64,000 nt of DNA from an uncultured Spirochaetota bacterium (GCA_963781885.1 CAWAHW010000007.1:480001-544000); one strand, 5' to 3'; counted from the stretch's first letter, positions 1-64,000 are shown. Notes: a model not told the origin generated them from the letters alone. Made by a program: numbers and translations.

Positions 1-1212
1 GCAGGCAAGCGGGCGCAGGCGCCACGCGAAAAACCAGACCAGCGCGGCAAACGCCGCGTTCAGGATGAGCACCATCCACCACGCGGGGGCGCGCAGGAAG
101 CGATCCGAGAGAATGCTGTTGAGGACGTTCAGGTGGAGGCCCGCCTTCGGGTAGACCTGCTCGAATGGGGTCGGACCGTAGTCGGCGCCGCTCGTCGTGA
201 TGTCGGCGACAAGGACATGCGCGCTGTCCATCACGGACGCCGCCTGGTCGGCCACGTCGGGGTCGTTCTCCGCCTGCAGGAGACCGGCGAACGAAGACCG
301 CGCGAAACCTGCGCCCCAGGGTCCTGCAAAATCGACGATCATGCGGCCGTTGCGGTCTATGGGTATCGATACGTCCCGCGTGGTGCCGTCCGGCATCTTC
401 GCCCCCGGCAGGCGGAGAGTGGCGCCGAAGGAGACCTCGATCGTCGACGGGTCCACCTGGAGGGCGTCCGTCGCCGCCGCCAGCGCGAGGCTCGGCATGT
501 AGCCGTCCCCGTAGCGAATGAGAAGGGGCATGCGCCGGTAGACACCGTCGGGGTCGGGCTCGCTGTCGTAATGCGCGATGCCGCGCGCGGCGGCCGTCAG
601 GGCGGCAAAGCTCACGGTCGACGAGCGCGCGGTGAGGGGACTGCCGGCGCGGAGGATTTTCGGGTGCCACAGCCACCGCGCCAGAGGATCGGGGCCCGTC
701 GGCGCCGGTGCGGCGAGCTTGTCGTATGCAAGCGGCGGAAGGAGGGCCGGAAGGATCACGTTCCCCGCCCCGGCGACCGCCGCGACGAACGCCGCGTCCC
801 CGTCCGGCAGTCCCTGCTCGGGGAAGTCGATGTCGAAGATGATCGAGGAGGCACCGGCGGTGGAGAGCACCCTCACGAGCTGGGCGAAGTCGCGGCGGTC
901 GCCGGTTTTCATCCCGAGCGTGCGCAGCTCGGAATCGCTCAGGTCGACGTGGTTGATGGAGGGGGCGATCTTCTCCGTTCCCCGAAGACGGTAGCGGAGC
1001 TGGAAGAAAAGGTCGTTGAGACGGTTGTTCCAGTCGCCGCGAATGCCGGCCGCCGCAAGCGACAGCACCCAGGCGAGGCCGAGACAGAGCGCGACGATGA
1101 GGGCGAAGGTGAGCCCGGTCCGGCGATCAGTGCTCGAGCCGGAAGATCTTGCTGTAGTACCCCGCGGCGTCGATGCGGGTTGCGAGCTTTGCGATTGCGT
1201 CGTTGATGCCAC
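1..1212 (-). CDS. CHASE2-domain membrane sensor protein (output domain lies beyond the left edge of the window)
   Basis: Not in the ORF track; translated by hand. TM segment LTFALIVALCLGLAWVLSL, then NRLNDLFFQLR...HVDLSD...IIFDIDFPE...YPKAGLHLNVLNSILSDRFLR and further TM helices, which is the typical CHASE2 layout. Start uncertain; the GTG at 1212 follows GGAGG. Confidence 0.75.
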   Translation of the reverse strand, partial: MASTTQSQSSQPASTPRGTTARSSGSSTDRRTGLTFALIVALCLGLAWVLSLAAAGIRGDWNNRLNDLFFQLRYRLRGTEKIAPSINHVDLSDSELRTLGMKTGDRRDFAQLVRVLSTAGASSIIFDIDFPEQGLPDGDAAFVAAVAGAGNVILPALLPPLAYDKLAAPAPTGPDPLARWLWHPKILRAGSPLTARSSTVSFAALTAAARGIAHYDSEPDPDGVYRRMPLLIRYGDGYMPSLALAAATDALQVDPSTIEVSFGATLRLPGAKMPDGTTRDVSIPIDRNGRMIVDFAGPWGAGFARSSFAGLLQAENDPDVADQAASVMDSAHVLVADITTSGADYGPTPFEQVYPKAGLHLNVLNSILSDRFLRAPAWWMVLILNAAFAALVWFFAWRLRPLAC

Positions 1213-1777
1213 GCGTTCCTCCCGCGATGGTCACCGGCTTTTCCGCCGCCGCGGCGAGCGCGCTGTGCTGCTGGTTGAGGCGCTTGATCTCGTCCAGCAC
1301 CGCCTGCCGGGCGGCGGCTTTCGCCGCGGCCGTCGATCCCTGATTCGAAGCGGTTTTCTGGAGCGTCGTGAGGAGCGACTCCAGCGTCCGCAGCCGCTCG
1401 GACGACGCCACCAGGTAGAAACGCTCGGTGCCTTTTGCGCTGTCGAGCGTGAACCAGTCATCCCCCTCGGGGATGAAATAGCGGCTCTGGGCGTAGGATG
1501 CCTTGCCGAACAGGTCGAAGGAGTCGGGGAAGAGAAGCTGCGTGTCGTCGCTCGCGTCTTGGAGAATGAGATAGACGAACGACGAGGCGGCCGGGGCGAT
1601 GTGGATCTTGAAAAGGTCTCCCGGCTTGATGTTGACCTTCTCCGAGAAGTTGATGGGGACCGCGGAGCCGTCCGCGGCGCGCTTGACGAATGCCCAGGTG
1701 AAGGAAAGCTTCGCTTCCTGTGCGGCAATCCCCGCCGCGACGAGAAGCAGGAGGAGGACGGCCGTCGTTCTTCTCAT
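1127..1777 (-). CDS. Secreted DUF4384-like protein
   Basis: Signal peptide; IKPGDLFKIHI..FVYLILQD..TQLLFP..WFTLD..GTERFYLVASSERL pattern; GGTRG motif; RBS GAGGAG. Confidence 0.7.
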   Translation of the reverse strand: MRRTTAVLLLLLVAAGIAAQEAKLSFTWAFVKRAADGSAVPINFSEKVNIKPGDLFKIHIAPAASSFVYLILQDASDDTQLLFPDSFDLFGKASYAQSRYFIPEGDDWFTLDSAKGTERFYLVASSERLRTLESLLTTLQKTASNQGSTAAAKAAARQAVLDEIKRLNQQHSALAAAAEKPVTIAGGTRGINDAIAKLATRIDAAGYYSKIFRLEH

Positions 1778-1786
1778 GGCGCCATC

Positions 1787-2377
1787 TTACTCCTCTCCCG
1801 GAGGGGACGCAAGCGGAGACGGGAAAAAGAACAGGAGCCCCAGATCAAATCCGAGGGTATAGTAGATCGTGTCGGACTGGAGAGAATAGTACAGGTTGAA
1901 GGTGGGTCCCACGCTGAAGGAAACGGAGGGGTTCAGCCTCAGCGCGAGCCCGGCATTGAGCTCGGTCCAGAAGCCGGGAACGGAAGAATCCGAGGTTGAC
2001 TGTCCCGACGACGACGATCCCTGGAAACTGAGCTCCACCGCCGTGGTGTCGCGGAGAAATGGCATGGCGTCCCCGAAGGAAAAATACATGCCTGCCTGGA
2101 AACCGGGAGAGACGTCGAGGTACCAGCTGCCGTTCTGCGTGGCGTTGTTTTGCGTGCTCGAGTAGGTGACCGAAATATACGGGCCTATTTCGAACAGGCG
2201 GCTCGTGAAGAATCCGCCCCAGCCGTACAGGCTGAAGCTGCTGGTCGGCGCGGCGCTGGAGAGGGGTATGCTTGCCCACCCGCCCGTGCCGCCCTGGATG
2301 ATTCCCCCGCCGCTTTCCTGCGCGCCGGCGAGCATCGGGATGGCGAAGATGATGACCGTAAGGGCGAAGCGCTTCAT
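1787..2377 (-). CDS. Secreted protein, probable outer-membrane beta-barrel
   Basis: ATG at 2377 after GAAGGAG; signal peptide MKRFALTVIIFAIPMLAGA; aromatic, alternating beta-strand-like segments ending YTLGFDLGLLFFF. Confidence 0.55.
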   Translation of the reverse strand: MKRFALTVIIFAIPMLAGAQESGGGIIQGGTGGWASIPLSSAAPTSSFSLYGWGGFFTSRLFEIGPYISVTYSSTQNNATQNGSWYLDVSPGFQAGMYFSFGDAMPFLRDTTAVELSFQGSSSSGQSTSDSSVPGFWTELNAGLALRLNPSVSFSVGPTFNLYYSLQSDTIYYTLGFDLGLLFFFPSPLASPPGEE

Positions 2378-2522
2378 AGGCACTCCTTCTCGGACGCGGA
2401 TTCGTCTTTCACTCGTTCGACGGGACGGTGCATCCCGATCGTACATCAACCGCCCGGCTTTCCGCAACACGCGGGGGATGCAACGTGGACGAGACTGTCC
2501 CGGTCATATATGCTCCCCGCTG

Positions 2523-3539
2523 ATGAACGAGGTCCAGATCGTAAGGTTTGGCGGACCCCCGGTTCTGCGGCTCGTGGAACGGCCGTCACCGGCCCTGACG
2601 GCCGGACACGTACGGATCACGGTAAGCGCCGCCGGGGTGAATTTCGCCGACGTGCAGATGCGCATGGGTCTGTATCCCGAGGCTCCCCGTACCCCCTTTG
2701 TGCCCGGCTTCGAGGTTGCCGGCGTCATTTCCGAGGTGGGCCCGGAGGTGACCTCCTTCCGTCGCGGCCAGCGGGTGCTGTCCATGTGCCGCTTCGGCGG
2801 CTATGCCGATGAGATCGTCCTGCCGGCAGCGCACGTGCGGCCCACGCCGCGCAGGCTGTCCGACAAGGAGGCGGCGGCGATTCCCGTCGCATTCGCCTCC
2901 GCGTGGATCGCCCTGATGGACATGGCGCGGATCCGCGAAGGCGACCGCATCCTCATCCCCGGCGCCGCGGGCGGTCTTGGAACGGCCATGGTGCAGATCG
3001 CGGTCAAGGCAGGCGCGCAGGTGGTCGGTCTCGTCGGAAGCAGCGGGAAAAAAGAGCTCGTGCGGTCGCTGGGCGCCGCGGAAGTGCTGACGTATGACGA
3101 GCTTCAGGCGCGGGACGGCGGCTACGGCCGGGATTTTTCCGTCATCGCCGAACCGCGGGGGGCGCGGGCGCTGAAAGACTCCATGCGGCGATTGGCCCCG
3201 GGCGGCCGGGTGGTGAGCTACGGGGTTTCTTCCATAGTGACGGGTTTGCGTCGATCCATTCCGCGTACGCTCCTCTGGCTTCTCCGCACCCCGCTCTTCA
3301 CGAATATCGGCCTGCAAATGGCAAACACGGGGCTCATTGGCCTGAACATGCTGAAGCTTTTCGACACCGAGCTTGGGCAGGACATGCTCATGCGGGCCAT
3401 GGATACGGTGCTGGAAGGATTCGAGACAGGCGCGTATAAGGCAGTCGTCGCCAAGTCCTTTGCCCTTTCAGATGCAGGTGCCGCGCAGGAGTTTCTCCAG
3501 AGCGGAAAAAGCGTCGGCAAGATTGTCTTAGTCTGCTGA
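2523..3539 (+). CDS. MDR-superfamily NADPH:quinone oxidoreductase-like protein (VAT-1-like)
   Basis: AAGVNFADVQMRMGLYP, PFVPGFEVAG, GAAGGLG Rossmann motif, C-terminal GKSVGKIVL. Confidence 0.9.
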   Translation: MNEVQIVRFGGPPVLRLVERPSPALTAGHVRITVSAAGVNFADVQMRMGLYPEAPRTPFVPGFEVAGVISEVGPEVTSFRRGQRVLSMCRFGGYADEIVLPAAHVRPTPRRLSDKEAAAIPVAFASAWIALMDMARIREGDRILIPGAAGGLGTAMVQIAVKAGAQVVGLVGSSGKKELVRSLGAAEVLTYDELQARDGGYGRDFSVIAEPRGARALKDSMRRLAPGGRVVSYGVSSIVTGLRRSIPRTLLWLLRTPLFTNIGLQMANTGLIGLNMLKLFDTELGQDMLMRAMDTVLEGFETGAYKAVVAKSFALSDAGAAQEFLQSGKSVGKIVLVC

Positions 3540-3558
3540 ATTATCTTAAAAATTTTAA

Positions 3559-3586
3559 TTGACAATTAATTTATTTAATATATATT
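3559..3586 (+). promoter_or_regulatory. Sigma70-type promoter of the DUF2089 gene, possibly leaderless
   Basis: TTGACA at 3559-3564, 16 nt spacer, TATATT at 3581-3586, 6 nt before ATG 3593, inside a very AT-rich patch. Confidence 0.65.
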
Positions 3587-3592
3587 AGAGGT

Positions 3593-4048
3593 ATGCCAAG
3601 AAACAGAATCGACGCAAACGTCCGCTGCCCATCATGTAACGGTCAACTATTTCCAAGGGTACTGGTCTGCGATTCGTGTGGGCTCAAGGTCGAAGGGGAG
3701 TTCATCATGAACGAGTTCGGGTCTCTCACTCCCGACGAGCTGCACTTCCTGCGCGTCTTCATCTACTGTGAGGGAAGGATCCGCGACATGGAGGCCGCGC
3801 TCGGCGTGAGCTACCCCACCGTGAAAGGACACTTGGCCACCATCAAGCAGAAGCTCAACCTTGCGCCGCATCCGGGTCGGCCCGCCGCACCTGCCGCAAG
3901 TGATGCCGCGCAGGGAGGCGGGGCAGAGATGAGCGACGAGCAGGTCCTCGACGGGCTGGAATCCGGGCAGGTCAGCTACAAGGATGCGCTCAGCCTTCTG
4001 CGGTCAAGGAAAAAAGGAGAAAAGGCCGATGAGCAGCAAGGCAGCTGA
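3593..4048 (+). CDS. DUF2089-family protein (Zn-ribbon + HTH + SHOCT-like C-terminus)
   Basis: CPSC...CDSC; FLRVFIYCEGRIRDMEAALGVSYPTVKGHL HTH; C-terminal VLDGLESGQVSYKDALSLL. Confidence 0.85.
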   Translation: MPRNRIDANVRCPSCNGQLFPRVLVCDSCGLKVEGEFIMNEFGSLTPDELHFLRVFIYCEGRIRDMEAALGVSYPTVKGHLATIKQKLNLAPHPGRPAAPAASDAAQGGGAEMSDEQVLDGLESGQVSYKDALSLLRSRKKGEKADEQQGS

Positions 4049-5318
4049 CAGGATTCGCGCGATGCAGGAGAAAGGCATCCTCACCCCGGCGCAGGCCGAA
4101 GAGCTCCTGAAGGCGCTGGAGGGAAGCGATGAGGAACCGGGTGCCCCCGCGTCATCGGAGCCGCTCGAGCCGCCACCAGGCGCTTCCGCGCACGCCGACG
4201 CGGAATCGGACAGCAAGTGGGACGACGACGAAGAAAGAGTGCGCGGGCGCGGCCGGCATCGTCGGCAGCGGCCTTTTCTCCCGGACGGCCTCCTGGAGAT
4301 GGACTGGGTGAATGACATGGTGGACGGCATCACCAGCGGGCTCGGCGTCCACGTCCAGGACAAGGTGCGGGGGGCGACAGGCGACGACTGGAGCGAAGGC
4401 TGGGGCGGGCACTGGACGGCGAACGGGCAGAACTCGTCGCGCATCGAGCAGCCCGAAGGGGAGCAGTACGAGTTTCGCGGCAACCGCGTGGTCTTCAGCA
4501 GGCTGACCGGCATGCACCTGGTGCGGTCCAAGGTCAAGGACAACTCGTTCTCCGCCTCCACGTTCAAGGACATCGAGCTCGTGGACAGCACGATGCAGGA
4601 CTGCGCGCTCGCCGGCGCCTCCCTGCACGAGCTGCGGATGGAGCATGCGGAGCTGAAGGACGTGTCCGTGTCGGGCTCAAAGACCAACCGGATCAGCCTT
4701 CAGGATTCCACCACGGTGAAGGGGCTGCGCATTTCAGGGTCCCGGGTCAACGGCATGACCCTGCAGGAAAACTGCAGCATCCACGATACCCGATTCTCCG
4801 GGGCCGTCATCACGGCGCTTACTCTCATCCGGTCGTCGAGGATGAAGGACGTGCGCCTCACCGGCGCGACGGTCAACAGGCTCTCGCTGGAAGGGGCGTC
4901 CATGGACAATGTTCGGGCGCAGGGATCGGTCCTGGAGAGCTCGCACATCACCGATTCCCAGCTTCAGGACACCGACCTTCGCGGCACCCGTTTCCGGGAC
5001 GCCGAGATCACCGCCTCCAAGATCAAGGACTGCCGCTTCGATGCGATCGCCTTTGACGGGCTGAAGATCGCGAGCAGCACGCTGCGCAAGGTGAGCTTTC
5101 GCGACGCCAACTACAAGATGTACAGCAATCTCCGCGCACAGGCGGAGAAGCTTTCGATCATCGACTGCGACCTGGACGAGATTGACTTTTCCGAATGCAC
5201 GATCCGCAACACGACGATCCAGGGCATCAAGGTGCACGGATTGCGGATTCGCGGGGCGGACCTGTCTGGAATGACGATTGCCCGTGTCGAGGACCTGGAG
5301 GCCCTTGGACGAAGATAG
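4029..5318 (+). CDS. Pentapeptide-repeat (beta-helix) protein with N-terminal SHOCT-like helix
   Basis: N-terminal DRIRAMQEKGILTPAQAEELLKALE; acidic linker; long 5/10-residue periodic repeats (FSASTFKDI ELVDSTMQDC ALAGASLHEL ... DLRGTRFRDA EITASKIKDC). Start overlaps the DUF2089 gene. Confidence 0.8.
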   Translation: MSSKAADRIRAMQEKGILTPAQAEELLKALEGSDEEPGAPASSEPLEPPPGASAHADAESDSKWDDDEERVRGRGRHRRQRPFLPDGLLEMDWVNDMVDGITSGLGVHVQDKVRGATGDDWSEGWGGHWTANGQNSSRIEQPEGEQYEFRGNRVVFSRLTGMHLVRSKVKDNSFSASTFKDIELVDSTMQDCALAGASLHELRMEHAELKDVSVSGSKTNRISLQDSTTVKGLRISGSRVNGMTLQENCSIHDTRFSGAVITALTLIRSSRMKDVRLTGATVNRLSLEGASMDNVRAQGSVLESSHITDSQLQDTDLRGTRFRDAEITASKIKDCRFDAIAFDGLKIASSTLRKVSFRDANYKMYSNLRAQAEKLSIIDCDLDEIDFSECTIRNTTIQGIKVHGLRIRGADLSGMTIARVEDLEALGRR

Positions 5319-5338
5319 AAAATACAGACCCAGAAAGA

Positions 5339-5369
5339 AGCCGCGGTGAATGCTCGCCGCGGTTTTTTT
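5339..5369 (+). terminator. Rho-independent terminator
   Basis: CCGCGGTGA-atgc-TCGCCGCGG hairpin followed by T7. Confidence 0.85.
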
Positions 5370-5429
5370 ATTGCCATTTTTAGAGGAATCAATTTATTTA
5401 ATATTGTATTAAAAAATTTAAGATTTATA

Positions 5430-5458
5430 TTGACAATTATTAAATAACTTGCTATAGT
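5430..5458 (+). promoter_or_regulatory. Sigma70 promoter of the ABC exporter operon
   Basis: TTGACA at 5430-5435, 17 nt spacer, TATAGT at 5453-5458, within an AT-rich stretch of about 100 bp. Confidence 0.8.
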
Positions 5459-5501
5459 CAATTTATAATTTATGCCATGGAATGGCAAAGGAGACGATGC
5501 T

Positions 5502-6515
5502 ATGGAGATTATTTCCATTTCGGATCTTCGAAAAAGCTTCAAAGGCCGACGCGGAAAGGGACACCCGGTGCGCGTGGAAGCCGTGAAGGGTATCGATCTT
5601 TCGGTACGGGAAGGGGAGATATTCGGCTTCCTCGGGCCGAACGGCGCAGGGAAAAGCACGACCCTGCGCATCCTCTCCACGCTTCTGCCTGCGGACAGCG
5701 GGAAGGCGGAGATCGCCGGCTGCGATATACGCACGGAACCCCGGAAGGTGCGCCAGCTCATCGGCTACGTGAGCCAGTCAGGCGGCACGGACCCCGATAT
5801 GACGGGGAGGGAGAACATCCTCCTGCAGGCGGGGCTGTACGGGCTCAGCCCGGAAGCGGCGCGACGGCGCGTGGAAGAGCTCACGAAGGCGCTGGAGCTC
5901 GGTGAGTTCGTCGACAGGTTCGCCAAGACCTATTCGGGCGGCCAGAAGCGGAAGCTCGACATCGCGGTGGGCATGGTGCACAGCCCGAAGATCCTTTTCC
6001 TCGACGAGCCGACGACGGGACTGGACCCCCTCAGCAGGGCGCAGCTCTGGGGCCAGATCCGGCTGCTGCGGAGCCTGGGGACAACGGTGTTCCTCACCAC
6101 GCACTACATGGAGGAGGCCGACGCCCTCTGCGACCGGATCGCCATCATGGACCACGGCACGATCGTCGCCCGGGGCACCCCGAGCGAGCTCAAGGCCGGG
6201 GTTCACGGCGACGTCGTGTCGCTCTCCGTGAACCATGTCGAGAATGCGCCGGAGCTCGCCGTCGAGCTGCTGCGGGCGCAGGAGCTCGTGCGGGAGATTT
6301 CGAGCGAAGGGGCCCACCTGAAGCTGATCGTCGCGCATGGAGGCGAGGCACTGCCGGTCATCATGAGGCTCCTGGAGGGGCGGGGCATCGGGGTCGCGGA
6401 GATCGCCGTGGCGCGCCCGTCGCTGGATGATGTCTTTCTTCGCGCCACCGGCCATTCCCTGAAGGAAGAGACGCCGGTGCACGCCGCGGCACAGACCGCA
6501 TATCGCAAGGAGTAG
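5502..6515 (+). CDS. ABC exporter ATP-binding subunit (DrrA family)
   Basis: GPNGAGKST, YSGGQ, LFLDEPT, TTHYMEEA, C-terminal RPSLDDVFL; RBS AAGGAG. Confidence 0.95.
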   Translation: MEIISISDLRKSFKGRRGKGHPVRVEAVKGIDLSVREGEIFGFLGPNGAGKSTTLRILSTLLPADSGKAEIAGCDIRTEPRKVRQLIGYVSQSGGTDPDMTGRENILLQAGLYGLSPEAARRRVEELTKALELGEFVDRFAKTYSGGQKRKLDIAVGMVHSPKILFLDEPTTGLDPLSRAQLWGQIRLLRSLGTTVFLTTHYMEEADALCDRIAIMDHGTIVARGTPSELKAGVHGDVVSLSVNHVENAPELAVELLRAQELVREISSEGAHLKLIVAHGGEALPVIMRLLEGRGIGVAEIAVARPSLDDVFLRATGHSLKEETPVHAAAQTAYRKE

Positions 6516-6518
6516 GAA

Positions 6519-7279
6519 ATGAGCTTTTTCAGGGATCTTCGGCTTCTGTTCGTTCGCTCGGTCAAAGGCAGCCTGCGCAATCCGGTGTGGCTCTTCATCG
6601 GCTTCTTCCAGCCCATCGTCTATCTCCTTCTCTTCGCGCCGCTGCTCACCAATCTCACCGGCATCCCGGGTTTCCCCCGCGGAGGGGCCTACACGGTCTT
6701 CACGCCGGGCCTGCTGGTGATGCTCGCCCTTTTCGGAACGGCATACGCGGGCTTCGGCCTGGTGGAGCATATCCGCGAGGGGTTCCTCGAACGGCTGCTG
6801 GTCACCCCGCGCGCCGGCTCTCCATCCTGCTCGCCTACGTGCTGCGCGACATCGTGGTGCTGCTCGTGCAGTCGGGCATCGTCGTTCTGCTGGCCCTGCC
6901 CCTGGGTCTCGTGGTGGACGGCCGCGGCCTTGTCCTGACATTCGCCATGATGGTGCTGACGGGCATGTTCACCGCCTCCTTCTCCTACGGCCTCGCCATG
7001 GTGCTGAAGCGCGAAGATGCAATGGCATCCGTGATCAACATCCTTGCGACTCCCCTCATGCTTCTGTCGGGCATCACGCTGCCGCTCACGCTCGCGCCGA
7101 AGATCATCCGCTCCATTGCGTCGGTCAATCCATTCGCCTACGAGGTCACGGCGGCGCGTTCCCTTTTCGTTGGGGACTTCGGCGACTCCGCGATCCTTGT
7201 CGGCTTCCTCCTTCTGGGAGTGCTGGCCGTCATTGCCTTCTGGTGGGCAATCCGTTCTTTCCGCAAAGCGGCGGCCTGA
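6519..7279 (+). CDS. ABC-2 permease (DrrB family), frameshift near 6808
   Basis: Two overlapping hydrophobic ORFs (GFLERLLVTP and RRLSILLAYVLRD...NPFAYEV) join if one base is added in ACCCCGCGCG. Confidence 0.85.
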
Positions 7280-7309
7280 CGGACGAAGCGACAAGACGGA
7301 ATGTTCGAC

Positions 7310-7340
7310 AAACGGGCCCGCACGCGGGCCCGTTTTTTTT
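7310..7340 (+). terminator. Rho-independent terminator
   Basis: CGGGCCCG-cacg-CGGGCCCG followed by T8. Confidence 0.9.
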
Positions 7341-7389
7341 CTCGCTGTTGCCGCGACGGGTGTCTCATGGTACCATCGGCACCACACAT

Positions 7390-8217
7390 ATGGGCCGGCG
7401 TGTGCTTCCCGTCCTTTCTGTCGCCCTCCTGGTGTTCTTCGTCTATGAGAGCGCCGTCCGCATCCTGCTCGCGCCATTTGTCGCGCTCCCTGACCTGACC
7501 GGGGGCATCGCGGGTCAGACGATCGTCCTCGTGCTCTTCAGCGTCCTTCATTCCATCCACGCCCTGGGCTTTCGGCGCACGCTTATCTTCTTTCTTGCCA
7601 CGGCGATCGTTTCCTGGACGTTCGAGCAGGTGGGCGTGTCGACGGGCATCGTCTATGGCGCCTATCACTATACCGGCGTGCTGGGCGTGAAGCTCGGGCA
7701 CGTCCCCGTCCTCATCCCGCTTGCCTGGTACATGATGATCTACCCCAGCTGGTGCCTTGCGCTCTGCATCGCCGCACGGGGTCCGGTGTCCGAGCCGGGC
7801 TCGCCGCGGGCGGAGAGGCAGGGGACGGGTTTCCTGGGGCCGGTCTTTCTCGCCGCAATGGTCATGACCGCGTGGGACCTCGTGGTGGATCCGCTTCTCT
7901 CAGGGCCCTCCGTCAGGGCATGGGTCTGGGAAAAGGGCGGCCCCTATTTCGGCATCCCGCTGCACAACTATGCCGGCTGGATGGTCACGACATTCGTGGT
8001 CTACTTCCTCTACCGCCTGTACGACCGCGGCACCCGGGGACGCACGGGCGGCCCGCAAAGCGGCTTCATGGCGGCGCTCCCCCTCGTGGCTTACGCCTCC
8101 GTCATGCTCTCCAACTCCATTGCCAATGACCGAAAGGAGATGGTCGTGATCGGTCTTTTCGCCATGGGATTGCCCCTGTGCGCGGCTCTCGTCGGATTCC
8201 GCCGCGCCCACGGTTGA
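7390..8217 (+). CDS. Carotenoid biosynthesis protein family (CruF/DUF422-like) membrane protein
   Basis: EQVGVSTGIVYGAYHY, GVKLGHVPVLIPLAW, WDLVVDP, W.W..GPYFGIPLHNYAGW motifs. Confidence 0.85.
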   Translation: MGRRVLPVLSVALLVFFVYESAVRILLAPFVALPDLTGGIAGQTIVLVLFSVLHSIHALGFRRTLIFFLATAIVSWTFEQVGVSTGIVYGAYHYTGVLGVKLGHVPVLIPLAWYMMIYPSWCLALCIAARGPVSEPGSPRAERQGTGFLGPVFLAAMVMTAWDLVVDPLLSGPSVRAWVWEKGGPYFGIPLHNYAGWMVTTFVVYFLYRLYDRGTRGRTGGPQSGFMAALPLVAYASVMLSNSIANDRKEMVVIGLFAMGLPLCAALVGFRRAHG

Positions 8218-8252
8218 CAACGCGGCCGATCGCATCGACATTCTTTTCACGG

Positions 8253-11018
8253 ATGGAGAAGCTGCAGAAAAGAGAGAAGCTGGGCGCGGAGATACGGTTC
8301 CTGGGCCGGGTGCTCGGTGAGGTGATCCGCGACCAGGCGGGTCCCCGGCTGTACGACCTGGAGGAGGAGATACGGCTGGGCGCCCGCGCGCGGCGCGAGG
8401 GGGCCGCGGGGGCGGAAGAGACGCTGCGCGCGCGCATCCACGCAATGAGCGACGCCGAGGCGAGGACGGTCGTGCGCGCGTTCTCCGTCTTCTTCGACCT
8501 CGTGAATCTCGCGGAGGACCGGGAGCGCGTGCGTGTGCTGCGGGAAAGGGAGCGCGCGCGCTACCCCGAGCCGCGCTCGGAATCCATGGAGGAGGCGGTC
8601 CTCCTCATGCGGCGCGCGGGCCTGGACGCGGCAGGCTGCCAGGCGCTTCTTGACCTGCTCTCCATCGGCCTCGTCTTCACCGCGCACCCCACGGAGGCGA
8701 AGCGCCGTTCCGTGCGCACGAAGGTAAGGCTCCTGCGGGAATGCCTCGTGAAGCTCGACGACGCGGAGCTCCTGCCCCGGGAGCGCGACCAGGTCGTCAT
8801 GCAGATCAGGTCCGTGCTTACGGGGCTCTGGCAGACGGACCTCATCCGCCCCCGCAGGCCGAGCGTGCTGGAAGAGGTCGAGGTCGGGCTGTACTTTGCC
8901 GCCACGCTCTGGGAGGTGGCTCCCGCCATCTATGCCGAGCTCACCTGGGCGCTCCAGAGGGTGTATCCCGATGCAGCCTTTCGCATCCCGGCCTTTCTCG
9001 GCTTCGGCTCGTGGATCGGCGGGGACCGGGACGGAAACCCCAATGTGAGCGCCGCGGTGACGGAGCACACGCTGCTGCGGATGCGCACGGCGGCGGTTGC
9101 CGCGCACCTCGACCAGTGCCGCCTTCTGCAAGAGGAGCTCAGCTCTTCTGCCACCCAGGCTGCCGTGTCCGATTCGCTTCGCGCCGCCCTGGAAGCGAGG
9201 CTGCGCGATTTTCCCGCGCTCGCCGCGGTCGTGGAGCCCGTCTCGCCGCACGAGGTATACCGACGCTTCCTGAAGGTCGTGGAATGGCGCCTGGAGCACA
9301 CGGTGGAATCCCTCGACCGGCTCCCCGCCGGTGCGTACCGGTCGGGGACGGAGCTTGCGGCGGACCTTTCCCTGGTGGCGGAGAGCCTCCGCGCGAACAA
9401 TGGCGGCCATATCGTCGAAGGCGACCTGCAGAGCTGGCTCTGGCAGGCGCAGATATTCGGACTGCACAGCGCACGTCTGGACATACGCCAGGAATCGGGA
9501 CGCAACGCCCGCGTCGTGGCCGACATCGCGCGCGCGCTCGGCCTCGCGATGGACTACGCTTCCTTGCCCGAGCGGGAGAAAAGCGCGTTTCTCCGGTCGA
9601 CGCTCGGGACGGTGACGGTGGGAACGGAGGTCGCGCTGGACGAGGATGCGCGGGAGGCTCTTTCCACCTGCGCGGTCCTGGCCCGCGCCGCGTCCACCCT
9701 GGGGGAGGAGGCCCTGGGAGCCTACATCGTCAGCATGACCCACCGACTGAGCGACATCTTGAGCGCGCTCTGGCTCATGCATCTGAAGGCCCCCGGCGGG
9801 GACTTCCTCGGTCCCGCGATGGACATCGTGCCGCTTTTCGAAACGATCCGGGACCTCGACCATGCCGAGGGCATCGTGCGGGAGATGCTGGACGACCCCG
9901 CCTATCGCGGCCATTTGCGGCAGCGGAAGGACACGCAGATCGTCATGATCGGTTATTCGGACAGCACGAAGGACGGGGGCTATCTCGCCGCTTGCTGGGC
10001 CCTGTACACGACGCAGAGCGTCCTGTCGGCGCTGGCCCGCGAGCGCGGCGTGCGGCTCATCTTCTTCCACGGCCGCGGCGGCTCGCTGGGCAGGGGCGGG
10101 GGACCGGCGGCGCGCAGCATCCTCGCCCTGCCGCCCGAATCGCTGGGCGCCGGGCTTCGCATGACGGAGCAGGGCGAGGTCCTTGCCGACCGCTACGACG
10201 ACCCGCACATCGCCGGCCGGCACCTCGAGCAGGTCATCTGGGCCACCGTAGCTTCGTCCGTGCGGCCCCTCTCACCGCCCCGGCCTGCATGGACGGCGGC
10301 GATGGACGAGCTCGCCCGGGAAGCGCTTGCCCAGTATCGCGCGCTCATCGAGGAGCCATGCTTCGTCACCTGGTTCGAAGAGGCCACGCCGATCCGCGAG
10401 ATTGAGTCCATGCCCATCGCCTCCCGTCCCGCCCATCGCTACGAAAATGCCGCCGCGAGTGGCGGCGAAGCGCGCGGCCTCGCCGACCTTCGCGCCATTC
10501 CGTGGGTTTTCGCCTGGACGCAGAATCGCTGCATGATCCCTGCCTGGTATGGCCTGGGAAGCGCATTCCACGCGTTTGCGGCCTCCCGGCCCGACGGGTG
10601 GGAGACCCTGCATGCCATGTATGAAGGCTGGCCTTTCTTCCGTGCGACGCTGGACAATGCGGTGCTCGCGCTGGCCAAGTCCGATCTTCACATCGGCCGG
10701 ATGTACGCGGAGCTTGTGGCAGATGCCGACGCGCGCGAGCGCATCTGGGGCATGATCGCGGAGGAATACGCCCGCAGCCGGGAGGCGGTTCTGCGCACGA
10801 ACGGCCAGCCGGAGCTCCTGGAGGAGATACCCTGGCTCCAGCAGTCGATCCGGGTTCGCAATCCCAACACGGATCCCCTCAATCTCGTGCAGATCGAATG
10901 GCTGGAGCGCCTGCGGGATGCCCGCGCCGCCGGGGATGAGGCGCGGGAGGCTGAATGTCGGGAGCTCCTGCGCCTCTCCATAGAAGGCGTGGCGGCGGGA
11001 ATGCGCACCACCGGGTAG
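8253..11018 (+). CDS. ppc: Phosphoenolpyruvate carboxylase
   Basis: VFTAHPTE, SWIGGDRDGNP, VPLFET, MIGYSDSTKDGG, FHGRGGSLGRGGGP, LRAIPWVFAWTQ. Confidence 0.97.
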   Translation: MEKLQKREKLGAEIRFLGRVLGEVIRDQAGPRLYDLEEEIRLGARARREGAAGAEETLRARIHAMSDAEARTVVRAFSVFFDLVNLAEDRERVRVLRERERARYPEPRSESMEEAVLLMRRAGLDAAGCQALLDLLSIGLVFTAHPTEAKRRSVRTKVRLLRECLVKLDDAELLPRERDQVVMQIRSVLTGLWQTDLIRPRRPSVLEEVEVGLYFAATLWEVAPAIYAELTWALQRVYPDAAFRIPAFLGFGSWIGGDRDGNPNVSAAVTEHTLLRMRTAAVAAHLDQCRLLQEELSSSATQAAVSDSLRAALEARLRDFPALAAVVEPVSPHEVYRRFLKVVEWRLEHTVESLDRLPAGAYRSGTELAADLSLVAESLRANNGGHIVEGDLQSWLWQAQIFGLHSARLDIRQESGRNARVVADIARALGLAMDYASLPEREKSAFLRSTLGTVTVGTEVALDEDAREALSTCAVLARAASTLGEEALGAYIVSMTHRLSDILSALWLMHLKAPGGDFLGPAMDIVPLFETIRDLDHAEGIVREMLDDPAYRGHLRQRKDTQIVMIGYSDSTKDGGYLAACWALYTTQSVLSALARERGVRLIFFHGRGGSLGRGGGPAARSILALPPESLGAGLRMTEQGEVLADRYDDPHIAGRHLEQVIWATVASSVRPLSPPRPAWTAAMDELAREALAQYRALIEEPCFVTWFEEATPIREIESMPIASRPAHRYENAAASGGEARGLADLRAIPWVFAWTQNRCMIPAWYGLGSAFHAFAASRPDGWETLHAMYEGWPFFRATLDNAVLALAKSDLHIGRMYAELVADADARERIWGMIAEEYARSREAVLRTNGQPELLEEIPWLQQSIRVRNPNTDPLNLVQIEWLERLRDARAAGDEAREAECRELLRLSIEGVAAGMRTTG

Positions 11019-11078
11019 CCCGGATCCGGACACGGGTTCGTGGTAGGCGGCAGGCTCCGCGCGTGGTACATTGGAGCC

Positions 11079-11511
11079 ATGGCAGTAGATTCCATCTCAT
11101 CGGCATCGCCCATCATGTCCGCGTCGATCATGCAGAACCTGAGCAGGCCGGCCGAGACGACCCCGGATGCGCGCGAATCCGCCGCGCAGGAGAACGACTC
11201 TCGTAGAACGGCGGAGGCGGTGAGCGGCGCGGCCCCTGCATCGATCAGCTCCGCGTCATCCCTGAGTGGTCCGCAGGATACCGGGCAGCGCCGGCTCCGT
11301 CGGCACGCGCCTGGAGGTCACCCCGACTCCGAACGACGCGCAGGCTTCCCTCCAGGCATCCGCATCCCAGATCGCGCGCCTGCAGACCTCACCCGAGCAG
11401 CAGAACCCGCAGGCAGTCTCCAACGCCTACCAGAGCCAGGCGGCCGCGCAGAGCCAGATCAGTCAGCAGCAGCAGGCCGAAGGCGCACAGAGCATCAACG
11501 TCATGGCATGA
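11079..11511 (+). CDS. Hypothetical Ser/Ala/Gln-rich protein, frameshift near 11284
   Basis: GGAG RBS before MAVDSISSAS; low-complexity sequence continues in another frame (GSAGSVGTRLEV...QQQQAEGAQSINVMA); removing one G from ACCGGGCAG joins the frames. Confidence 0.55.
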
Positions 11512-11678
11512 TCGCGGCCCGGGCGGGAAACGATCCTCGCCCGGCCGTAGACGCCTTTGTCGCACGCCTCCCGTCCGGCGCCAGACGGAGGAGCAGCGCA
11601 GGCACAAACAATTTTCCGTAACCCCTGAACCCGTCCATCACCGGGACGCCTGCACCGTAGACCGCAAAGACCGGCGGT

Positions 11679-11707
11679 TTGACAGTGACGCCGCGGAGCA
11701 ATAGCTT
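11679..11707 (+). promoter_or_regulatory. Sigma70-type promoter upstream of the aldolase gene
   Basis: TTGACA, 17 nt spacer, TAGCTT; strong RBS GAGGAGG before 11738. Confidence 0.6.
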
Positions 11708-11737
11708 TGGGAGAGACTCTTCGAGGAGGCAAAATCA

Positions 11738-12760
11738 ATGGCAGTGGAGATACGCAAAGGCAAGGCCGCGGGCATCAATGCATGCGCGAATGACAAGGGC
11801 ATCATTGCCGCGGCGGCAATGGACCAGCGCGGGTCGCTCGAAAAAGCGATCGCCCAGGCCCGCGGGGCGCCTGCCACGCCGGATGACCTTGTGAAGTTCA
11901 AGACCGCGGTGGCGACGGTGCTCACGCGCCATGCCAGCGCCGTGCTCCTGGACCCCGAGTTCGGGCTGCCCGCGGCCAAGGCGCGCGCAAAAGGCACGGG
12001 TGTCCTGCTCGCCTATGAGAAGACCGGCTATGACACGAAGGACGACAGCAGGCTCCCCGACCTCCTTCCCGAATGGAGCGTTCGCAGGCTCGTGGAAGCC
12101 GGCGCCAGCGCCATCAAGATCCTCCTCTATTACAATCCCACGCACCCGGCCCGGGTCAACGATGCGAAGAAAGCCTTTGTCGAGCGCATCGGCGCTGAAT
12201 GCTCCGCCAGCGACGTGCCGTTCTTCCTGGAGACCATCTGCTACAACGACGCCGTTGGCGACGCAAAGAGCATCGAGTTCGCGCGCGCGAAACCGAAATA
12301 CGTGACCGCCTACATGCAGGAGTTCTCCCAGCCCCGCTACGGCGTGGACATCCTGAAGGTGGAGGTGCCGGTGAACATGCAGTTCGTGGAAGGCACCGCG
12401 ACCTTCAAGGGAAGCAAGGCCTACGACAAGAAGGAGGCCATGCGATTATTCCAGGAATCGGCTGCCGCGGCAAAGGTGCCCTTCATCTACCTGAGCGCCG
12501 GTGTGACCGACGAGGTCTTCCGGGAGACGCTCGAGCTTGCCGCCGAGGCGGGCACGCCCTTCTCCGGCGTTCTCTGCGGCCGCGCCACGTGGCAGGACGG
12601 GATCCCCGTGTTCGCCACCAAGGGCTACGACGCCCTTGTGGCCTGGCTCTCCGACCGGGGGGTGAAGAACATCACGGCCCTGAACCAGGTCCTCGCCAAA
12701 GGGGCGCGTGCGTGGTGGGATTTCTACGGCGGCAAGAAGAAAATCAAGCTCGTTGACTGA
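11738..12760 (+). CDS. lacD: Tagatose-1,6-bisphosphate aldolase family (class I, LacD/YihT)
   Basis: AMDQRGSL, LLDPEFG, LLAYEKTGYD, KILLYY, DILKVEVP, YLSAGV, GVLCGRATW. Confidence 0.9.
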   Translation: MAVEIRKGKAAGINACANDKGIIAAAAMDQRGSLEKAIAQARGAPATPDDLVKFKTAVATVLTRHASAVLLDPEFGLPAAKARAKGTGVLLAYEKTGYDTKDDSRLPDLLPEWSVRRLVEAGASAIKILLYYNPTHPARVNDAKKAFVERIGAECSASDVPFFLETICYNDAVGDAKSIEFARAKPKYVTAYMQEFSQPRYGVDILKVEVPVNMQFVEGTATFKGSKAYDKKEAMRLFQESAAAAKVPFIYLSAGVTDEVFRETLELAAEAGTPFSGVLCGRATWQDGIPVFATKGYDALVAWLSDRGVKNITALNQVLAKGARAWWDFYGGKKKIKLVD

Positions 12761-13772
12761 AAGTCCTGCCGTCGGCATTTGGGGGGCGCTCCCCCGGCCC
12801 TTCTCCGTTCTCGCGCCCATGGAAGACGTCACCGACACTGTGTTCCGCCGGGTCATACGCTCCGTCGGGGCGCCGGACCTTTTTTTCACCGAGTTCACCA
12901 GCACCGACGGCTTGTGCACGGCGGGCAGGCCGCGTGTCGTCGGCAGGCTGCGCTACACGGAGGAGGAGCGCCCCCTGATCGCGCAGCTGTGGGGCAACCA
13001 TCCCGAGCGCTACCTGCGGGTCGCCGCGGAGGTCCGGGCCATGGGCTTCGACGGCATCGACCTCAACATGGGCTGCCCCGTGCGCAAGGTCGTCAAGCGC
13101 GGCGAGTGCGGCGCGCTGATCGAGACGCCGGCACGTGCCGCGGAGCTCATCGCGGCGGCGCGTGAAGGGGCGGGCGGCCTGCCGGTGAGCGTGAAGACGC
13201 GCATCGGCGTGGCGCATTCCCGGGCGGAGGAATGGATCGGCTTTCTGCTTGCGCAGGGCCTGAGCGCGCTCACCGTGCACGGCCGGACGGTCGCGCAGCA
13301 GTCGGACGGCCACGCCGACTGGGGCGCGGTGGCTCTTGCCGTGCGGCTTCGAAACTCCCTGGGTGTGCCGACGCGCATCGTGGGCAATGGCGACGTGAAG
13401 TCAGCGGCGCAGTTCCGCGCGCGAGCGGAAGAAACGGGCGCCGACGGCATCATGATCGGCCGAGGGGTCTTCGAGAATATTTTCGTGTTCAGGATGATCC
13501 ACGAAATGCAGGCGAGCCAGGGGTCAGGGGCGGATTTCGCGCTCATCCCCCCCCGGGAAAAGATCGGCTATTTCAGGAGCCACATGATCATCCATCGCGA
13601 GACGTGGGGAGAGGGCAGGAGCTTCCACAGCCTGAAGAAGTTCGCAAAGACCTACCTACGTGCCTTCGAGGGTGCGGGAGCCCTCATGGACCAGGTGATG
13701 CATTGCAACAATCACGACTCCGCCCTCGCGGTGCTGGATGCCTGGACGCCCGCGCTTCCGGCCCGGGCGTGA
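12753..13772 (+). CDS. tRNA-dihydrouridine synthase
   Basis: LAPMEDVTD, DLNMGCP, VSVKTRIG, TVHGRT, GNGDV, MIGRG. TTG start overlaps the lacD stop. Confidence 0.92.
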   Translation: MTESPAVGIWGALPRPFSVLAPMEDVTDTVFRRVIRSVGAPDLFFTEFTSTDGLCTAGRPRVVGRLRYTEEERPLIAQLWGNHPERYLRVAAEVRAMGFDGIDLNMGCPVRKVVKRGECGALIETPARAAELIAAAREGAGGLPVSVKTRIGVAHSRAEEWIGFLLAQGLSALTVHGRTVAQQSDGHADWGAVALAVRLRNSLGVPTRIVGNGDVKSAAQFRARAEETGADGIMIGRGVFENIFVFRMIHEMQASQGSGADFALIPPREKIGYFRSHMIIHRETWGEGRSFHSLKKFAKTYLRAFEGAGALMDQVMHCNNHDSALAVLDAWTPALPARA

Positions 13773-13785
13773 GCTGGCCGGTCCC

Positions 13786-16635
13786 TCACGCCGGCAGGCG
13801 GCGGTTGAGGATCTCCCGGATCTTCGCAAGGAGCTCCTTGGTGTCGAATGGCTTCTGGACGAAATCGATGCCCGGTTCCAGCATTCCCTGCTGGAGGATG
13901 GCATTTCCCGTGTATCCCGAGATATAGAGCACCTTCACGCTCGGGCACTCCGCCAGGACGCGCTGGGCGAGCTGCTTTCCGCTCATCTGCGGCATGACGA
14001 CGTCCGTCACGAGCAGCGCGATGCCGCATTTCAGCGACTCCATCGCCGCCAGCGCCTCTTTGCCGCCCGCCGCCGCGATCACCGTGTAGCCGTTGTTCTC
14101 CAATACGCCCTGCGTGAAGCGCCGCACCATTTCCTCGTCCTCGACGAGGAGGATCGTCTCGTCGCCCTTCACGGGTGAGGCTTTCCCGACGGGCGCCGCC
14201 TTGCGGTCCACGGCCTCTTCCGTGCGCGGGAAGTAGATGGAGAAGGTGGTCCCTTCACCCAGCTCGCTGTAGCAGGTGATGTGGCCGTCGCTCTGCTTCA
14301 CGATGCCGTACACCGTCGAAAGCCCCAGGCCCGTCCCCTTTCCCTGCTCCTTGGTCGTGAAGAACGGCTCGAAGACGTGGGAGAGCACCTCATGGTCCAT
14401 GCCGTGGCCCGTGTCGCTCACCACCAGCCGCACGTACTCACCGGGCCGCACGCCGGGATGCTCCTGTGCATAGTCATCGTCGAAGACCCTGTTGGACGTC
14501 TCTATCGTGAGCTTGCCGCCCTCCGGCATCGCGTCCCGCGCATTGACGACGAGATTCATCAGGACCTGCTCGATCTGGCCCGGATCCGCCTTGATGTTGC
14601 CCGTGTCCGGCTGGAGGAATGTCCTCAGCTCGATGTCCTCCCCCACGAGCCGCGCGAGGATGTTCTCCAGCGCCCGCACGAGCCCGACCGGGTTGATGAC
14701 CCGGGGGATCAGGACCTGCTTCCTGCTGAAGGCAAGGAGCTGGCCGGTCAGGTTCGCGGCCTGCTTCGTGGCCCGGGATATCTCGTCCACCTGCGCCTTG
14801 ACCGGGCTATTGTCGGGCAAATCCTCCTGCACGAGGTCGCAGTAGCCGCCGATCACCGTCAGGAGGTTGTTGAAGTCGTGCGCAATGCCTCCGGCGAGCC
14901 TCCCGACGGCCTCCATCTTCTGGGCCTGGAGGAACTTTTCAGAGAGGGACCTCTCTTCCGTGACGTCCCTCCCGTAGAGGTTGACGTAGCCGCGGCTCGC
15001 CTGGGGGGCGATCGTGAGCATGAAGACGTTCTTGCCGTCACGCGCTTCGATGGCGCGTTTCGCACCCATTGTCCATGCCTGGCGGAGCTCTGCCATGTGG
15101 GCGGCGGGGATGCGCGGCGGCGTTCCAAGCCACGTTGCAAGAAGTGCCCGGCTGGAAGGGTTCTGATACAGGATCGCGCCGTCAAGGGAGACGCGGAAGA
15201 CGGGGTTCGGGTTTTCGTCGGGGAAACGGGCGAGGTCGTGGATGCGCTCTTCCGCGAGCTTGCGTTCGGTGATGTCGCGTCCCGTGCAGATGACGCCGAT
15301 GACCCTTCCCTGCGCATCGCGCAGAGGCGCCTTGATCGTCAGGGTCCAGCGCTTGCGCCCTTCCCGGTCGAAAGACTCCTCTTCCTGGTTGATCATGGCC
15401 GTCCCCGTCCGGATGATGGCCTGCTCGTCGGCGATATAGCGCGCGGCCTCCGCGGGGGGATAAAAATCGAGATCGGTCTTGCCGACGACGTCCTGCGCGC
15501 TCTGCAGGCCCATGACGCGCGCATTCGCCGTGTTCGTGATGAGGAAGCGGCTTTCCGTGTCCTTCACGGAGACGTAGTCGGGCAGGTTGTTGATGAGCGT
15601 GAGAAGGAGGTTTTTTTCCCGCTCCAGATTCTCTTCCAGCTGCTTGCGGCCCGTGATGTCCCGGATGGTGGAGAGGATTATGGACTCACCGGCCATCTCG
15701 AAGAGGTGATTGCTGATCTCCACGGGAATTCTGCGTCCGGTCTTGCTCACATGCACGCCTTCCCAGACGGCGTGCCTCTTCGCCTTGAGCGCGACCATCA
15801 TCGCCGGCGCGAGAGCCGCTCCCTCCGGGGAGTCGATGTCCAGGGGGGTCATCTGCAGGAGCTCGTCGCGCGTGTATCCCAGCCGTTCGCAGGCAATGTC
15901 GTTGACATCGGTGATCCGGCCGGGGAGCCCCTCCGGCGTGAGCCCGTGCACGAAAACCGCGTCGTTGATGCTGTTGAAGAGCAGACGGTAGCGCTCCTCG
16001 CTCTTGCGAAGGGCCTCTTCCGTGAGCTTACGATCCGTGATGTCGTGGGAGATGCCGAATGTCCCGACGATGGCGCCATTCTTGTCGCGCAGCGGCATCT
16101 TCGTCGTGAGGACCCAGGTGTCGGGACCGTTGGGCCAGGTCTCTTTTTCTTCCTTGTTGATGATGGGCTGGCCAGTGCGGATGATGCGCTGCTCGTCCTC
16201 GTAGGCGGCGCGCGCGTGCTCCTCCGTGAAGAGGTCGAAATCGGTCTTGCCTATCGAGTTCCCCAGGGATTTTTGACGCGTCCCCTTCAGGTGCCCTTTG
16301 CTGACATGGAGGAACCTACCCTGCAAATCCTTGAAATAGACCCTGTCGGGAATGTTCTCATCCAGGGCCTCCATCAGGAGCATGCGCGCGTGGTCGAGCT
16401 CCTCATCGGCTTTCTCATCGGGATTCTGGAGCTTCAGGAGCGCCTCGCGCGCCTTCTGGAAAGCCTCTACGCTTTCGCGCGACCGGCGCAGGAGACCGTC
16501 CACCGCATCCGCCAACCGGTCGAGCTCGTCCCCGTTTCCTGTCCGGGTTGCTCCGATCGAGGGGTCTCCGGGCGAGGCATTCTTGATTGATTCGATGAGC
16601 ATTGCGAGACGGTGCTCGAATGACCGTTCTTCCAT
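13786..16635 (-). CDS. Cytoplasmic hybrid sensor kinase (4 PAS/PAC + HisKA + HATPase + REC)
   Basis: PAS starts [38 protein letters not shown]; [13 protein letters not shown]; NARDAM; GKGTGLGL; REC ILLVEDE...TDVVMP. Confidence 0.95.
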
Positions 16636-16902
16636 CACCCCCCCTCGTTCGCCGGGGACGTTTTCGCGGTTTCGCCCCAGGGATCGAGTCCACACCCGCG
16701 TGCGTTGCCGATTGATGCAATTGTACCATGAATTGCGCATCTCGCAATGGCAAAAAAAGATGTTTGCGAAGGCTTTCACGCCCTTTTTCGATGGGGATGG
16801 ACTCCGTACGGAGCGGGATGGACGAAAGCTGCCTGCCAAGAGTACCTTTCTCCAAGCTGCGGGCGGCCTTTGGCTGCTTCAGCGGCAACCGTTCAGGAAG
16901 CC

Positions 16903-17679
16903 ATGACAGCGGAAGAATTGACGACCGCCTGCGGGCGAAAGGTCTTTTTTCTCTACCCTCACAGCGTGCTCAACGAGGAGCTGCTCATCGAGATCCTGTC
17001 TCATGAGTTCGAAATCTACAGCCTGCGCGATCACGACGCGGCGGTGAAGGTGGCGGCGGCCTGGCAGGGATCCATTTTCTTCCTGAACATCGACGAAGCC
17101 CTCAAGGAACACCAGTGGGAGGCGTGGGTACGTGGGGTGCTGCGCTCCCCCGGCACGGCCTCCACCCGTCTGGGCATCCTTACGTACAACCCGAGCCCCG
17201 CGCTTGCCCAGAAATACCTCATGGATCTCATGCTCCCCTGCGGGTTCATCCAGTTGAAGCTCGGCCTCGCGGAGGCGAAAGGCATCATCCTGAAGACGCT
17301 CGAGGCGAACGAGGCGCGGGGCAGGCGCCGTTTCGTCCGGGCGCAATGTACGGAGCGCTCGAAGGCAACTTTCAATGTCAGCACGGAGGAGGGCATGGTG
17401 ACGGGCAGCGTCCTGGACATCAGCGTCGCGGGCATGACATTCCGATTCGACTCCGCCTTCGAGCTGTCGCTCCAGACCCCGCTGCGCGACGTGCAGCTCA
17501 GGTTGAAAGGTTCCCTTTGCCGGCTATCCGGCACCTTCATGGGCTCCGTGCGCGGTCAGGCCGGCTGCAATCTCATGATGTTCCATGCCCTGAGCGACGA
17601 AAACGCCGCCAGGATCCATCGCTTCATCTTCCAGGCCCTGCAGGAGGAAATGGGCGAGTTCGTCCGCGGCCACGCGTAG
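16903..17679 (+). CDS. PilZ-domain protein (c-di-GMP receptor)
   Basis: RRRFVR (RxxxR) and DISVAG (DxSxxG) motifs, preceded by an N-terminal alpha/beta domain. Confidence 0.85.
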   Translation: MTAEELTTACGRKVFFLYPHSVLNEELLIEILSHEFEIYSLRDHDAAVKVAAAWQGSIFFLNIDEALKEHQWEAWVRGVLRSPGTASTRLGILTYNPSPALAQKYLMDLMLPCGFIQLKLGLAEAKGIILKTLEANEARGRRRFVRAQCTERSKATFNVSTEEGMVTGSVLDISVAGMTFRFDSAFELSLQTPLRDVQLRLKGSLCRLSGTFMGSVRGQAGCNLMMFHALSDENAARIHRFIFQALQEEMGEFVRGHA

Positions 17680-17732
17680 CCAGGGACGGCGAGGGCCGAC
17701 GAGGCCAGGGATGGCCGGCAGGAGGCCCGTAG

Positions 17733-17748
17733 ACACGGTACTCCGTGC
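17733..17748. repeat. REP-like palindrome, copy 1 (degenerate)
   Basis: ACACGG-TACT-CCGTGC between convergent genes; resembles the copies at 34037, 34112, 56928 and 56954. Confidence 0.5.
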
Positions 17749-17829
17749 GAAGGGCGGCAGCACGGCCGCTCCTGGCGGCATTTGGCGCCGCGCAGCGGAC
17801 GGCCAGGGCTCCGGGCGAAATCGTCTCTC

Positions 17830-18907
17830 CTACTCGCCTGCCTTGACCCGGGTCCAGACCTGGTCGTAGAGGGTCGTTGCGTCGCGCACGTCCTCCAGCA
17901 TCACCATCTTCGCCGTGTCTGCATCCGACGGATAGACGCGCGGATCGTCGCGCATCTCGGGCTTGATGAGGCTGAGGCTCGCCGCGTTCGGTGTCGCGTA
18001 TTCGAGGTAGTTGGAGAGCTGCGCCCCCACGTCGGGCTTGAGGATGTAATCGATGAACTGGTAGGCGCCGACGGGATTGGGCGCCTGCGCGGGGATGGTC
18101 ATTGCGTCCACCCAGATGATCGTGCCTTCCTTCGGCACGACGAAATCCGTGTTCGCGTCCAGCTTCGCCACCGCGTCCCCGTTGTAGGCGATGCCCAGCC
18201 ACGCGTCGCCGGCAAGGACCTTGGCGACGCTGTCGGGACTGCCGTAAAAGCCCACCATTTTTTTCGTCCGCGCGGTGCGCAGGAGATCGCCCGCTGCCTT
18301 CAGCTCGTCCGCGGAACGGGTGTTCGGGGAGTATCCCTTCGTGAAAAGGGCGGCTGCCATGAGGTCCCGCATCGAGTCGATGAGAACCACCGGCCCGGGC
18401 TGCGACGCCGGGATCCAGGAGCGCCTTCCAGGATGGGGAGAAGCCGGGGAGCTTGTCCTTGCGGTAGACGATGCCCATCGTGCCCCACTGGTACGGCAGG
18501 CTGTAGAGACCCTGGGGATCGTAGGCAGGCTTTGCGAACCGGGCGGCGACGTTTTTCGCGTTCGGGATGCGCGACAGGTCGAGCTTCCGGAAGGTGCCCT
18601 TTGCCGCCATCACGGGGATGGCGTGGTCGGAGACAACCACCACGTCGTACTGGTCGCCGGCGCTTGCAACCTTGCTCATCATCTCCTCGGTGCTTTCATA
18701 CGTGTCCAGCACGATCTTCATGCCCGTTTCCTTCTGGAACCGGTCCACGAGCGCCGGGTCGATGTATTCCGAGTACATGAAAACGGTGACGGTCTTGCCT
18801 GCCGGAGGCAGGGACGCGTTCGTGCCTCCGGCCGCGCCCGATTGGTTCCTGCTGCACGCGGAGAGAAGAACGCAGCACGCGGCAAAAATGGTCAGTGTCG
18901 TCCGCAT
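17830..18907 (-). CDS. potD: Spermidine/putrescine ABC substrate-binding lipoprotein, frameshift near 18411
   Basis: Lipobox LLSAC; YSEYID; PYQWGTMG; second frame VVPKEGTIIWVDAMTIP..YATPN. One extra C in GATCCCGG. Confidence 0.88.
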
Positions 18908-18910
18908 CGA

Positions 18911-19738
18911 TTATTCCTCCTTGGGGCTTCGAGTGAAGAGCTGCAGACCCAGCACGAGCGTTACCGTCACCAGGAAAACAATGGTGGAAAGCGCGTGGAT
19001 GTCCGGCGAGACCCCCCGGCGCAGCGAACCGTAGATGTAGAGCGGAAGCGTCACCGAGGAGGGGCCGGAGGTGAAGAAGCTGATGACGAAGTCGTCCAGC
19101 GACAGCGTAAAGGCGAGCATGGCTCCCGCCACGATGCCGGGGGCTATCAAGGGAAGTGTGACCGTGCGCAGGGAGTGCCACGTGTCGGCGTACAGATCGC
19201 GCGCAGCCTCCTCCACCGACCTTCCCAGGGTGGCCAGCCGGCTTCCGACCACGAGCGCGACGAAGCTGATCTGGAACGTGACGTGCGCGACGATCATGGT
19301 GCCCAGGCCCAGCCGCAGCCCTCCCATCGCCTGCCGGACGGCCTCGAAGGCGAGCAGCATGCCGACGGCAAAGACGATGTCCGGAGTGACGACGGGGATG
19401 TAGACCACAGCGTCAACGATGCGCCGCATCCATCGGGGCCAGGGGAAGCGCTCCAGGCCGATCGCCAGGAGCGTGCCCAGCACCGTGGAGATCGCCGTGG
19501 AGACCGCCGCGAGGATGAGGGTGTTGAGAGCCGCCTGGAGGACAACCTGGTTGTGCAGGAGCTGGGCATACCAGCGGAGGCTGAAGCCCTTCCACGCCAC
19601 GCCGAAGCGCGCCGCGTTCACCGACATGGCCGCCACCGCGGCAAGCGGCAGGTAGAGGAACACCATGGTGGCCGCGGCGATCGCGGAGAGAAGCCAGTGG
19701 GAGCGGCGGACGCCCACGGCCGGTTCGGCGCGGCTCAC
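18911..19738 (-). CDS. potC: Polyamine ABC permease
   Basis: FLYLPL, EEAARDLYA, FTLSLDDFVISFF; GTG start overlaps the potB stop. Confidence 0.9.
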   Translation of the reverse strand: MSRAEPAVGVRRSHWLLSAIAAATMVFLYLPLAAVAAMSVNAARFGVAWKGFSLRWYAQLLHNQVVLQAALNTLILAAVSTAISTVLGTLLAIGLERFPWPRWMRRIVDAVVYIPVVTPDIVFAVGMLLAFEAVRQAMGGLRLGLGTMIVAHVTFQISFVALVVGSRLATLGRSVEEAARDLYADTWHSLRTVTLPLIAPGIVAGAMLAFTLSLDDFVISFFTSGPSSVTLPLYIYGSLRRGVSPDIHALSTIVFLVTVTLVLGLQLFTRSPKEE

Positions 19739-20643
19739 AGGAAGCTCACCTCGTCGCCGGACCGGCGCAGGATGAGGAGGCCCACCATGGTGAGGAAGGT
19801 GAGCACGAGGCTCACCGCCGCGCCGAAGGGGAAGTCGCGGCTCACGCCGAACTGGTGCTGGATGAGATTGCCGAGCATCCACGACTTTCCGCCGCCCAGC
19901 AGGTCGGGGATGAGGAATGCCCCCATGGCCGGGATGAAGGTGAGCACGATCGCGGTCACCAGCCCGGGCAGCGTCTGCGGAAGGATGCCGTTGAAGAATG
20001 TCCGCACGGGCCGCGAATACAGGTCGCGGCTTGCCTCCACGATCGCCCAGTCCAGCTTTTCCACGTTCGTGTACAGCGGGAGCACGGCAAAGGGCAGCGA
20101 GTTGGAGACCATGCCGATGTAGACGGCGAGCGTGGAAGGATACAGGGCCTCGGACGGCCCGATGAGGTGCAGCGCCTGCGCCAGGAGCGCGGGCGGCATC
20201 TGGTTGCCCAAGAGCAGCATCCACGCGTAGGTCCGGATCACGAGATTCGTGCAGAAGGGGATGATGATGAGCGTGAGCCACAGGTAGCGCCGCGACGGTC
20301 GTCGCTGCGCGATGAAGAAGGAAAGCGGGTAGGCCAACGCGAGCGTGATGATGGTGGTGACGGTCGAAATGACGAGCGTGGTGCCGAGGATCACGAGGTA
20401 CGATTTTGTCCAGCCGAACGCGTCGTAGCCGGCCAGGCGCGCGAAGTTCTGCAGGGAGAACGTCCACTCGATGTCGCCCGCGGCCGCCCGCGACGCGACG
20501 GACCATGCGACCATCGCGCCCAGCGGGGCGACGAGCAGGACGACGATCCAGACCAGGGGGACGGCCAGCAGCGCAAGGCCGCGCGTCGTGAGCTTTCGTG
20601 TCGTGGCGAGCTCCCCGTACCAGACGAGGAGCCTATTCACCAA
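19735..20643 (-). CDS. potB: Polyamine ABC permease
   Basis: LALAYPLSF, LVIRTYAW, LPFAVLPLY, EASRDL, DLLGGGK. Confidence 0.9.
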   Translation of the reverse strand: MVNRLLVWYGELATTRKLTTRGLALLAVPLVWIVVLLVAPLGAMVAWSVASRAAAGDIEWTFSLQNFARLAGYDAFGWTKSYLVILGTTLVISTVTTIITLALAYPLSFFIAQRRPSRRYLWLTLIIIPFCTNLVIRTYAWMLLLGNQMPPALLAQALHLIGPSEALYPSTLAVYIGMVSNSLPFAVLPLYTNVEKLDWAIVEASRDLYSRPVRTFFNGILPQTLPGLVTAIVLTFIPAMGAFLIPDLLGGGKSWMLGNLIQHQFGVSRDFPFGAAVSLVLTFLTMVGLLILRRSGDEVSFL

Positions 20644-21811
20644 GCGCCTCCAGCTGCCGGGCAGGGAGCTCGAGCCATATCTGCTCCCCGGGTTTCATCC
20701 CGGCGCGCGGCAGGCCGCGCACGTGGAGATTCCCCGGCTGCACGTAGACGTCGAGATGGTCGCCGCGGTAGATCACTTCGGAGATGATGGCGCGGATTCC
20801 ATTGGAGGACGGCTTGGCCGACCGCACGATGATCTGCTCGGGCCGGATGGAGAGGAATCCCTTTTCCCACTGCGGATGCGCGCGGGGCACGAGGTTTCCC
20901 AGCTCCGTGTGCACCGTGCCGTTCGTCCGCCACGCGATGATGAGATTCGTCGTGCCGAGGAACTCCGCGACGAAGCGGTTGGCAGGCCGGTCATAGACCT
21001 CCGCGGGAGGTCCGGACTGCACGATGCGCGCATCCCGCATCACGAAGATCCTGTCGCTCACCGTCATGGCCTCGTTCTGGTCGTGCGTCACGAGGATGAA
21101 GGTCTTTCCCAGATGACGCTGGAGCCGGCGCAGCTCGAGCTGCACCTCGGCGCGCAGCTTTGCGTCCAGCGCGGACATGGGCTCGTCCAGCAGGAGCACG
21201 TCGGGATGGTTCACCAGCGCGCGCGCAAGGGCCACCCGCTGCTTCTGTCCACCGGAGAGCTGCGTGATGCGCCGTTTCGGCATCTCCTCGAGGTGCAGCA
21301 TCTCCAGCACCTCGCGGACGCGACGGTCCACGTCGGGACCGCTGAACCTGCGGGCCCGCAGGCCGTAGGCGATGTTCTCAAAGACGTCGAGGTGGGGAAA
21401 AAGGGCATAGTTCTGGAAAACCGTGTTCACGGGGCGCTTGTTGGCGGGGATGCGCGTCACATCGGCGCCGCCCACGGCCACGCGTCCCCGATCGGCGAGC
21501 TCGAGGCCCGCCACGATCCTCAACAGTGTCGTCTTCCCGCAGCCCGATGGGCCCAGGAGCGTGACAAACTCTCCGCTTCTTACCTTCAGCGATACATCGT
21601 CGAGAGCCGTCACAGGACCGAAGTTTTTGCTCACCCCGGTGACGGCAAGGTCGCACCCGGCGGCATCGTCGTCGGAAAGCGTCCGCTCCCCGGCAACGAC
21701 CACTCCTTTCGCGGCACCCCGCTCCAATTGGAGCGTCGCCGCGTCCCCGGCCGAAGCCAGGGCACCTAGCGCGGGGGCAACCACCCCCGACAGATCGTAC
21801 TGCCTTTCCAA
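20633..21811 (-). CDS. potA: Polyamine ABC ATP-binding subunit
   Basis: GPSGCGKTT, VFQNYALFPHL, LSGGQKQR, LLDEP, TOBE-like C-terminus. TTG at 21811 follows AAGGAGGT. Confidence 0.92.
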   Translation of the reverse strand: MERQYDLSGVVAPALGALASAGDAATLQLERGAAKGVVVAGERTLSDDDAAGCDLAVTGVSKNFGPVTALDDVSLKVRSGEFVTLLGPSGCGKTTLLRIVAGLELADRGRVAVGGADVTRIPANKRPVNTVFQNYALFPHLDVFENIAYGLRARRFSGPDVDRRVREVLEMLHLEEMPKRRITQLSGGQKQRVALARALVNHPDVLLLDEPMSALDAKLRAEVQLELRRLQRHLGKTFILVTHDQNEAMTVSDRIFVMRDARIVQSGPPAEVYDRPANRFVAEFLGTTNLIIAWRTNGTVHTELGNLVPRAHPQWEKGFLSIRPEQIIVRSAKPSSNGIRAIISEVIYRGDHLDVYVQPGNLHVRGLPRAGMKPGEQIWLELPARQLEALGE

Positions 21812-21896
21812 CTCAGACGGACCTCCTTGCTTCACATGAAGCTGGACAACGCACGAAGCCCCTCCGGTCGAACCGATTCCTGTTCCGTGCACGCGC

Positions 21897-21927
21897 AGTG
21901 TATGCGAACATTGAATATTTTTTCAAT
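21897..21927 (-). promoter_or_regulatory. Putative pot promoter with overlapping palindromic operator
   Basis: Minus strand TTGAAA-18-TACACT; inverted repeat ATTGAA-N6-TTCAAT at 21910-21927. Confidence 0.5.
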
Positions 21928-21955
21928 ACCTTTTCGGCAGAAATATCCTTCTTTG

Positions 21956-22393
21956 CTACGGATTTTCTTCGCGTCGGGAGACCTTTCCGACCCGGGTGGT
22001 GGCGACGAATCGTGCGCTCGCCTCCGCGACGATGCTTCCCTCCGCGTCGTAGAGCCAGCCCTGCGTGAGGAGGATGCGGCCGCGCGCCTCCTCCACCTTG
22101 CCCACGGCCCGCAGCGTGGCTCCGGTCTCCACGGCCTTCTGATAGCGGACGGTGATCTCCGCCGTGACGGCCTGCTGGGAGATGCCGACGCAGGCGTGGG
22201 CCATGATCTCGTCCAGCAGCGTCGCCAGAAGGCCGCCGTGGGTCATGCTCTTCCAGCCCGAGAACCACGTCGGGACGGAAAGGCTCGTCTCCGCGATCCC
22301 CTTCTCCGGATAGGCCACGACGATGTGGAGGCCGCGCTCGTTGTCGGCCCCGCAGCAGAAGCAGTGGGAATCGCGATCGATCGTCACGCTCAT
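21956..22393 (-). CDS. PaaI-family hotdog thioesterase
   Basis: CFCCGADNERGL, HGGLLATLLDEIMA, VTAEITVRY. Confidence 0.9.
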   Translation of the reverse strand: MSVTIDRDSHCFCCGADNERGLHIVVAYPEKGIAETSLSVPTWFSGWKSMTHGGLLATLLDEIMAHACVGISQQAVTAEITVRYQKAVETGATLRAVGKVEEARGRILLTQGWLYDAEGSIVAEASARFVATTRVGKVSRREENP

Positions 22394-22568
22394 GGGCAGC
22401 GCTTCCCATTTTGCACCGCCTGGAGGCGAACGGTCGGAACAAACGGTGCCATGATGCCGCTTTTTTGATCGGGCAAAAGGGGAAGCGCTCTAACCGAATG
22501 GCAAGCCAGTTGCATGTTCATGGGGGCAAAGATACTGCAAAGGCGGCGCCTCACGCTATGATGCGGCC

Positions 22569-23045
22569 ATGAAGCCCGCAGCAAAAACGAATGCGCTCCG
22601 CATCGTCGAATCTCTCGGCATTGCCGTGGAGGTGGCCACACACGCCGTCGGTGAGGAGCACTTCGACGCCGTGACGGTCGCGGGCATGCTCGGCGTGAAC
22701 CCCGACATCCTGTTCAAGACGCTCGTCGCCCGCGACGAGCGCGGCGCCCCGCTGGTCTTCATCGTGCCCAGCAACGGGGAGCTCGACCTGAAAAAGGCGG
22801 CGCTCGCGGCGGGGGTGAAGAAGGTGGAGCTCATTGGCCTCAAGGAGCTCACGCCCCTCACCGGTTACGTGCGAGGCGGCTGCTCGCCGGTGGGCATGAA
22901 GAAGAAGCTCCCCACCTGGATCGACGAGATCGCGACCGGCTATGAGAAAATCTACGTGAACGCGGGGGCGCGCGGCATGCAGATGATCATCACCCCGGCG
23001 GATCTTCTGCGCGCCGCGGATGCCCGCACGGCGGATCTCGTATGA
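22569..23045 (+). CDS. ybaK: Cys-tRNA(Pro) deacylase
   Basis: KTNALR, FKTLV, LDLKK, TGYVRGGCSPVGMKK, NAGARG. Confidence 0.93.
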   Translation: MKPAAKTNALRIVESLGIAVEVATHAVGEEHFDAVTVAGMLGVNPDILFKTLVARDERGAPLVFIVPSNGELDLKKAALAAGVKKVELIGLKELTPLTGYVRGGCSPVGMKKKLPTWIDEIATGYEKIYVNAGARGMQMIITPADLLRAADARTADLV

Positions 23046-23929
23046 CGACCTCCGCACCATCGCGTTCGCTCTCCGTGGCATCGGCCGCCGTCATCACCAT
23101 CGTGTTCTGGGGATCGGCATTTGCCGGCATCCGCGCCGGGCTGCATTCCTATTCGCCGACGCATCTCGCCCTGCTCCGCTTCGTCTCCGCCTCCGCGGCC
23201 CTCGTGGTGGTCGCGCTCGCCACGCGAATGCGCCTCCCGCGTCTGCGCGACGTCCCCCTGGTATTCTTGCTCGGGTTTCTTGCATTCGCGTTCTATCCCG
23301 TCGCGCTCAATATCGGCGAGCAGATGATCCCCTCCGGGCCCGCCGCGGTCCTGATCCAGACCATTCCGATCTGGACGGCGCTCGCGGCCACCGTCTTTCT
23401 GGGGGAGAGGCTGCGCCCGTGGGGATGGGGGGGCATCGGCGTCAGCTTCGCGGGCGCGCTTGCCATCGGGCTCGGCAAGGGCTCCGGCGCGGGGCTGAGC
23501 TGGGGAGCGGCGCTGATCGTGGCGGCGGCGATTTCCGGCAGCGCCTACAACATCATCCAGAAGCGGATGCTCGACCGCTACCGGCCCGTGGAGATCACGA
23601 CGTGGGCGATATGGGCGGGAACGATCCTCCTGCTCCCGTTTACCGGTGGGCTTTTCAGAGAAATACGCGCCGCGCGGATCTGCGACACGCTCGCGGTCAT
23701 CTACCTGGGGGTGTGCCCCGCCGCGCTTGCCTACGTGACCTGGGCGGTCGTCCTTTCGCGTCTTCCCGCGTCGCGCGCGTCGAGCTTCCTCTTCGTCGTG
23801 CCGATCGTGGCCTTTCTCATCGGCTGGGCGTGGCTGGGGGAAGTCCCGGCCTGGAGCGATCTCGTCGGCGGCGCCCTCGCGATGGGCGGCGTCGCGCTTG
23901 TCCTCACGCTGGGCCGGCCCCGCGCATGA
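23042..23929 (+). CDS. EamA/DMT-family transporter
   Basis: WGSAF...LRF, about 10 TM helices, LGE motifs; ATGA overlap with ybaK. Confidence 0.9.
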   Translation: MTTSAPSRSLSVASAAVITIVFWGSAFAGIRAGLHSYSPTHLALLRFVSASAALVVVALATRMRLPRLRDVPLVFLLGFLAFAFYPVALNIGEQMIPSGPAAVLIQTIPIWTALAATVFLGERLRPWGWGGIGVSFAGALAIGLGKGSGAGLSWGAALIVAAAISGSAYNIIQKRMLDRYRPVEITTWAIWAGTILLLPFTGGLFREIRAARICDTLAVIYLGVCPAALAYVTWAVVLSRLPASRASSFLFVVPIVAFLIGWAWLGEVPAWSDLVGGALAMGGVALVLTLGRPRA

Positions 23930-23941
23930 CGGGCGGTGGCC

Positions 23942-24355
23942 CTACCGGCGGCGCCCGCTCTTCGGCGCGCTGAAGAGCAGGAGCTTGCGCGCGCCGAAGT
24001 TCCAGAAAAAGACCAGTGACGCCGCGATGATTTTCGAGATCAGGTAATGGATGCCCGCAAGGTCGGTCAACGCCCAGAGCAGGAGCTCGTTGAGACCGAG
24101 CCCGACCGCCCCCACGAGCACGAAAAGACCGTACTCCACCCGGACGGACGCGGACCTCATCTCGAATATGAAGCGGATGGAAAGGATGTAGCTCGCCGTC
24201 GTGCCCAGGATGAAGGAGAAGGCCGCGGAGAGCAGGTAGTGGAGTCGGGCCACTTCGGTGAGGAGGGCGAGCGCGCCGAAATCCAGGCCGAAGGCGAGAA
24301 GGCTCGCGGCCATGGACAGCAGGAGCTGGCCGCGCGTGGTCGTCGGTTTTCTCAT
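23942..24355 (-). CDS. GtrA-family membrane protein
   Basis: Four TM helices; HYLLSAAFSF, HYLISKIIA...WNF. Confidence 0.85.
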   Translation of the reverse strand: MRKPTTTRGQLLLSMAASLLAFGLDFGALALLTEVARLHYLLSAAFSFILGTTASYILSIRFIFEMRSASVRVEYGLFVLVGAVGLGLNELLLWALTDLAGIHYLISKIIAASLVFFWNFGARKLLLFSAPKSGRRR

Positions 24356-24362
24356 GGCGTAT

Positions 24363-24391
24363 AAAAAAGCCCCTGGAGCTCACCAGGGGCT
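24363..24391 (-). terminator. Rho-independent terminator
   Basis: AGCCCCTGG/CCAGGGGCT stem followed by a T-tract on the minus strand. Confidence 0.75.
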
Positions 24392-24411
24392 ATCGTATGC
24401 AGCGACGTCTC

Positions 24412-24690
24412 CTACCAGATCTTCAGCAGGGTTCCCGCGCGCGAGAGGTACCACACGAGGATGACGCCCGTGACCCCCGCCATGCCGAAGAACCAGAGGT
24501 TGAGCGAGCCACCCTCTTCCCGCGCCGCGAGGCCGATGACGATGGCGATGACGAGCGCCGCCACGAAACCGATGATCGCGAAGATGCCCGCGATGAGGAT
24601 CTCGCTGTAGATGGAGACATAGCAGAAGGCGAAGCTGAACACGAGGAGGAGGAAGAGACCGAAGATGAATACGAGGAAATTCCTTGTCAT
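24412..24690 (-). CDS. Small hypothetical 3-TM membrane protein
   Basis: 92 aa, strongly hydrophobic, AAGGAG RBS. Confidence 0.75.
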   Translation of the reverse strand: MTRNFLVFIFGLFLLLVFSFAFCYVSIYSEILIAGIFAIIGFVAALVIAIVIGLAAREEGGSLNLWFFGMAGVTGVILVWYLSRAGTLLKIW

Positions 24691-24798
24691 TTGCCGCTCC
24701 TTTATCGCTGGATCTCTCGAAAGAGGTTGCCGACCCTGAGGCCCTTATTCCATCCTACTTACTTTTCGGCTAATTTCAAGCAGTTCTGCACTGCCTCC

Positions 24799-26610
24799 TC
24801 AGCCGCCGCGCGCCACGGCGGTCCCCGCGAGCTTCTCCGCCTGGTCCACCATGCCTCCCAGGAGGTCCAGCCCCTGGGTCCAGAAGCCGGGGTCGGCAAG
24901 ATTGACGCCGAGCGGCTTCACGAGCTCCGTCGGCCAGTCCGACCCGCCGCGGCCGAGCATGTCGATGTAGCGCGCGGGGAAGTCTTTTCCCGCCGAGAGG
25001 TAACGCGCGTACAACGCGCGGACCAGGAGATCCCCGAAAGCATAGGCATAGACGTAACCGGGCACGTGGATGAAATGCGTGACATAGCTCCACCATATGC
25101 CGTAATCGTCGGTCAGCGTGACGCTGTCGCCGAACATCGCCCTCTGCGATTGCAGCCACAGCGCCGCCAGGTCTTCGGTCGTCTGCTCACCCCGCGTCCG
25201 CCTGGCCGTGTGGGCCGCGTGCTCGAACCTGTTCATGGCCACCTGCCGGAAGACGGTTGCAAATGAAGACTCGATCTCGCGGACCAGCATGGAGAGGACC
25301 ACCTTCGGGTCTTTCTCCCGCGCGATGAGGTGCTGGAAGACGACCGTCTCGCCGAATACCGACGCGGTCTCCGCCGTCGTGAGGGGCGTGTTCTGCCCCA
25401 GCACACCCCACTCCCGCGCGAGGTACTGGTGAACGCCGTGACCCAGCTCGTGGGCGAGCGTCATGACGTCCTCCGCGGTTCCCTGGAAGCTCATGAGGAT
25501 GTAGGGATGGACCGATGGGACGGTCGAGCTGCTGAAGGCGCCGCCGCGCTTGCCGGGGTGGACGGAGGCATCGATCCATCGCTTCTCGAAAAAAAGGGAA
25601 GCGATCTCCGCCATGCGCGGGTGGAACGAGCCATAGGCGGACAGCACGGTTTCCTTCGCCTCGTCCCAGGTGAAACGCCTTTCCGCGGCAGGCAGGGCCG
25701 CATAGCGGTCGTAGTCGTACAGGACGTCCAGGCCGAGCAGCTTCCTCTTCAGCCCGTAGTAGCGGGCGACGATTTCATAGCGGCCCGTCACCGCCGTGAC
25801 GAGCGCTTCCACCGTCTCGTCGTCCACCTGGTTGTCCATGTTGCGTGCGCTGATCCACGCCGGGAAGCGGCGGAGCGTGTCCTCGGAGGACTTTTCCGCG
25901 AGCAGCGTGTTCATGATGTACGTCGTTGTTCGCTGGATGGCGCGCAGTCCCTTCGTGAGCGATGCCGCAGCCGCCCGTCGGCGCTCGCGGTCCGGCTCGT
26001 AGAGCTGCCGCAGGATGACCTCCTGGCTGACCTGGCCGCCTTCCCACTCGTAGCGGTTGGAAGAGACCGTCTCGTCGAAATAGCGCACCCATGCCTGGCG
26101 CCCGGTCACCGCCTTCTCCGCGAGGATCTTCTCCTCGGGCTCGGAAAGAAGGTGCGGCTTGTAGCGCCGTGAAACGATGAGCCAATGGCGCCAGCGGGAA
26201 AGCAGCGGGTCGTCGATGAGGAGGGCCGCGGCGTCATCCGGTGCGTTTGCCCACTCCAGGTCGAGAAAGAGCGCCTGCTGGGAGAGCTGCGACTGCTTCT
26301 CCGCAACCTTCTGCAAGAGCGCGCCCCGGGCCGGGTCGTCGTTCTGCGTCGACCAGGAGAGCGACGCGTAGCTTTCCGCGCGGCCGACCATCTCGATGAG
26401 CTCTTCGTATTCGCCGAGAAGCACTTTCATCTCCGCCGCGGGGAGATCGGCGATCCTCCCCCGGTAGCGGTCCGCAAAGCGCGCGATCCGGCGCTCCGCC
26501 TCCGCGAGCAGTGTGTCGATGCCGCGCGCGGCGGGCGGTGTCACGAGATCGTCGAGATTCCAGAGGACATTTTCGGCGCCGGTGGGAAGGCGCGGCTCGT
26601 CGATTTTCAT
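24799..26610 (-). CDS. pepF: M3B oligoendopeptidase F
   Basis: WNLDDL, GKRGGAFS, HPYIL, TLAHELGH, AETASVFGE, HFIHVPGYVYAY. Confidence 0.93.
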   Translation of the reverse strand: MKIDEPRLPTGAENVLWNLDDLVTPPAARGIDTLLAEAERRIARFADRYRGRIADLPAAEMKVLLGEYEELIEMVGRAESYASLSWSTQNDDPARGALLQKVAEKQSQLSQQALFLDLEWANAPDDAAALLIDDPLLSRWRHWLIVSRRYKPHLLSEPEEKILAEKAVTGRQAWVRYFDETVSSNRYEWEGGQVSQEVILRQLYEPDRERRRAAAASLTKGLRAIQRTTTYIMNTLLAEKSSEDTLRRFPAWISARNMDNQVDDETVEALVTAVTGRYEIVARYYGLKRKLLGLDVLYDYDRYAALPAAERRFTWDEAKETVLSAYGSFHPRMAEIASLFFEKRWIDASVHPGKRGGAFSSSTVPSVHPYILMSFQGTAEDVMTLAHELGHGVHQYLAREWGVLGQNTPLTTAETASVFGETVVFQHLIAREKDPKVVLSMLVREIESSFATVFRQVAMNRFEHAAHTARRTRGEQTTEDLAALWLQSQRAMFGDSVTLTDDYGIWWSYVTHFIHVPGYVYAYAFGDLLVRALYARYLSAGKDFPARYIDMLGRGGSDWPTELVKPLGVNLADPGFWTQGLDLLGGMVDQAEKLAGTAVARGG

Positions 26611-26617
26611 GCCGCCA

Positions 26618-27928
26618 CTATAGGAAAAATCGCCCGGCCTGCACAGGGAGCGGCCCGCTCATGTCTGGGGGCAGAGCCCGTTCGAACCTCTCCAGCGCCG
26701 CGAGCCTCTCCCCGAGCGTCGGATGCGAGTAGTGGATGAAGCTGTAGAGCGGATGGGGCGAAAGATTGCTGAGATTGTCCTTGCCCAGGCGCAGGAGCGC
26801 CGTCCGCATGCCTGCCGCGGAGCCCACGCCCTCCACCGCGAAGCGGTCCGCCTCGTATTCCTGCCGGCGGGAGCGCAGGGAGACAAGGGGCTCGAGGAAG
26901 AACGTGAGGGGACCGGAGAAGAAGGCGAGAAGAACGAGTATCGAATGATAGCCGGGCTGCGTGATCCCGAATGCCTGGTAGAGCGGCGCCCATGGCAGCG
27001 CGAGACTCAGGATCCAGAATCCCACGGCCGAAGCGGCGATGGAGAACGCGAGGCCCTTCTTGATGTGGTTGCGCTTCTCATGCCCGATCTCGTGCGCGAG
27101 CACGGAGAGTATCTCCTCCATGCCGTGGGAGCTCACGAGCGTATCGTAGAGCACGATCCTCTTTGACCGGCCCAGGCCGGTGAAATAGGCGTTGGAGTGC
27201 CGCGAGCGTCGGCTGCCGTCCACCACGAATATGCCGCGCGTGCGGAAGGAAAGACGGGTTGCCAGCGCATCGATTGCCTGCCGCAGCTCTCCGTCGGGAA
27301 GCGGCGTGAACTTGTTGAAGAGAGGGGCGATGACCAGCGGCGCCAGGATGCTCATGACGAGCTCGAATGCCGTGAAGGCGCCGAATGCCCATATCCACCA
27401 GAAGGCCCCGGTGCGGTCCATGAACCAGAAAAGCGCGAGCAGCACCGGTATGCCGAGCACCGCCGAGATCCCGAGCCCCTTCGCCAGATCAGCAATCCAC
27501 GTCCGCGGAGTGGTCTTGTTGAAGCCGAAGCGCGCCTCGATGGAAAATGTCGCGTACAGGGAAAAAGGCAGACCGACGATCCAGAAAAGGAGCGCCACCG
27601 CGGCGATGAAGACCACGCCCTGGAGGTACGGGTGAAGGGGCAGGGTGCGGACGAGCGTGTCCAGCGTTCCGAGGAATCCCGTCAATACGACGAGGAGCCG
27701 TATGGCGGAGGAGACGAGACCCGCCAGCAGCCCGAATCTGCCATGCACGAGCGTGTAGGAGACGGAGCGCGCATAGGTCTCCTGGTCGATGCTTCCCGCG
27801 AATGCCGCCGGCACTGTCCCCGCGTTCTTCCTCACGTGACGCAGGTTGAGAAGGGTGAGTGTCGTCTCCCAGCCAAGGTCAACGAGGAAAAGGATGATGA
27901 AGAGGAGGAGTATCGTCTGCGCGCTCAT
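26618..27928 (-). CDS. M48 (Ste24-like) membrane metallopeptidase
   Basis: IEARFGFNK, DGSRRSRHSNAYFTG, LAHEIGH, EYEADRFA, YSHPTL.ER. Confidence 0.95.
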   Translation of the reverse strand: MSAQTILLLFIILFLVDLGWETTLTLLNLRHVRKNAGTVPAAFAGSIDQETYARSVSYTLVHGRFGLLAGLVSSAIRLLVVLTGFLGTLDTLVRTLPLHPYLQGVVFIAAVALLFWIVGLPFSLYATFSIEARFGFNKTTPRTWIADLAKGLGISAVLGIPVLLALFWFMDRTGAFWWIWAFGAFTAFELVMSILAPLVIAPLFNKFTPLPDGELRQAIDALATRLSFRTRGIFVVDGSRRSRHSNAYFTGLGRSKRIVLYDTLVSSHGMEEILSVLAHEIGHEKRNHIKKGLAFSIAASAVGFWILSLALPWAPLYQAFGITQPGYHSILVLLAFFSGPLTFFLEPLVSLRSRRQEYEADRFAVEGVGSAAGMRTALLRLGKDNLSNLSPHPLYSFIHYSHPTLGERLAALERFERALPPDMSGPLPVQAGRFFL

Positions 27929-27993
27929 GCTTGTCCTTCAGCATAAGCTAACCGCGCGCAGGCGGGAAGGCAAACGGAGAGGATTGCGCCCGC

Positions 27994-29016
27994 CTACCGG
28001 CCTGCCCTTTCGGCCGTCAGCCGCGTGAGGAAGGCCTGCACCGTGCGCAGGTGGACGGCGACCCGCGTGTCGAAATCGTCCCAGGATGGCGTTTCAACGG
28101 TGTAAGCATTCCGCACGCCGTGTATGCGCGCGTATTGGTCGAGTGCCATGCTGCGTCCCAACCCGATCCAGAAAAGCGCCGCCGCGGGCGTGCGGAGGAT
28201 GCCGTCGTGAACCGCGAAGATCCACTCACTGTAGTCATGGGCGGTCGGTCGGTGCATCGAGGCGACGACCTTCATATACTCGCTGCCCAGCCCCGCCGAG
28301 GGGGGCACGTATTGATAGATGAAATAGGCATTGCGCGCCGTCTCGTGGAGGTCCATCACCAGGTCGTAGGGACCGTCCTTCCGCATCAGGTCCTTGATGA
28401 AGCGCGCTTCCTGTGTCCGATGGGAAGAGAAATCCCTGTTCACGTCCTCTCCATCGCCGTCGTAGCGATAGCCGTAGACCCACCCCCACGGGTTGACGAC
28501 AGGTACGATGTCCATGCGCGCGTCCGCAAATCGCGACGGATCGCGCGCCATCCACGCGGCGAGCTCCAGGAGGGCCTGCGGACCGGCTGTCTCCGTTCCA
28601 TGCACGCCGCTCACCAGAAGGACGCGCAGGGGACGCGGCGCGCTGCGCGCCGGGGCAAAGCTCAGGAGGTGCACGGGGAGCGAGCCCTGGGCATAGCTCA
28701 CCATTCCTAGGATGGAGCGCGTCAGGCGCGGCGAGCCGACGGCCTGGATTTTGCGCTCGATGGTCTGCCAGTCCCGCGCGGGGGTAAACCGGAAACCCTC
28801 CGCGGGCCAATCCGACGCCTCGTGATGCGCAGCCGTGGAAACCGCGATGGCGATGCCGAGATTGCCCGCGATGAAGAGCGCAGCCGAAAAGACGACGGGC
28901 AGGAAAAAACGGCGCCGGGTGAGCCGCTCCAGGAGGCGGGCGCACGCTGCTGCCCCGGATTGCAGACACAGACGCCATCCCTCGGGGTGCGGTTGACGCG
29001 GACTCGGTGAGCTCAT
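27994..29016 (-). CDS. M14-family zinc carboxypeptidase/deacylase, membrane-anchored
   Basis: SGVHGTE, PVVNPWG, DVNRDF, MDLHE, YTVETP. Confidence 0.8.
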   Translation of the reverse strand: MSSPSPRQPHPEGWRLCLQSGAAACARLLERLTRRRFFLPVVFSAALFIAGNLGIAIAVSTAAHHEASDWPAEGFRFTPARDWQTIERKIQAVGSPRLTRSILGMVSYAQGSLPVHLLSFAPARSAPRPLRVLLVSGVHGTETAGPQALLELAAWMARDPSRFADARMDIVPVVNPWGWVYGYRYDGDGEDVNRDFSSHRTQEARFIKDLMRKDGPYDLVMDLHETARNAYFIYQYVPPSAGLGSEYMKVVASMHRPTAHDYSEWIFAVHDGILRTPAAALFWIGLGRSMALDQYARIHGVRNAYTVETPSWDDFDTRVAVHLRTVQAFLTRLTAERAGR

Positions 29017-29132
29017 GTGACATGCAGAGTATGCCCGGCGCGGCTGGCCTGATCAAGCGCGGCGGGTCGGCCTCGACGGTCGTTCTTGACACGGCGCCGG
29101 GTTCGTCACCACACTGCCCGGAGGTTTCCGGC

Positions 29133-32100
29133 ATGGAAGAAGCGGGATCAGACGTGCTTTCCCTTTTTCACCCGCTCATCCGCGCGTGGTTCCTCGACTC
29201 CGTTGGACAGCCGACCGAGGTGCAGGCGCAGGCATTGCCCGTCATTGCGCGCGGCTCCCACGTTCTTGTCTCCGCGCCCACGGGCACGGGAAAGACACTT
29301 GCCGCCTTCCTCTGGGGCATCAATCAGCTCGTGACGGGTGCCGTGCGCACCGGCAAGGTGCGCATCCTCTACATCTCCCCGCTCAAGGCGCTGAACAATG
29401 ACATCCAGCGCAACCTCCTGTCGCCCCTTGCCGCTCTTGGCGAAGTCTTCCGCGCCGCGGGACAGGAGTTTCCCGGCATCCGTGTCCTCACGCGCAGCGG
29501 CGACACGCCGGCGAACGAGCGCCGACGCATGCTCCAGCATCCCCCGGAGATCCTCATCACGACACCGGAGAGCCTCAATCTCATCCTTTCCTCGCCGGGC
29601 AGCAGGCTCATGCTCGACGGTGTCGCCACGGTCATCCTCGACGAGATACACGCCGTTGCCGGCACGAAGCGCGGCACGCACCTGCTAAGCGGCGTGGACA
29701 GGCTTGTCCGTCACTGCGGCGAGTTCCAGCGCATCGCGCTCTCGGCGACGGTGAAGCCGCTTGCGGTCGTGGCGGACCTCGTCGGGGGCTTCCGCATCGA
29801 GCGCGGCGGAGCCGAGCCCGTCTACCGCAAGCGCCCGGTGGCCATCGTGCAGTGCCCGATGGGAAAGACCTACGATCTGCGCATCGATTTTCCGGTGCCG
29901 GACAGGCCGTCCGCGGAGCCTGGTGACGAGCCGGTCTTCGACGCCCTTGCGCGCGCCTGCCGCCTCATCATCGCCGCCAACCGCACGACTCTCTTCTTCG
30001 TCAACTCGCGCCGTCACGCGGAGAAGCTCGCGCGCTTCATCAACGAGGGCGCGTCGGAGCCGCTCGTGTGGCCGCATCACGGCTCGCTTTCGCGCGAGCT
30101 GCGCCTGGTCGTGGAGCAGCGTCTGAAACGCGGCGAGCTCAAAGGCATCGTCGCGACGAGCTCCCTGGAGCTGGGCATCGACATCGGGAGCCTGGACCAG
30201 GTGATTCTCATCCAGACGCCGTTCACGGTGTCGTCCGCCGTGCAGCGCCTGGGGCGCGCCGGTCACCGCGTCGGCGAGCCCAGCCGCGGCGTGCTCTACC
30301 CCTTGCACGGCAAGGACATCGTGGATGCCGCGGTGACCGCGCGCTGCGTGCGCGAGCAGGACATCGAGGAGATCGCCCCGGTGCTCTGCCCGCTGGACGT
30401 GCTCGCCCAGGTCATCGTGTCCATGACATCGGTGGAGACGTGGAACACCGACGAGCTTTTCGATTTCATCCGTACGAGCTTCCCCTACAACGCGCTGCCG
30501 CGCCGTCATTTCGATCTTGTGCTCGGGATGCTCGCGGGCCGCTACGAGGAGACGCGCCTGCGCGACCTCTCCGCCATGATCTCCTGGGACCGGCTGGACT
30601 CCACCGTCCGCGCGAAAGAGGGCGCCCGCCTGCGCCTGGTGATGAGCGGCGGCACCATACCGGATCGCGGATACTTCAGCCTGCGCGCCGCCGACACGAA
30701 GGCGCTCATCGGCGAGCTGGACGAGGAGTTCGTCTGGGAGAGGTCACCCGGCGACACGTTTGTCTTTGGCGCCCAGGGCTGGCGCGTGCAGAAGATCGAT
30801 CACCAGAGCGTCGAGGTGGTGCCCGTCGAGCCGCGCATCGGCATGTCGCCATTCTGGAAGGCGGAGGAGCGCAACCGGACATTCCACGTCGCGCATCGCA
30901 TTGCCCGGGCGCTGGAGGAATGGAACGACCGCCTGGCAGATCCACGTTTTCCCGAGGAGCTTGCGCAGGGCTACGGCATGGAGCTGCCCGCGGCAGAGGG
31001 GGCAATTGCGTACCTGCGCGGCCAGCGCGACGCCACGGGAGGCGATCTTCCCCATCGACACCACCTGCTTGTTGAGCACACGCGGGATCCCGACGGCGGG
31101 GGAGAGGGCGCGAACATCTTCCTGCACACACTCTGGGGCGGGCGCGTGAATAGGCCCTTCAGCCTCGCCCTTTCGGCTGCCTGGGAGGAGAGGCACGGAT
31201 ACGCCCCCCAGATGTTCCAGACCGACGATTCGATCCTCCTTTTCCTGCCCGACGAGGCATCGGGACAGGAGATCCTCTCCCTCGTGAGCCCGGAAAACCT
31301 GGAGCGCCTGCTGCGGAAGAGCCTGGAAGGAAGCGGCTTTTTCGGCGCGCGATTCCGCGAGGCCGCCGGACGGGCCCTGCTGCTTCCCCGCGCGTCGGCG
31401 CGCCGGCGCACACCGCTGTGGCTCACGCGCCAGCGGGCGAAATCACTCTTTGCCGCCGTTGCCCCGTACGACGACTTCCCCCTTCTGCTGGAAGCGTGGC
31501 GCACGTGCCTCCGCGACGAGTTCGACCTTGAGAGTCTCCGCGCTCTGCTGGCGGAGCTTGGGTCGGGCGAGATCAGGATGACGGAGGTGAGCACCCCGGC
31601 GCCTTCCCCCTTCTGCGGCGAGCTTGTCTGGCGGCGGACGAACAGCCAGATGTATGAAGACGACACGCCGCCGGGCGCCGGCGGGACGGGGCTCCGCGCC
31701 GATCTCGTGCGGGAGCTTGCGCTGTCCGCCGACCTGCGGCCCCTCCTGCCGGCCGCGCTTGTCGCGGGGTTCCAGGCAAAGGCGCAGCGCACGGCGGAGG
31801 GCTATGCCCCGCGCGACGCGCGGGAGCTTCTGGACTGGGTGAAGGAAAGGCTGCTGGTGCCGGCGGCGGAGTGGGAGACGCTCCTGACCGCCTGCACGCG
31901 GGATTTCGGCTGCGCGCGCGGGGAGCTTCTCGCGGAGCTCGGGGAGAAGATCGTCGCGCGCGCGTTCGGTGACTCCGCCGGAACCTGTGTCGCGGCGGCG
32001 GAATCCGTTCCCCGGATCGCGCGCGTCATCGAAGGCGACGATGAACCGGCAATGGCCGGTCTCCTGGGCGAATGGCTGCGCTTCTATGGACCGGTGGCCC

Positions 32101-33501
32101 CTGTCTTTGCGGCGGAGGTCTTCGGGCTCGCGCGGGAAAGGCTGGATGCCATTCTGGAGGACCTCGTTGAGGAGGAGCTCGTCGTTGTCGACCGGCTCAT
32201 CGAGGGGTCGCCGGAAATCCTCCTCTGCGATCGGGAGAACCTGGAAAGCCTGCTCCGCATCTCCCGCGCGCGCGCCCGGCCGGTTGTTCGCAGCCTGCCC
32301 CTCGAAAGCCTTTCCGGGTTTGTCGCGCGTCACCAGGGGGTCGTGCCGCGCGGGAAGAGCGTGGAGGAGATGAAAGACGCCTGGGAACGGCTCTTCGGCT
32401 ATCCTCTGCCCGCGCATCTGTGGGAGGAGGAGGTGCTGCCTGCCCGTCTTGCGGGCTACCGGACCCAATGGATGGATTCGCTCCTTGCCGAAGCCGGGCT
32501 CCTGTGGCTCGGCTGCGGCCGCCGGAAGATCACCTTCTGTTTTGCCCCGGACGCCGAGCTCTTTCTCGATGGCGACCGCGGCGCCTCCGCGCTCCTTCCC
32601 TCGTCGTCCGGCAGGTATTCATTCTGGGACATCGTGGACCACGCGCGGGCGGGAGCCGGGGTTGCCGCATCCACGCAGGTCGCGGCGCAGCTCTGGGAGG
32701 AGGCGTGGAAGGGGCTCGTGTCAGCCGATTCATTCAAGCCCGTGCGTCGGGGCATCTCCTCCGGCTTCCGCGCGGAGGAGCCCGCGCCGGAGGACGGCAG
32801 GCGGCGGAGGAGCTTCGACCGCTGGCAGGCGTCCCGGCCGGGCAGCGGCTTCTGGTTCCGCCTGGAGACTGAGACCGCCGCGCGTGACGCGCTGGATGAA
32901 GAGGAGATCACGCGCGACCGCATCCGCCAGATCCTGAAGCGCCACGGGGTCGTGTTCCGCGAGATCCTGGAAAACGAGCTGCCGGCCCTGCGCTGGTCGC
33001 GGCTCTTCCGAAGCCTCAGGATCATGGAGTTTTCCGGCGAGGTGGTGACGGGCCGTTTCTTCGACGGGGTGCAGGGTCTCCAGTTCGCCCTGCCCTCCGT
33101 GCTGGAGGAGCTTGCCGCGGCGCCCGATCCCAACGCGGTCTGGTGGCTGAACGCGGCCGACCCGGCGAGTCTCTGCGGCATCGACATCGAGGGGCTGAAG
33201 GGGACCCTCCCCACGCGCATTTCCACGACGCACGTCGTCTTCCAGGGAAGCGGCGTCGTGCTCGTGTCGCGGCGAAGGGGGCGCGAGCTCGATTTCCACG
33301 TCCCTCCGGACGCCCCGCGCATCCCGGACTATCTCTCCTTCGTGGAGACGCTCACGAGCCGGGAGCAGCGGCCCATGAGCTCCGTGCACGTGGAATCGAT
33401 CAAATGGGCTATCGGCCGGTGAAAGCCCTTACAGGGCCCGACTCCTCGATTTCGGATTCCAGGCCGATTACCGCGGGCTTACCTGGCGCGCGAAAGCCTG
33501 A
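29133..33501 (+). CDS. lhr: Lhr-family DEAD/DEAH-box helicase, frameshift near 33402
   Basis: APTGTGKT, SPLKAL, DEIH, LSAT, HHGSL, SSLELGID, QRLGRAGH, GGTIPD. Removing one A at ATCAAATGGG gives an Lhr-like end ESINGLSAGESPY..LLDFGFQADYRGL..* at 33501. Confidence 0.9.
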
Positions 33502-33558
33502 CCGAAAAGGAAGCCCCACGGGGCTGGTGCCGGACGCGTTTTCGGGGCACGATGGGGC

Positions 33559-34032
33559 ATGCGCTTTCCATGGACAAGGGACAAGGCCGGCGTCGTAGCG
33601 GTGCAGAAGACGGGCAATCCAGCCGACGCGGAGCCGCCCGCGCCCGGAGCGGTCATCCACACGTCTGACAAGGGATGGCTCACGCGGCTTGCAAAGGCAT
33701 ACCGCGCACGGACACCCGTGCAGCTCGTCGACGACGCGAATGTCGGCATCGATCCCCAGAGCCAGACCCTCATGGCAATGGGACTGAGCGCACGGCTTTC
33801 CCCGACCGACTGGGTGGCGGTGGGAGTTTCTCTGGGGCTGAGCGTCGCAGGTGTGGGTTTCGTCGTGCTCGCCGTTTTGGACCCCGAGCCGACGAGCAAG
33901 CTCGGCCTGCTTGTGGGCGGCGGAGCGCTCTGCGCGCTCACCGGCGGGGTATCCGCCGTCGGCATCCTCATCCGGCGCCGTCCGCCCAATATCCAGGTGG
34001 ACGGGAAAGGCTTCAAGATCTCCTGGGACTAG
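33559..34032 (+). CDS. Hypothetical membrane protein (DPEPTSK motif)
   Basis: 157 aa; two Gly-rich hydrophobic helices flanking DPEPTSK. Confidence 0.7.
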   Translation: MRFPWTRDKAGVVAVQKTGNPADAEPPAPGAVIHTSDKGWLTRLAKAYRARTPVQLVDDANVGIDPQSQTLMAMGLSARLSPTDWVAVGVSLGLSVAGVGFVVLAVLDPEPTSKLGLLVGGGALCALTGGVSAVGILIRRRPPNIQVDGKGFKISWD

Positions 34033-34036
34033 CGCA

Positions 34037-34133
34037 GCCACGGTAGTCCGTGGCATTTGCGGCCACGGGCTCGCTTCGTGATCCGTGCACTCGCTCGCCC
34101 TCGGCATCCTGCCTACGGTATGCCGTGGCATTT
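34037..34133. repeat. REP-like palindromes, copies 2-3
   Basis: GCCACGG-TAGT-CCGTGGCATTT (34037-34058) and CCTACGG-TATG-CCGTGGCATTT (34112-34133) between convergent genes. Confidence 0.7.
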
Positions 34134-34194
34134 CGCGTGGCCACTTTACGTCGCGGCGTTCCCGCGCCCTTCCCGCCCGACCCGGGGGCGCGGC

Positions 34195-34842
34195 CTACAT
34201 CCTCATGCGCATGCCGAAGCCCATGCCGAAATTGCGGCCCATGAAGCCGAAGTTCGGTGTGAACGTGATCTTGCCGTCGGCGATCTCCTTGCGCGCATCC
34301 CTTGACGCGTTTGCCGCGGAGAGGTACCGGAGCATTCCCTGCAGCAGCATGCCTCCGGCGAGGATGCCGGCCGTCGGCAGGTAGTCGAGCACGGTGTGCA
34401 ATTCCCAATCACTATTGATGGTCGAAATCGGCGTCGTGAAGTAGTTGAGCTGGTCGAAACGCAGGTCGTGTGGAAGGGCATAGTATCCGCCGACCAGCGC
34501 ACCCGCGAATATCGCGAGGTCACCAAGGAGGAACAGCGAGCCGCCCAGCGCGTCGCCGGTCATGAACTGCCCGGCTCCGGGGAACATCAGTGACGCGAAA
34601 AGCGCCTTATGGACGTAGGCAACCTTCTGTTCGGCGATGGAAATGCGGGACGCCACCTTCACGATGTCTCCAACGGCGAGGGTTCCAAGCTGTGCCGTGG
34701 ACATGTCCTGGAGCGCCGCGTTCAGCTCGGCCTGCATGTCGGCAGGGGTGGGTGCGGGTGCCGCGGGTGCCGGTGCATCCTGGGCGCTTGCCGCGGATGC
34801 CGCCACGAGGGCCGCCGCAAGAATGACGCAAAACCTTTTCAT
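34195..34842 (-). CDS. Secreted/membrane protein, DUF5683/P13-porin-like
   Basis: GGAGG RBS; signal peptide; ALFASLMFPGAGQFMTGDALGGSLFLLGD; C-terminal NFGMGFGMRMRM. Confidence 0.6.
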   Translation of the reverse strand: MKRFCVILAAALVAASAASAQDAPAPAAPAPTPADMQAELNAALQDMSTAQLGTLAVGDIVKVASRISIAEQKVAYVHKALFASLMFPGAGQFMTGDALGGSLFLLGDLAIFAGALVGGYYALPHDLRFDQLNYFTTPISTINSDWELHTVLDYLPTAGILAGGMLLQGMLRYLSAANASRDARKEIADGKITFTPNFGFMGRNFGMGFGMRMRM

Positions 34843-34926
34843 GAGTACCTCCAAGGACAAGATACCGTCGCCCCCGGGTGGCGGCAACGCGCGGGTGGTG
34901 CGGGGAGGGATCGAGAAGATTTTTTG

Positions 34927-36541
34927 CTATCGGGAGATCGGCAGCGCGAGAGTGAAGGTGGCGCCCGCGCCCGGGCTGCTTGTCGCCTCCAGCGTTCCCC
35001 CGTGGGCGCGCGCGACGCTCTGCGCGATGGCGAGGCCCAGGCCGACGCCTTCAGCGGTCGCGTTTTTTCCCCGGTAGAATCTGTCGAAGACGAGCGGGAG
35101 CTCCTCCGCGTCGAATGCCCGGTCCGTCGTCACGGACGGAGAAACTGGCGCTGCCGTTCACGCGCGCGGCGCTCACCATGACGGCGCCCCCCTCGGGGAC
35201 GAACTTCACGGCATTCGACACGAGATTGGCGAGCGCGAGCTCGACCCGTTGCCTGTCGCAGACGAGCGCGAGGCCGGGCTCGACGGGAGTGACGGTGAGG
35301 GCGATCCTTTTTTCCCGCGCCCGCGCGCGGGACGCGGCGACGGCGGTCTCCATGATGTCGGCGGCTGCATGACGACCCAGGGAGAGACCGCCTATCCCCG
35401 CGTCCAGGCGCGAGAGGTCGAGCAGGTTCGCCGTGATCCATTGGAGCTTGCCGAGCTGCACCTGGCTCTCCCGTAGGAACTCCTGTCGGGCGCCGGGATC
35501 CTGCGCCGCGCTGCCCTGGAGGAGCTCGTTGAACGTCGACAGCGCGGTGATCGGCGTGCGCAGCTCGTGGGAGGCATCCGCCACGAAGCGTTTCAGAGAG
35601 TCGCGCTCCATGCGCAGGTCGTGGAAGCTTTTCTCCAGGCTCTGCGCCATGGCGTTGAACTGACGGGCAAGGGCGCCGATCTCGTCGCGGCGTTTCGTGG
35701 AGGCGCGCGCCGTCAGGTCGCCATCCGTCATGCGGCGCGCGGTGCCCGCGAGGCTCCGCACCGGGTCGCTGATGGTGCGTCCGAAGAGCAGCCCCGCGAC
35801 CACCGCAACGAGGAGCGCGCCCAGGCCGGACAGCAGCACGGCCGTCCTCATGGGTCCCAGCGCCTCGCTCGCCATGTTGAGAGGGCTGGACATTTCCACC
35901 CAGCCCACCGGCGCATGCGGATCGCCGACGGGCAACGTCAGGGCCATGATGTGGCGGACGGGCGCGGGCCGCTCACCGGGGAAACGCCCCGTGCCCATGT
36001 CGCTTTCGAAGATGAACCGGCGACCCCACGGGGTGGGCATCCGGCGGGCAAAGACGTAGGTGGTGCCCAGCGGCAGCTCGCGCAGGAGCGGCAGCAGGTC
36101 GCCGGGCCGCACGAGGGCACCGCCGGGCTGCTGAGAGGGGATCGGGATGATGATGGGCAGGGAGGGGCTGGGCTCGTGATCGATCTCGGATCGGAACTCG
36201 GAAAGACCGGAGGGGATGAGCCAGATGAAGTCATCCGGCAGCCCGGGATCCCCCGAGTCGGCGATCACGGCATGCTCCGTGTCCATGATGCGGACGCGCG
36301 CGTCACCGAGGAACGCCGACGTCGAGGCGAGCTCCTCCAGCGCGATCCGGCGCGTCTGCGGCGCGAGGAATCGCTGCGCGAGCCCGGCGATCTCCTGCGC
36401 GTTCGACTTCAGGTACCCGCTCTCCTGCCGCCCCACGTAATTCTGCACGATCGTGAGAGCGAGCGCACCCATGAGGGTGACGGAGAGCAGGACCAGAAGC
36501 GCGTAGGTCGCCGCGAGTCTCCACCGGATCGACGTGAACAA
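34927..36541 (-). CDS. HAMP-domain membrane sensor histidine kinase, frameshift near 35114
   Basis: Two TM helices, RRDEIGALARQFNAM, ADASHELRTP, NLVSNAVKF, DDGPGI then FDRFYRG..GVGLGLAI in the next frame; one extra base in GGCATTCGAC. Confidence 0.92.
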
Positions 36542-36556
36542 GCTCCTTCCTCCTCC

Positions 36557-37705
36557 TTAAATGGTCGGCGGATTCTGCGCCGGTGTCGAGGGCGCCGCCG
36601 GAGGGGCTGAGGGGGGAGGCGCAATCTGTCCGTCCGGTCCGTGGAAGGCGCGCATGCCGGGCATGACGCTCATGGAGAGGCCCAGCCATGCCTTCGTCGC
36701 GTCCTTCGGGCTCGCACCCAGGGTGACGGTGACGTCCCTCGCCGTGCCGTCCGCCATGCCGGAGAGCGTGAGGGTCAGGCTGTCGCCCGGCTTGTGCGCG
36801 CCCACCGCGTCGACGACCTGCTGCGGATCGCTCACCGCGGCTCCGTCCACCTTCGTGATGATGTCGCGCACGGCGATCCCCGCCTTTGCTGCCGGGCTGT
36901 CCGCCGCGACGTCCGCGATGACGATGCCCGGGATCATGCCGGGGCCGTAGCCGCCGCGGCCGGGCATCATCGGGCCAACGGAATACTGGACGCCGAGATA
37001 CGGTCCGTCCTTCGACGGGTTTTTCTCCAGGGCGACCTTCACGTCACGGGCGGCCTGGCCCGGCGTGCTCACGGACAGGGTGACCGTGTCCCCGACCTTC
37101 TTCGAGCCGATCAGGTCCCCGAGCGCGTGCGCGGCGTCCACGGCCGTGCCGTCGACCGACAGGATCACGTCGCCCTGCTTCAGGCCCGCCTTTTCCGCCG
37201 GACCCCCGGCGACGACGCCTTCCACCCAGGCGCCGGTGAAGGGGAACCGTCCGCCCGGTCTGAAGCCGCGCATGCCGCGGCCCATGCCCCCACCGTACAT
37301 CCCCGGCCCTCCGGCAATGGAGATGCCAAGCCTGCTCCCGTCCGCGCCGAGTGTGACGCTGACGGTCTTTGTCGCATCGCCGTGCTGGAGCTTCAGGGAG
37401 ACCGTGTCGCCCTGCTTTTTCGCCGCGACGATCCTCTGAAGATCCATCGGGGTGTTGATCGCCGTTGCGTCCGCCGCGAGGATGATGTCTCCCCGGGCCA
37501 CGCCGGCCTTCTCCGCCGGGCTTCCCGGCTGGACCGCGAAGACAAGAATCCCGGGCGCGGCCGGATTTGCCGCCGCCGTGGCGCCCGCTTGCTGCTGGTT
37601 GGTGCTTTCCGCTTTCGGTTGCGCGAATCCCGCGGCTGCCCCGAGTGCGATCAAAAGCGTCGCCGCGGCAGCCACGCGCGAGAGCGCGCGAATGGTGAAT
37701 CTCAT
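36557..37705 (-). CDS. Secreted tri-PDZ-domain protein without a protease domain
   Basis: Signal peptide; three G(I/A).V..V..(G/D)(S/G)PA.KAG...(G/R)D.I repeats separated by Gly/Met-rich linkers; Pro-rich tail. Confidence 0.88.
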   Translation of the reverse strand: MRFTIRALSRVAAAATLLIALGAAAGFAQPKAESTNQQQAGATAAANPAAPGILVFAVQPGSPAEKAGVARGDIILAADATAINTPMDLQRIVAAKKQGDTVSLKLQHGDATKTVSVTLGADGSRLGISIAGGPGMYGGGMGRGMRGFRPGGRFPFTGAWVEGVVAGGPAEKAGLKQGDVILSVDGTAVDAAHALGDLIGSKKVGDTVTLSVSTPGQAARDVKVALEKNPSKDGPYLGVQYSVGPMMPGRGGYGPGMIPGIVIADVAADSPAAKAGIAVRDIITKVDGAAVSDPQQVVDAVGAHKPGDSLTLTLSGMADGTARDVTVTLGASPKDATKAWLGLSMSVMPGMRAFHGPDGQIAPPPSAPPAAPSTPAQNPPTI

Positions 37706-37751
37706 GCATGTACCTCCGAAGAAAAGCTATCATTCCATGGTTACCGCTGCT

Positions 37752-37777
37752 TTATGAGGCTGTTAATGTTCGTTAAC
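37752..37777 (-). promoter_or_regulatory. Putative OmpR-family direct-repeat binding site upstream of the PDZ gene
   Basis: Minus strand GTTAAC-gaac-ATTAAC-agcc-TCATAA, 10-bp period. Confidence 0.45.
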
Positions 37778-37812
37778 ACCCGACGCGGGTCTTTGGAAGG
37801 GATCGGATCAGC

Positions 37813-38532
37813 CTAGCGGGGCGATTGCGTAAACATGTAGCCCGTCCCGCGCACCGTGACGAGCCATCGGGGCATCGCGGGGTCCTTCTCCAGCTTCTCG
37901 CGGAGATGCCGGACATGCACATCCACCGTGCGCTGCGAATCGACGCTGCTGTCATACCCCCAGACGATCTCCAGGAGCGAATCGCGGTTGAACACCTGGT
38001 CGGGGTGCGTCACGAGGTGCCGGAGCAGCCGGTACTCCGTGGGAGTGAGGAGCACCGTCTGCCCCGCGCGCTCGACGCGCATCCTCTGGAGGTCCACGAC
38101 GACGTCGCCGAAGCCGACGCGTTCCGCCCCCGTCGTCGCGGCAAGCTCGCCATACGCGCGTCGGAGCGCGGCGCGCACCCGGGACAACACCTCGCGGAGG
38201 GAGAAGGGCTTCACGATGTAGTCGTCGGCGCCGAGCTCCAGGCCGAGCACCTTGTCCACCTCTTCGTCGCGCGCGGTCACCATGAGGATGGGCAGGCCGT
38301 GACCTTCGTCGCGAAGGGTCCGGCACACGTCGAAGCCGCTCATGTCGGGGAGCCTGATGTCGAGAAGCATGAGCTGCGGTGAGGGCCCGCCGCCGCCGCC
38401 CCGGACCATCGCCAGCGCGGCGGCGCCCGTGGGCGCGACGAGCACGGTGAAACCTTCCGCCTTCAGGCCGTACTCCAGGCCCCGCGCGACGGACGGCTCA
38501 TCCTCCACGACGAGTATCGTTTCTCCGGGCAT
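37813..38532 (-). CDS. OmpR/PhoB-family response regulator
   Basis: LVVEDE, LLDIRLP, GADDYIVKPF, RTVDVHVRHLREK, TVRGTGY. Confidence 0.96.
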   Translation of the reverse strand: MPGETILVVEDEPSVARGLEYGLKAEGFTVLVAPTGAAALAMVRGGGGGPSPQLMLLDIRLPDMSGFDVCRTLRDEGHGLPILMVTARDEEVDKVLGLELGADDYIVKPFSLREVLSRVRAALRRAYGELAATTGAERVGFGDVVVDLQRMRVERAGQTVLLTPTEYRLLRHLVTHPDQVFNRDSLLEIVWGYDSSVDSQRTVDVHVRHLREKLEKDPAMPRWLVTVRGTGYMFTQSPR

Positions 38533-38588
38533 CGACCGATTCTACCACGGCGCGGCGGGGCCGGAAAGCAAGCCGCCTGTCGCCGCGT

Positions 38589-40712
38589 TCAGCGTTTCCA
38601 TTCCGCGCGGGCGACGGGCGCGCCCGACCGCACCGCGCTCGAGAAGCTGTCGAAACTCAGGAAAAGGTAGAGCCCGATATCCTTTGTCGGGTCGAAAGAG
38701 CCCGGCGCGGTCGTGCTCACCGCGGCGCTCACGCCGATGCCCAGCGGCAGCGAGTAGCCCAGCACGGCGATCCTGATGGTGACGTCGGCCCCGACGAAAA
38801 CATCGGGCACGAGCGAAAAGGCCGGCGCCGTTGCGTCGAAGTCGGCGAGCGCCTCCGCGTGCATGCCGACGCCCACGCCCGTGAGCGCGAGCCAGTACGT
38901 GAGCGGCTGATCGAGCAGCGCCACTGGCATCATGTAGTCGAGGCTCGCGAGCATTCCGCCGGGCAGCGTGCGCACGCGCGTGGGGAAGCCGCGCGGCACG
39001 CTGAAGTCGTCGCCGTACTGGGCAAGTGGGCTGCCGAAGTACTGGACCGCCTTCAGCCCGAGCTTGATCACCTGGTGGGCAAGCGGCGAGGGGATGTTGA
39101 CGGAAGCGTAGAGAAGTGCCTGTTCCTGGAATGCCGTGAGGGAAAGCAGGGGCAGGAATGTCGTCCCCTGGACAATGAGGTCGGCAGCGGCCGGCGGGCT
39201 GAAATCGATCGCACCGCCGCCGCGCGTCCACTGCCACCGGACCGCAAGCGGCACGGAAAGCGCGGAAAGCCAGTATGACGCGGAGGCCGCGAGCGAATCG
39301 GCAAAGGCGAAGCTGCCGGTGGAATCCAGCTCCAGGGAATGGGAAAGCCCCAGTGCCAGGGAGAGGGCCTGCCCTCTGTCGAGACTGCTGTGACCGACGA
39401 TCGACCACGAAAGCACGGCGCGGCTTGCAAGCGACTCCGACCAGGAGCCTCCGACATACCCGTAGCTCAGGGCGCTGGAGACGTCGAGGTCGACGGGTCC
39501 GAAGCTCAACGTCCAGGTGAGCGACGCCGCGGGCTGTGCAGCGCTGGCGACCCATGCGGCCATGAGCTGCCAGCTCGTTCCTCCCATGAGCGATCCGCCG
39601 ACCGCCTGGACGCCCACGCCGACGGCTTGATCCTGCGCGGCCGGTCCGATCTGGCCGAGCGTCAGCCACGGGTACCATAGCAGGGGAGGGGCCCAATCGA
39701 CGTAGGGCGTGCCGCCGATCGTCGCACCGGACCACGCGACAACGGGCGGATAGGGCTGGGCCGGGGGGACCTCGATGGGCTGCGTCATCCCTGCGGCCAG
39801 CGGCGCACTCTTGATGCAGAAGCCGTTCGTCGAGTAGCTCGTGTAGAGCAGACTGTCGCCGTCGGCGACCCCGGCGATCGCGGCCACGGGATCCTCCTGC
39901 TGCAGCGTCACCGCGCCCGTTGCCAGGTCGGCGCGGTAGATGGAGAGTGAGCCTGACCGGTCAGACGTAAAAAGGAGCGTAGAGTCGTCGCGGAAGGAGG
40001 GAAAATACTCCGCGGCGGGGTCGGGCCCGATCACCGGCAGGGGGACGTCCTCGTTGACGTCGGCGACCGCGGATGCCGGGTCATCGAGCGGCGCGGATCC
40101 GGTACGACGACTGTTCAAGGGAGAAGAAGCTTCCTTCCTCCGCTGCCGCCTTTGTGAATATCTCGAAAAGCGGGTTGCGTCCCCGACCCCCCTGGCTGAG
40201 CTGCGTCTCGTCGTAGACGGCAGGCCCCTCCACGGCCCAGCCCGGCAGCAGCGCGATCGCGAGGCCGGCTGCATCGGCGCCGAAGACCAGCGACAGGGCG
40301 TGCGGGATGCCCCGCGCGTAATTTTCGTGCACGAAATGGGTGAGCTCATGCGTGAGGAGGACGCGCAGCCAGCTTTCGGTGCGGGCGCCGAGGAAGTGAT
40401 CGATAGGCGCGGTGAGATACAGGTCGATGCGGTCCGGCACCGACATCGTCACGCCATTGGCATCGTCACGCCTTCCCCTGATGACGCAGGGAACCTTCGC
40501 CGGTCGGGAGTCGAGGAATTGCGTCACCTTGTCGTAGACGTCCTCCGCGAAGGTGAGGAGCTCGTCAACGGACGCGCGGTCGCGCGGTCGCGCGGCTCGT
40601 AGATGAAGAGGAAATGCCTCGTCTCTGCCTTCTGCCAGCCGTCCGCGCATGAGACCGCGGGGGAAAGCAGCACGATGAGCACGGCGAGCGTCATGATGCG
40701 TGGCGCCCTCAC
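38589..40712 (-). pseudogene. Disrupted surface protein: zincin-like (HELTH) N-terminus, TolB/PD40-like propeller remnant, beta-barrel-like C-terminus
   Basis: Spread over three frames: signal peptide + WQKAETRHFLFIY; LLTHELTH..PGWAVEGPAVYDET..GGRGR; LLFTSDRSG... Breaks at about 40585 (8-nt duplication) and about 40100. Confidence 0.65.
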
Positions 40713-41212
40713 GGGGAATCCCTTTCATAGTCCACGAAGCGATGCGGGTAAGGGCTGTCGGGATCGGTGGATGCGGTCTCCGCCACGATGCGCCACTCCG
40801 ACCATGCCACCTCGGGAAAGAGCGTGTCGCCCGGCACGTCGGCGTCGATCCACGTGATGAGGAGCTTGTCGGCTATCGGGAGAAAGAGGCGGTAGACCTC
40901 CGCGCCGCCGATGACGAAAAGCTCGTCTGCAAGAGAAGCCTTGGAAGATGCCGCTGCCGCGATGGCCTCGTCGACGGCGTGCACGACCGCACACCCGTTT
41001 ATCGTCAAGGAGGGTGAGCGCGTGAGCACGATGTTCCGCCGTCCGGGGAGAGGCCCCCGCAGCGATTCGAACGTGCCCCTTCCCATGACGACCGCATGGC
41101 CTGCCGTGATGCGGGCGAACCTCCGCATGTCGTCAGGGAGCCTCCACGGGAGCCTGCCCTTGTTTCCGATCACGCGATTCGCCGCTACCGCCGCGATGAG
41201 GGAGACTGTCAT
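40709..41212 (-). CDS. folA: Dihydrofolate reductase
   Basis: VIGNKGRLPWRLPDD, VVMGRGTFES, PLPGRRNIV, VIGGAEVY, GDTLFP. Confidence 0.96.
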   Translation of the reverse strand: MTVSLIAAVAANRVIGNKGRLPWRLPDDMRRFARITAGHAVVMGRGTFESLRGPLPGRRNIVLTRSPSLTINGCAVVHAVDEAIAAAASSKASLADELFVIGGAEVYRLFLPIADKLLITWIDADVPGDTLFPEVAWSEWRIVAETASTDPDSPYPHRFVDYERDSP

Positions 41213-41221
41213 GGCGCGCCT

Positions 41222-42016
41222 CTACACCGCGATGTCGCCCCGGATGCGCGGATGGGGGTTGTAGCCCTCGATGGTCACGTCCGGGAACTGGAAGGAGAAG
41301 ATGTCCTTCACGTCGGGATTGAGGTGGAGGGTCGGCAGGGGACGCGGTTCCCGCTCCAGCTGCTGCCGGATCTGTGCCTGGTGGTTGGCGTAGATGTGCG
41401 CGTCGCCGAGGGTGTGGATGAACTCGTGCGGCGTGAGGCCGCAGACCTGGGCCACCATGCACGTGAGGAGGCTGTAGGAGGCGATGTTGAACGGCACGCC
41501 GAGGAAGACGTCGGCGCTGCGCTGGTAGAGCTGGCAGGAAAGCCCGCCGTCGGCCACGTAGAACTGGAACAGGCAGTGGCAGGGCGCGAGCGCCATCCGG
41601 TCGATCTCGGCGACGTTCCAGGCGGAGACCACGTGCCGGCGCGACCATGGCTGGGATCGAAGCTGCTGCACCACGGTCGCGATCTGGTCGATCGTCGTTC
41701 CGTCCGCTGCAGGCCAGGACCTCCATTGCTTGCCGTACACCGGGCCGAGCTCGCCGTCGGCGTCCGCCCACTCGTCCCAGATATGGACCCCCGCTGCCTG
41801 GAGCGGGCGGACATTCGTCTCCCCCCGCAGAAACCATAGCAGCTCGTGGACGATGGCGTCGATCTTGAGCTTCTTCGTCGTGAGGAGCGGGAACCCCTCC
41901 CGCAGATCGAAGCGCATCTGGTGGCCGAATATGCTGCGCGTCCCGGTGCCCGTCCTGTCGGGCCTGTCCACCCCGTGCAGCATGATCTGTCGGGCAAGAT
42001 CGAGGTATTGCTTCAT
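41222..42016 (-). CDS. thyA: Thymidylate synthase
   Basis: [54 protein letters not shown]. Confidence 0.98.
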
Positions 42017-44809
42017 GCCGAAAGGCCTCCCGGCGCCGCGCGCCGATGTCCCAGGCGGAAACCAAGCTTCAGGAGCTCGTCGGCAATCGCGGGGATGACG
42101 AGCAGGGGCGCAAGATACAGCCACGCGGCGCCGGTGAGGGGCACGGCGTTGAAGACGCCGTTCAGACCGGGGATATAGACGACCGCCATCAGGAGCGCGC
42201 CGGAGGAGAGCGCCGCGTACTGCATCCACGCGTTGCTGAAAACCCCAAGGGCAAAGACGGACGCCCGCTCGGACCGCGTGGTATAGGCGCGGAGGATCTG
42301 GCATCCCGACAGCGTGACGAAGGCCATGGTCTGTCCGATGCCGGCCGCGCCGAAGACGCGCATGCCCACCCACAACGCGTACAGGCTGACGGCGGTGATC
42401 GCGACCGCCTGGACCGCGAGGCCGATGGCCATCGAGCCGCTGATGATGGGCTCCCGCACGGGCCGCGGCGGCCGCGTCATGATGCCCGGCTCGCCCTTCT
42501 CCATGCCCAGCGCGAGGGCGGGCGCGCCGTCGGTGATCAGGTTCATCCAGAGCAGCTGGATCGCCGTGAGCGGGATGGGCCATCCCAGCAGCGTGCCGAG
42601 GAAGATCGTGCCGATCTCCCCGAGATTGCAGGACAGCAGGAAGTACACGAACTTGCGGATGTTGGAGAAGATGATGCGTCCCTGCTCCACCGCCGCGATG
42701 ATGGACGCGAAGTTGTCGTCCGTGAGCACCATGTCGGCGGTCTCCCTCGTGACGTCGGTGCCCGTGATGCCCATCGCGATGCCGATATCGGCATGCTTCA
42801 GCGCCGGCGCGTCGTTCACGCCGTCTCCCGTCATGCCGACCACCCTGCCTTTTGCCCGCAGGGAATCCACGATGCGCACCTTGTGCTGGGGCGATACGCG
42901 CGCAAAGACGGTGGTCGTGTCGAGCGCCGCGGCCAGGGCGGCGTCATCCATCGCTTCGATCTGACGGCCGGCAAGGACGCCGCCCGTCTCACCGCACAGC
43001 CCGATTTTGCGCCCGATGGCAGCCGCGGTCTCGGGATAGTCGCCCGTGACCATGATGACGTCGATACCGGCGGCGTGCGCCTTCTGGATCGCGGGGGCCG
43101 CCTCGGGCCGCGCGGGATCCATCATGCCGATGAGCCCCACGAAGGTGAGCGCGGCTTCCAGCGCCGGCGGCGCGGCGCCTGCCGGCAGCCCCGCGAGGGT
43201 ACGATAGGCGACGCCGAGGACGCGCAGCGCACGCGCCGCCAGACCGGCATTCACCTCGAGGATGGCGCGGCGGTCGGACGGCGTGAGAGGCAGGGTCTCT
43301 CCCGCTCGACGGAGAAAGCTGCACTGTTCCAGGAGCAGGTCGGGCGCTCCCTTCACGAACATGACAAATGGCGCGGCGCCCGGCCCGGGAACGCCGACTG
43401 CCTCCGGTCCCGGCATCGCGCCGGAAGGCAGGCGATGGATGGTGCTCATGCGCTTGCGCTCGGCGTCGAATGGGATCTCGGCGACGCGCGGGTACAGGCG
43501 TTCCACCTTTTCGCGGTGGAGCCCCGCCTTTGCCGCGGCGACCACGAGCGCCCCCTCGGTGGGATCCCCCACCATGCGGTGCACCGTTTCCGCACCTGCC
43601 GTGGATTCCACTTCCAGGCGCGCGTCGCTCGCGAGCATGCCCGCCTGGAGGAGGAACCGGACCGCGGCATGATCGCGAAGCTCGGCGCGGCGCGCCTCTT
43701 CCTGTACCTCCCCGCGCGGTTGCCAGCCTTCCCCGGTGATGGTGAACAGGCCGCCGTCGGCCCACAGGTGCGTCGCGGTCATCTCGTTCTGCGTGAGGGT
43801 GCCCGTCTTGTCGGTGCAGACCGTCGTGGCACTGCCGAGCGTCTCCACCGCGGGGAGCCGGCGGATCAAGGCATGCCGCTTGATCATCTCCTGCATGCCC
43901 AGCGCAAGACAGATTGTCACGATGGCCGGAAGCCCTTCCGGCACCGCCGCGATGGCGAGGCTCACGGCGGTCATGAACATCGTGAGAATATTGCGCCCCT
44001 CGATGACCCCCACGAGGAACACCACGGCGCAGATGACCAGGGCCCCGATGCCCAGCCATTTGCCCACCTGCGTGAGCTTCTTCTGCAGCGGCGTCTCCGG
44101 GGCGACGTCATCCTGCAGCATTGCGGCGATCAGCCCGATCTGCGTGCCCATGCCCGTGCCCGTGACGATGCCCCGACCCCTGCCGAACGTGACGGTGGTT
44201 CCCATCCATGCCATCGAGGTGCGGTCCCCAAGGGCGGCGGACTCCTCCACGACCGCGTCCGCCTGTTTTTCCACCGGCACCGATTCGCCGGTGAGGGATG
44301 CCTCCTCCACGCGCAGGTTGGCCGTTTCGGTGAGGCGCACGTCGGCAGGCACGTGGTATCCCGCCTCCAGGAGCACGACGTCCCCGGGCACCAGGTCGCG
44401 GGACGGCACGACAAGGCTCCTGCCGCCGCGCACCACGCGCGCGTCGGGCGCCGCCATCCTGCGCAGCGCGGCCAGTGCCTGCTCTGCCCGCGACTCCTGG
44501 ATGACGCCGATCACGGCATTGAGGATCACGAGCAGCACGATCGCTGCCGCGTCCACCCATTCGCCCAGGACGATGGAAACGACGGCCGCGCCAATGAGGA
44601 TGAGAACCAGGAAGTCCTTGAACTGGTCGACCAGGAGGGAAAGGAATCCGGGTCGCGGCTTCTCCGCAAGCTCGTTGCGGCCGGTGGCCGCGAGCCTTTC
44701 CGCGGCGACAGCGGGTGCAAGCCCCGCCGCCGGGTCGGTCTCCAACGCCGATGCGACGGCCGCCGGGGACTGGGCATGCCAGGCCGCGGCGGCCCGGACC
44801 CATCGTCAC
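42013..44809 (-). CDS. P-type IIA cation (probably Ca2+) transporting ATPase, probable frameshift just after the start
   Basis: [48 protein letters not shown]. In-frame [13 protein letters not shown] lies upstream of the TTG at 44745; a GTG/ATG at 44809/44803 overlapping the hisG stop joins if one G is removed. Confidence 0.92.
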
Positions 44810-45702
44810 AACGTGTCGCTCCGATTGACGACCTTGTTGAGCGGGTACTCGATGATGCCGTCGGCGCCCTTCTCGATCAGCTGCGGGACCAGCTCGCGCA
44901 CGACCGATTCGCGCACGATGATCTCCACGGAGAACCACGCCGTGTCGTGCAGGCGCGCCACGGTGGGGGAGGTGAGGCTGGGCAGGAGGCCCACCACCTC
45001 GGTGAAGCTCGCTTCCGGCACGTTCATCTTGAGGCCCACCATGTTCTCCGCGGCAAGCGCGCCGCGCAGGAGGAGCGCGATGTGCTGGATCTTGCGCTTC
45101 TTCACCGGGTCCTTCATGGCGGCCTTGTTCGCGATCAGCTTCGTGTTCGTCTCCAGGAGCGTGTGGACGATCTTGAGGCCATTGGCGCGGAGCGTCGTTC
45201 CCGTTTCCGTCACCTCCACGATCGCGTCCACCAGGCCGTCCACCGCCTTTGCCTCCGTGGCGCCCCAGGAGAACTCGACCTTCACCGGGATGTTCCGCTC
45301 GGCGAACCAGCGCTTCGTGAATCCCACGAGCTCAGTGGAGATGGTCTTTCCCGCGCAATCCTCGGGCTTGTTGATGGGCGACGAGGCAGGACAGGCGAGG
45401 ACCCAGCGTGCCTTCGTCGTGCTTGCCTTGGAGTAGATGAGGTCTGTCACCACGTCCACGTCGGCGTCGTTTTCCAGTATCCAGTCCAGGCCCGTGAGCC
45501 CGGCGTCCAGGACGCCATTCTCCACGTAACGCGCCATCTCCTGGGCGCGCACGAGATTGCACGTCACCTCGGGATCGTCTATGGAAGGAAAATAAGAGCG
45601 CTCCGAGACGGATATCTTCCACCCCGCCTTCTGGAAGAGCTCGATGGTGGCCCTCTCCAGGCTGCCCTTCGGCACGCCCAGCTTGATGATGCGTTCCTTC
45701 AT
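44806..45702 (-). CDS. hisG: ATP phosphoribosyltransferase (long form)
   Basis: [40 protein letters not shown]-terminal PSLTSPTV regulatory domain. Confidence 0.96.
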
Positions 45703-46082
45703 TTCTTTTCTCCATACACCTCGGCGGGGTCGAAGACCAGGACGCCGTCCGTGCGCAGGCCGTCCTTTTCCACCACGCGGTAGAAGCAGCTTCTGTAGCC
45801 GGTGTGGCAGGCGGCGTCCCCGATCTGCTTCACCCTGGCAAGGACGCAGTCCTCGTCGCAGTCGATGCGCAGCTCCTTCACCTCCTGGACATTGCCCGAG
45901 CTTTCCCCCTTCTTCCAGAGCTTGCCGCGCGACCTGCTCCAGTAATGCATGATGCCGGTGGAAAGGGTGAGCGCCCAGGACTGCTCGTTCATGAAGGCCA
46001 CCATGAGTATCTCACCGGTCTGCCAGTCCTGCGCCACCGCGGGGACCAGTCCGTCGAGCTTCGAGAAATCAAGCTTTACCAT
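45699..46082 (-). CDS. hisI: Phosphoribosyl-AMP cyclohydrolase
   Basis: [39 protein letters not shown]. Confidence 0.96.
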
Positions 46083-46096
46083 AGAAGAAACCCCCT

Positions 46097-47350
46097 TCAG
46101 AGAGTCACGTCCGTGGCCCGTCGGCGATAGCTCGCGTCCGCGCCGAAGATAAGGTCGTAGGTGTCGATGGCGATCTGCAGCTCCTCGTTCGTCTCCACGA
46201 CCAGGATGGCGATGGGCGAATACGGGGTGGACACCAGGCCTTCCTGCGAGCCCAGCGATGTGTTGAGCCCGTAGTCCATGAATATGCCGAGATTCTCCAG
46301 CCGGTGGCAAATGCGCTCCCGCATCTTCACGCCGTTCTGCCCGATGCCGCCGGTGAAGACCAGCGCGTCGACCTTGACGAGATTCGCCACGTAGGCGCCG
46401 ACATACTTACGGACCCGGTACGCATAGACCTCCAGGGCCTGCACGGCGCGCTGGTTGCCTTTTGACGCTTCCACCTCCAGGTCGCGCAGGTCGTTGGAGA
46501 TGCCGGAAAGCCCGAGCAGGCCGCTCTTCTTGTTCAGGAGCGCGTTGACCTCGGTGGAGCTGTATCCGCGCCGCTCGAGGAAGTCGACAATGGCAGGATC
46601 GATGTCGCCGCTGCGCGTGCCCATCATGAGGCCTTCCAGGGGCGTGAAGCCCATCGACGTGTCGATCGACCTGCCGTGCTCGATGGCCGTGACGGAGGCG
46701 CCATTGCCCAGGTGGCAGGTGATGACGTTCGTGTTCTCGGGGAAGCGCTTCAGGATTTCCATGGCGCGCGACGCCACGTAGCGGTGGCTGGTGCCATGAA
46801 AGCCGTACCGGCGGATCTTGTACTTTTCGTACAGCTCGTAGGGCAGGCCGTAGAGGTATGCCGACGGCGGCATCGTCTGGTGGAAGGCGGTGTCGAAGAC
46901 CGCGACCTGCTTGAGGCCCGGAAGCACCCCTTGCGCCTCGCGGATGCCGATGAGATTGGGCGGGTTGTGCAGCGGCGCGAGCTCCACGTTCTTCTCGATG
47001 GCCGCCACGACCGCGTCGTCGATCACCGCCGACGCCGCGTACTGCTCTCCCCCGTGGACCACCCTGTGGCCGACACCGGCGATCTCGTCCAGGCTTTTCA
47101 GCGCGCCTCGCGCGGGGTCGGTGAGGGCCTCGCGGACGAGCTCCATGGCCGCCTTGTGGTGGGGTACCTGCACGTCGCGCGTGATGTCCCCCTTCGGCGT
47201 CTTCTGCGCGATCTTGCCCTTCAACTCACCGATGCGCTCAACGAGGCCCCTTCCCAGGCTGATGCGCTGCGGCATGCGCCACACCTCGTATTTCAGGGAG
47301 GAGCTGCCGCAGTTGATGACGAGGATGTTCCGGTCCGTCGCAGTTTGCAT
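46097..47350 (-). CDS. ackA: Acetate kinase
   Basis: [53 protein letters not shown]. Confidence 0.97.
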
Positions 47351-47441
47351 GGTGCACCTTCTCGACACTTTCTTACCAGAAAGCAGCCTTCTGTGCTACC
47401 GTGTGCGCAATCGAAGGGGGTGAGAGACAATCTCCAGCCTC

Positions 47442-48299
47442 GTGTACCACGCGGGCGCGCTCGGGGACTTCCTCACGGCGCTTCCCGCCATGGCCGTCTG
47501 GCGGCGCCTCCATCCGCACGAGCACTCCATTCTCCTGGGGCGACCCGCGCACGCCGCTCTTGCCGTCCCGCAATTCGACGAGGTATGGAACGTCGACGAT
47601 GCACGCTGGGCCCCGCTCTTTGCCTCTTCCCCTGCCATGCCGCCCGCCGCGATCCCGGCGTCACTCGTTTCCGCGCTTCTTTTCGCCTCTCCGCTTTCCC
47701 CGCTCGGAGACAATCTTGCGGCAGCGGGAGTGCGGGAGATCGTCCGGCATGCTCCATTTCCCGAGTCTCCGCAGCCGATCGTCGACTACCACCTGTCGAT
47801 TTTTCCGGCAACGGCGCTCCATGCCGACGACCGTCAGCCGCATGTCCGGATGGACGATGGAGAGCTCGACGCACGCGACACCGGCGTGGCCGCTCTCCAT
47901 CCCGGAAGCGGCAGTGCCTCGAAGAACTGGCCGGCGGCGGCGTTCAAGGAGCTCGCGCGAAGGTTTTTCCTGAGCGGCCTGAGGGTTGTATGGATCCGGG
48001 GGCCCGCCGAGCCGGCGGAGGCTCATTCGCGCGGGGAGCGCGTTTGGGACAGCCTGCCGCTTCCCGCCCTGGCGGCGCGCCTGACGCGTGCGGCGATCTA
48101 TGTCGGCAATGACTCCGGCGTGACGCACCTTGCAGCGGCCTGCGGTTGTCCGACGGTGGCGTTGTTCGGCGCGAGCGACGCACGGGTCTGGACGCCGCGA
48201 GGCGAAGCGGTGCGCGTCCTGGCGTCACCAAACACCATGAGCGGTATTACTGTTGAAGAATGTATCGAAGCGTGTCGGTGTTTTGTGACGCTGGAGTGA
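47442..48299 (+). CDS. Glycosyltransferase family 9 (heptosyltransferase-like)
   Basis: HAGALGDFL, HPGSGS..KNWP, YVGNDSGVTHLAAA, VALFG. Start uncertain, possibly GTG at 47420 with an indel. Confidence 0.85.
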   Translation: MYHAGALGDFLTALPAMAVWRRLHPHEHSILLGRPAHAALAVPQFDEVWNVDDARWAPLFASSPAMPPAAIPASLVSALLFASPLSPLGDNLAAAGVREIVRHAPFPESPQPIVDYHLSIFPATALHADDRQPHVRMDDGELDARDTGVAALHPGSGSASKNWPAAAFKELARRFFLSGLRVVWIRGPAEPAEAHSRGERVWDSLPLPALAARLTRAAIYVGNDSGVTHLAAACGCPTVALFGASDARVWTPRGEAVRVLASPNTMSGITVEECIEACRCFVTLE

Positions 48300-48387
48300 T
48301 GTTCGACGGAGCGCGGTCTTTCAACATCACCCTGGGCGACCATGCTGCCCGGTGAATCACGGGTGGTGCGCCGCGCGGCGGAAGGAA

Positions 48388-48420
48388 GCGCAGGGAAAGA
48401 GGTTCACTCTTTCCCTGCGC
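48388..48420 (-). terminator. Perfect 14-bp hairpin, probable terminator of the small basic-peptide gene
   Basis: GCGCAGGGAAAGAG-gttca-CTCTTTCCCTGCGC, 15 nt after the peptide stop; U-tract weak. Confidence 0.65.
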
Positions 48421-48435
48421 CGGAAGTCGACGTTG

Positions 48436-48528
48436 TTACTTCTTCTTCGCCGTCTTCTTGGCGGCCTTCTTCGCCGGCTTCTTCGCGACCTTCTTCGCGC
48501 CCTTCTTAGCAGTCTTCTTTACAGCCAC
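48436..48528 (-). CDS. 30-aa Lys/Ala-rich histone-H1-like peptide MAVKKTAKKGAKKVAKKPAKKAAKKTAKKK
   Basis: Translated by hand (below the ORF-track cutoff); GTG start, RBS GAGGGG, TAA stop, all 15 Lys encoded by AAG; own promoter and hairpin. Confidence 0.85.
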   Translation of the reverse strand: MAVKKTAKKGAKKVAKKPAKKAAKKTAKKK

Positions 48529-48567
48529 GGTTTCCCCTCTCGTCTCGTAGGATGAAATTCAATTCAG

Positions 48568-48596
48568 AGCATAGCGTTTCACGCGCCACTTGTCAA
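48568..48596 (-). promoter_or_regulatory. Sigma70 promoter of the small peptide gene
   Basis: Minus strand TTGACA, 17 nt spacer, TATGCT. Confidence 0.8.
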
Positions 48597-48845
48597 GAGT
48601 TTTACGCGACGTCGAAAAAAATTCCGTCGGTCCGGCACGCGGCGGTGCGACGCCTCCGAACGGCGCGGAGGAGGCGCTGTGAAGTCGTCGAACGCGTGTT
48701 AGGCGATAAAGTGCGCGGTTGCCGTCGCGCGTGCCGGGACGGTCTGCTCCCCGCCGCACGGCCGTCCGCCGCGACCTCGCGCGGCGGTTCCAGCGCTGCA
48801 GACGGCGGACGTGATGGTGACGGGACAGGAGTGGGTGGTGGATCG

Positions 48846-51429
<2,584 letters not shown>

Positions 51430-51432
51430 GAA

Positions 51433-52932
51433 CTAGAAGCCCTTCTTGAAGCCGGTGATCGCTTCTGACAACACCTCGGGCTGCGACAGCGTGCCGAGAT
51501 TGCGCACCCCCGCGAGGATGTCGGCCTGGTGGCTGCGCATATAATCCAGGAACTTGACCTCGAATTCGCGCACCCGCGCCACCGGCACGTCGTCCAGGAA
51601 GCCCCGCGTGGCGGCGTAGAGGATCATGACCTGCTCCTCCACGGGCATCGGGCTGTATTGCTGCTGCTTCAGCACTTCAACCATGCGCGCGCCGCGGGCG
51701 AGCTGGTTCTGCGTCGCTTTGTCCAGCTCCGTGCCCATCTGCGCGAATGCCTCCAGCTCGCGGTAGGCGGCAAGGTCGATGCGCAGCGAGCCGGCGACCT
51801 GCTTCATCGCCTTGATCTGCGCGTTGCCTCCGACGCGCGAGACGGAAAGCCCGACGTCGATGGCCGGCCGGATGCCCGCGTTGTACAGGTCCGTGCGGAG
51901 GTAGATCTGGCCGTCGGTGATGGAGATCACGTTCGTCGGGATATACGCCGAGACTTCGCCTTCCTGCGTCTCGATGAGAGGGAGCGCGGTGAGAGATCCA
52001 CCGCCCAATTCTTCGGACAGGCGCGCCGCACGTTCCAGCAGGCGCGAGTGCAGGTAGAAGACGTCGCCGGGATACGCCTCGCGTCCGGGCGGCCTGCGCA
52101 GGAGAAGGGCGAGCTGCCGATACGCGTTTGCCTGCCGCGAGAGGTCATCGTAGACGACGAGGGTGTCCTTGTGCTCGTCGTACATGAAATATTCCGCCAT
52201 CGCGCATCCCGCATATGGCGCGATGTACTGCAGGGACGCCGGCTCCGCAGCCGTGGCGGCCACGACGATGGTGTGCTCCATGGCCCCGTGCGACCGCAGC
52301 GCCTCCACGATGCCGGCAACCATTGATGCCTTCTGGCCCACCGCGACGTAGACGCAGATCACGTCCTTGCCCTTCTGGTTGATGATGGCGTCCATGGCAA
52401 GGGATTCACGGCCGTTGCCCCGGTCGCCGATGAGCAGCTCGCGCTGGCCCTTGCCGATGGGCACCATGGCGTCGATGGCTTTCACGCCCGTCTGGAGGGG
52501 TTCCCGCACGGACTGGCGGTCCTTGATGCCGGGCGCCTTGAACTCCACGGGCCGGGTCCGCACGGTCTTGATCGGGCCCTTGTCGTCGATGGGCACGCCC
52601 AGCGGGTTGACGACGCGCCCGATCAGCTCGCGGCCGACGGGAACCTCGAGGACCCGTCCGGTCCTGCGCACCTTGCCGCCCTCGTGGAGGTCCACGTAGT
52701 CGCCGAGGATGACCGCGCCGATGCTGTCCTCCTCCAGGTTCAGGGCGAGCCCGAACACGCCCGTCTCGAACTCCAGCATCTCCATGGCCATGGCCCCGCG
52801 CATGCCGTAGATGCGCGCGATGCCATCGCCCAGCTCCACCACCGTGCCGACGTCGTCGACGGCGAGGTCCTTGGAGTAGCTGCGGATCTCCTGCTTGATC
52901 CGCGATGATATCTCTTCCAGGTTGATGCGCAT
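51433..52932 (-). CDS. atpA: F1 ATP synthase alpha subunit (atypical P-loop)
   Basis: [56 protein letters not shown]. Confidence 0.98.
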
Positions 52933-52937
52933 GTTTC

Positions 52938-53474
52938 CTACCTTCCCTCCAGACCAAGCTTGAGGGTTTTCAACTGACCTTCAATGCTGAACTCGATCTC
53001 CTGGCCTTCGCTCTCCGCGACCAGGCCCCCGATGAGGGAGGGGCGGACATCGGTCTCGAGCTCCACGCGCGCCGACAGCCTCTTCTCGAGGGAGCGCGTG
53101 ATCCGCTCCTTCTCCTCCGCGTCCAGTGGAAACGCCGACGATACCTTCACCTTGCGCACGCCCCGCGCCAGCCGGGACAGTCTTTCGAATTCCTCCACGA
53201 CCTCGCCGATGAGCGCCGTGCGGCCGCGGTCCACCATCAGGAAGAGGAGATCGAGCACGCGGGCGTCCACGGTGTCCTGGAATCCCGCGCGCACGAGCTT
53301 CTTCTTTGTCACCCGGCTGATGAGCCTGTTGGAAAGAAATCCGCGCACCTCGCGGTCCGTGAAGAGCGCATCACGCGCGGCGCGCATGTCCGCTTCCACC
53401 GCGTCGGTGGAGGCGGTCTCCTGCGCGAGCTCGAAGAGCGCGCGGGCGTAGTTGCGGCCGACGATGCCGGTCAT
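52938..53474 (-). CDS. atpH: ATP synthase delta subunit
   Basis: [21 protein letters not shown]; operon position. Confidence 0.93.
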
Positions 53475-53482
53475 TGCCGTCC

Positions 53483-54007
53483 TCAGTTGCGGCCGGCGCC
53501 GGGCCCGCCCGGGGCGCCGCTGGACACGAGCTTCTCCGCGAACTCCTCCGCGAAGGCGCGGTTGTCCGCGCTGCCCGTCTCACGCTTAAGGATGGCATCC
53601 GCGATGGAGAAGGAAAGCGACACGACCTGGCCGCGCAGCGCCCGTTCGGCGTCCTCCTGGGCCCTTTCTATCTCGTGCGCCGCCCTGTCCTTCAGGTCCT
53701 GCGCCTCCACCTGCGACTGGCGGAGGATGTCCTCCTTCAGTCGTGAGGCTTCCACGCGTGCATCCTCGATGATCCGCGCGGCCTCCGCCCTGCCTTCGCG
53801 GATCTTCTGCTCGTACTCGGCAAGGACCGCACCGGCTTTTTCACCGGCCTTGCGGGCGGAGTCCAGGTCGGATGCGATTCTCTGCGACCTCTTGTCCAGG
53901 CCGCCGACGATCCTGTCCCACACCGTCAGGCGGAGCACGACGAGGATGATGCCGAATGTAATCCACAGCCAGATGACGAGGCCGGGATCGACGCGGAGAA
54001 GAGCCAT
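53483..54007 (-). CDS. atpF: F0 subunit b
   Basis: DPGLVIW TM helix, LDKRSQRI, long coiled coil. Confidence 0.93.
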   Translation of the reverse strand: MALLRVDPGLVIWLWITFGIILVVLRLTVWDRIVGGLDKRSQRIASDLDSARKAGEKAGAVLAEYEQKIREGRAEAARIIEDARVEASRLKEDILRQSQVEAQDLKDRAAHEIERAQEDAERALRGQVVSLSFSIADAILKRETGSADNRAFAEEFAEKLVSSGAPGGPGAGRN

Positions 54008-54019
54008 GGCGGGGCTTCC

Positions 54020-54298
<279 letters not shown>

Positions 54299-54325
54299 TC
54301 AGGGCATCCCCGCGGGGACGCCCGC

Positions 54326-55232
54326 TTATGCCGAATGCTTCTTGATGGCCAGGCCGATGAACAACGCCGAAAGGAAAGAGAAAATGTAGGCTTGGAGCAC
54401 GGCCACGAAAATCTCCAGGGCCGAGATCGCAAGGTCCACGAGGACCGCAACCGGTCCGATGGTGAGCGAGCTGAACTTCAGGATGAGCAGCAGGATCAGG
54501 AGCAGGGCCACGTGCCCGCCGATCATGTTGGCGAACAGACGCATGATGAGGGCGATGGTCTTGGAGAAGATGCCCACCACCTCCAGCAGGAGCGTGATCG
54601 GCACCATCCAGCCCGGCGTCCCGTGCGGCACGAGGTCCTTCCAGTACCCAATGACGCCTTTCGCGCGCATGCCCGCCACGTTGAAGACGAAGAACGTGAT
54701 GAGCCCCAGGGCCACGGTTGTCGCGAGATTCCCCGTGACCGCCCCGCCCAGCCAGACTGCCTCGCCGCCGCCCTTCGGCACGATGGGGGCGAAGGGCGGG
54801 ACCATGCCGAGCAGGTTCGCATAGAGGATGAATAGGAAGAAGGCGAAGCAGAGGGGATAGAAGCCCTTGCCCTCCGCGCCCAGCGTCGGCTCGTAGACGG
54901 TGTCGCGCATGTATTCGAGCAGCGTCTCGAAGAGGCTCTGCATGCGTGTCGGTTTCTTGTACGGATCACGCAGCTTGCGCGCGAGGTACAGCATGCTTGC
55001 AAGGACAAGGAGCACGACGAGCGTCATGAGGATGAAGTGCTTGGTGATGTTGAGCGCCAGGTGGAAGCTGCCAACGGACAGAAGGGGAATCGACGCGTAC
55101 GGCCGGTCGAACATTGTCCGTGATTTCGGCAAAGAGAGCCGTGGACAGGTTGAATACCGGTTTCTCCGCCGCCTGTTCGGCCGCGGAGAGCCTGCCCAAA
55201 CAGAAAACGGCGAAAAACAGACACACGAACAT
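54326..55232 (-). CDS. atpB: F0 subunit a with signal-like N-terminal extension, frameshift near 55115
   Basis: NLLGMVP, MRLFANMIGGH, LEIFVAVLQAYIF. The upstream frame MFVCLFFAVFCLGRLSAAEQ...AEITDN joins by a one-base indel. Confidence 0.92.
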
Positions 55233-55408
55233 ACTGCGCCGTGTTCGGAAAAGCACTGGGCCTCGGATACGTATCCCCCTTGATGTGGCTGTGAGCGTGA
55301 AAAAGTATACCATAAGTATCGGCTGAATCGTCAACAATATTCGTGCAGGGCTTTCTTTCCCCCTTTCCCCCGGAATTCAGTACCTTTTCCTCCGTGAAGG
55401 AGGTGGCA

Positions 55409-56923
55409 GTGAGTCTTCCCAAAACCCTTGGAGAGCTGAAGAAAGCGGGCTACAGGAGTCGATCGGTGAAGGACGAGATGCGCGATAATGTCATCCGCAT
55501 GCTTCGTTCCCGCGAGGAGCTCTTTCCCGGCATCATCGGCTACGAAAGCACCGTTGTGCCGGGCCTCGTGAACGCGCTCCTTTCCCGGCACGATTTCATC
55601 CTCCTGGGGCTTCGCGGCCAGGCAAAAACACGCATCCTTCGGGGGCTCATTCGATTCCTGGACGAGCAGCTGCCGATCATTGCCGGCACCGAGACCAACG
55701 ACGACCCTTTTGCGCCCGTGAGCAGGAAGGGAAGGGAGGCGGTCGCCACCCTGGGAGACGCGACACCCATTGAATGGCTCTCCCGGGATGCGCGCTACAG
55801 GGAGAAGCTTGCCACGCCGGACGTGACGATCGCCGACCTTATCGGCGACATCGACCCAATCAAGGCCGCGACCCGAAAGCTTGCCTATGCGGATGAGGAG
55901 GTCATCCACTTTGGCATCATCCCGCGCACCAACAGGGGCATTTTTGCCATCAACGAGCTGCCGGACCTTCCCCCCCGCATCCAGGTCGGCCTGCTCAATA
56001 TAATGGAAGAAAAGGACATACAGATACGCGGATTCCCCATCCGTATGCAGCTCGACATCCTGATGGTCTATTCCGCGAACCCTGAGGACTATACCAACCG
56101 CGGCAACATCATCACGCCTCTGAAAGACAGGATCGACTCCCAGATCATCACGCACTACCCGAACAGCCGCGAAGCAGCCATGAAGATCACCGCCCAGGAA
56201 GCCTGGACGGAGCGCGCGAGCGGAATCGAGCTTGTGATGCCGGGGTGGTACCGGGAGCTCGTGGAGGAGGTGGCCTTCGCTGCCCGGCTCAGCGAATACG
56301 TGAACCAGGCATCGGGCGTCTCCGCCCGCATGAGCATCTCGCTCCTGGAGAACGTGTACAGCAACATGGAGCGGCGCGCCATCATCCACGGCGCCAAGCG
56401 GGAGTACCCCCGCATGGCGGACCTTCACACGGCCGTCACGGCCATCACGGGCAAGGTCGAGCTCGTCTATGAAGGCGAGCAGCAGGGTGCGGCCATCGTC
56501 GCCCGCAAGATCATCGGGGAGGCCGTGAAGGAGACATTCAAGCGCAGGTTCCCGGATCCCGCGCCCAAGAAGAAAAAGAAGAAGGGGCAGGAAGAGGACG
56601 ATGACATCCCGACCCGGCAGGAGCCCTCGCCGTTCCAGAGCATCCTCGCCTGGTTCTCCAAGGGCAACACCGTGGAGACCTCCGACGACATGCCGCACGC
56701 CGACTACGTGCAGCGGCTGGAAAAGGTGGCAGGCCTGAAGGAGATCACCGCCAAGCACCTGGAGCTGACGGATGGCGACGGCCTGGCGCAGGGGATGGAG
56801 TTCGTCCTCGAGGCGCTTCACCAGTATTCGATGGTGTCCAAGCGCGAAGAGGGCATGAAGACTGCGTATCGCGACATGCTGAAGGCCATGTTCGATCACA
56901 TGGCAGGCAGCGGAGAGAACTAG
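55409..56923 (+). CDS. Mg-chelatase-like/MoxR-related AAA+ ATPase
   Basis: GIIGYE, GLRGQAKT, LIGDIDPIKA, RGIFAINELPDL, SANPEDYTNRG.IITPLKDR; GTG after AAGGAGGT. Confidence 0.9.
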   Translation: MSLPKTLGELKKAGYRSRSVKDEMRDNVIRMLRSREELFPGIIGYESTVVPGLVNALLSRHDFILLGLRGQAKTRILRGLIRFLDEQLPIIAGTETNDDPFAPVSRKGREAVATLGDATPIEWLSRDARYREKLATPDVTIADLIGDIDPIKAATRKLAYADEEVIHFGIIPRTNRGIFAINELPDLPPRIQVGLLNIMEEKDIQIRGFPIRMQLDILMVYSANPEDYTNRGNIITPLKDRIDSQIITHYPNSREAAMKITAQEAWTERASGIELVMPGWYRELVEEVAFAARLSEYVNQASGVSARMSISLLENVYSNMERRAIIHGAKREYPRMADLHTAVTAITGKVELVYEGEQQGAAIVARKIIGEAVKETFKRRFPDPAPKKKKKKGQEEDDDIPTRQEPSPFQSILAWFSKGNTVETSDDMPHADYVQRLEKVAGLKEITAKHLELTDGDGLAQGMEFVLEALHQYSMVSKREEGMKTAYRDMLKAMFDHMAGSGEN

Positions 56924-56927
56924 ACCA

Positions 56928-56975
56928 GCCACGGTATTCCGTGTCATTAGTCGGCCACGGTACTCCGTGGCATTT
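56928..56975. repeat. REP-like palindromes, copies 4-5 (tandem)
   Basis: GCCACGG-TATT-CCGTGTCATT and GCCACGG-TACT-CCGTGGCATTT between the AAA+ and VWA genes. Confidence 0.7.
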
Positions 56976-56997
56976 GTTTCAGAAAGGGACGGCGCGC

Positions 56998-58089
56998 ATG
57001 CGTTGGGAATACTCGGAGTGGGACCAGACGCTCCAGAATCTCCTCAAGAGCTTCCAGGACCTGATGAGCCTGTTCAACTACCTCCTGCTCATGGCAGGCG
57101 GGGACGTGGACAAGGTGTTCAAGTGGATGGAGTACCTGCAGGAGCGCGGATCGCTCGATGCGGACGTGGACCTCGAGGAGTTCCGCCGGCAGCTCGAAGA
57201 GCAGCGCATCATCGAAAAGCTCAAGGAGGGAGGCTACAGCCTCACGGCCAAGGGCGAGCAGGTGATCCGCAAGGACTCGCTGAACCAGATCTTCAACGGC
57301 CTGCAGAAGTCCGGCTTCGGCCAGCATCGGGTGCCCAGCACGGGAAACGGGGAGGAGCGGCTCACGGAGACGCGTCCGTGGCGCTTCGGCGACCCGGTGA
57401 CCCAGATCGACGCCCTGGGCAGCATCTCCAACGCGGTGAAGCGCGCGGGCGTGGATGAGATCACGCTCGCGGAAGAGGACTTCGAGGTCTTCGAGACGGA
57501 GCATCTCTCCTCCTGCGCAACGATGCTCCTCATCGACATCAGCCATAGCATGATCCTCTACGGCGAGGACAGGATCACACCGGCCAAGCAGGTTGCCCTG
57601 GCGCTCACGGAGCTCATCCTCACGCGCTATCCGAAGGACACGCTGCGCGTGGGGGTCTTCGGCGACGAGGCGCGCGAGATCGCCATCAAGGACATCCCGT
57701 ACCTGCAGGTGGGGCCGTATCACACCAACACGCGGGCGGGTCTGGAGATGGCGCAGACCATCCTCGAGGGAACGCGGCAGTCCAACCGGCAGATCTTCAT
57801 GGTCACCGACGGCAAGCCGACGGCCATCACGGAAAATGGCGAGGTCTACAAAAACCCCTACGGCTTCGATCCGAAGATCCTCGCGCAGACCCTGGAGGCG
57901 GCCTCCGCGTGCCGGCGCGCGGGCATCTCCATTACGACATTCATGCTCGCGCAGGATACCGAGCTCGTGGATTTCGTGGACGAGCTCACGCGCCTGAACA
58001 AGGGGCGCGCGTACTACGCGCAGGCCGACAAGCTGGGCGAGTTCCTGTTCGCCGATTACATCAGGAACAAGAGGCGCATGCTGCACTGA
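56998..58089 (+). CDS. VWA-domain protein (partner of the AAA+ ATPase)
   Basis: MIDAS motif DISHS, YHTNT, VTDGKPT. Confidence 0.9.
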   Translation: MRWEYSEWDQTLQNLLKSFQDLMSLFNYLLLMAGGDVDKVFKWMEYLQERGSLDADVDLEEFRRQLEEQRIIEKLKEGGYSLTAKGEQVIRKDSLNQIFNGLQKSGFGQHRVPSTGNGEERLTETRPWRFGDPVTQIDALGSISNAVKRAGVDEITLAEEDFEVFETEHLSSCATMLLIDISHSMILYGEDRITPAKQVALALTELILTRYPKDTLRVGVFGDEAREIAIKDIPYLQVGPYHTNTRAGLEMAQTILEGTRQSNRQIFMVTDGKPTAITENGEVYKNPYGFDPKILAQTLEAASACRRAGISITTFMLAQDTELVDFVDELTRLNKGRAYYAQADKLGEFLFADYIRNKRRMLH

Positions 58090-58188
58090 TTTCGCACGGC
58101 CCCGCGCGTCGCGCCCGTTGCCGAGCCCGTCGGGGCACCCCCTTTTCAAAATGGGCAATTTGCGGATACTCGCGACAGGAGGAAAGCG

Positions 58189-59133
58189 ATGCCCGTTCGT
58201 ATACCCAACGACCTGCCGGCTCGCAAGATACTGGCGGAAGAGAATATCTTCGTCATGACCGACGAACGGGCCGTGCACCAGGACATCCGCCCGTTGCGCA
58301 TCGCCGTGCTCAACCTCATGCCGACAAAGATCGTGACGGAGACGCAGATCCTGCGCTTGCTCGGAAACAGCCCCCTGCAGATCGACATCACCTTCATCCG
58401 CATGGGCACGCACGAATCGAAAAACACGCCCACCGAGCACTTGGACGCCTTCTATGAATCGCTGGATGCCGTCCTCCACGAGCGCTTCGACGGTCTTGTC
58501 ATCACCGGCGCGCCCGTGGAGAACCTGGAGTTCTCCCAGGTCGATTACTGGCACGAGCTCGTGGAACTCATGGACTGGAGCCGGACGAACGTCTGGTCGA
58601 CGCTCCACATCTGCTGGGGAGCGCAGGCGGCGCTTTTCCACCATTTCCGCATCCCCAAGTACCCAGTACCCGCGAAGGTATTCGGCCTGTTTTCCCACAA
58701 GGTGCTCGATCCGCACGAGCCGATCATGCGCGGTTTCGACGAGGTCTTTCTTGCTCCGCACAGCCGTCATACCGAGGTGCGCCGGGCCGACGTGGAGGCG
58801 GTGGAGGGCCTGAAGCTCCTGGCCGTGTCCGAGGAGGCGGGCGTTTACATGGCGCTGTCAGAGGACAGCCGCATGGTGTTCGTCACGGGCCACCCCGAAT
58901 ACGACAGGCTCACCCTGAAGACGGAATACGACCGCGACGTGGCAAAAGGCCTCCCCATCGCCGTCCCCCGGAATTACTTCCCCAATGACGATCCGCGGCG
59001 CGAGCCGCAGGTGACATGGCGCTCCCATGCCCACCTGCTCTACTCGAACTGGCTGAACTATTGCGTCTACCAGGGCACGCCGTTCGACCTTGCCAAGCTG
59101 CCGGAAACCGACACGCCGCCGGAAAAGGAATAG
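58189..59133 (+). CDS. metA: Homoserine O-acyltransferase MetA family (probably an acetyltransferase)
   Basis: QDIRPL, LNLMP, ITGAPVE, ICWGAQA, PHSRH, TGHPEY, WRSHA. Confidence 0.96.
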   Translation: MPVRIPNDLPARKILAEENIFVMTDERAVHQDIRPLRIAVLNLMPTKIVTETQILRLLGNSPLQIDITFIRMGTHESKNTPTEHLDAFYESLDAVLHERFDGLVITGAPVENLEFSQVDYWHELVELMDWSRTNVWSTLHICWGAQAALFHHFRIPKYPVPAKVFGLFSHKVLDPHEPIMRGFDEVFLAPHSRHTEVRRADVEAVEGLKLLAVSEEAGVYMALSEDSRMVFVTGHPEYDRLTLKTEYDRDVAKGLPIAVPRNYFPNDDPRREPQVTWRSHAHLLYSNWLNYCVYQGTPFDLAKLPETDTPPEKE

Positions 59134-59183
59134 GCGGCAGCAGGCACCGCGGCCCTGTCAGCGGCCGGGGATCACGATGGCCC

Positions 59184-59957
59184 TCACTCCACGTCGAGCA
59201 CCCGCTCGTCGTTGCGGGCGATGATGCGCCTGCCCGGCGGAACGACGATGAAGTCGTCATCCCAGGGCCCGTTGAAGAGCCGGCGGAGGAGCGTGAGGTT
59301 CCCCGGCCGCACCTCGAAATCCCAGCCCTGCCGGGCGGCCTCGGCGCGGCCCGCATCGATGAGCTCCGTCTCGTCCGTGATCCCCATCGTGAGATACAGG
59401 AACTTGCTGTAGTTCTTTCGCCAGTCCCCGACGGTGGCGGCGAGGAAGTCGGCGTTTTCCTTTCCGTACTTCTCCACCATCTGCTCGTAGCTCTCGGTGA
59501 GCCCGAGCTTTCCCATCACGCCCTGCGTGCCATAGGCGGGCCGGGCATAGTCGCCGTCCCCCTCGTTGTTGCGCTCGGACCATCCCGTCGTGAGGTAATA
59601 GGTGCCGGGATGCGCGTCGAAATACTCCCGGTAGGCGGCGCGCGACCCGAAGAAGAAGGTGATGCAGTCGTGACCGCGGGCCACGACGAGCGGGATGTCG
59701 CGCGCGGTGACGCCCACCAGTCCGTCGTTGCATCGCGCGTAGCCCAGGAGGATCGCCTCGTAGCCCACGGAAGGATCCACGGCGTCCACGGCAGCCTGGA
59801 CGCGCGCGACCATGTCGGAGGTCGAAAGGTCGTGCAGCCCTTTGCGGAGAAACTCGAGGTCCACCAGCGCTGGTGCGGTCGCCGCGAGCCAGCAAGCTTC
59901 GCGATGTACGATCTCGCAACCGATGAACTTCAACCTGCGCTTTCCGACGCTCCTCAT
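59184..59957 (-). CDS. DUF1638-domain protein
   Basis: IGCEI, GLH, ILLGYARC..GL.G, HDCITFFFGS, GTYYLTTGW. Confidence 0.85.
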   Translation of the reverse strand: MRSVGKRRLKFIGCEIVHREACWLAATAPALVDLEFLRKGLHDLSTSDMVARVQAAVDAVDPSVGYEAILLGYARCNDGLVGVTARDIPLVVARGHDCITFFFGSRAAYREYFDAHPGTYYLTTGWSERNNEGDGDYARPAYGTQGVMGKLGLTESYEQMVEKYGKENADFLAATVGDWRKNYSKFLYLTMGITDETELIDAGRAEAARQGWDFEVRPGNLTLLRRLFNGPWDDDFIVVPPGRRIIARNDERVLDVE

Positions 59958-60028
59958 GCTTCCCCCGCGGCCCACGGTACACCGAAGCCGCTCCGATGGG
60001 GAAGCGCGGGCTGTGTCTGTCTTTGCCT

Positions 60029-60057
60029 TTGACTATCGGCGATTCGGAAAGTATCTT
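60029..60057 (+). promoter_or_regulatory. Sigma70-type promoter of the MFS gene
   Basis: TTGACT, 17 nt spacer, TATCTT; RBS AAGGAG before 60105. Confidence 0.6.
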
Positions 60058-60104
60058 AATTTCACTATATATGCGTTAGCTAGATCAAAGGAGCGACCCT
60101 TTTC

Positions 60105-62213
60105 ATGTACACAGTGACACCGAGAGAACGCACATTCACGTTGGCCGGCATCATGCTTGCCTTGCTTCTGGGCGCCTTGGACCAGACAATCGTCGCCACG
60201 GCCATGCCGAAAATCCTGCAGGACTTGAACGGTCTGAACCTTTATTCCTGGGTCGTGACGGCCTACCTGCTGGCATCCACTGCGATGATTCCCATCTATG
60301 GAAAGCTTTCCGACCTTTATGGCCGCAAGGTGATCGTCTTCATCGGCGTGATCCTCTTCCTTCTGGGCTCCGTGTTGTCGGGCCAGTCACGGACGATGAT
60401 CGAGCTGATTGTCTTCCGCGCGATCCAGGGGTTGGGGAGCGCCGGCATCTTCTCCATGGCTTTCACGGTCATTGCCGACCTGTTCTCCCCCGCCGAGCGA
60501 GGGAGATACCAGGGGCTTTTTGGCGCGGTGTTCGGCATCGCGAGCGTCATCGGGCCGTGGCTGGGAGGACTCCTCACAGACAACCTGTCATGGCGGTGGG
60601 TCTTCTACGTCAACGTGCCGGTGGGCGTCGTCGCGCTTGCCTTCATTGTGCTCCAGATGCCGGCGCTGAAGCCGAAGCTCGACCGCAAGGTGAGCATCGA
60701 CTGGGCGGGCGCCGCAACCCTTCTCCTGGGCATTGTGCCGATCCTGCTGGCCCTCAGTCTTGGCGGCCAGGAGTATGCGTGGGGCTCATGGCAGGTGATC
60801 GGCATGTTCGCGCTGGGCGTGGCGGGCATCGCGATCTTCTACCTTGTGGAACGCCGGGCAAAGGAGCCGCTGCTGCCCTTCGACCTCTTCCAGAACAGGA
60901 CCTACGTGATCGGCAACCTCGCCGCGCTCCTGATCGCGGGCGTCGGCTTCTTCGGCGCAATCGTCTTCCTGCCCATCTACATGGTCATGGTCGTCGGCGT
61001 CTCGGCAAGCGCGGCGGGCCTCACGATCATGCCCCTCACGCTCGGCCTCGTTGTCACGAGCTTCATCTCCGGGCAGGTCGTGAGCCGCACGGGGAAGTAC
61101 AAGGTCCTTCTCCTCATCGGGACGGCGGTCGTGTTCGTCGGCTACCTGCTGATGCTCGGGCTGCGCGTGGATACCACGCGCGCGCAGGTGACGTGGCGGA
61201 TGATCGTCCTGGGGGCCGGCATCGGCCCGGCCCTCCCCATCTTCACCCTGGCCGTGCAGAATGCCGTCAACCCGCGCGAGATCGGCGTTGCGACGAGCAG
61301 CAGCCAGTTCTTCCGCCAGATCGGGTCCACGGTCGGCGTCGCCGTGTTCGGCACGATCCTCGCGACCGTTCTTTCCGCCCAGCTGCCCAAGTACCTGCCG
61401 GCGCAGATGCAGCAGTCAGGAGCGGGATCCATGAGCCTCAGCATGGGGCAGCTCGAGTCCGGCAACATCACGTCCGTCGGCGACCAGATCAAGACGCAGC
61501 TCACCGGGACGTATGCGAAGATCGAGGCGGTCATGACGAAGAACGACCAGGCCGCTCTTGCAAGCCTCCTCGCGGACCCGCAGGTCCCGGCGGAGACGAA
61601 GACGATGCTCCAGGCGGGCGGCGTCGCCGCGCAGGTGAAGGCCGGCATGGACGCGCAGTACCAGGCCGTCGCCGGAGCCCTGTCGACGGGAAAGCCGGCG
61701 GCACTCGCCGCGCTTCTCGCCGATCCGAAGCTGCCCGCCGGTTTGAAGGACCAGCTCTCCACCGTGCCGCCCGCCGCCCTTGCCAATCCGCAGGCGGTCA
61801 AAGGGATCCTGGCCGGCATCAGGCAGGGCATGGACGCCCAGGCGCCGGCGGTCGTCGCGCAGGCCACGCAGGCAGCGCTGGACGGGATCAGGAAATCCTT
61901 CGACTCGCTCGCCGTGACCCTCACGAACGGCGTGAACCTCGCGCTGAAGCGTGCCTTCACCGACGCCATCCTCCGCGTCTACTTCATGGGCATGTTCGTG
62001 ATCGTGGCGGGATTCATCGTCACGCTCTTCCTGCCGGAGCTCGCGCTGAAGAAGACGTCCGGCAATGCGCAGGCCCTCGCGATGGCCGAGGGCGGCGGCG
62101 GCAGCGAGCCCGCGCGCTCGCCGGAGACCGATCCGGGCGCCGTCGCCGAGTCCTCCAAGGAGGAGGAAGAGACCGCGCCCGTCGGCGGTCCTGCGCCCGA
62201 ACCAGAGACCTGA
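60105..62213 (+). CDS. DHA2 (EmrB/QacA) 14-TM MFS efflux pump with a large late-loop insertion
   Basis: LDQTIVATAMP, WVVTAYLL, GKLSDLYGRK, WRWVFYVNVP, FFRQIG; about 200-aa Ala/Gln-rich insertion before the last TM. Confidence 0.93.
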   Translation: MYTVTPRERTFTLAGIMLALLLGALDQTIVATAMPKILQDLNGLNLYSWVVTAYLLASTAMIPIYGKLSDLYGRKVIVFIGVILFLLGSVLSGQSRTMIELIVFRAIQGLGSAGIFSMAFTVIADLFSPAERGRYQGLFGAVFGIASVIGPWLGGLLTDNLSWRWVFYVNVPVGVVALAFIVLQMPALKPKLDRKVSIDWAGAATLLLGIVPILLALSLGGQEYAWGSWQVIGMFALGVAGIAIFYLVERRAKEPLLPFDLFQNRTYVIGNLAALLIAGVGFFGAIVFLPIYMVMVVGVSASAAGLTIMPLTLGLVVTSFISGQVVSRTGKYKVLLLIGTAVVFVGYLLMLGLRVDTTRAQVTWRMIVLGAGIGPALPIFTLAVQNAVNPREIGVATSSSQFFRQIGSTVGVAVFGTILATVLSAQLPKYLPAQMQQSGAGSMSLSMGQLESGNITSVGDQIKTQLTGTYAKIEAVMTKNDQAALASLLADPQVPAETKTMLQAGGVAAQVKAGMDAQYQAVAGALSTGKPAALAALLADPKLPAGLKDQLSTVPPAALANPQAVKGILAGIRQGMDAQAPAVVAQATQAALDGIRKSFDSLAVTLTNGVNLALKRAFTDAILRVYFMGMFVIVAGFIVTLFLPELALKKTSGNAQALAMAEGGGGSEPARSPETDPGAVAESSKEEEETAPVGGPAPEPET

Positions 62214-62330
62214 TGCGAACGGGGCCGGTGGCGAACCCCGCGTGCCGCCGGCCCTCTCTTTACCACGAGACAAAATACAGGTAATTTCTTCCGGGGATTC
62301 CCCTACTAATCGAATACGGAGAGCGCGCCC

Positions 62331-64000
62331 ATGTCCAAGCATCAGTTCCAGGCTGAAGTGAACCAGCTCCTCACGCTCATCATCCATTCGCTGTACTCGA
62401 ACACGGAGATCTTTCTCCGCGAGCTCATCTCCAACGCCTCCGACGCGCTGGACAAGCTGAAGTACCTGACACTCACGCAGGAGGATTTCAAGGGCGTGCC
62501 CTTTGCCCCCCGCATCGACATCTCGTTCGACACGAAGGACCGCACGACGCTCACCATCTCCGACACGGGCATCGGGATGAACGACAAGGACCTGGAGGAG
62601 AACCTCGGCACCATCGCACGATCGGGCACGAAGGAGTTCATCCAGGCCATGGCGGCGGACGCGCGCAAGGGAGCGGGTCTGATCGGCCAGTTCGGCGTGG
62701 GCTTCTATTCCTCCTTCATGGTGGCCGACACCGTGGAGGTGCACACGCGGCGCATCGGCGAGGAGAAGGGGTGGAGGTGGACGAGCGACGGCAAGGGTGA
62801 ATATGAGATCGCCGAGGCCCCGCGCGACACCTCCGGCACCACCGTCATCCTCCATCTCAACGAGGCCGGCCGGGAATACGCCGACCGCTGGCGCGTGGAA
62901 GGGATCATCCGTAAGTATTCGAATCACATCGCCTTCCCCATCCACCTCCACTACACGGAAAAGGGCGAGCACGGCGGCACGGTGGAGAAGGACGCGCAGG
63001 TGAACTCGGCGCTCGCCCTGTGGCGGCGGCCGAAGGCGGACCTGAAGGAGGAGGACTACAAGGAGTTTTACAAGACTCTGACCCACGATTCCGACGATCC
63101 CCTCCTCTGGATCCATCTTTCGGTGGAGGGGGCGCTCGCCTACACGACGCTCTTCTACATCCCCTCCCGCGCTCCCTTCGACCTGTACCGCTACGACTAC
63201 GCGCCCGGCGTGAAGCTCTACATCAAGCGCGTGTTCATCACGGAAAGCGAGAAGGAGCTCCTGCCCGTCTACATGCGTTTCGTGCGGGGCATCATTGACT
63301 CGGAGGACCTGCCGCTGAACGTGAGCCGGGAGATCCTCCAGAAGAACCGCATCATGGAGAACATCCGCACCTCCTCGGTGCGCAAAATTCTGCAGGAGCT
63401 CACCCTCCTCACGAAGGAGAAAGAGCGCTACGAGGCGTTCTGGAACGAGTTCGGCCGCGTCCTGAAGGAGGGCGTGCTCCAGGACTTCGAGCACAAGGAG
63501 CAGCTGCTGGAGCTCGTGCGCTACAAGTCCACGGCGGTAACGGGATGGACGAGCCTCTCCGAATACCGCGACCGGATGCAGAAGGACCAGAAGGCGATCT
63601 ACTACATCACCGGCGGCCGCGAATCGGGCCTTCGCAGCTCGCCCCTCCTGGAGACGTACAAGGCCCGGGGCATCGAGGTGCTCGTCATGGACGACGAGAT
63701 CGACGACATCGTCGCCGGCGCCATCGGCAAGTTCATGGATGTGGACCTGAAGGCCGTCAACCGGTCGGCCACCGCGGACGACCTGAAGACGGAGGAGGAC
63801 ACCGACCGCGCCGCCGCAATCGATCCGCTTGTCCAGAAGCTTAAAAAGGCGTTGGGCGGTCTCGTGAAGGACGTGCGCGCGTCCAGCCGTCTTTCCGACT
63901 CGCCGTCGTGCATCGTCGTCGACGAGAACGACCCTACCATGCAGATGCAGCAGATCATGAAGATGATGGGCAACAAGGACCTGCCCGAGGTGAAGCCCAT
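62331..64000 (+). CDS. htpG: Hsp90 chaperone HtpG (truncated by the window end)
   Basis: Translated by hand: MSKHQFQAEVNQLLTLIIHSLYSNTEIFLRELISNASDA, DTGIGM, IGQFGVGFYS, DSEDLPLNVSRE. Confidence 0.97.
   Translation, partial: MSKHQFQAEVNQLLTLIIHSLYSNTEIFLRELISNASDALDKLKYLTLTQEDFKGVPFAPRIDISFDTKDRTTLTISDTGIGMNDKDLEENLGTIARSGTKEFIQAMAADARKGAGLIGQFGVGFYSSFMVADTVEVHTRRIGEEKGWRWTSDGKGEYEIAEAPRDTSGTTVILHLNEAGREYADRWRVEGIIRKYSNHIAFPIHLHYTEKGEHGGTVEKDAQVNSALALWRRPKADLKEEDYKEFYKTLTHDSDDPLLWIHLSVEGALAYTTLFYIPSRAPFDLYRYDYAPGVKLYIKRVFITESEKELLPVYMRFVRGIIDSEDLPLNVSREILQKNRIMENIRTSSVRKILQELTLLTKEKERYEAFWNEFGRVLKEGVLQDFEHKEQLLELVRYKSTAVTGWTSLSEYRDRMQKDQKAIYYITGGRESGLRSSPLLETYKARGIEVLVMDDEIDDIVAGAIGKFMDVDLKAVNRSATADDLKTEEDTDRAAAIDPLVQKLKKALGGLVKDVRASSRLSDSPSCIVVDENDPTMQMQQIMKMMGNKDLPEVKP

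Follow-up and report, generated by a model that had tools for sequence, protein, structure and literature searches.

Two very AT-rich islands interrupt otherwise GC-rich spirochaete DNA, one ahead of a DUF2089 operon and one ahead of an ABC exporter operon. Do they carry a common operator that ties the exporter to the DUF2089 regulator? This question is raised by a window of 64,000 nucleotides from an uncultured Spirochaetota bacterium (Table 1). The GC profile bears out the islands described in an earlier note: GC content is 0.29–0.33 at 3500–3649 and 0.22–0.23 at 5350–5499, compared with approximately 0.6–0.7 in the surroundings. We favour, with a probability of roughly 0.7 for the explanation as a whole, a local transcriptional circuit in which DUF2089 acts at the two island promoters, P1 and P2, and the pentapeptide-repeat protein encoded beside it serves as a signalling co-factor.

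Table 1. Features of the DUF2089 and exporter operons, in window coordinates.
Feature	Position	Strand	Details
P1 double dyad	3545-3579	.	CTTAAAAATTTTAAT (3545-3559), TGACA, ATTAATTTATTTAAT (3565-3579)
P1 sigma-70-type promoter	3559-3586	+	TTGACA (3559-3564), 16 nt, TATATT (3581-3586); consensus scan 11/12
DUF2089 regulator, 151 aa	3593-4048	+	Zn ribbon, HTH, disordered linker, SHOCT-like tail
Partner protein, 429 aa	4029-5318	+	start overlaps DUF2089 stop by 20 nt
Intrinsic terminator, DUF2089-partner operon	5334-5369	+	16-bp stem, -24.3 kcal/mol, z -6.2; 0/200 shuffles as stable
P2 double dyad	5388-5422	.	ATCAATTTATTTAAT (5388-5402), ATTGT, ATTAAAAAATTTAAG (5408-5422)
P2 promoter	5430-5458	+	TTGACA, 17 nt, TATAGT, TG before -10; consensus scan 11/12
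Hairpin GCCAT-GGA-ATGGC	5474-5493	+	directly before the ABC gene's Shine-Dalgarno AAGGAG
DrrA-type ABC ATPase, 337 aa	5502-6515	+	ABC_tran and DrrA1-3_C domains
ABC-2 (DrrB-like) permease	6519-7279	+	matches Pfam ABC2_membrane above the cut-off
Intrinsic terminator, ABC operon	7310-7335	+	called in the same scan as the promoters

A paired dyad at two promoters

The decamer TTATTTAATA had been proposed as an operator-like box shared by both promoters. Its three listed copies, at 3571–3580 (+), 5394–5403 (+) and 5438–5447 (−), are present, and the 4.64 Mb genome contains no others. With up to one mismatch, TTATTTAATA gives 5 matches compared with 0.05 expected, a count that none of 100 shuffles reached. 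The 14-mer AATTTATTTAATAT occurs twice in the genome, both times at this locus. An element is indeed shared by the two promoters, but its unit is not the decamer. At the level of sequence, the functional unit is a 35-bp double dyad, [ATTAA-N5-TTAAT]-N5-[ATTAA-N5-TTAAT], in which tandem palindromic dyads are spaced by exactly 20 bp. The half-site positions alone are conserved among relatives, and the N5 letters and flanks are variable. The second P2 site (5408–5422) is absent from the list in the earlier note.

At P1, the two palindromic sites flank the TTGACA hexamer and overlap the −35 element and spacer of the regulator's own promoter, with dyad centres at approximately −41 and −21. The dyads bracket the −35 hexamer and fill the spacer; binding should therefore close the promoter, and autorepression is probable. 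The ATG of the operon is located 6 nt past the −10 hexamer, a distance that is retained in most orthologs, and a leaderless mRNA is therefore implied. At P2, the double dyad ends 7 nt upstream of the −35 hexamer, with dyad centres at approximately −70 and −50. Because dyads upstream of a near-consensus core do not by themselves block RNA polymerase, control at P2 could be repression or activation, and we lean somewhat towards repression. A weak third site, ATTAAATAACTTGCT (5439–5453), lies in the P2 spacer and overlaps the inverted decamer copy. This inverted copy is present in the window as described earlier, but the 10-mer is retained in the closest relative only. Among the 13 promoters with the P2 layout, the third site has 1–2 mismatches in 5 and 3–6 in the remaining 8.

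The islands might be merely strong sigma-70 promoters with AT-rich UP elements, in which promoter constraint and chance, with no dedicated regulator, produce the shared words. Near-consensus −35 and −10 hexamers are found in both islands, and AT-only words recur easily: among 57 genome islands with GC ≤20% over 40 nt (1596 pairs), words of at least 14 nt are common to 4 pairs, the adjacent P1/P2 pair being one of them. The word TTGACAATTA, present exactly twice (3559–3568 and 5430–5439), is alone weakly significant (2 exact and one 1-mismatch match compared with 0.41 expected; 3 of 100 shuffles reach 3). However, conservation that is confined to half-site positions, together with the exact phasing, argues against this account. 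At up to one mismatch, no dyad was found in the 55 remaining AT-rich islands of the genome; of the 12 single-dyad matches in the genome at this threshold, 4 make up the P1 and P2 pairs. The behaviour of the element at relocated targets and in other phyla, described below, also opposes this account, and we consider it very improbable.

The likeness of the islands could also reflect descent from a duplicated promoter cassette, with repeated boxes that have no present function. The islands are 1.8 kb apart and have TTGACAATTA and the 14-mer in common. However, the box positions relative to the −35 hexamer differ between P1 and P2, and each position is separately conserved across species in which the partner orthologs are only 38–50% identical. 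The intervening letters show no conservation. Descent without function can be given hardly any weight.

The element in relatives and in other phyla

The proposed conservation of the motif in orthologous loci was borne out in the genus. The P1 dyad is present in 17 of 19 loci and a dyad in the spacer between the partner gene and the next gene in 15 of 19; the P1 double dyad occurs in 16 genomes. The relatives are not independent samples. Scanning 21 genomes for the double dyad, with up to 3/20 mismatches, yielded 35 forward matches compared with 7 for a reversed-pattern control. Twenty-eight of the 35 lie at the DUF2089 locus and 7 elsewhere. Five of these 7 are upstream of a relocated DrrAB operon, an ECF sigma/MFS pair or MacB-type ABC operons: one precedes a relocated orthologous DrrAB operon (G019, 74% identity), one precedes an ECF sigma remnant and MFS exporter (G009, whose home locus is without P2), and three precede MacB/FtsX-type ABC operons. 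The layout dyad-N5-dyad-7 nt-TTGACA was observed in 13 of the 16 promoters examined, which comprise all 10 home-locus P2 promoters and all 3 relocated DrrA/sigma-type promoters; the 3 MacB-type promoters do not fit it. In G018, the ABC operon is 8.6 kb away and the dyad is still 7 nt before TTGACA. Where the ABC genes moved away from DUF2089, the element moved along with them. P1 is degenerate and P2 absent in G007, and neither the DUF2089 gene, the orthologous ABC genes nor the double dyad was found in G008 (85% complete).

Of the 19 loci in the genus, 16 have the ABC genes linked to DUF2089. This linkage is limited to this one spirochaete genus, whereas the DUF2089–pentapeptide gene pair is cross-phylum. 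The overall interpretation of the earlier note thus stands as to a conserved operator-like element and the exporter linkage, but not as to the definition of the box or the breadth of the ABC linkage.

The partner gene adjoins DUF2089 in 44 of 48 non-spirochaete loci. In Fibrobacterota loci, a −35-like hexamer is likewise surrounded by the double dyad, and the start is a leaderless GTG; the genes closely resemble their spirochaete counterparts, perhaps because the cassette was transferred as a whole. In Gammaproteobacteria, ATTRA-N5-TYAAT pairs are located 20–21 bp apart upstream of a partner-first operon. The motif was relaxed (R/Y) after the gammaproteobacterial sequences had been seen, and the strict motif had already matched the same places. 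In 43 non-spirochaete loci, all 24 perfect matches to the relaxed motif fell within the promoter zones (8.6 kb) and the remaining 319 kb contained none, which again counts against UP elements as the explanation. At up to one mismatch, 42 dyads were found in the promoter zones and 26 elsewhere, 13 of the latter in one AT-rich locus. Shuffling the promoter zones in blocks gave, at this threshold, 3.9 dyads on average and at most 10, confirming enrichment over shuffled AT-rich sequence. The co-travel of the element with the gene pair, like its placement at relocated exporters, is directly visible in these genomes. No dyad at up to one mismatch was found in 18 of the 43 loci, 8 of which form a Fibrobacteria group with another palindrome. 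The recognition helix begins with SYPTVK in every dyad-bearing group and with SYPTIR in this Fibrobacteria group, where the upstream palindrome differs.

The regulator, its pentapeptide partner and the exporter

The DUF2089 protein is the most likely binder of the dyads. Its HTH (PF09862, 60.7 bits compared with a gathering score of 33.4, residues 45–90) is three-helical (47–89) and LuxR/sigma-4-like, and residues 45–88 are nearly invariant in the genus. The Zn ribbon (PF22747, 32.4 bits compared with a cut-off of 27.6) retains Cys12, Cys15, Cys26 and Cys29 in all 19 orthologs. The best fold matches are LuxR/GerE-type and sigma-70 region 4 HTH domains, VpsT, EL222, VraR, DesR and LiaR among them; they cover 45–55 aligned columns at an rmsd of 1.5–2.8 Å, and all are weak (E 0.2–1.3). 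LuxR/GerE-type regulators bind inverted repeats as dimers. In contrast to these proteins, DUF2089 has no receiver or ligand domain and instead possesses a Zn ribbon at its N-terminus and a SHOCT-like tail at its C-terminus. DUF2089 dimers would occupy the two adjacent dyads on the same helix face, with centres 20 bp apart.

The operator could be real and yet be read by another protein, such as a nucleoid-associated or global AT-binding protein, the linked ECF sigma factor or the pentapeptide protein. The assignment to DUF2089 is drawn from sequence, the dyads are accompanied by the pentapeptide partner no less faithfully than by DUF2089, and four relatives (L033, L034, L036 and L037) have an ECF sigma gene placed between P2 and the ABC genes. 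However, Pfam assigns a DNA-binding domain to DUF2089 and to no other protein of the module, no sigma factor gene was found in the window or in most loci, and the promoters are of the sigma-70 type. A regulon of two sites per genome is unlike that of a global protein, and the recognition helix differs where the palindrome differs. A different binder is unlikely.

The partner comprises an N-terminal two-helix SHOCT-like module (3–34), a disordered acidic/basic linker, a short helix (92–104) and a pentapeptide-type β-solenoid of 20-residue coils (approximately 147–410). The model shows a 20-residue strand period over 147–410 with pLDDT >90. Its tandem repeats match the pentapeptide families PF13599 (91 bits compared with a cut-off of 38) and PF00805, and Toastrack families are not matched in Pfam. 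SHOCT-like helices had been claimed for both proteins, and two helices are present in both models. Those of the DUF2089 tail (115–124 and 129–145) have pLDDT 72–80 in a model with a mean of 60.9 that is poor outside the HTH and tail. PF22746 (SHOCT-like C) is sub-threshold in the window, where the tail scores 14.4 bits against a cut-off of 27, and above the cut-off in one gammaproteobacterial partner protein. The partner's SHOCT-like module and the regulator's tail appear to represent the same Pfam family, and the partner may alter DNA binding of the regulator by helix–helix pairing; we propose this contact tentatively, at slightly under even odds. The terminator that closes the operon takes part of the U run into the 3´ arm of its stem, and the U run continues past the stem.

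The ATPase of the exporter passes the drrA subfamily model TIGR01188 (338.2 bits compared with a cut-off of 312.45). The permease is of the ABC-2 type; its window copy is frameshifted and reads in two frames (6519–6938 and 6587–7279), with one frame in relatives. Compared with daunorubicin-type DrrAB exporters, an intact permease ortholog (L038) remains under the cut-off of the DrrB model TIGR01247 (70.3 compared with 223). The hairpin before the ATPase gene varies in its stem letters among orthologs and is alone not significant in the window (z −1.1).

Instead of a signalling module, the locus could be a resistance island, in which the pentapeptide protein is a Qnr/MfpA/AlbG/McbG-like gyrase protector, DrrAB exports the same poison, as McbEFG export microcin B17, and DUF2089 is a mere regulator. 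All targets are efflux pumps, and the best fold matches of the solenoid include EfsQnr, QnrB1, AlbG and MfpA (E 8e-5 to 5e-3), which are likewise right-handed solenoids of 20-residue coils. These matches, however, have low TM-scores (0.12–0.44) at an rmsd of 8–12 Å, and the weak NCBIfam matches to MfpA and Qnr lie far below the cut-offs (42.9 against 360 and 41.3 against 240, respectively). DNA mimics of the Qnr/MfpA type are strongly acidic, with a DNA-like surface. The solenoid is not acidic: by a crude count rather than a surface map, its net charge is +4 for the window copy and ranges from −2 to +8 across 17 orthologs. The partner is also approximately twice as long as Qnr/MfpA/AlbG, carries a SHOCT-like module and a long linker, and pairs with DUF2089 in phyla without an adjacent pump. 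We judge gyrase protection an improbable role.

Related systems and the proposed circuit

The closest described system is the DUF2089–Toastrack gene context, identified by comparative genomics in a study of PSP envelope stress (PMC11237479). The available portion of that paper describes a regulator with a Zn ribbon, HTH and SHOCT-like region, a cytoplasmic β-helical partner with SHOCT-like modules, a sigma factor that is sometimes in the operon (here in relatives, not in the window) and a proposed relay of a membrane-proximal signal to transcription. Unlike that system, the partner here is a pentapeptide-repeat solenoid rather than Toastrack/DUF4097, and no LiaI-LiaF-TM or PspC gene lies alongside in the window. 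The same portion describes no operator, regulon or exporter link. It also presents HAAS–PadR-like wHTH systems, in which a helical module is joined to Toastrack or, among Firmicutes, pentapeptide repeats. These likewise pair a small autoregulatory DNA-binding protein with a signalling protein, but use a PadR winged HTH and a HAAS module, whereas a Zn ribbon with a LuxR-like HTH and a SHOCT-like module are found here (PMC11237479). DUF2089 has ABC neighbours in two further reports: a DrrA-type ABC, together with a DUF1707 protein, in the table of a Streptomyces gene cluster (PMC11007384), and an ABC transporter within an enterocin cluster (PMC7332713). No description of DrrAB exporters controlled by a DUF2089 operator was found in the literature examined.

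In the local circuit that we favour, DUF2089 on its dyads would shut its own leaderless promoter at P1, and the dyad pair, set at a constant 7 nt ahead of the −35 hexamer, would control the DrrAB-type exporter operon at P2. In some relatives, P2 drives an ECF sigma factor gene ahead of the exporter. The co-translated cytoplasmic β-solenoid partner would sense or scaffold the signal. Efflux-pump genes are likely targets of the circuit, which suggests a toxic compound or envelope stress as its signal.

A wider reading, more doubtful than the local circuit and in our estimate rather less than an even bet, is that DUF2089 and its SHOCT-pentapeptide partner form a self-contained one-operon device that spans phyla, with efflux pumps and an ECF sigma factor captured in this genus. 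If true, the device would be distinct from two-component and sigma/anti-sigma systems, and a cytoplasmic β-solenoid would control a Zn-ribbon LuxR-like repressor by SHOCT-like helix pairing. Its DNA code, ATTRA-N5-TYAAT twice in a 20-bp phase with a SYPTVK recognition helix, would be readable from sequence already. The regulon of the genus would consist of DrrAB, MacB and MFS drug-efflux pumps and an ECF sigma factor, constituting a previously unrecognised efflux or stress switch, and the same logic may lie behind DUF2089 genes located beside ABC pumps in antibiotic and bacteriocin clusters.

Gene layout and the paired palindrome at P1 and P2

The genes of this region are arranged as two adjacent operons, which are listed below with their control elements. 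Promoter P1 precedes the DUF2089 gene and the gene for a pentapeptide-repeat protein (the partner), and promoter P2 precedes a DrrA-type ABC exporter. The P1 mRNA is predicted to be leaderless because 6 nt separate the -10 element from the ATG. A search of sequencing runs for this locus listed no RNA run; its single match contained 0.15 of the words, as DNA contigs. The permease breaks near 6810 within a C/G-rich run, whereas relatives with this gene have it as one uninterrupted frame; a real frameshift and an assembly error are equally likely. An alternative ABC start at 5472 was not upheld, as the orthologs begin at the ATG behind AAGGAG. Directly 5´ of this Shine-Dalgarno sequence a small hairpin is formed, which is without significance by itself in the window (z -1.1). 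Orthologous stems before the ABC Shine-Dalgarno sequence are written in other letters (GCCAAA/TTTGGC in locus L043, CCCC/GGGG in L045–L048 and CCC/GGG in L044), and these differences look like compensatory change. A search of 3300–7600 against Rfam gave nothing near any gathering score.

Features of the DUF2089–exporter region, in window coordinates
Feature	Position	Properties
Zinc-type quinone oxidoreductase/alcohol dehydrogenase-like gene	2166–3539	
P1		TTGACA-16-TATATT, 11/12 consensus positions
P1 double dyad	3545–3579	middle N5 is TGACA of the -35; dyad centres at about -41 and -21
TTATTTAATA, first copy	3571–3580	inside a dyad
DUF2089 protein	3593–4048	151 aa; Zn ribbon and HTH both above Pfam cut-offs
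Pentapeptide-repeat partner	4029–5318	429 aa; start overlaps the DUF2089 stop by 20 nt
Strong intrinsic terminator	5334–5369	-24.3 kcal/mol, z -6.2
P2		TTGACA-17-TATAGT, TG before the -10
P2 double dyad	5388–5422	ends 7 nt before the -35; dyad centres at about -70 and -50
TTATTTAATA, second copy	5394–5403	inside a dyad
Second P2 dyad	5408–5422	absent from the earlier list of boxes
TTATTTAATA, inverted copy	5438–5447	overlaps the weak P2-spacer site
Hairpin before the ABC ATPase	5474–5493	GCCAT-GGA-ATGGC
DrrA-type ABC ATPase	5502–6515	TIGR01188, 338 bits vs 312
ABC-2 permease	6519–7279	two frames in the window
Terminator of the ABC operon	7310–7335	
Carotenoid-synthesis-like membrane protein	from ~7390	

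The earlier note had described two AT-rich islands that share a decamer, and had proposed DUF2089 as the protein that binds it to co-regulate its own operon and the exporter. The islands are confirmed, with a GC content of 22–33% compared with ~60–70% in the surrounding DNA (window 3300–7600); each of them contains TTGACAATTA, and the three copies of TTATTTAATA lie where they had been reported. In the whole 4.64 Mb source genome (G000), the decamer has no copies besides these three, and the 14-mer AATTTATTTAATAT occurs twice, both times at this locus. AT-only words recur easily, and the genome's own AT-rich DNA (islands of GC ≤20% over 40 nt) was used as the control. Words of at least 14 nt are common to 4 of the 1596 pairs formed by its 57 islands, and the adjacent P1/P2 pair is one of the four. 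A chance origin is moderately unlikely. Many of the 57 short islands of this 63% GC genome carry TTGACA beside palindromes (for example C1:180569, C2:115586, C4:207037 and C4:346853), and they constitute a ready list of candidate operator-promoters for other regulators.

The upstream regions of the orthologous loci were aligned to define the conserved unit. Instead of the decamer, the alignment shows a palindrome, ATTAA-N5-TTAAT (the dyad), which is located immediately 3´ of TTGACA in P1 and again upstream of the -35 in P2. The full element is a double dyad of 35 bp, [ATTAA-N5-TTAAT]-N5-[ATTAA-N5-TTAAT], which is found in two layouts: it brackets the -35 at P1 and stands at a fixed 7 nt upstream of the -35 at P2. 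The inverted third copy of the decamer is retained as a 10-mer solely in L032, and elsewhere the P2 spacer offers only a weak, variable site. This site has one or two mismatches to the dyad in the window, L032, L038, L041 and genome G018, and three to six in the remaining eight DrrA/sigma-type promoters that were compared.

Conservation within the genus and relocated operons

A DUF2089 ortholog is present in 19 of the 20 other genomes of the genus. Eighteen ortholog loci were fetched, which gives 19 with the window. The order DUF2089, partner, ABC ATPase, permease is observed in 16 of the 19, the window included; one contig ends too early to tell, and the ABC genes are non-adjacent in G019 and G018. 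A single dyad with at most one mismatch is present at P1 in 17 of the 19 loci, the exceptions being L047 and L048. Fifteen of the 19 have one in the gap that follows the partner gene; of the four without it, L035 and L047 have a short gap, and L039 and L049 lack ABC genes at this position. Wherever two matches occur, the paired dyads are exactly 20 bp apart. At the same threshold the source genome contains 12 single-dyad matches, four of which are the P1 and P2 pairs, and none is found in its other 55 AT-rich islands.

The double dyad was scanned in 21 genomes of the genus with at most three mismatches in its 20 specified positions, the reversed pattern serving as the control. The forward pattern yields 35 matches and the reversed pattern 7; of the 35, 28 map to P1 or P2 at the DUF2089 locus. 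Searches of G008, a genome that is 85% complete, recovered no DUF2089 gene, no orthologous ABC genes (best match 53% identity) and no double dyad. In G023 (L042, G023:C1), the ABC ATPase lacks its first ~205 codons, the P2 core is also missing, and of the dyad region only a remnant follows the partner gene.

The element is also found at exporter operons that have moved. In G019, where the partner gene has no ABC genes next to it, a double dyad (contig C18) immediately precedes the orthologous DrrAB operon (ATPase 74% identity), with the same 7-nt gap to TTGACA. The orthologous ABC operon of G018 is located 8.6 kb downstream, with a dyad 7 nt before TTGACA and a spacer dyad with one mismatch. 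A double dyad on G009:C1 (L050) is followed by an ECF sigma remnant and then by an EmrB/QacA-like MFS reading frame, and the home locus of this genome has only 54 nt, without P2. Three further double dyads (G013:C257, G002:C49 and G014:C11) each adjoin a MacB-type ABC ATPase and an FtsX permease, which were checked against Pfam in L053 only. Matches on G018:C12 and G014:C13 have three mismatches and no related gene nearby, and they were treated as chance.

The layout dyad-N5-dyad-7 nt-TTGACA is shared by 13 of the 16 promoters in a comparison that omits the L044–L048 clade, L035 and L042, where P2 has no recognisable TTGACA. These comprise all 10 home-locus P2 promoters and all three relocated promoters of the DrrA/sigma type. 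The three MacB-type promoters have another register outside this layout, with a dyad in the spacer in L053. Despite the lack of a recognisable TTGACA, L044, L045, L046 and L048 carry a dyad at P2. In L045–L048, an inverted repeat, AAGCAGNC ... GNCTGCTT, with a run of A after it is located between the dyads and the ABC Shine-Dalgarno sequence. Four loci, L033 (2292–2855), L034, L036 and L037, have an ECF sigma gene (169–188 aa) between P2 and the ABC genes; these sigma genes are apparently leaderless and have no adjacent anti-sigma gene.

The gene pair and its palindromes in other phyla

A pattern scan with one genome per species gave 69 loci. Besides close Spirochaetia/Spirochaetota MAGs, these belong to Fibrobacterota (55–64% identity), Gammaproteobacteria/Pseudomonadales (40–47%), Bdellovibrio, Bacteriovoracaceae and a Phycisphaerae MAG. 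A contig (L074) whose title assigns it to a Methanomassiliicoccales archaeon MAG begins with a spirochaete-type DUF2089 gene (78% identity) and is probably mis-binned. A partner homolog adjoins DUF2089 in 44 of the 48 non-spirochaete loci, and two of the four misses are contig ends. Fibrobacterota, Bdellovibrio and Phycisphaerae have the partner gene downstream of DUF2089, and Gammaproteobacteria have it upstream. No DrrA ortholog is adjacent in any of the 48, and a Pfam scan of six loci of other phyla found no conserved third gene beside the pair. In a Bdellovibrio genome the pair is flanked by a divergently oriented gene for a fused ABC exporter (L085, 8–3688, minus strand), and in a gammaproteobacterial locus an AcrB-type RND gene is located upstream (L092, 33–1685, plus strand). 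On the basis of these two loci, efflux genes may be recurring neighbours of the pair outside spirochaetes.

Four Fibrobacterota loci (L076, L077, L079 and L121) carry the same double dyad, which is perfect in L077; it surrounds a -35-like TTGCAT, and a GTG start follows 6 nt after TATATT. In the gammaproteobacterial operons, pairs of a relaxed dyad, ATTRA-N5-TYAAT, are 20–21 bp apart and ~60–90 nt before the partner start codon. This relaxed motif was chosen after sight of these sequences, at places that the strict spirochaete motif had already matched, and it occurs perfectly 24 times in the 200-nt promoter zones (8.6 kb) and never in the remaining 319 kb of 43 loci, five of the 48 having been dropped for cut contigs, N runs or lack of a partner. 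With at most one mismatch, 42 matches fall in the zones (25 of the 43 loci) compared with 26 elsewhere, 13 of which are in one AT-rich locus. Promoter zones shuffled in 40-nt blocks averaged 3.9 such matches and reached 10 at most.

Eight Fibrobacteria loci have a different palindrome, ATATTTTTAAC-N2-GTTAAAATAT, in place of the dyad. The recognition helix starts with SYPTIR, rather than SYPTVK, in exactly these eight loci and in two Bdellovibrionales loci. Because few independent lineages are involved, this link is suggestive only, and the recognition helix is a candidate specificity determinant.

The regulator, its partner and the putative circuit

Residues 1–88 of DUF2089, including four Cys, are almost invariant in the genus. 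The predicted model is poor overall (pLDDT 60.9), with a three-helix HTH at 47–89 (pLDDT ~80) and a two-helix tail at 115–145. In fold comparison, its best matches are without exception LuxR/GerE-type and sigma region 4 domains, all of them weak (E 0.2–1.3); a sequence search of solved structures gave nothing below E 0.07, and NCBIfam has no model for the protein. The partner is 38–81% identical within the genus. Its model (pLDDT 74.4) comprises a confident two-helix N-terminus (3–34), a disordered linker, a short helix (92–104) and a solenoid of 20-residue coils (147–410, pLDDT >90). The SHOCT-like_DUF2089-C family (PF22746) matches the regulator tail with 14.4 bits and the partner N-terminus with 20.9 bits, both below the cut-off of 27, and matches a gammaproteobacterial partner above it (29.0 bits). 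These matches on both proteins suggest that regulator and partner share one kind of helical module. In fold, the partner model is closest to pentapeptide proteins, Qnr, AlbG and MfpA among them, at low TM-scores. A role as a gyrase-protecting DNA mimic is argued against by the net charge of the solenoid (-2 to +8), which is not acidic, and by scores that fall well short of the Qnr and MfpA cut-offs. The same lack of acidity leaves a DNA-mimic anti-repressor unsupported.

The element travels with the gene pair across phyla, covers the pair's own promoter, tracks the moved exporter operons and differs where the recognition helix differs. DUF2089 is likely to bind the dyads, as it is the sole DNA-binding protein of the module. 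The position of the two dyads on the same helical face suggests two dimers. At P1, dyads that cover the -35 and the spacer would fit autorepression. At P2, the dyads lie at a rigid distance upstream of a near-consensus core promoter. Repression is somewhat more probable here than activation, and it could proceed by blocking of UP-element contacts or by cooperative filling of the weak spacer site.

In a comparative genomics study of PSP systems (PMC11237479), DUF2089 is defined as a Zn ribbon, an HTH and a SHOCT-like region, and four-gene contexts with Toastrack proteins, at times with a sigma factor, are proposed to act in Lia-like signalling. For PadR systems, the same source describes HAAS modules that are fused to pentapeptide domains; no DUF2089 operator, target or experiment was found in its accessible parts. 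By analogy with these DUF2089-Toastrack and HAAS-PadR contexts, and from translational coupling, strict co-occurrence and the common SHOCT-like modules, we infer that the partner may act as a signalling co-factor. On purely comparative evidence, the module would consist of an HTH regulator that acts locally and controls its own expression, together with a signalling partner.

Other papers place DUF2089 near transporters: in the table of a Streptomyces cluster, two DUF2089 proteins and one DUF1707 protein stand next to a DrrA-type ABC pair (PMC11007384), and an enterocin cluster has a DUF2089 protein (DdC) with an ABC transporter, for which the authors suggest an immunity role (PMC7332713). A Bacteroides thetaiotaomicron table merely includes a DUF2089 protein (PMC10434189). 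Within the accessible text of searchable papers, no experimentally known function, DNA site or target was found for this widespread regulator family. The present analysis adds a second operator with a different placement at exporter promoters, targets that have been relocated, a link to ECF sigma genes and the correlation with the recognition helix.

Taken as sequence comparison, these data point firmly to a cis-regulatory element that is real and conserved, and to a small, coherent regulon of an uncharacterised regulator–partner pair. The prediction is precise and cheaply testable: a 35-bp operator in two layouts, a small regulon of efflux pumps and an ECF sigma factor, a recognition helix that may determine specificity and an obligatory partner. 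If confirmed, it would assign a function to two uncharacterised protein families and add a regulator–partner pairing, built on SHOCT-like helices and a β-solenoid, to the known couplings of signal to transcription in bacteria. It might also account for the DUF2089 genes beside ABC exporters in antibiotic and bacteriocin gene clusters.
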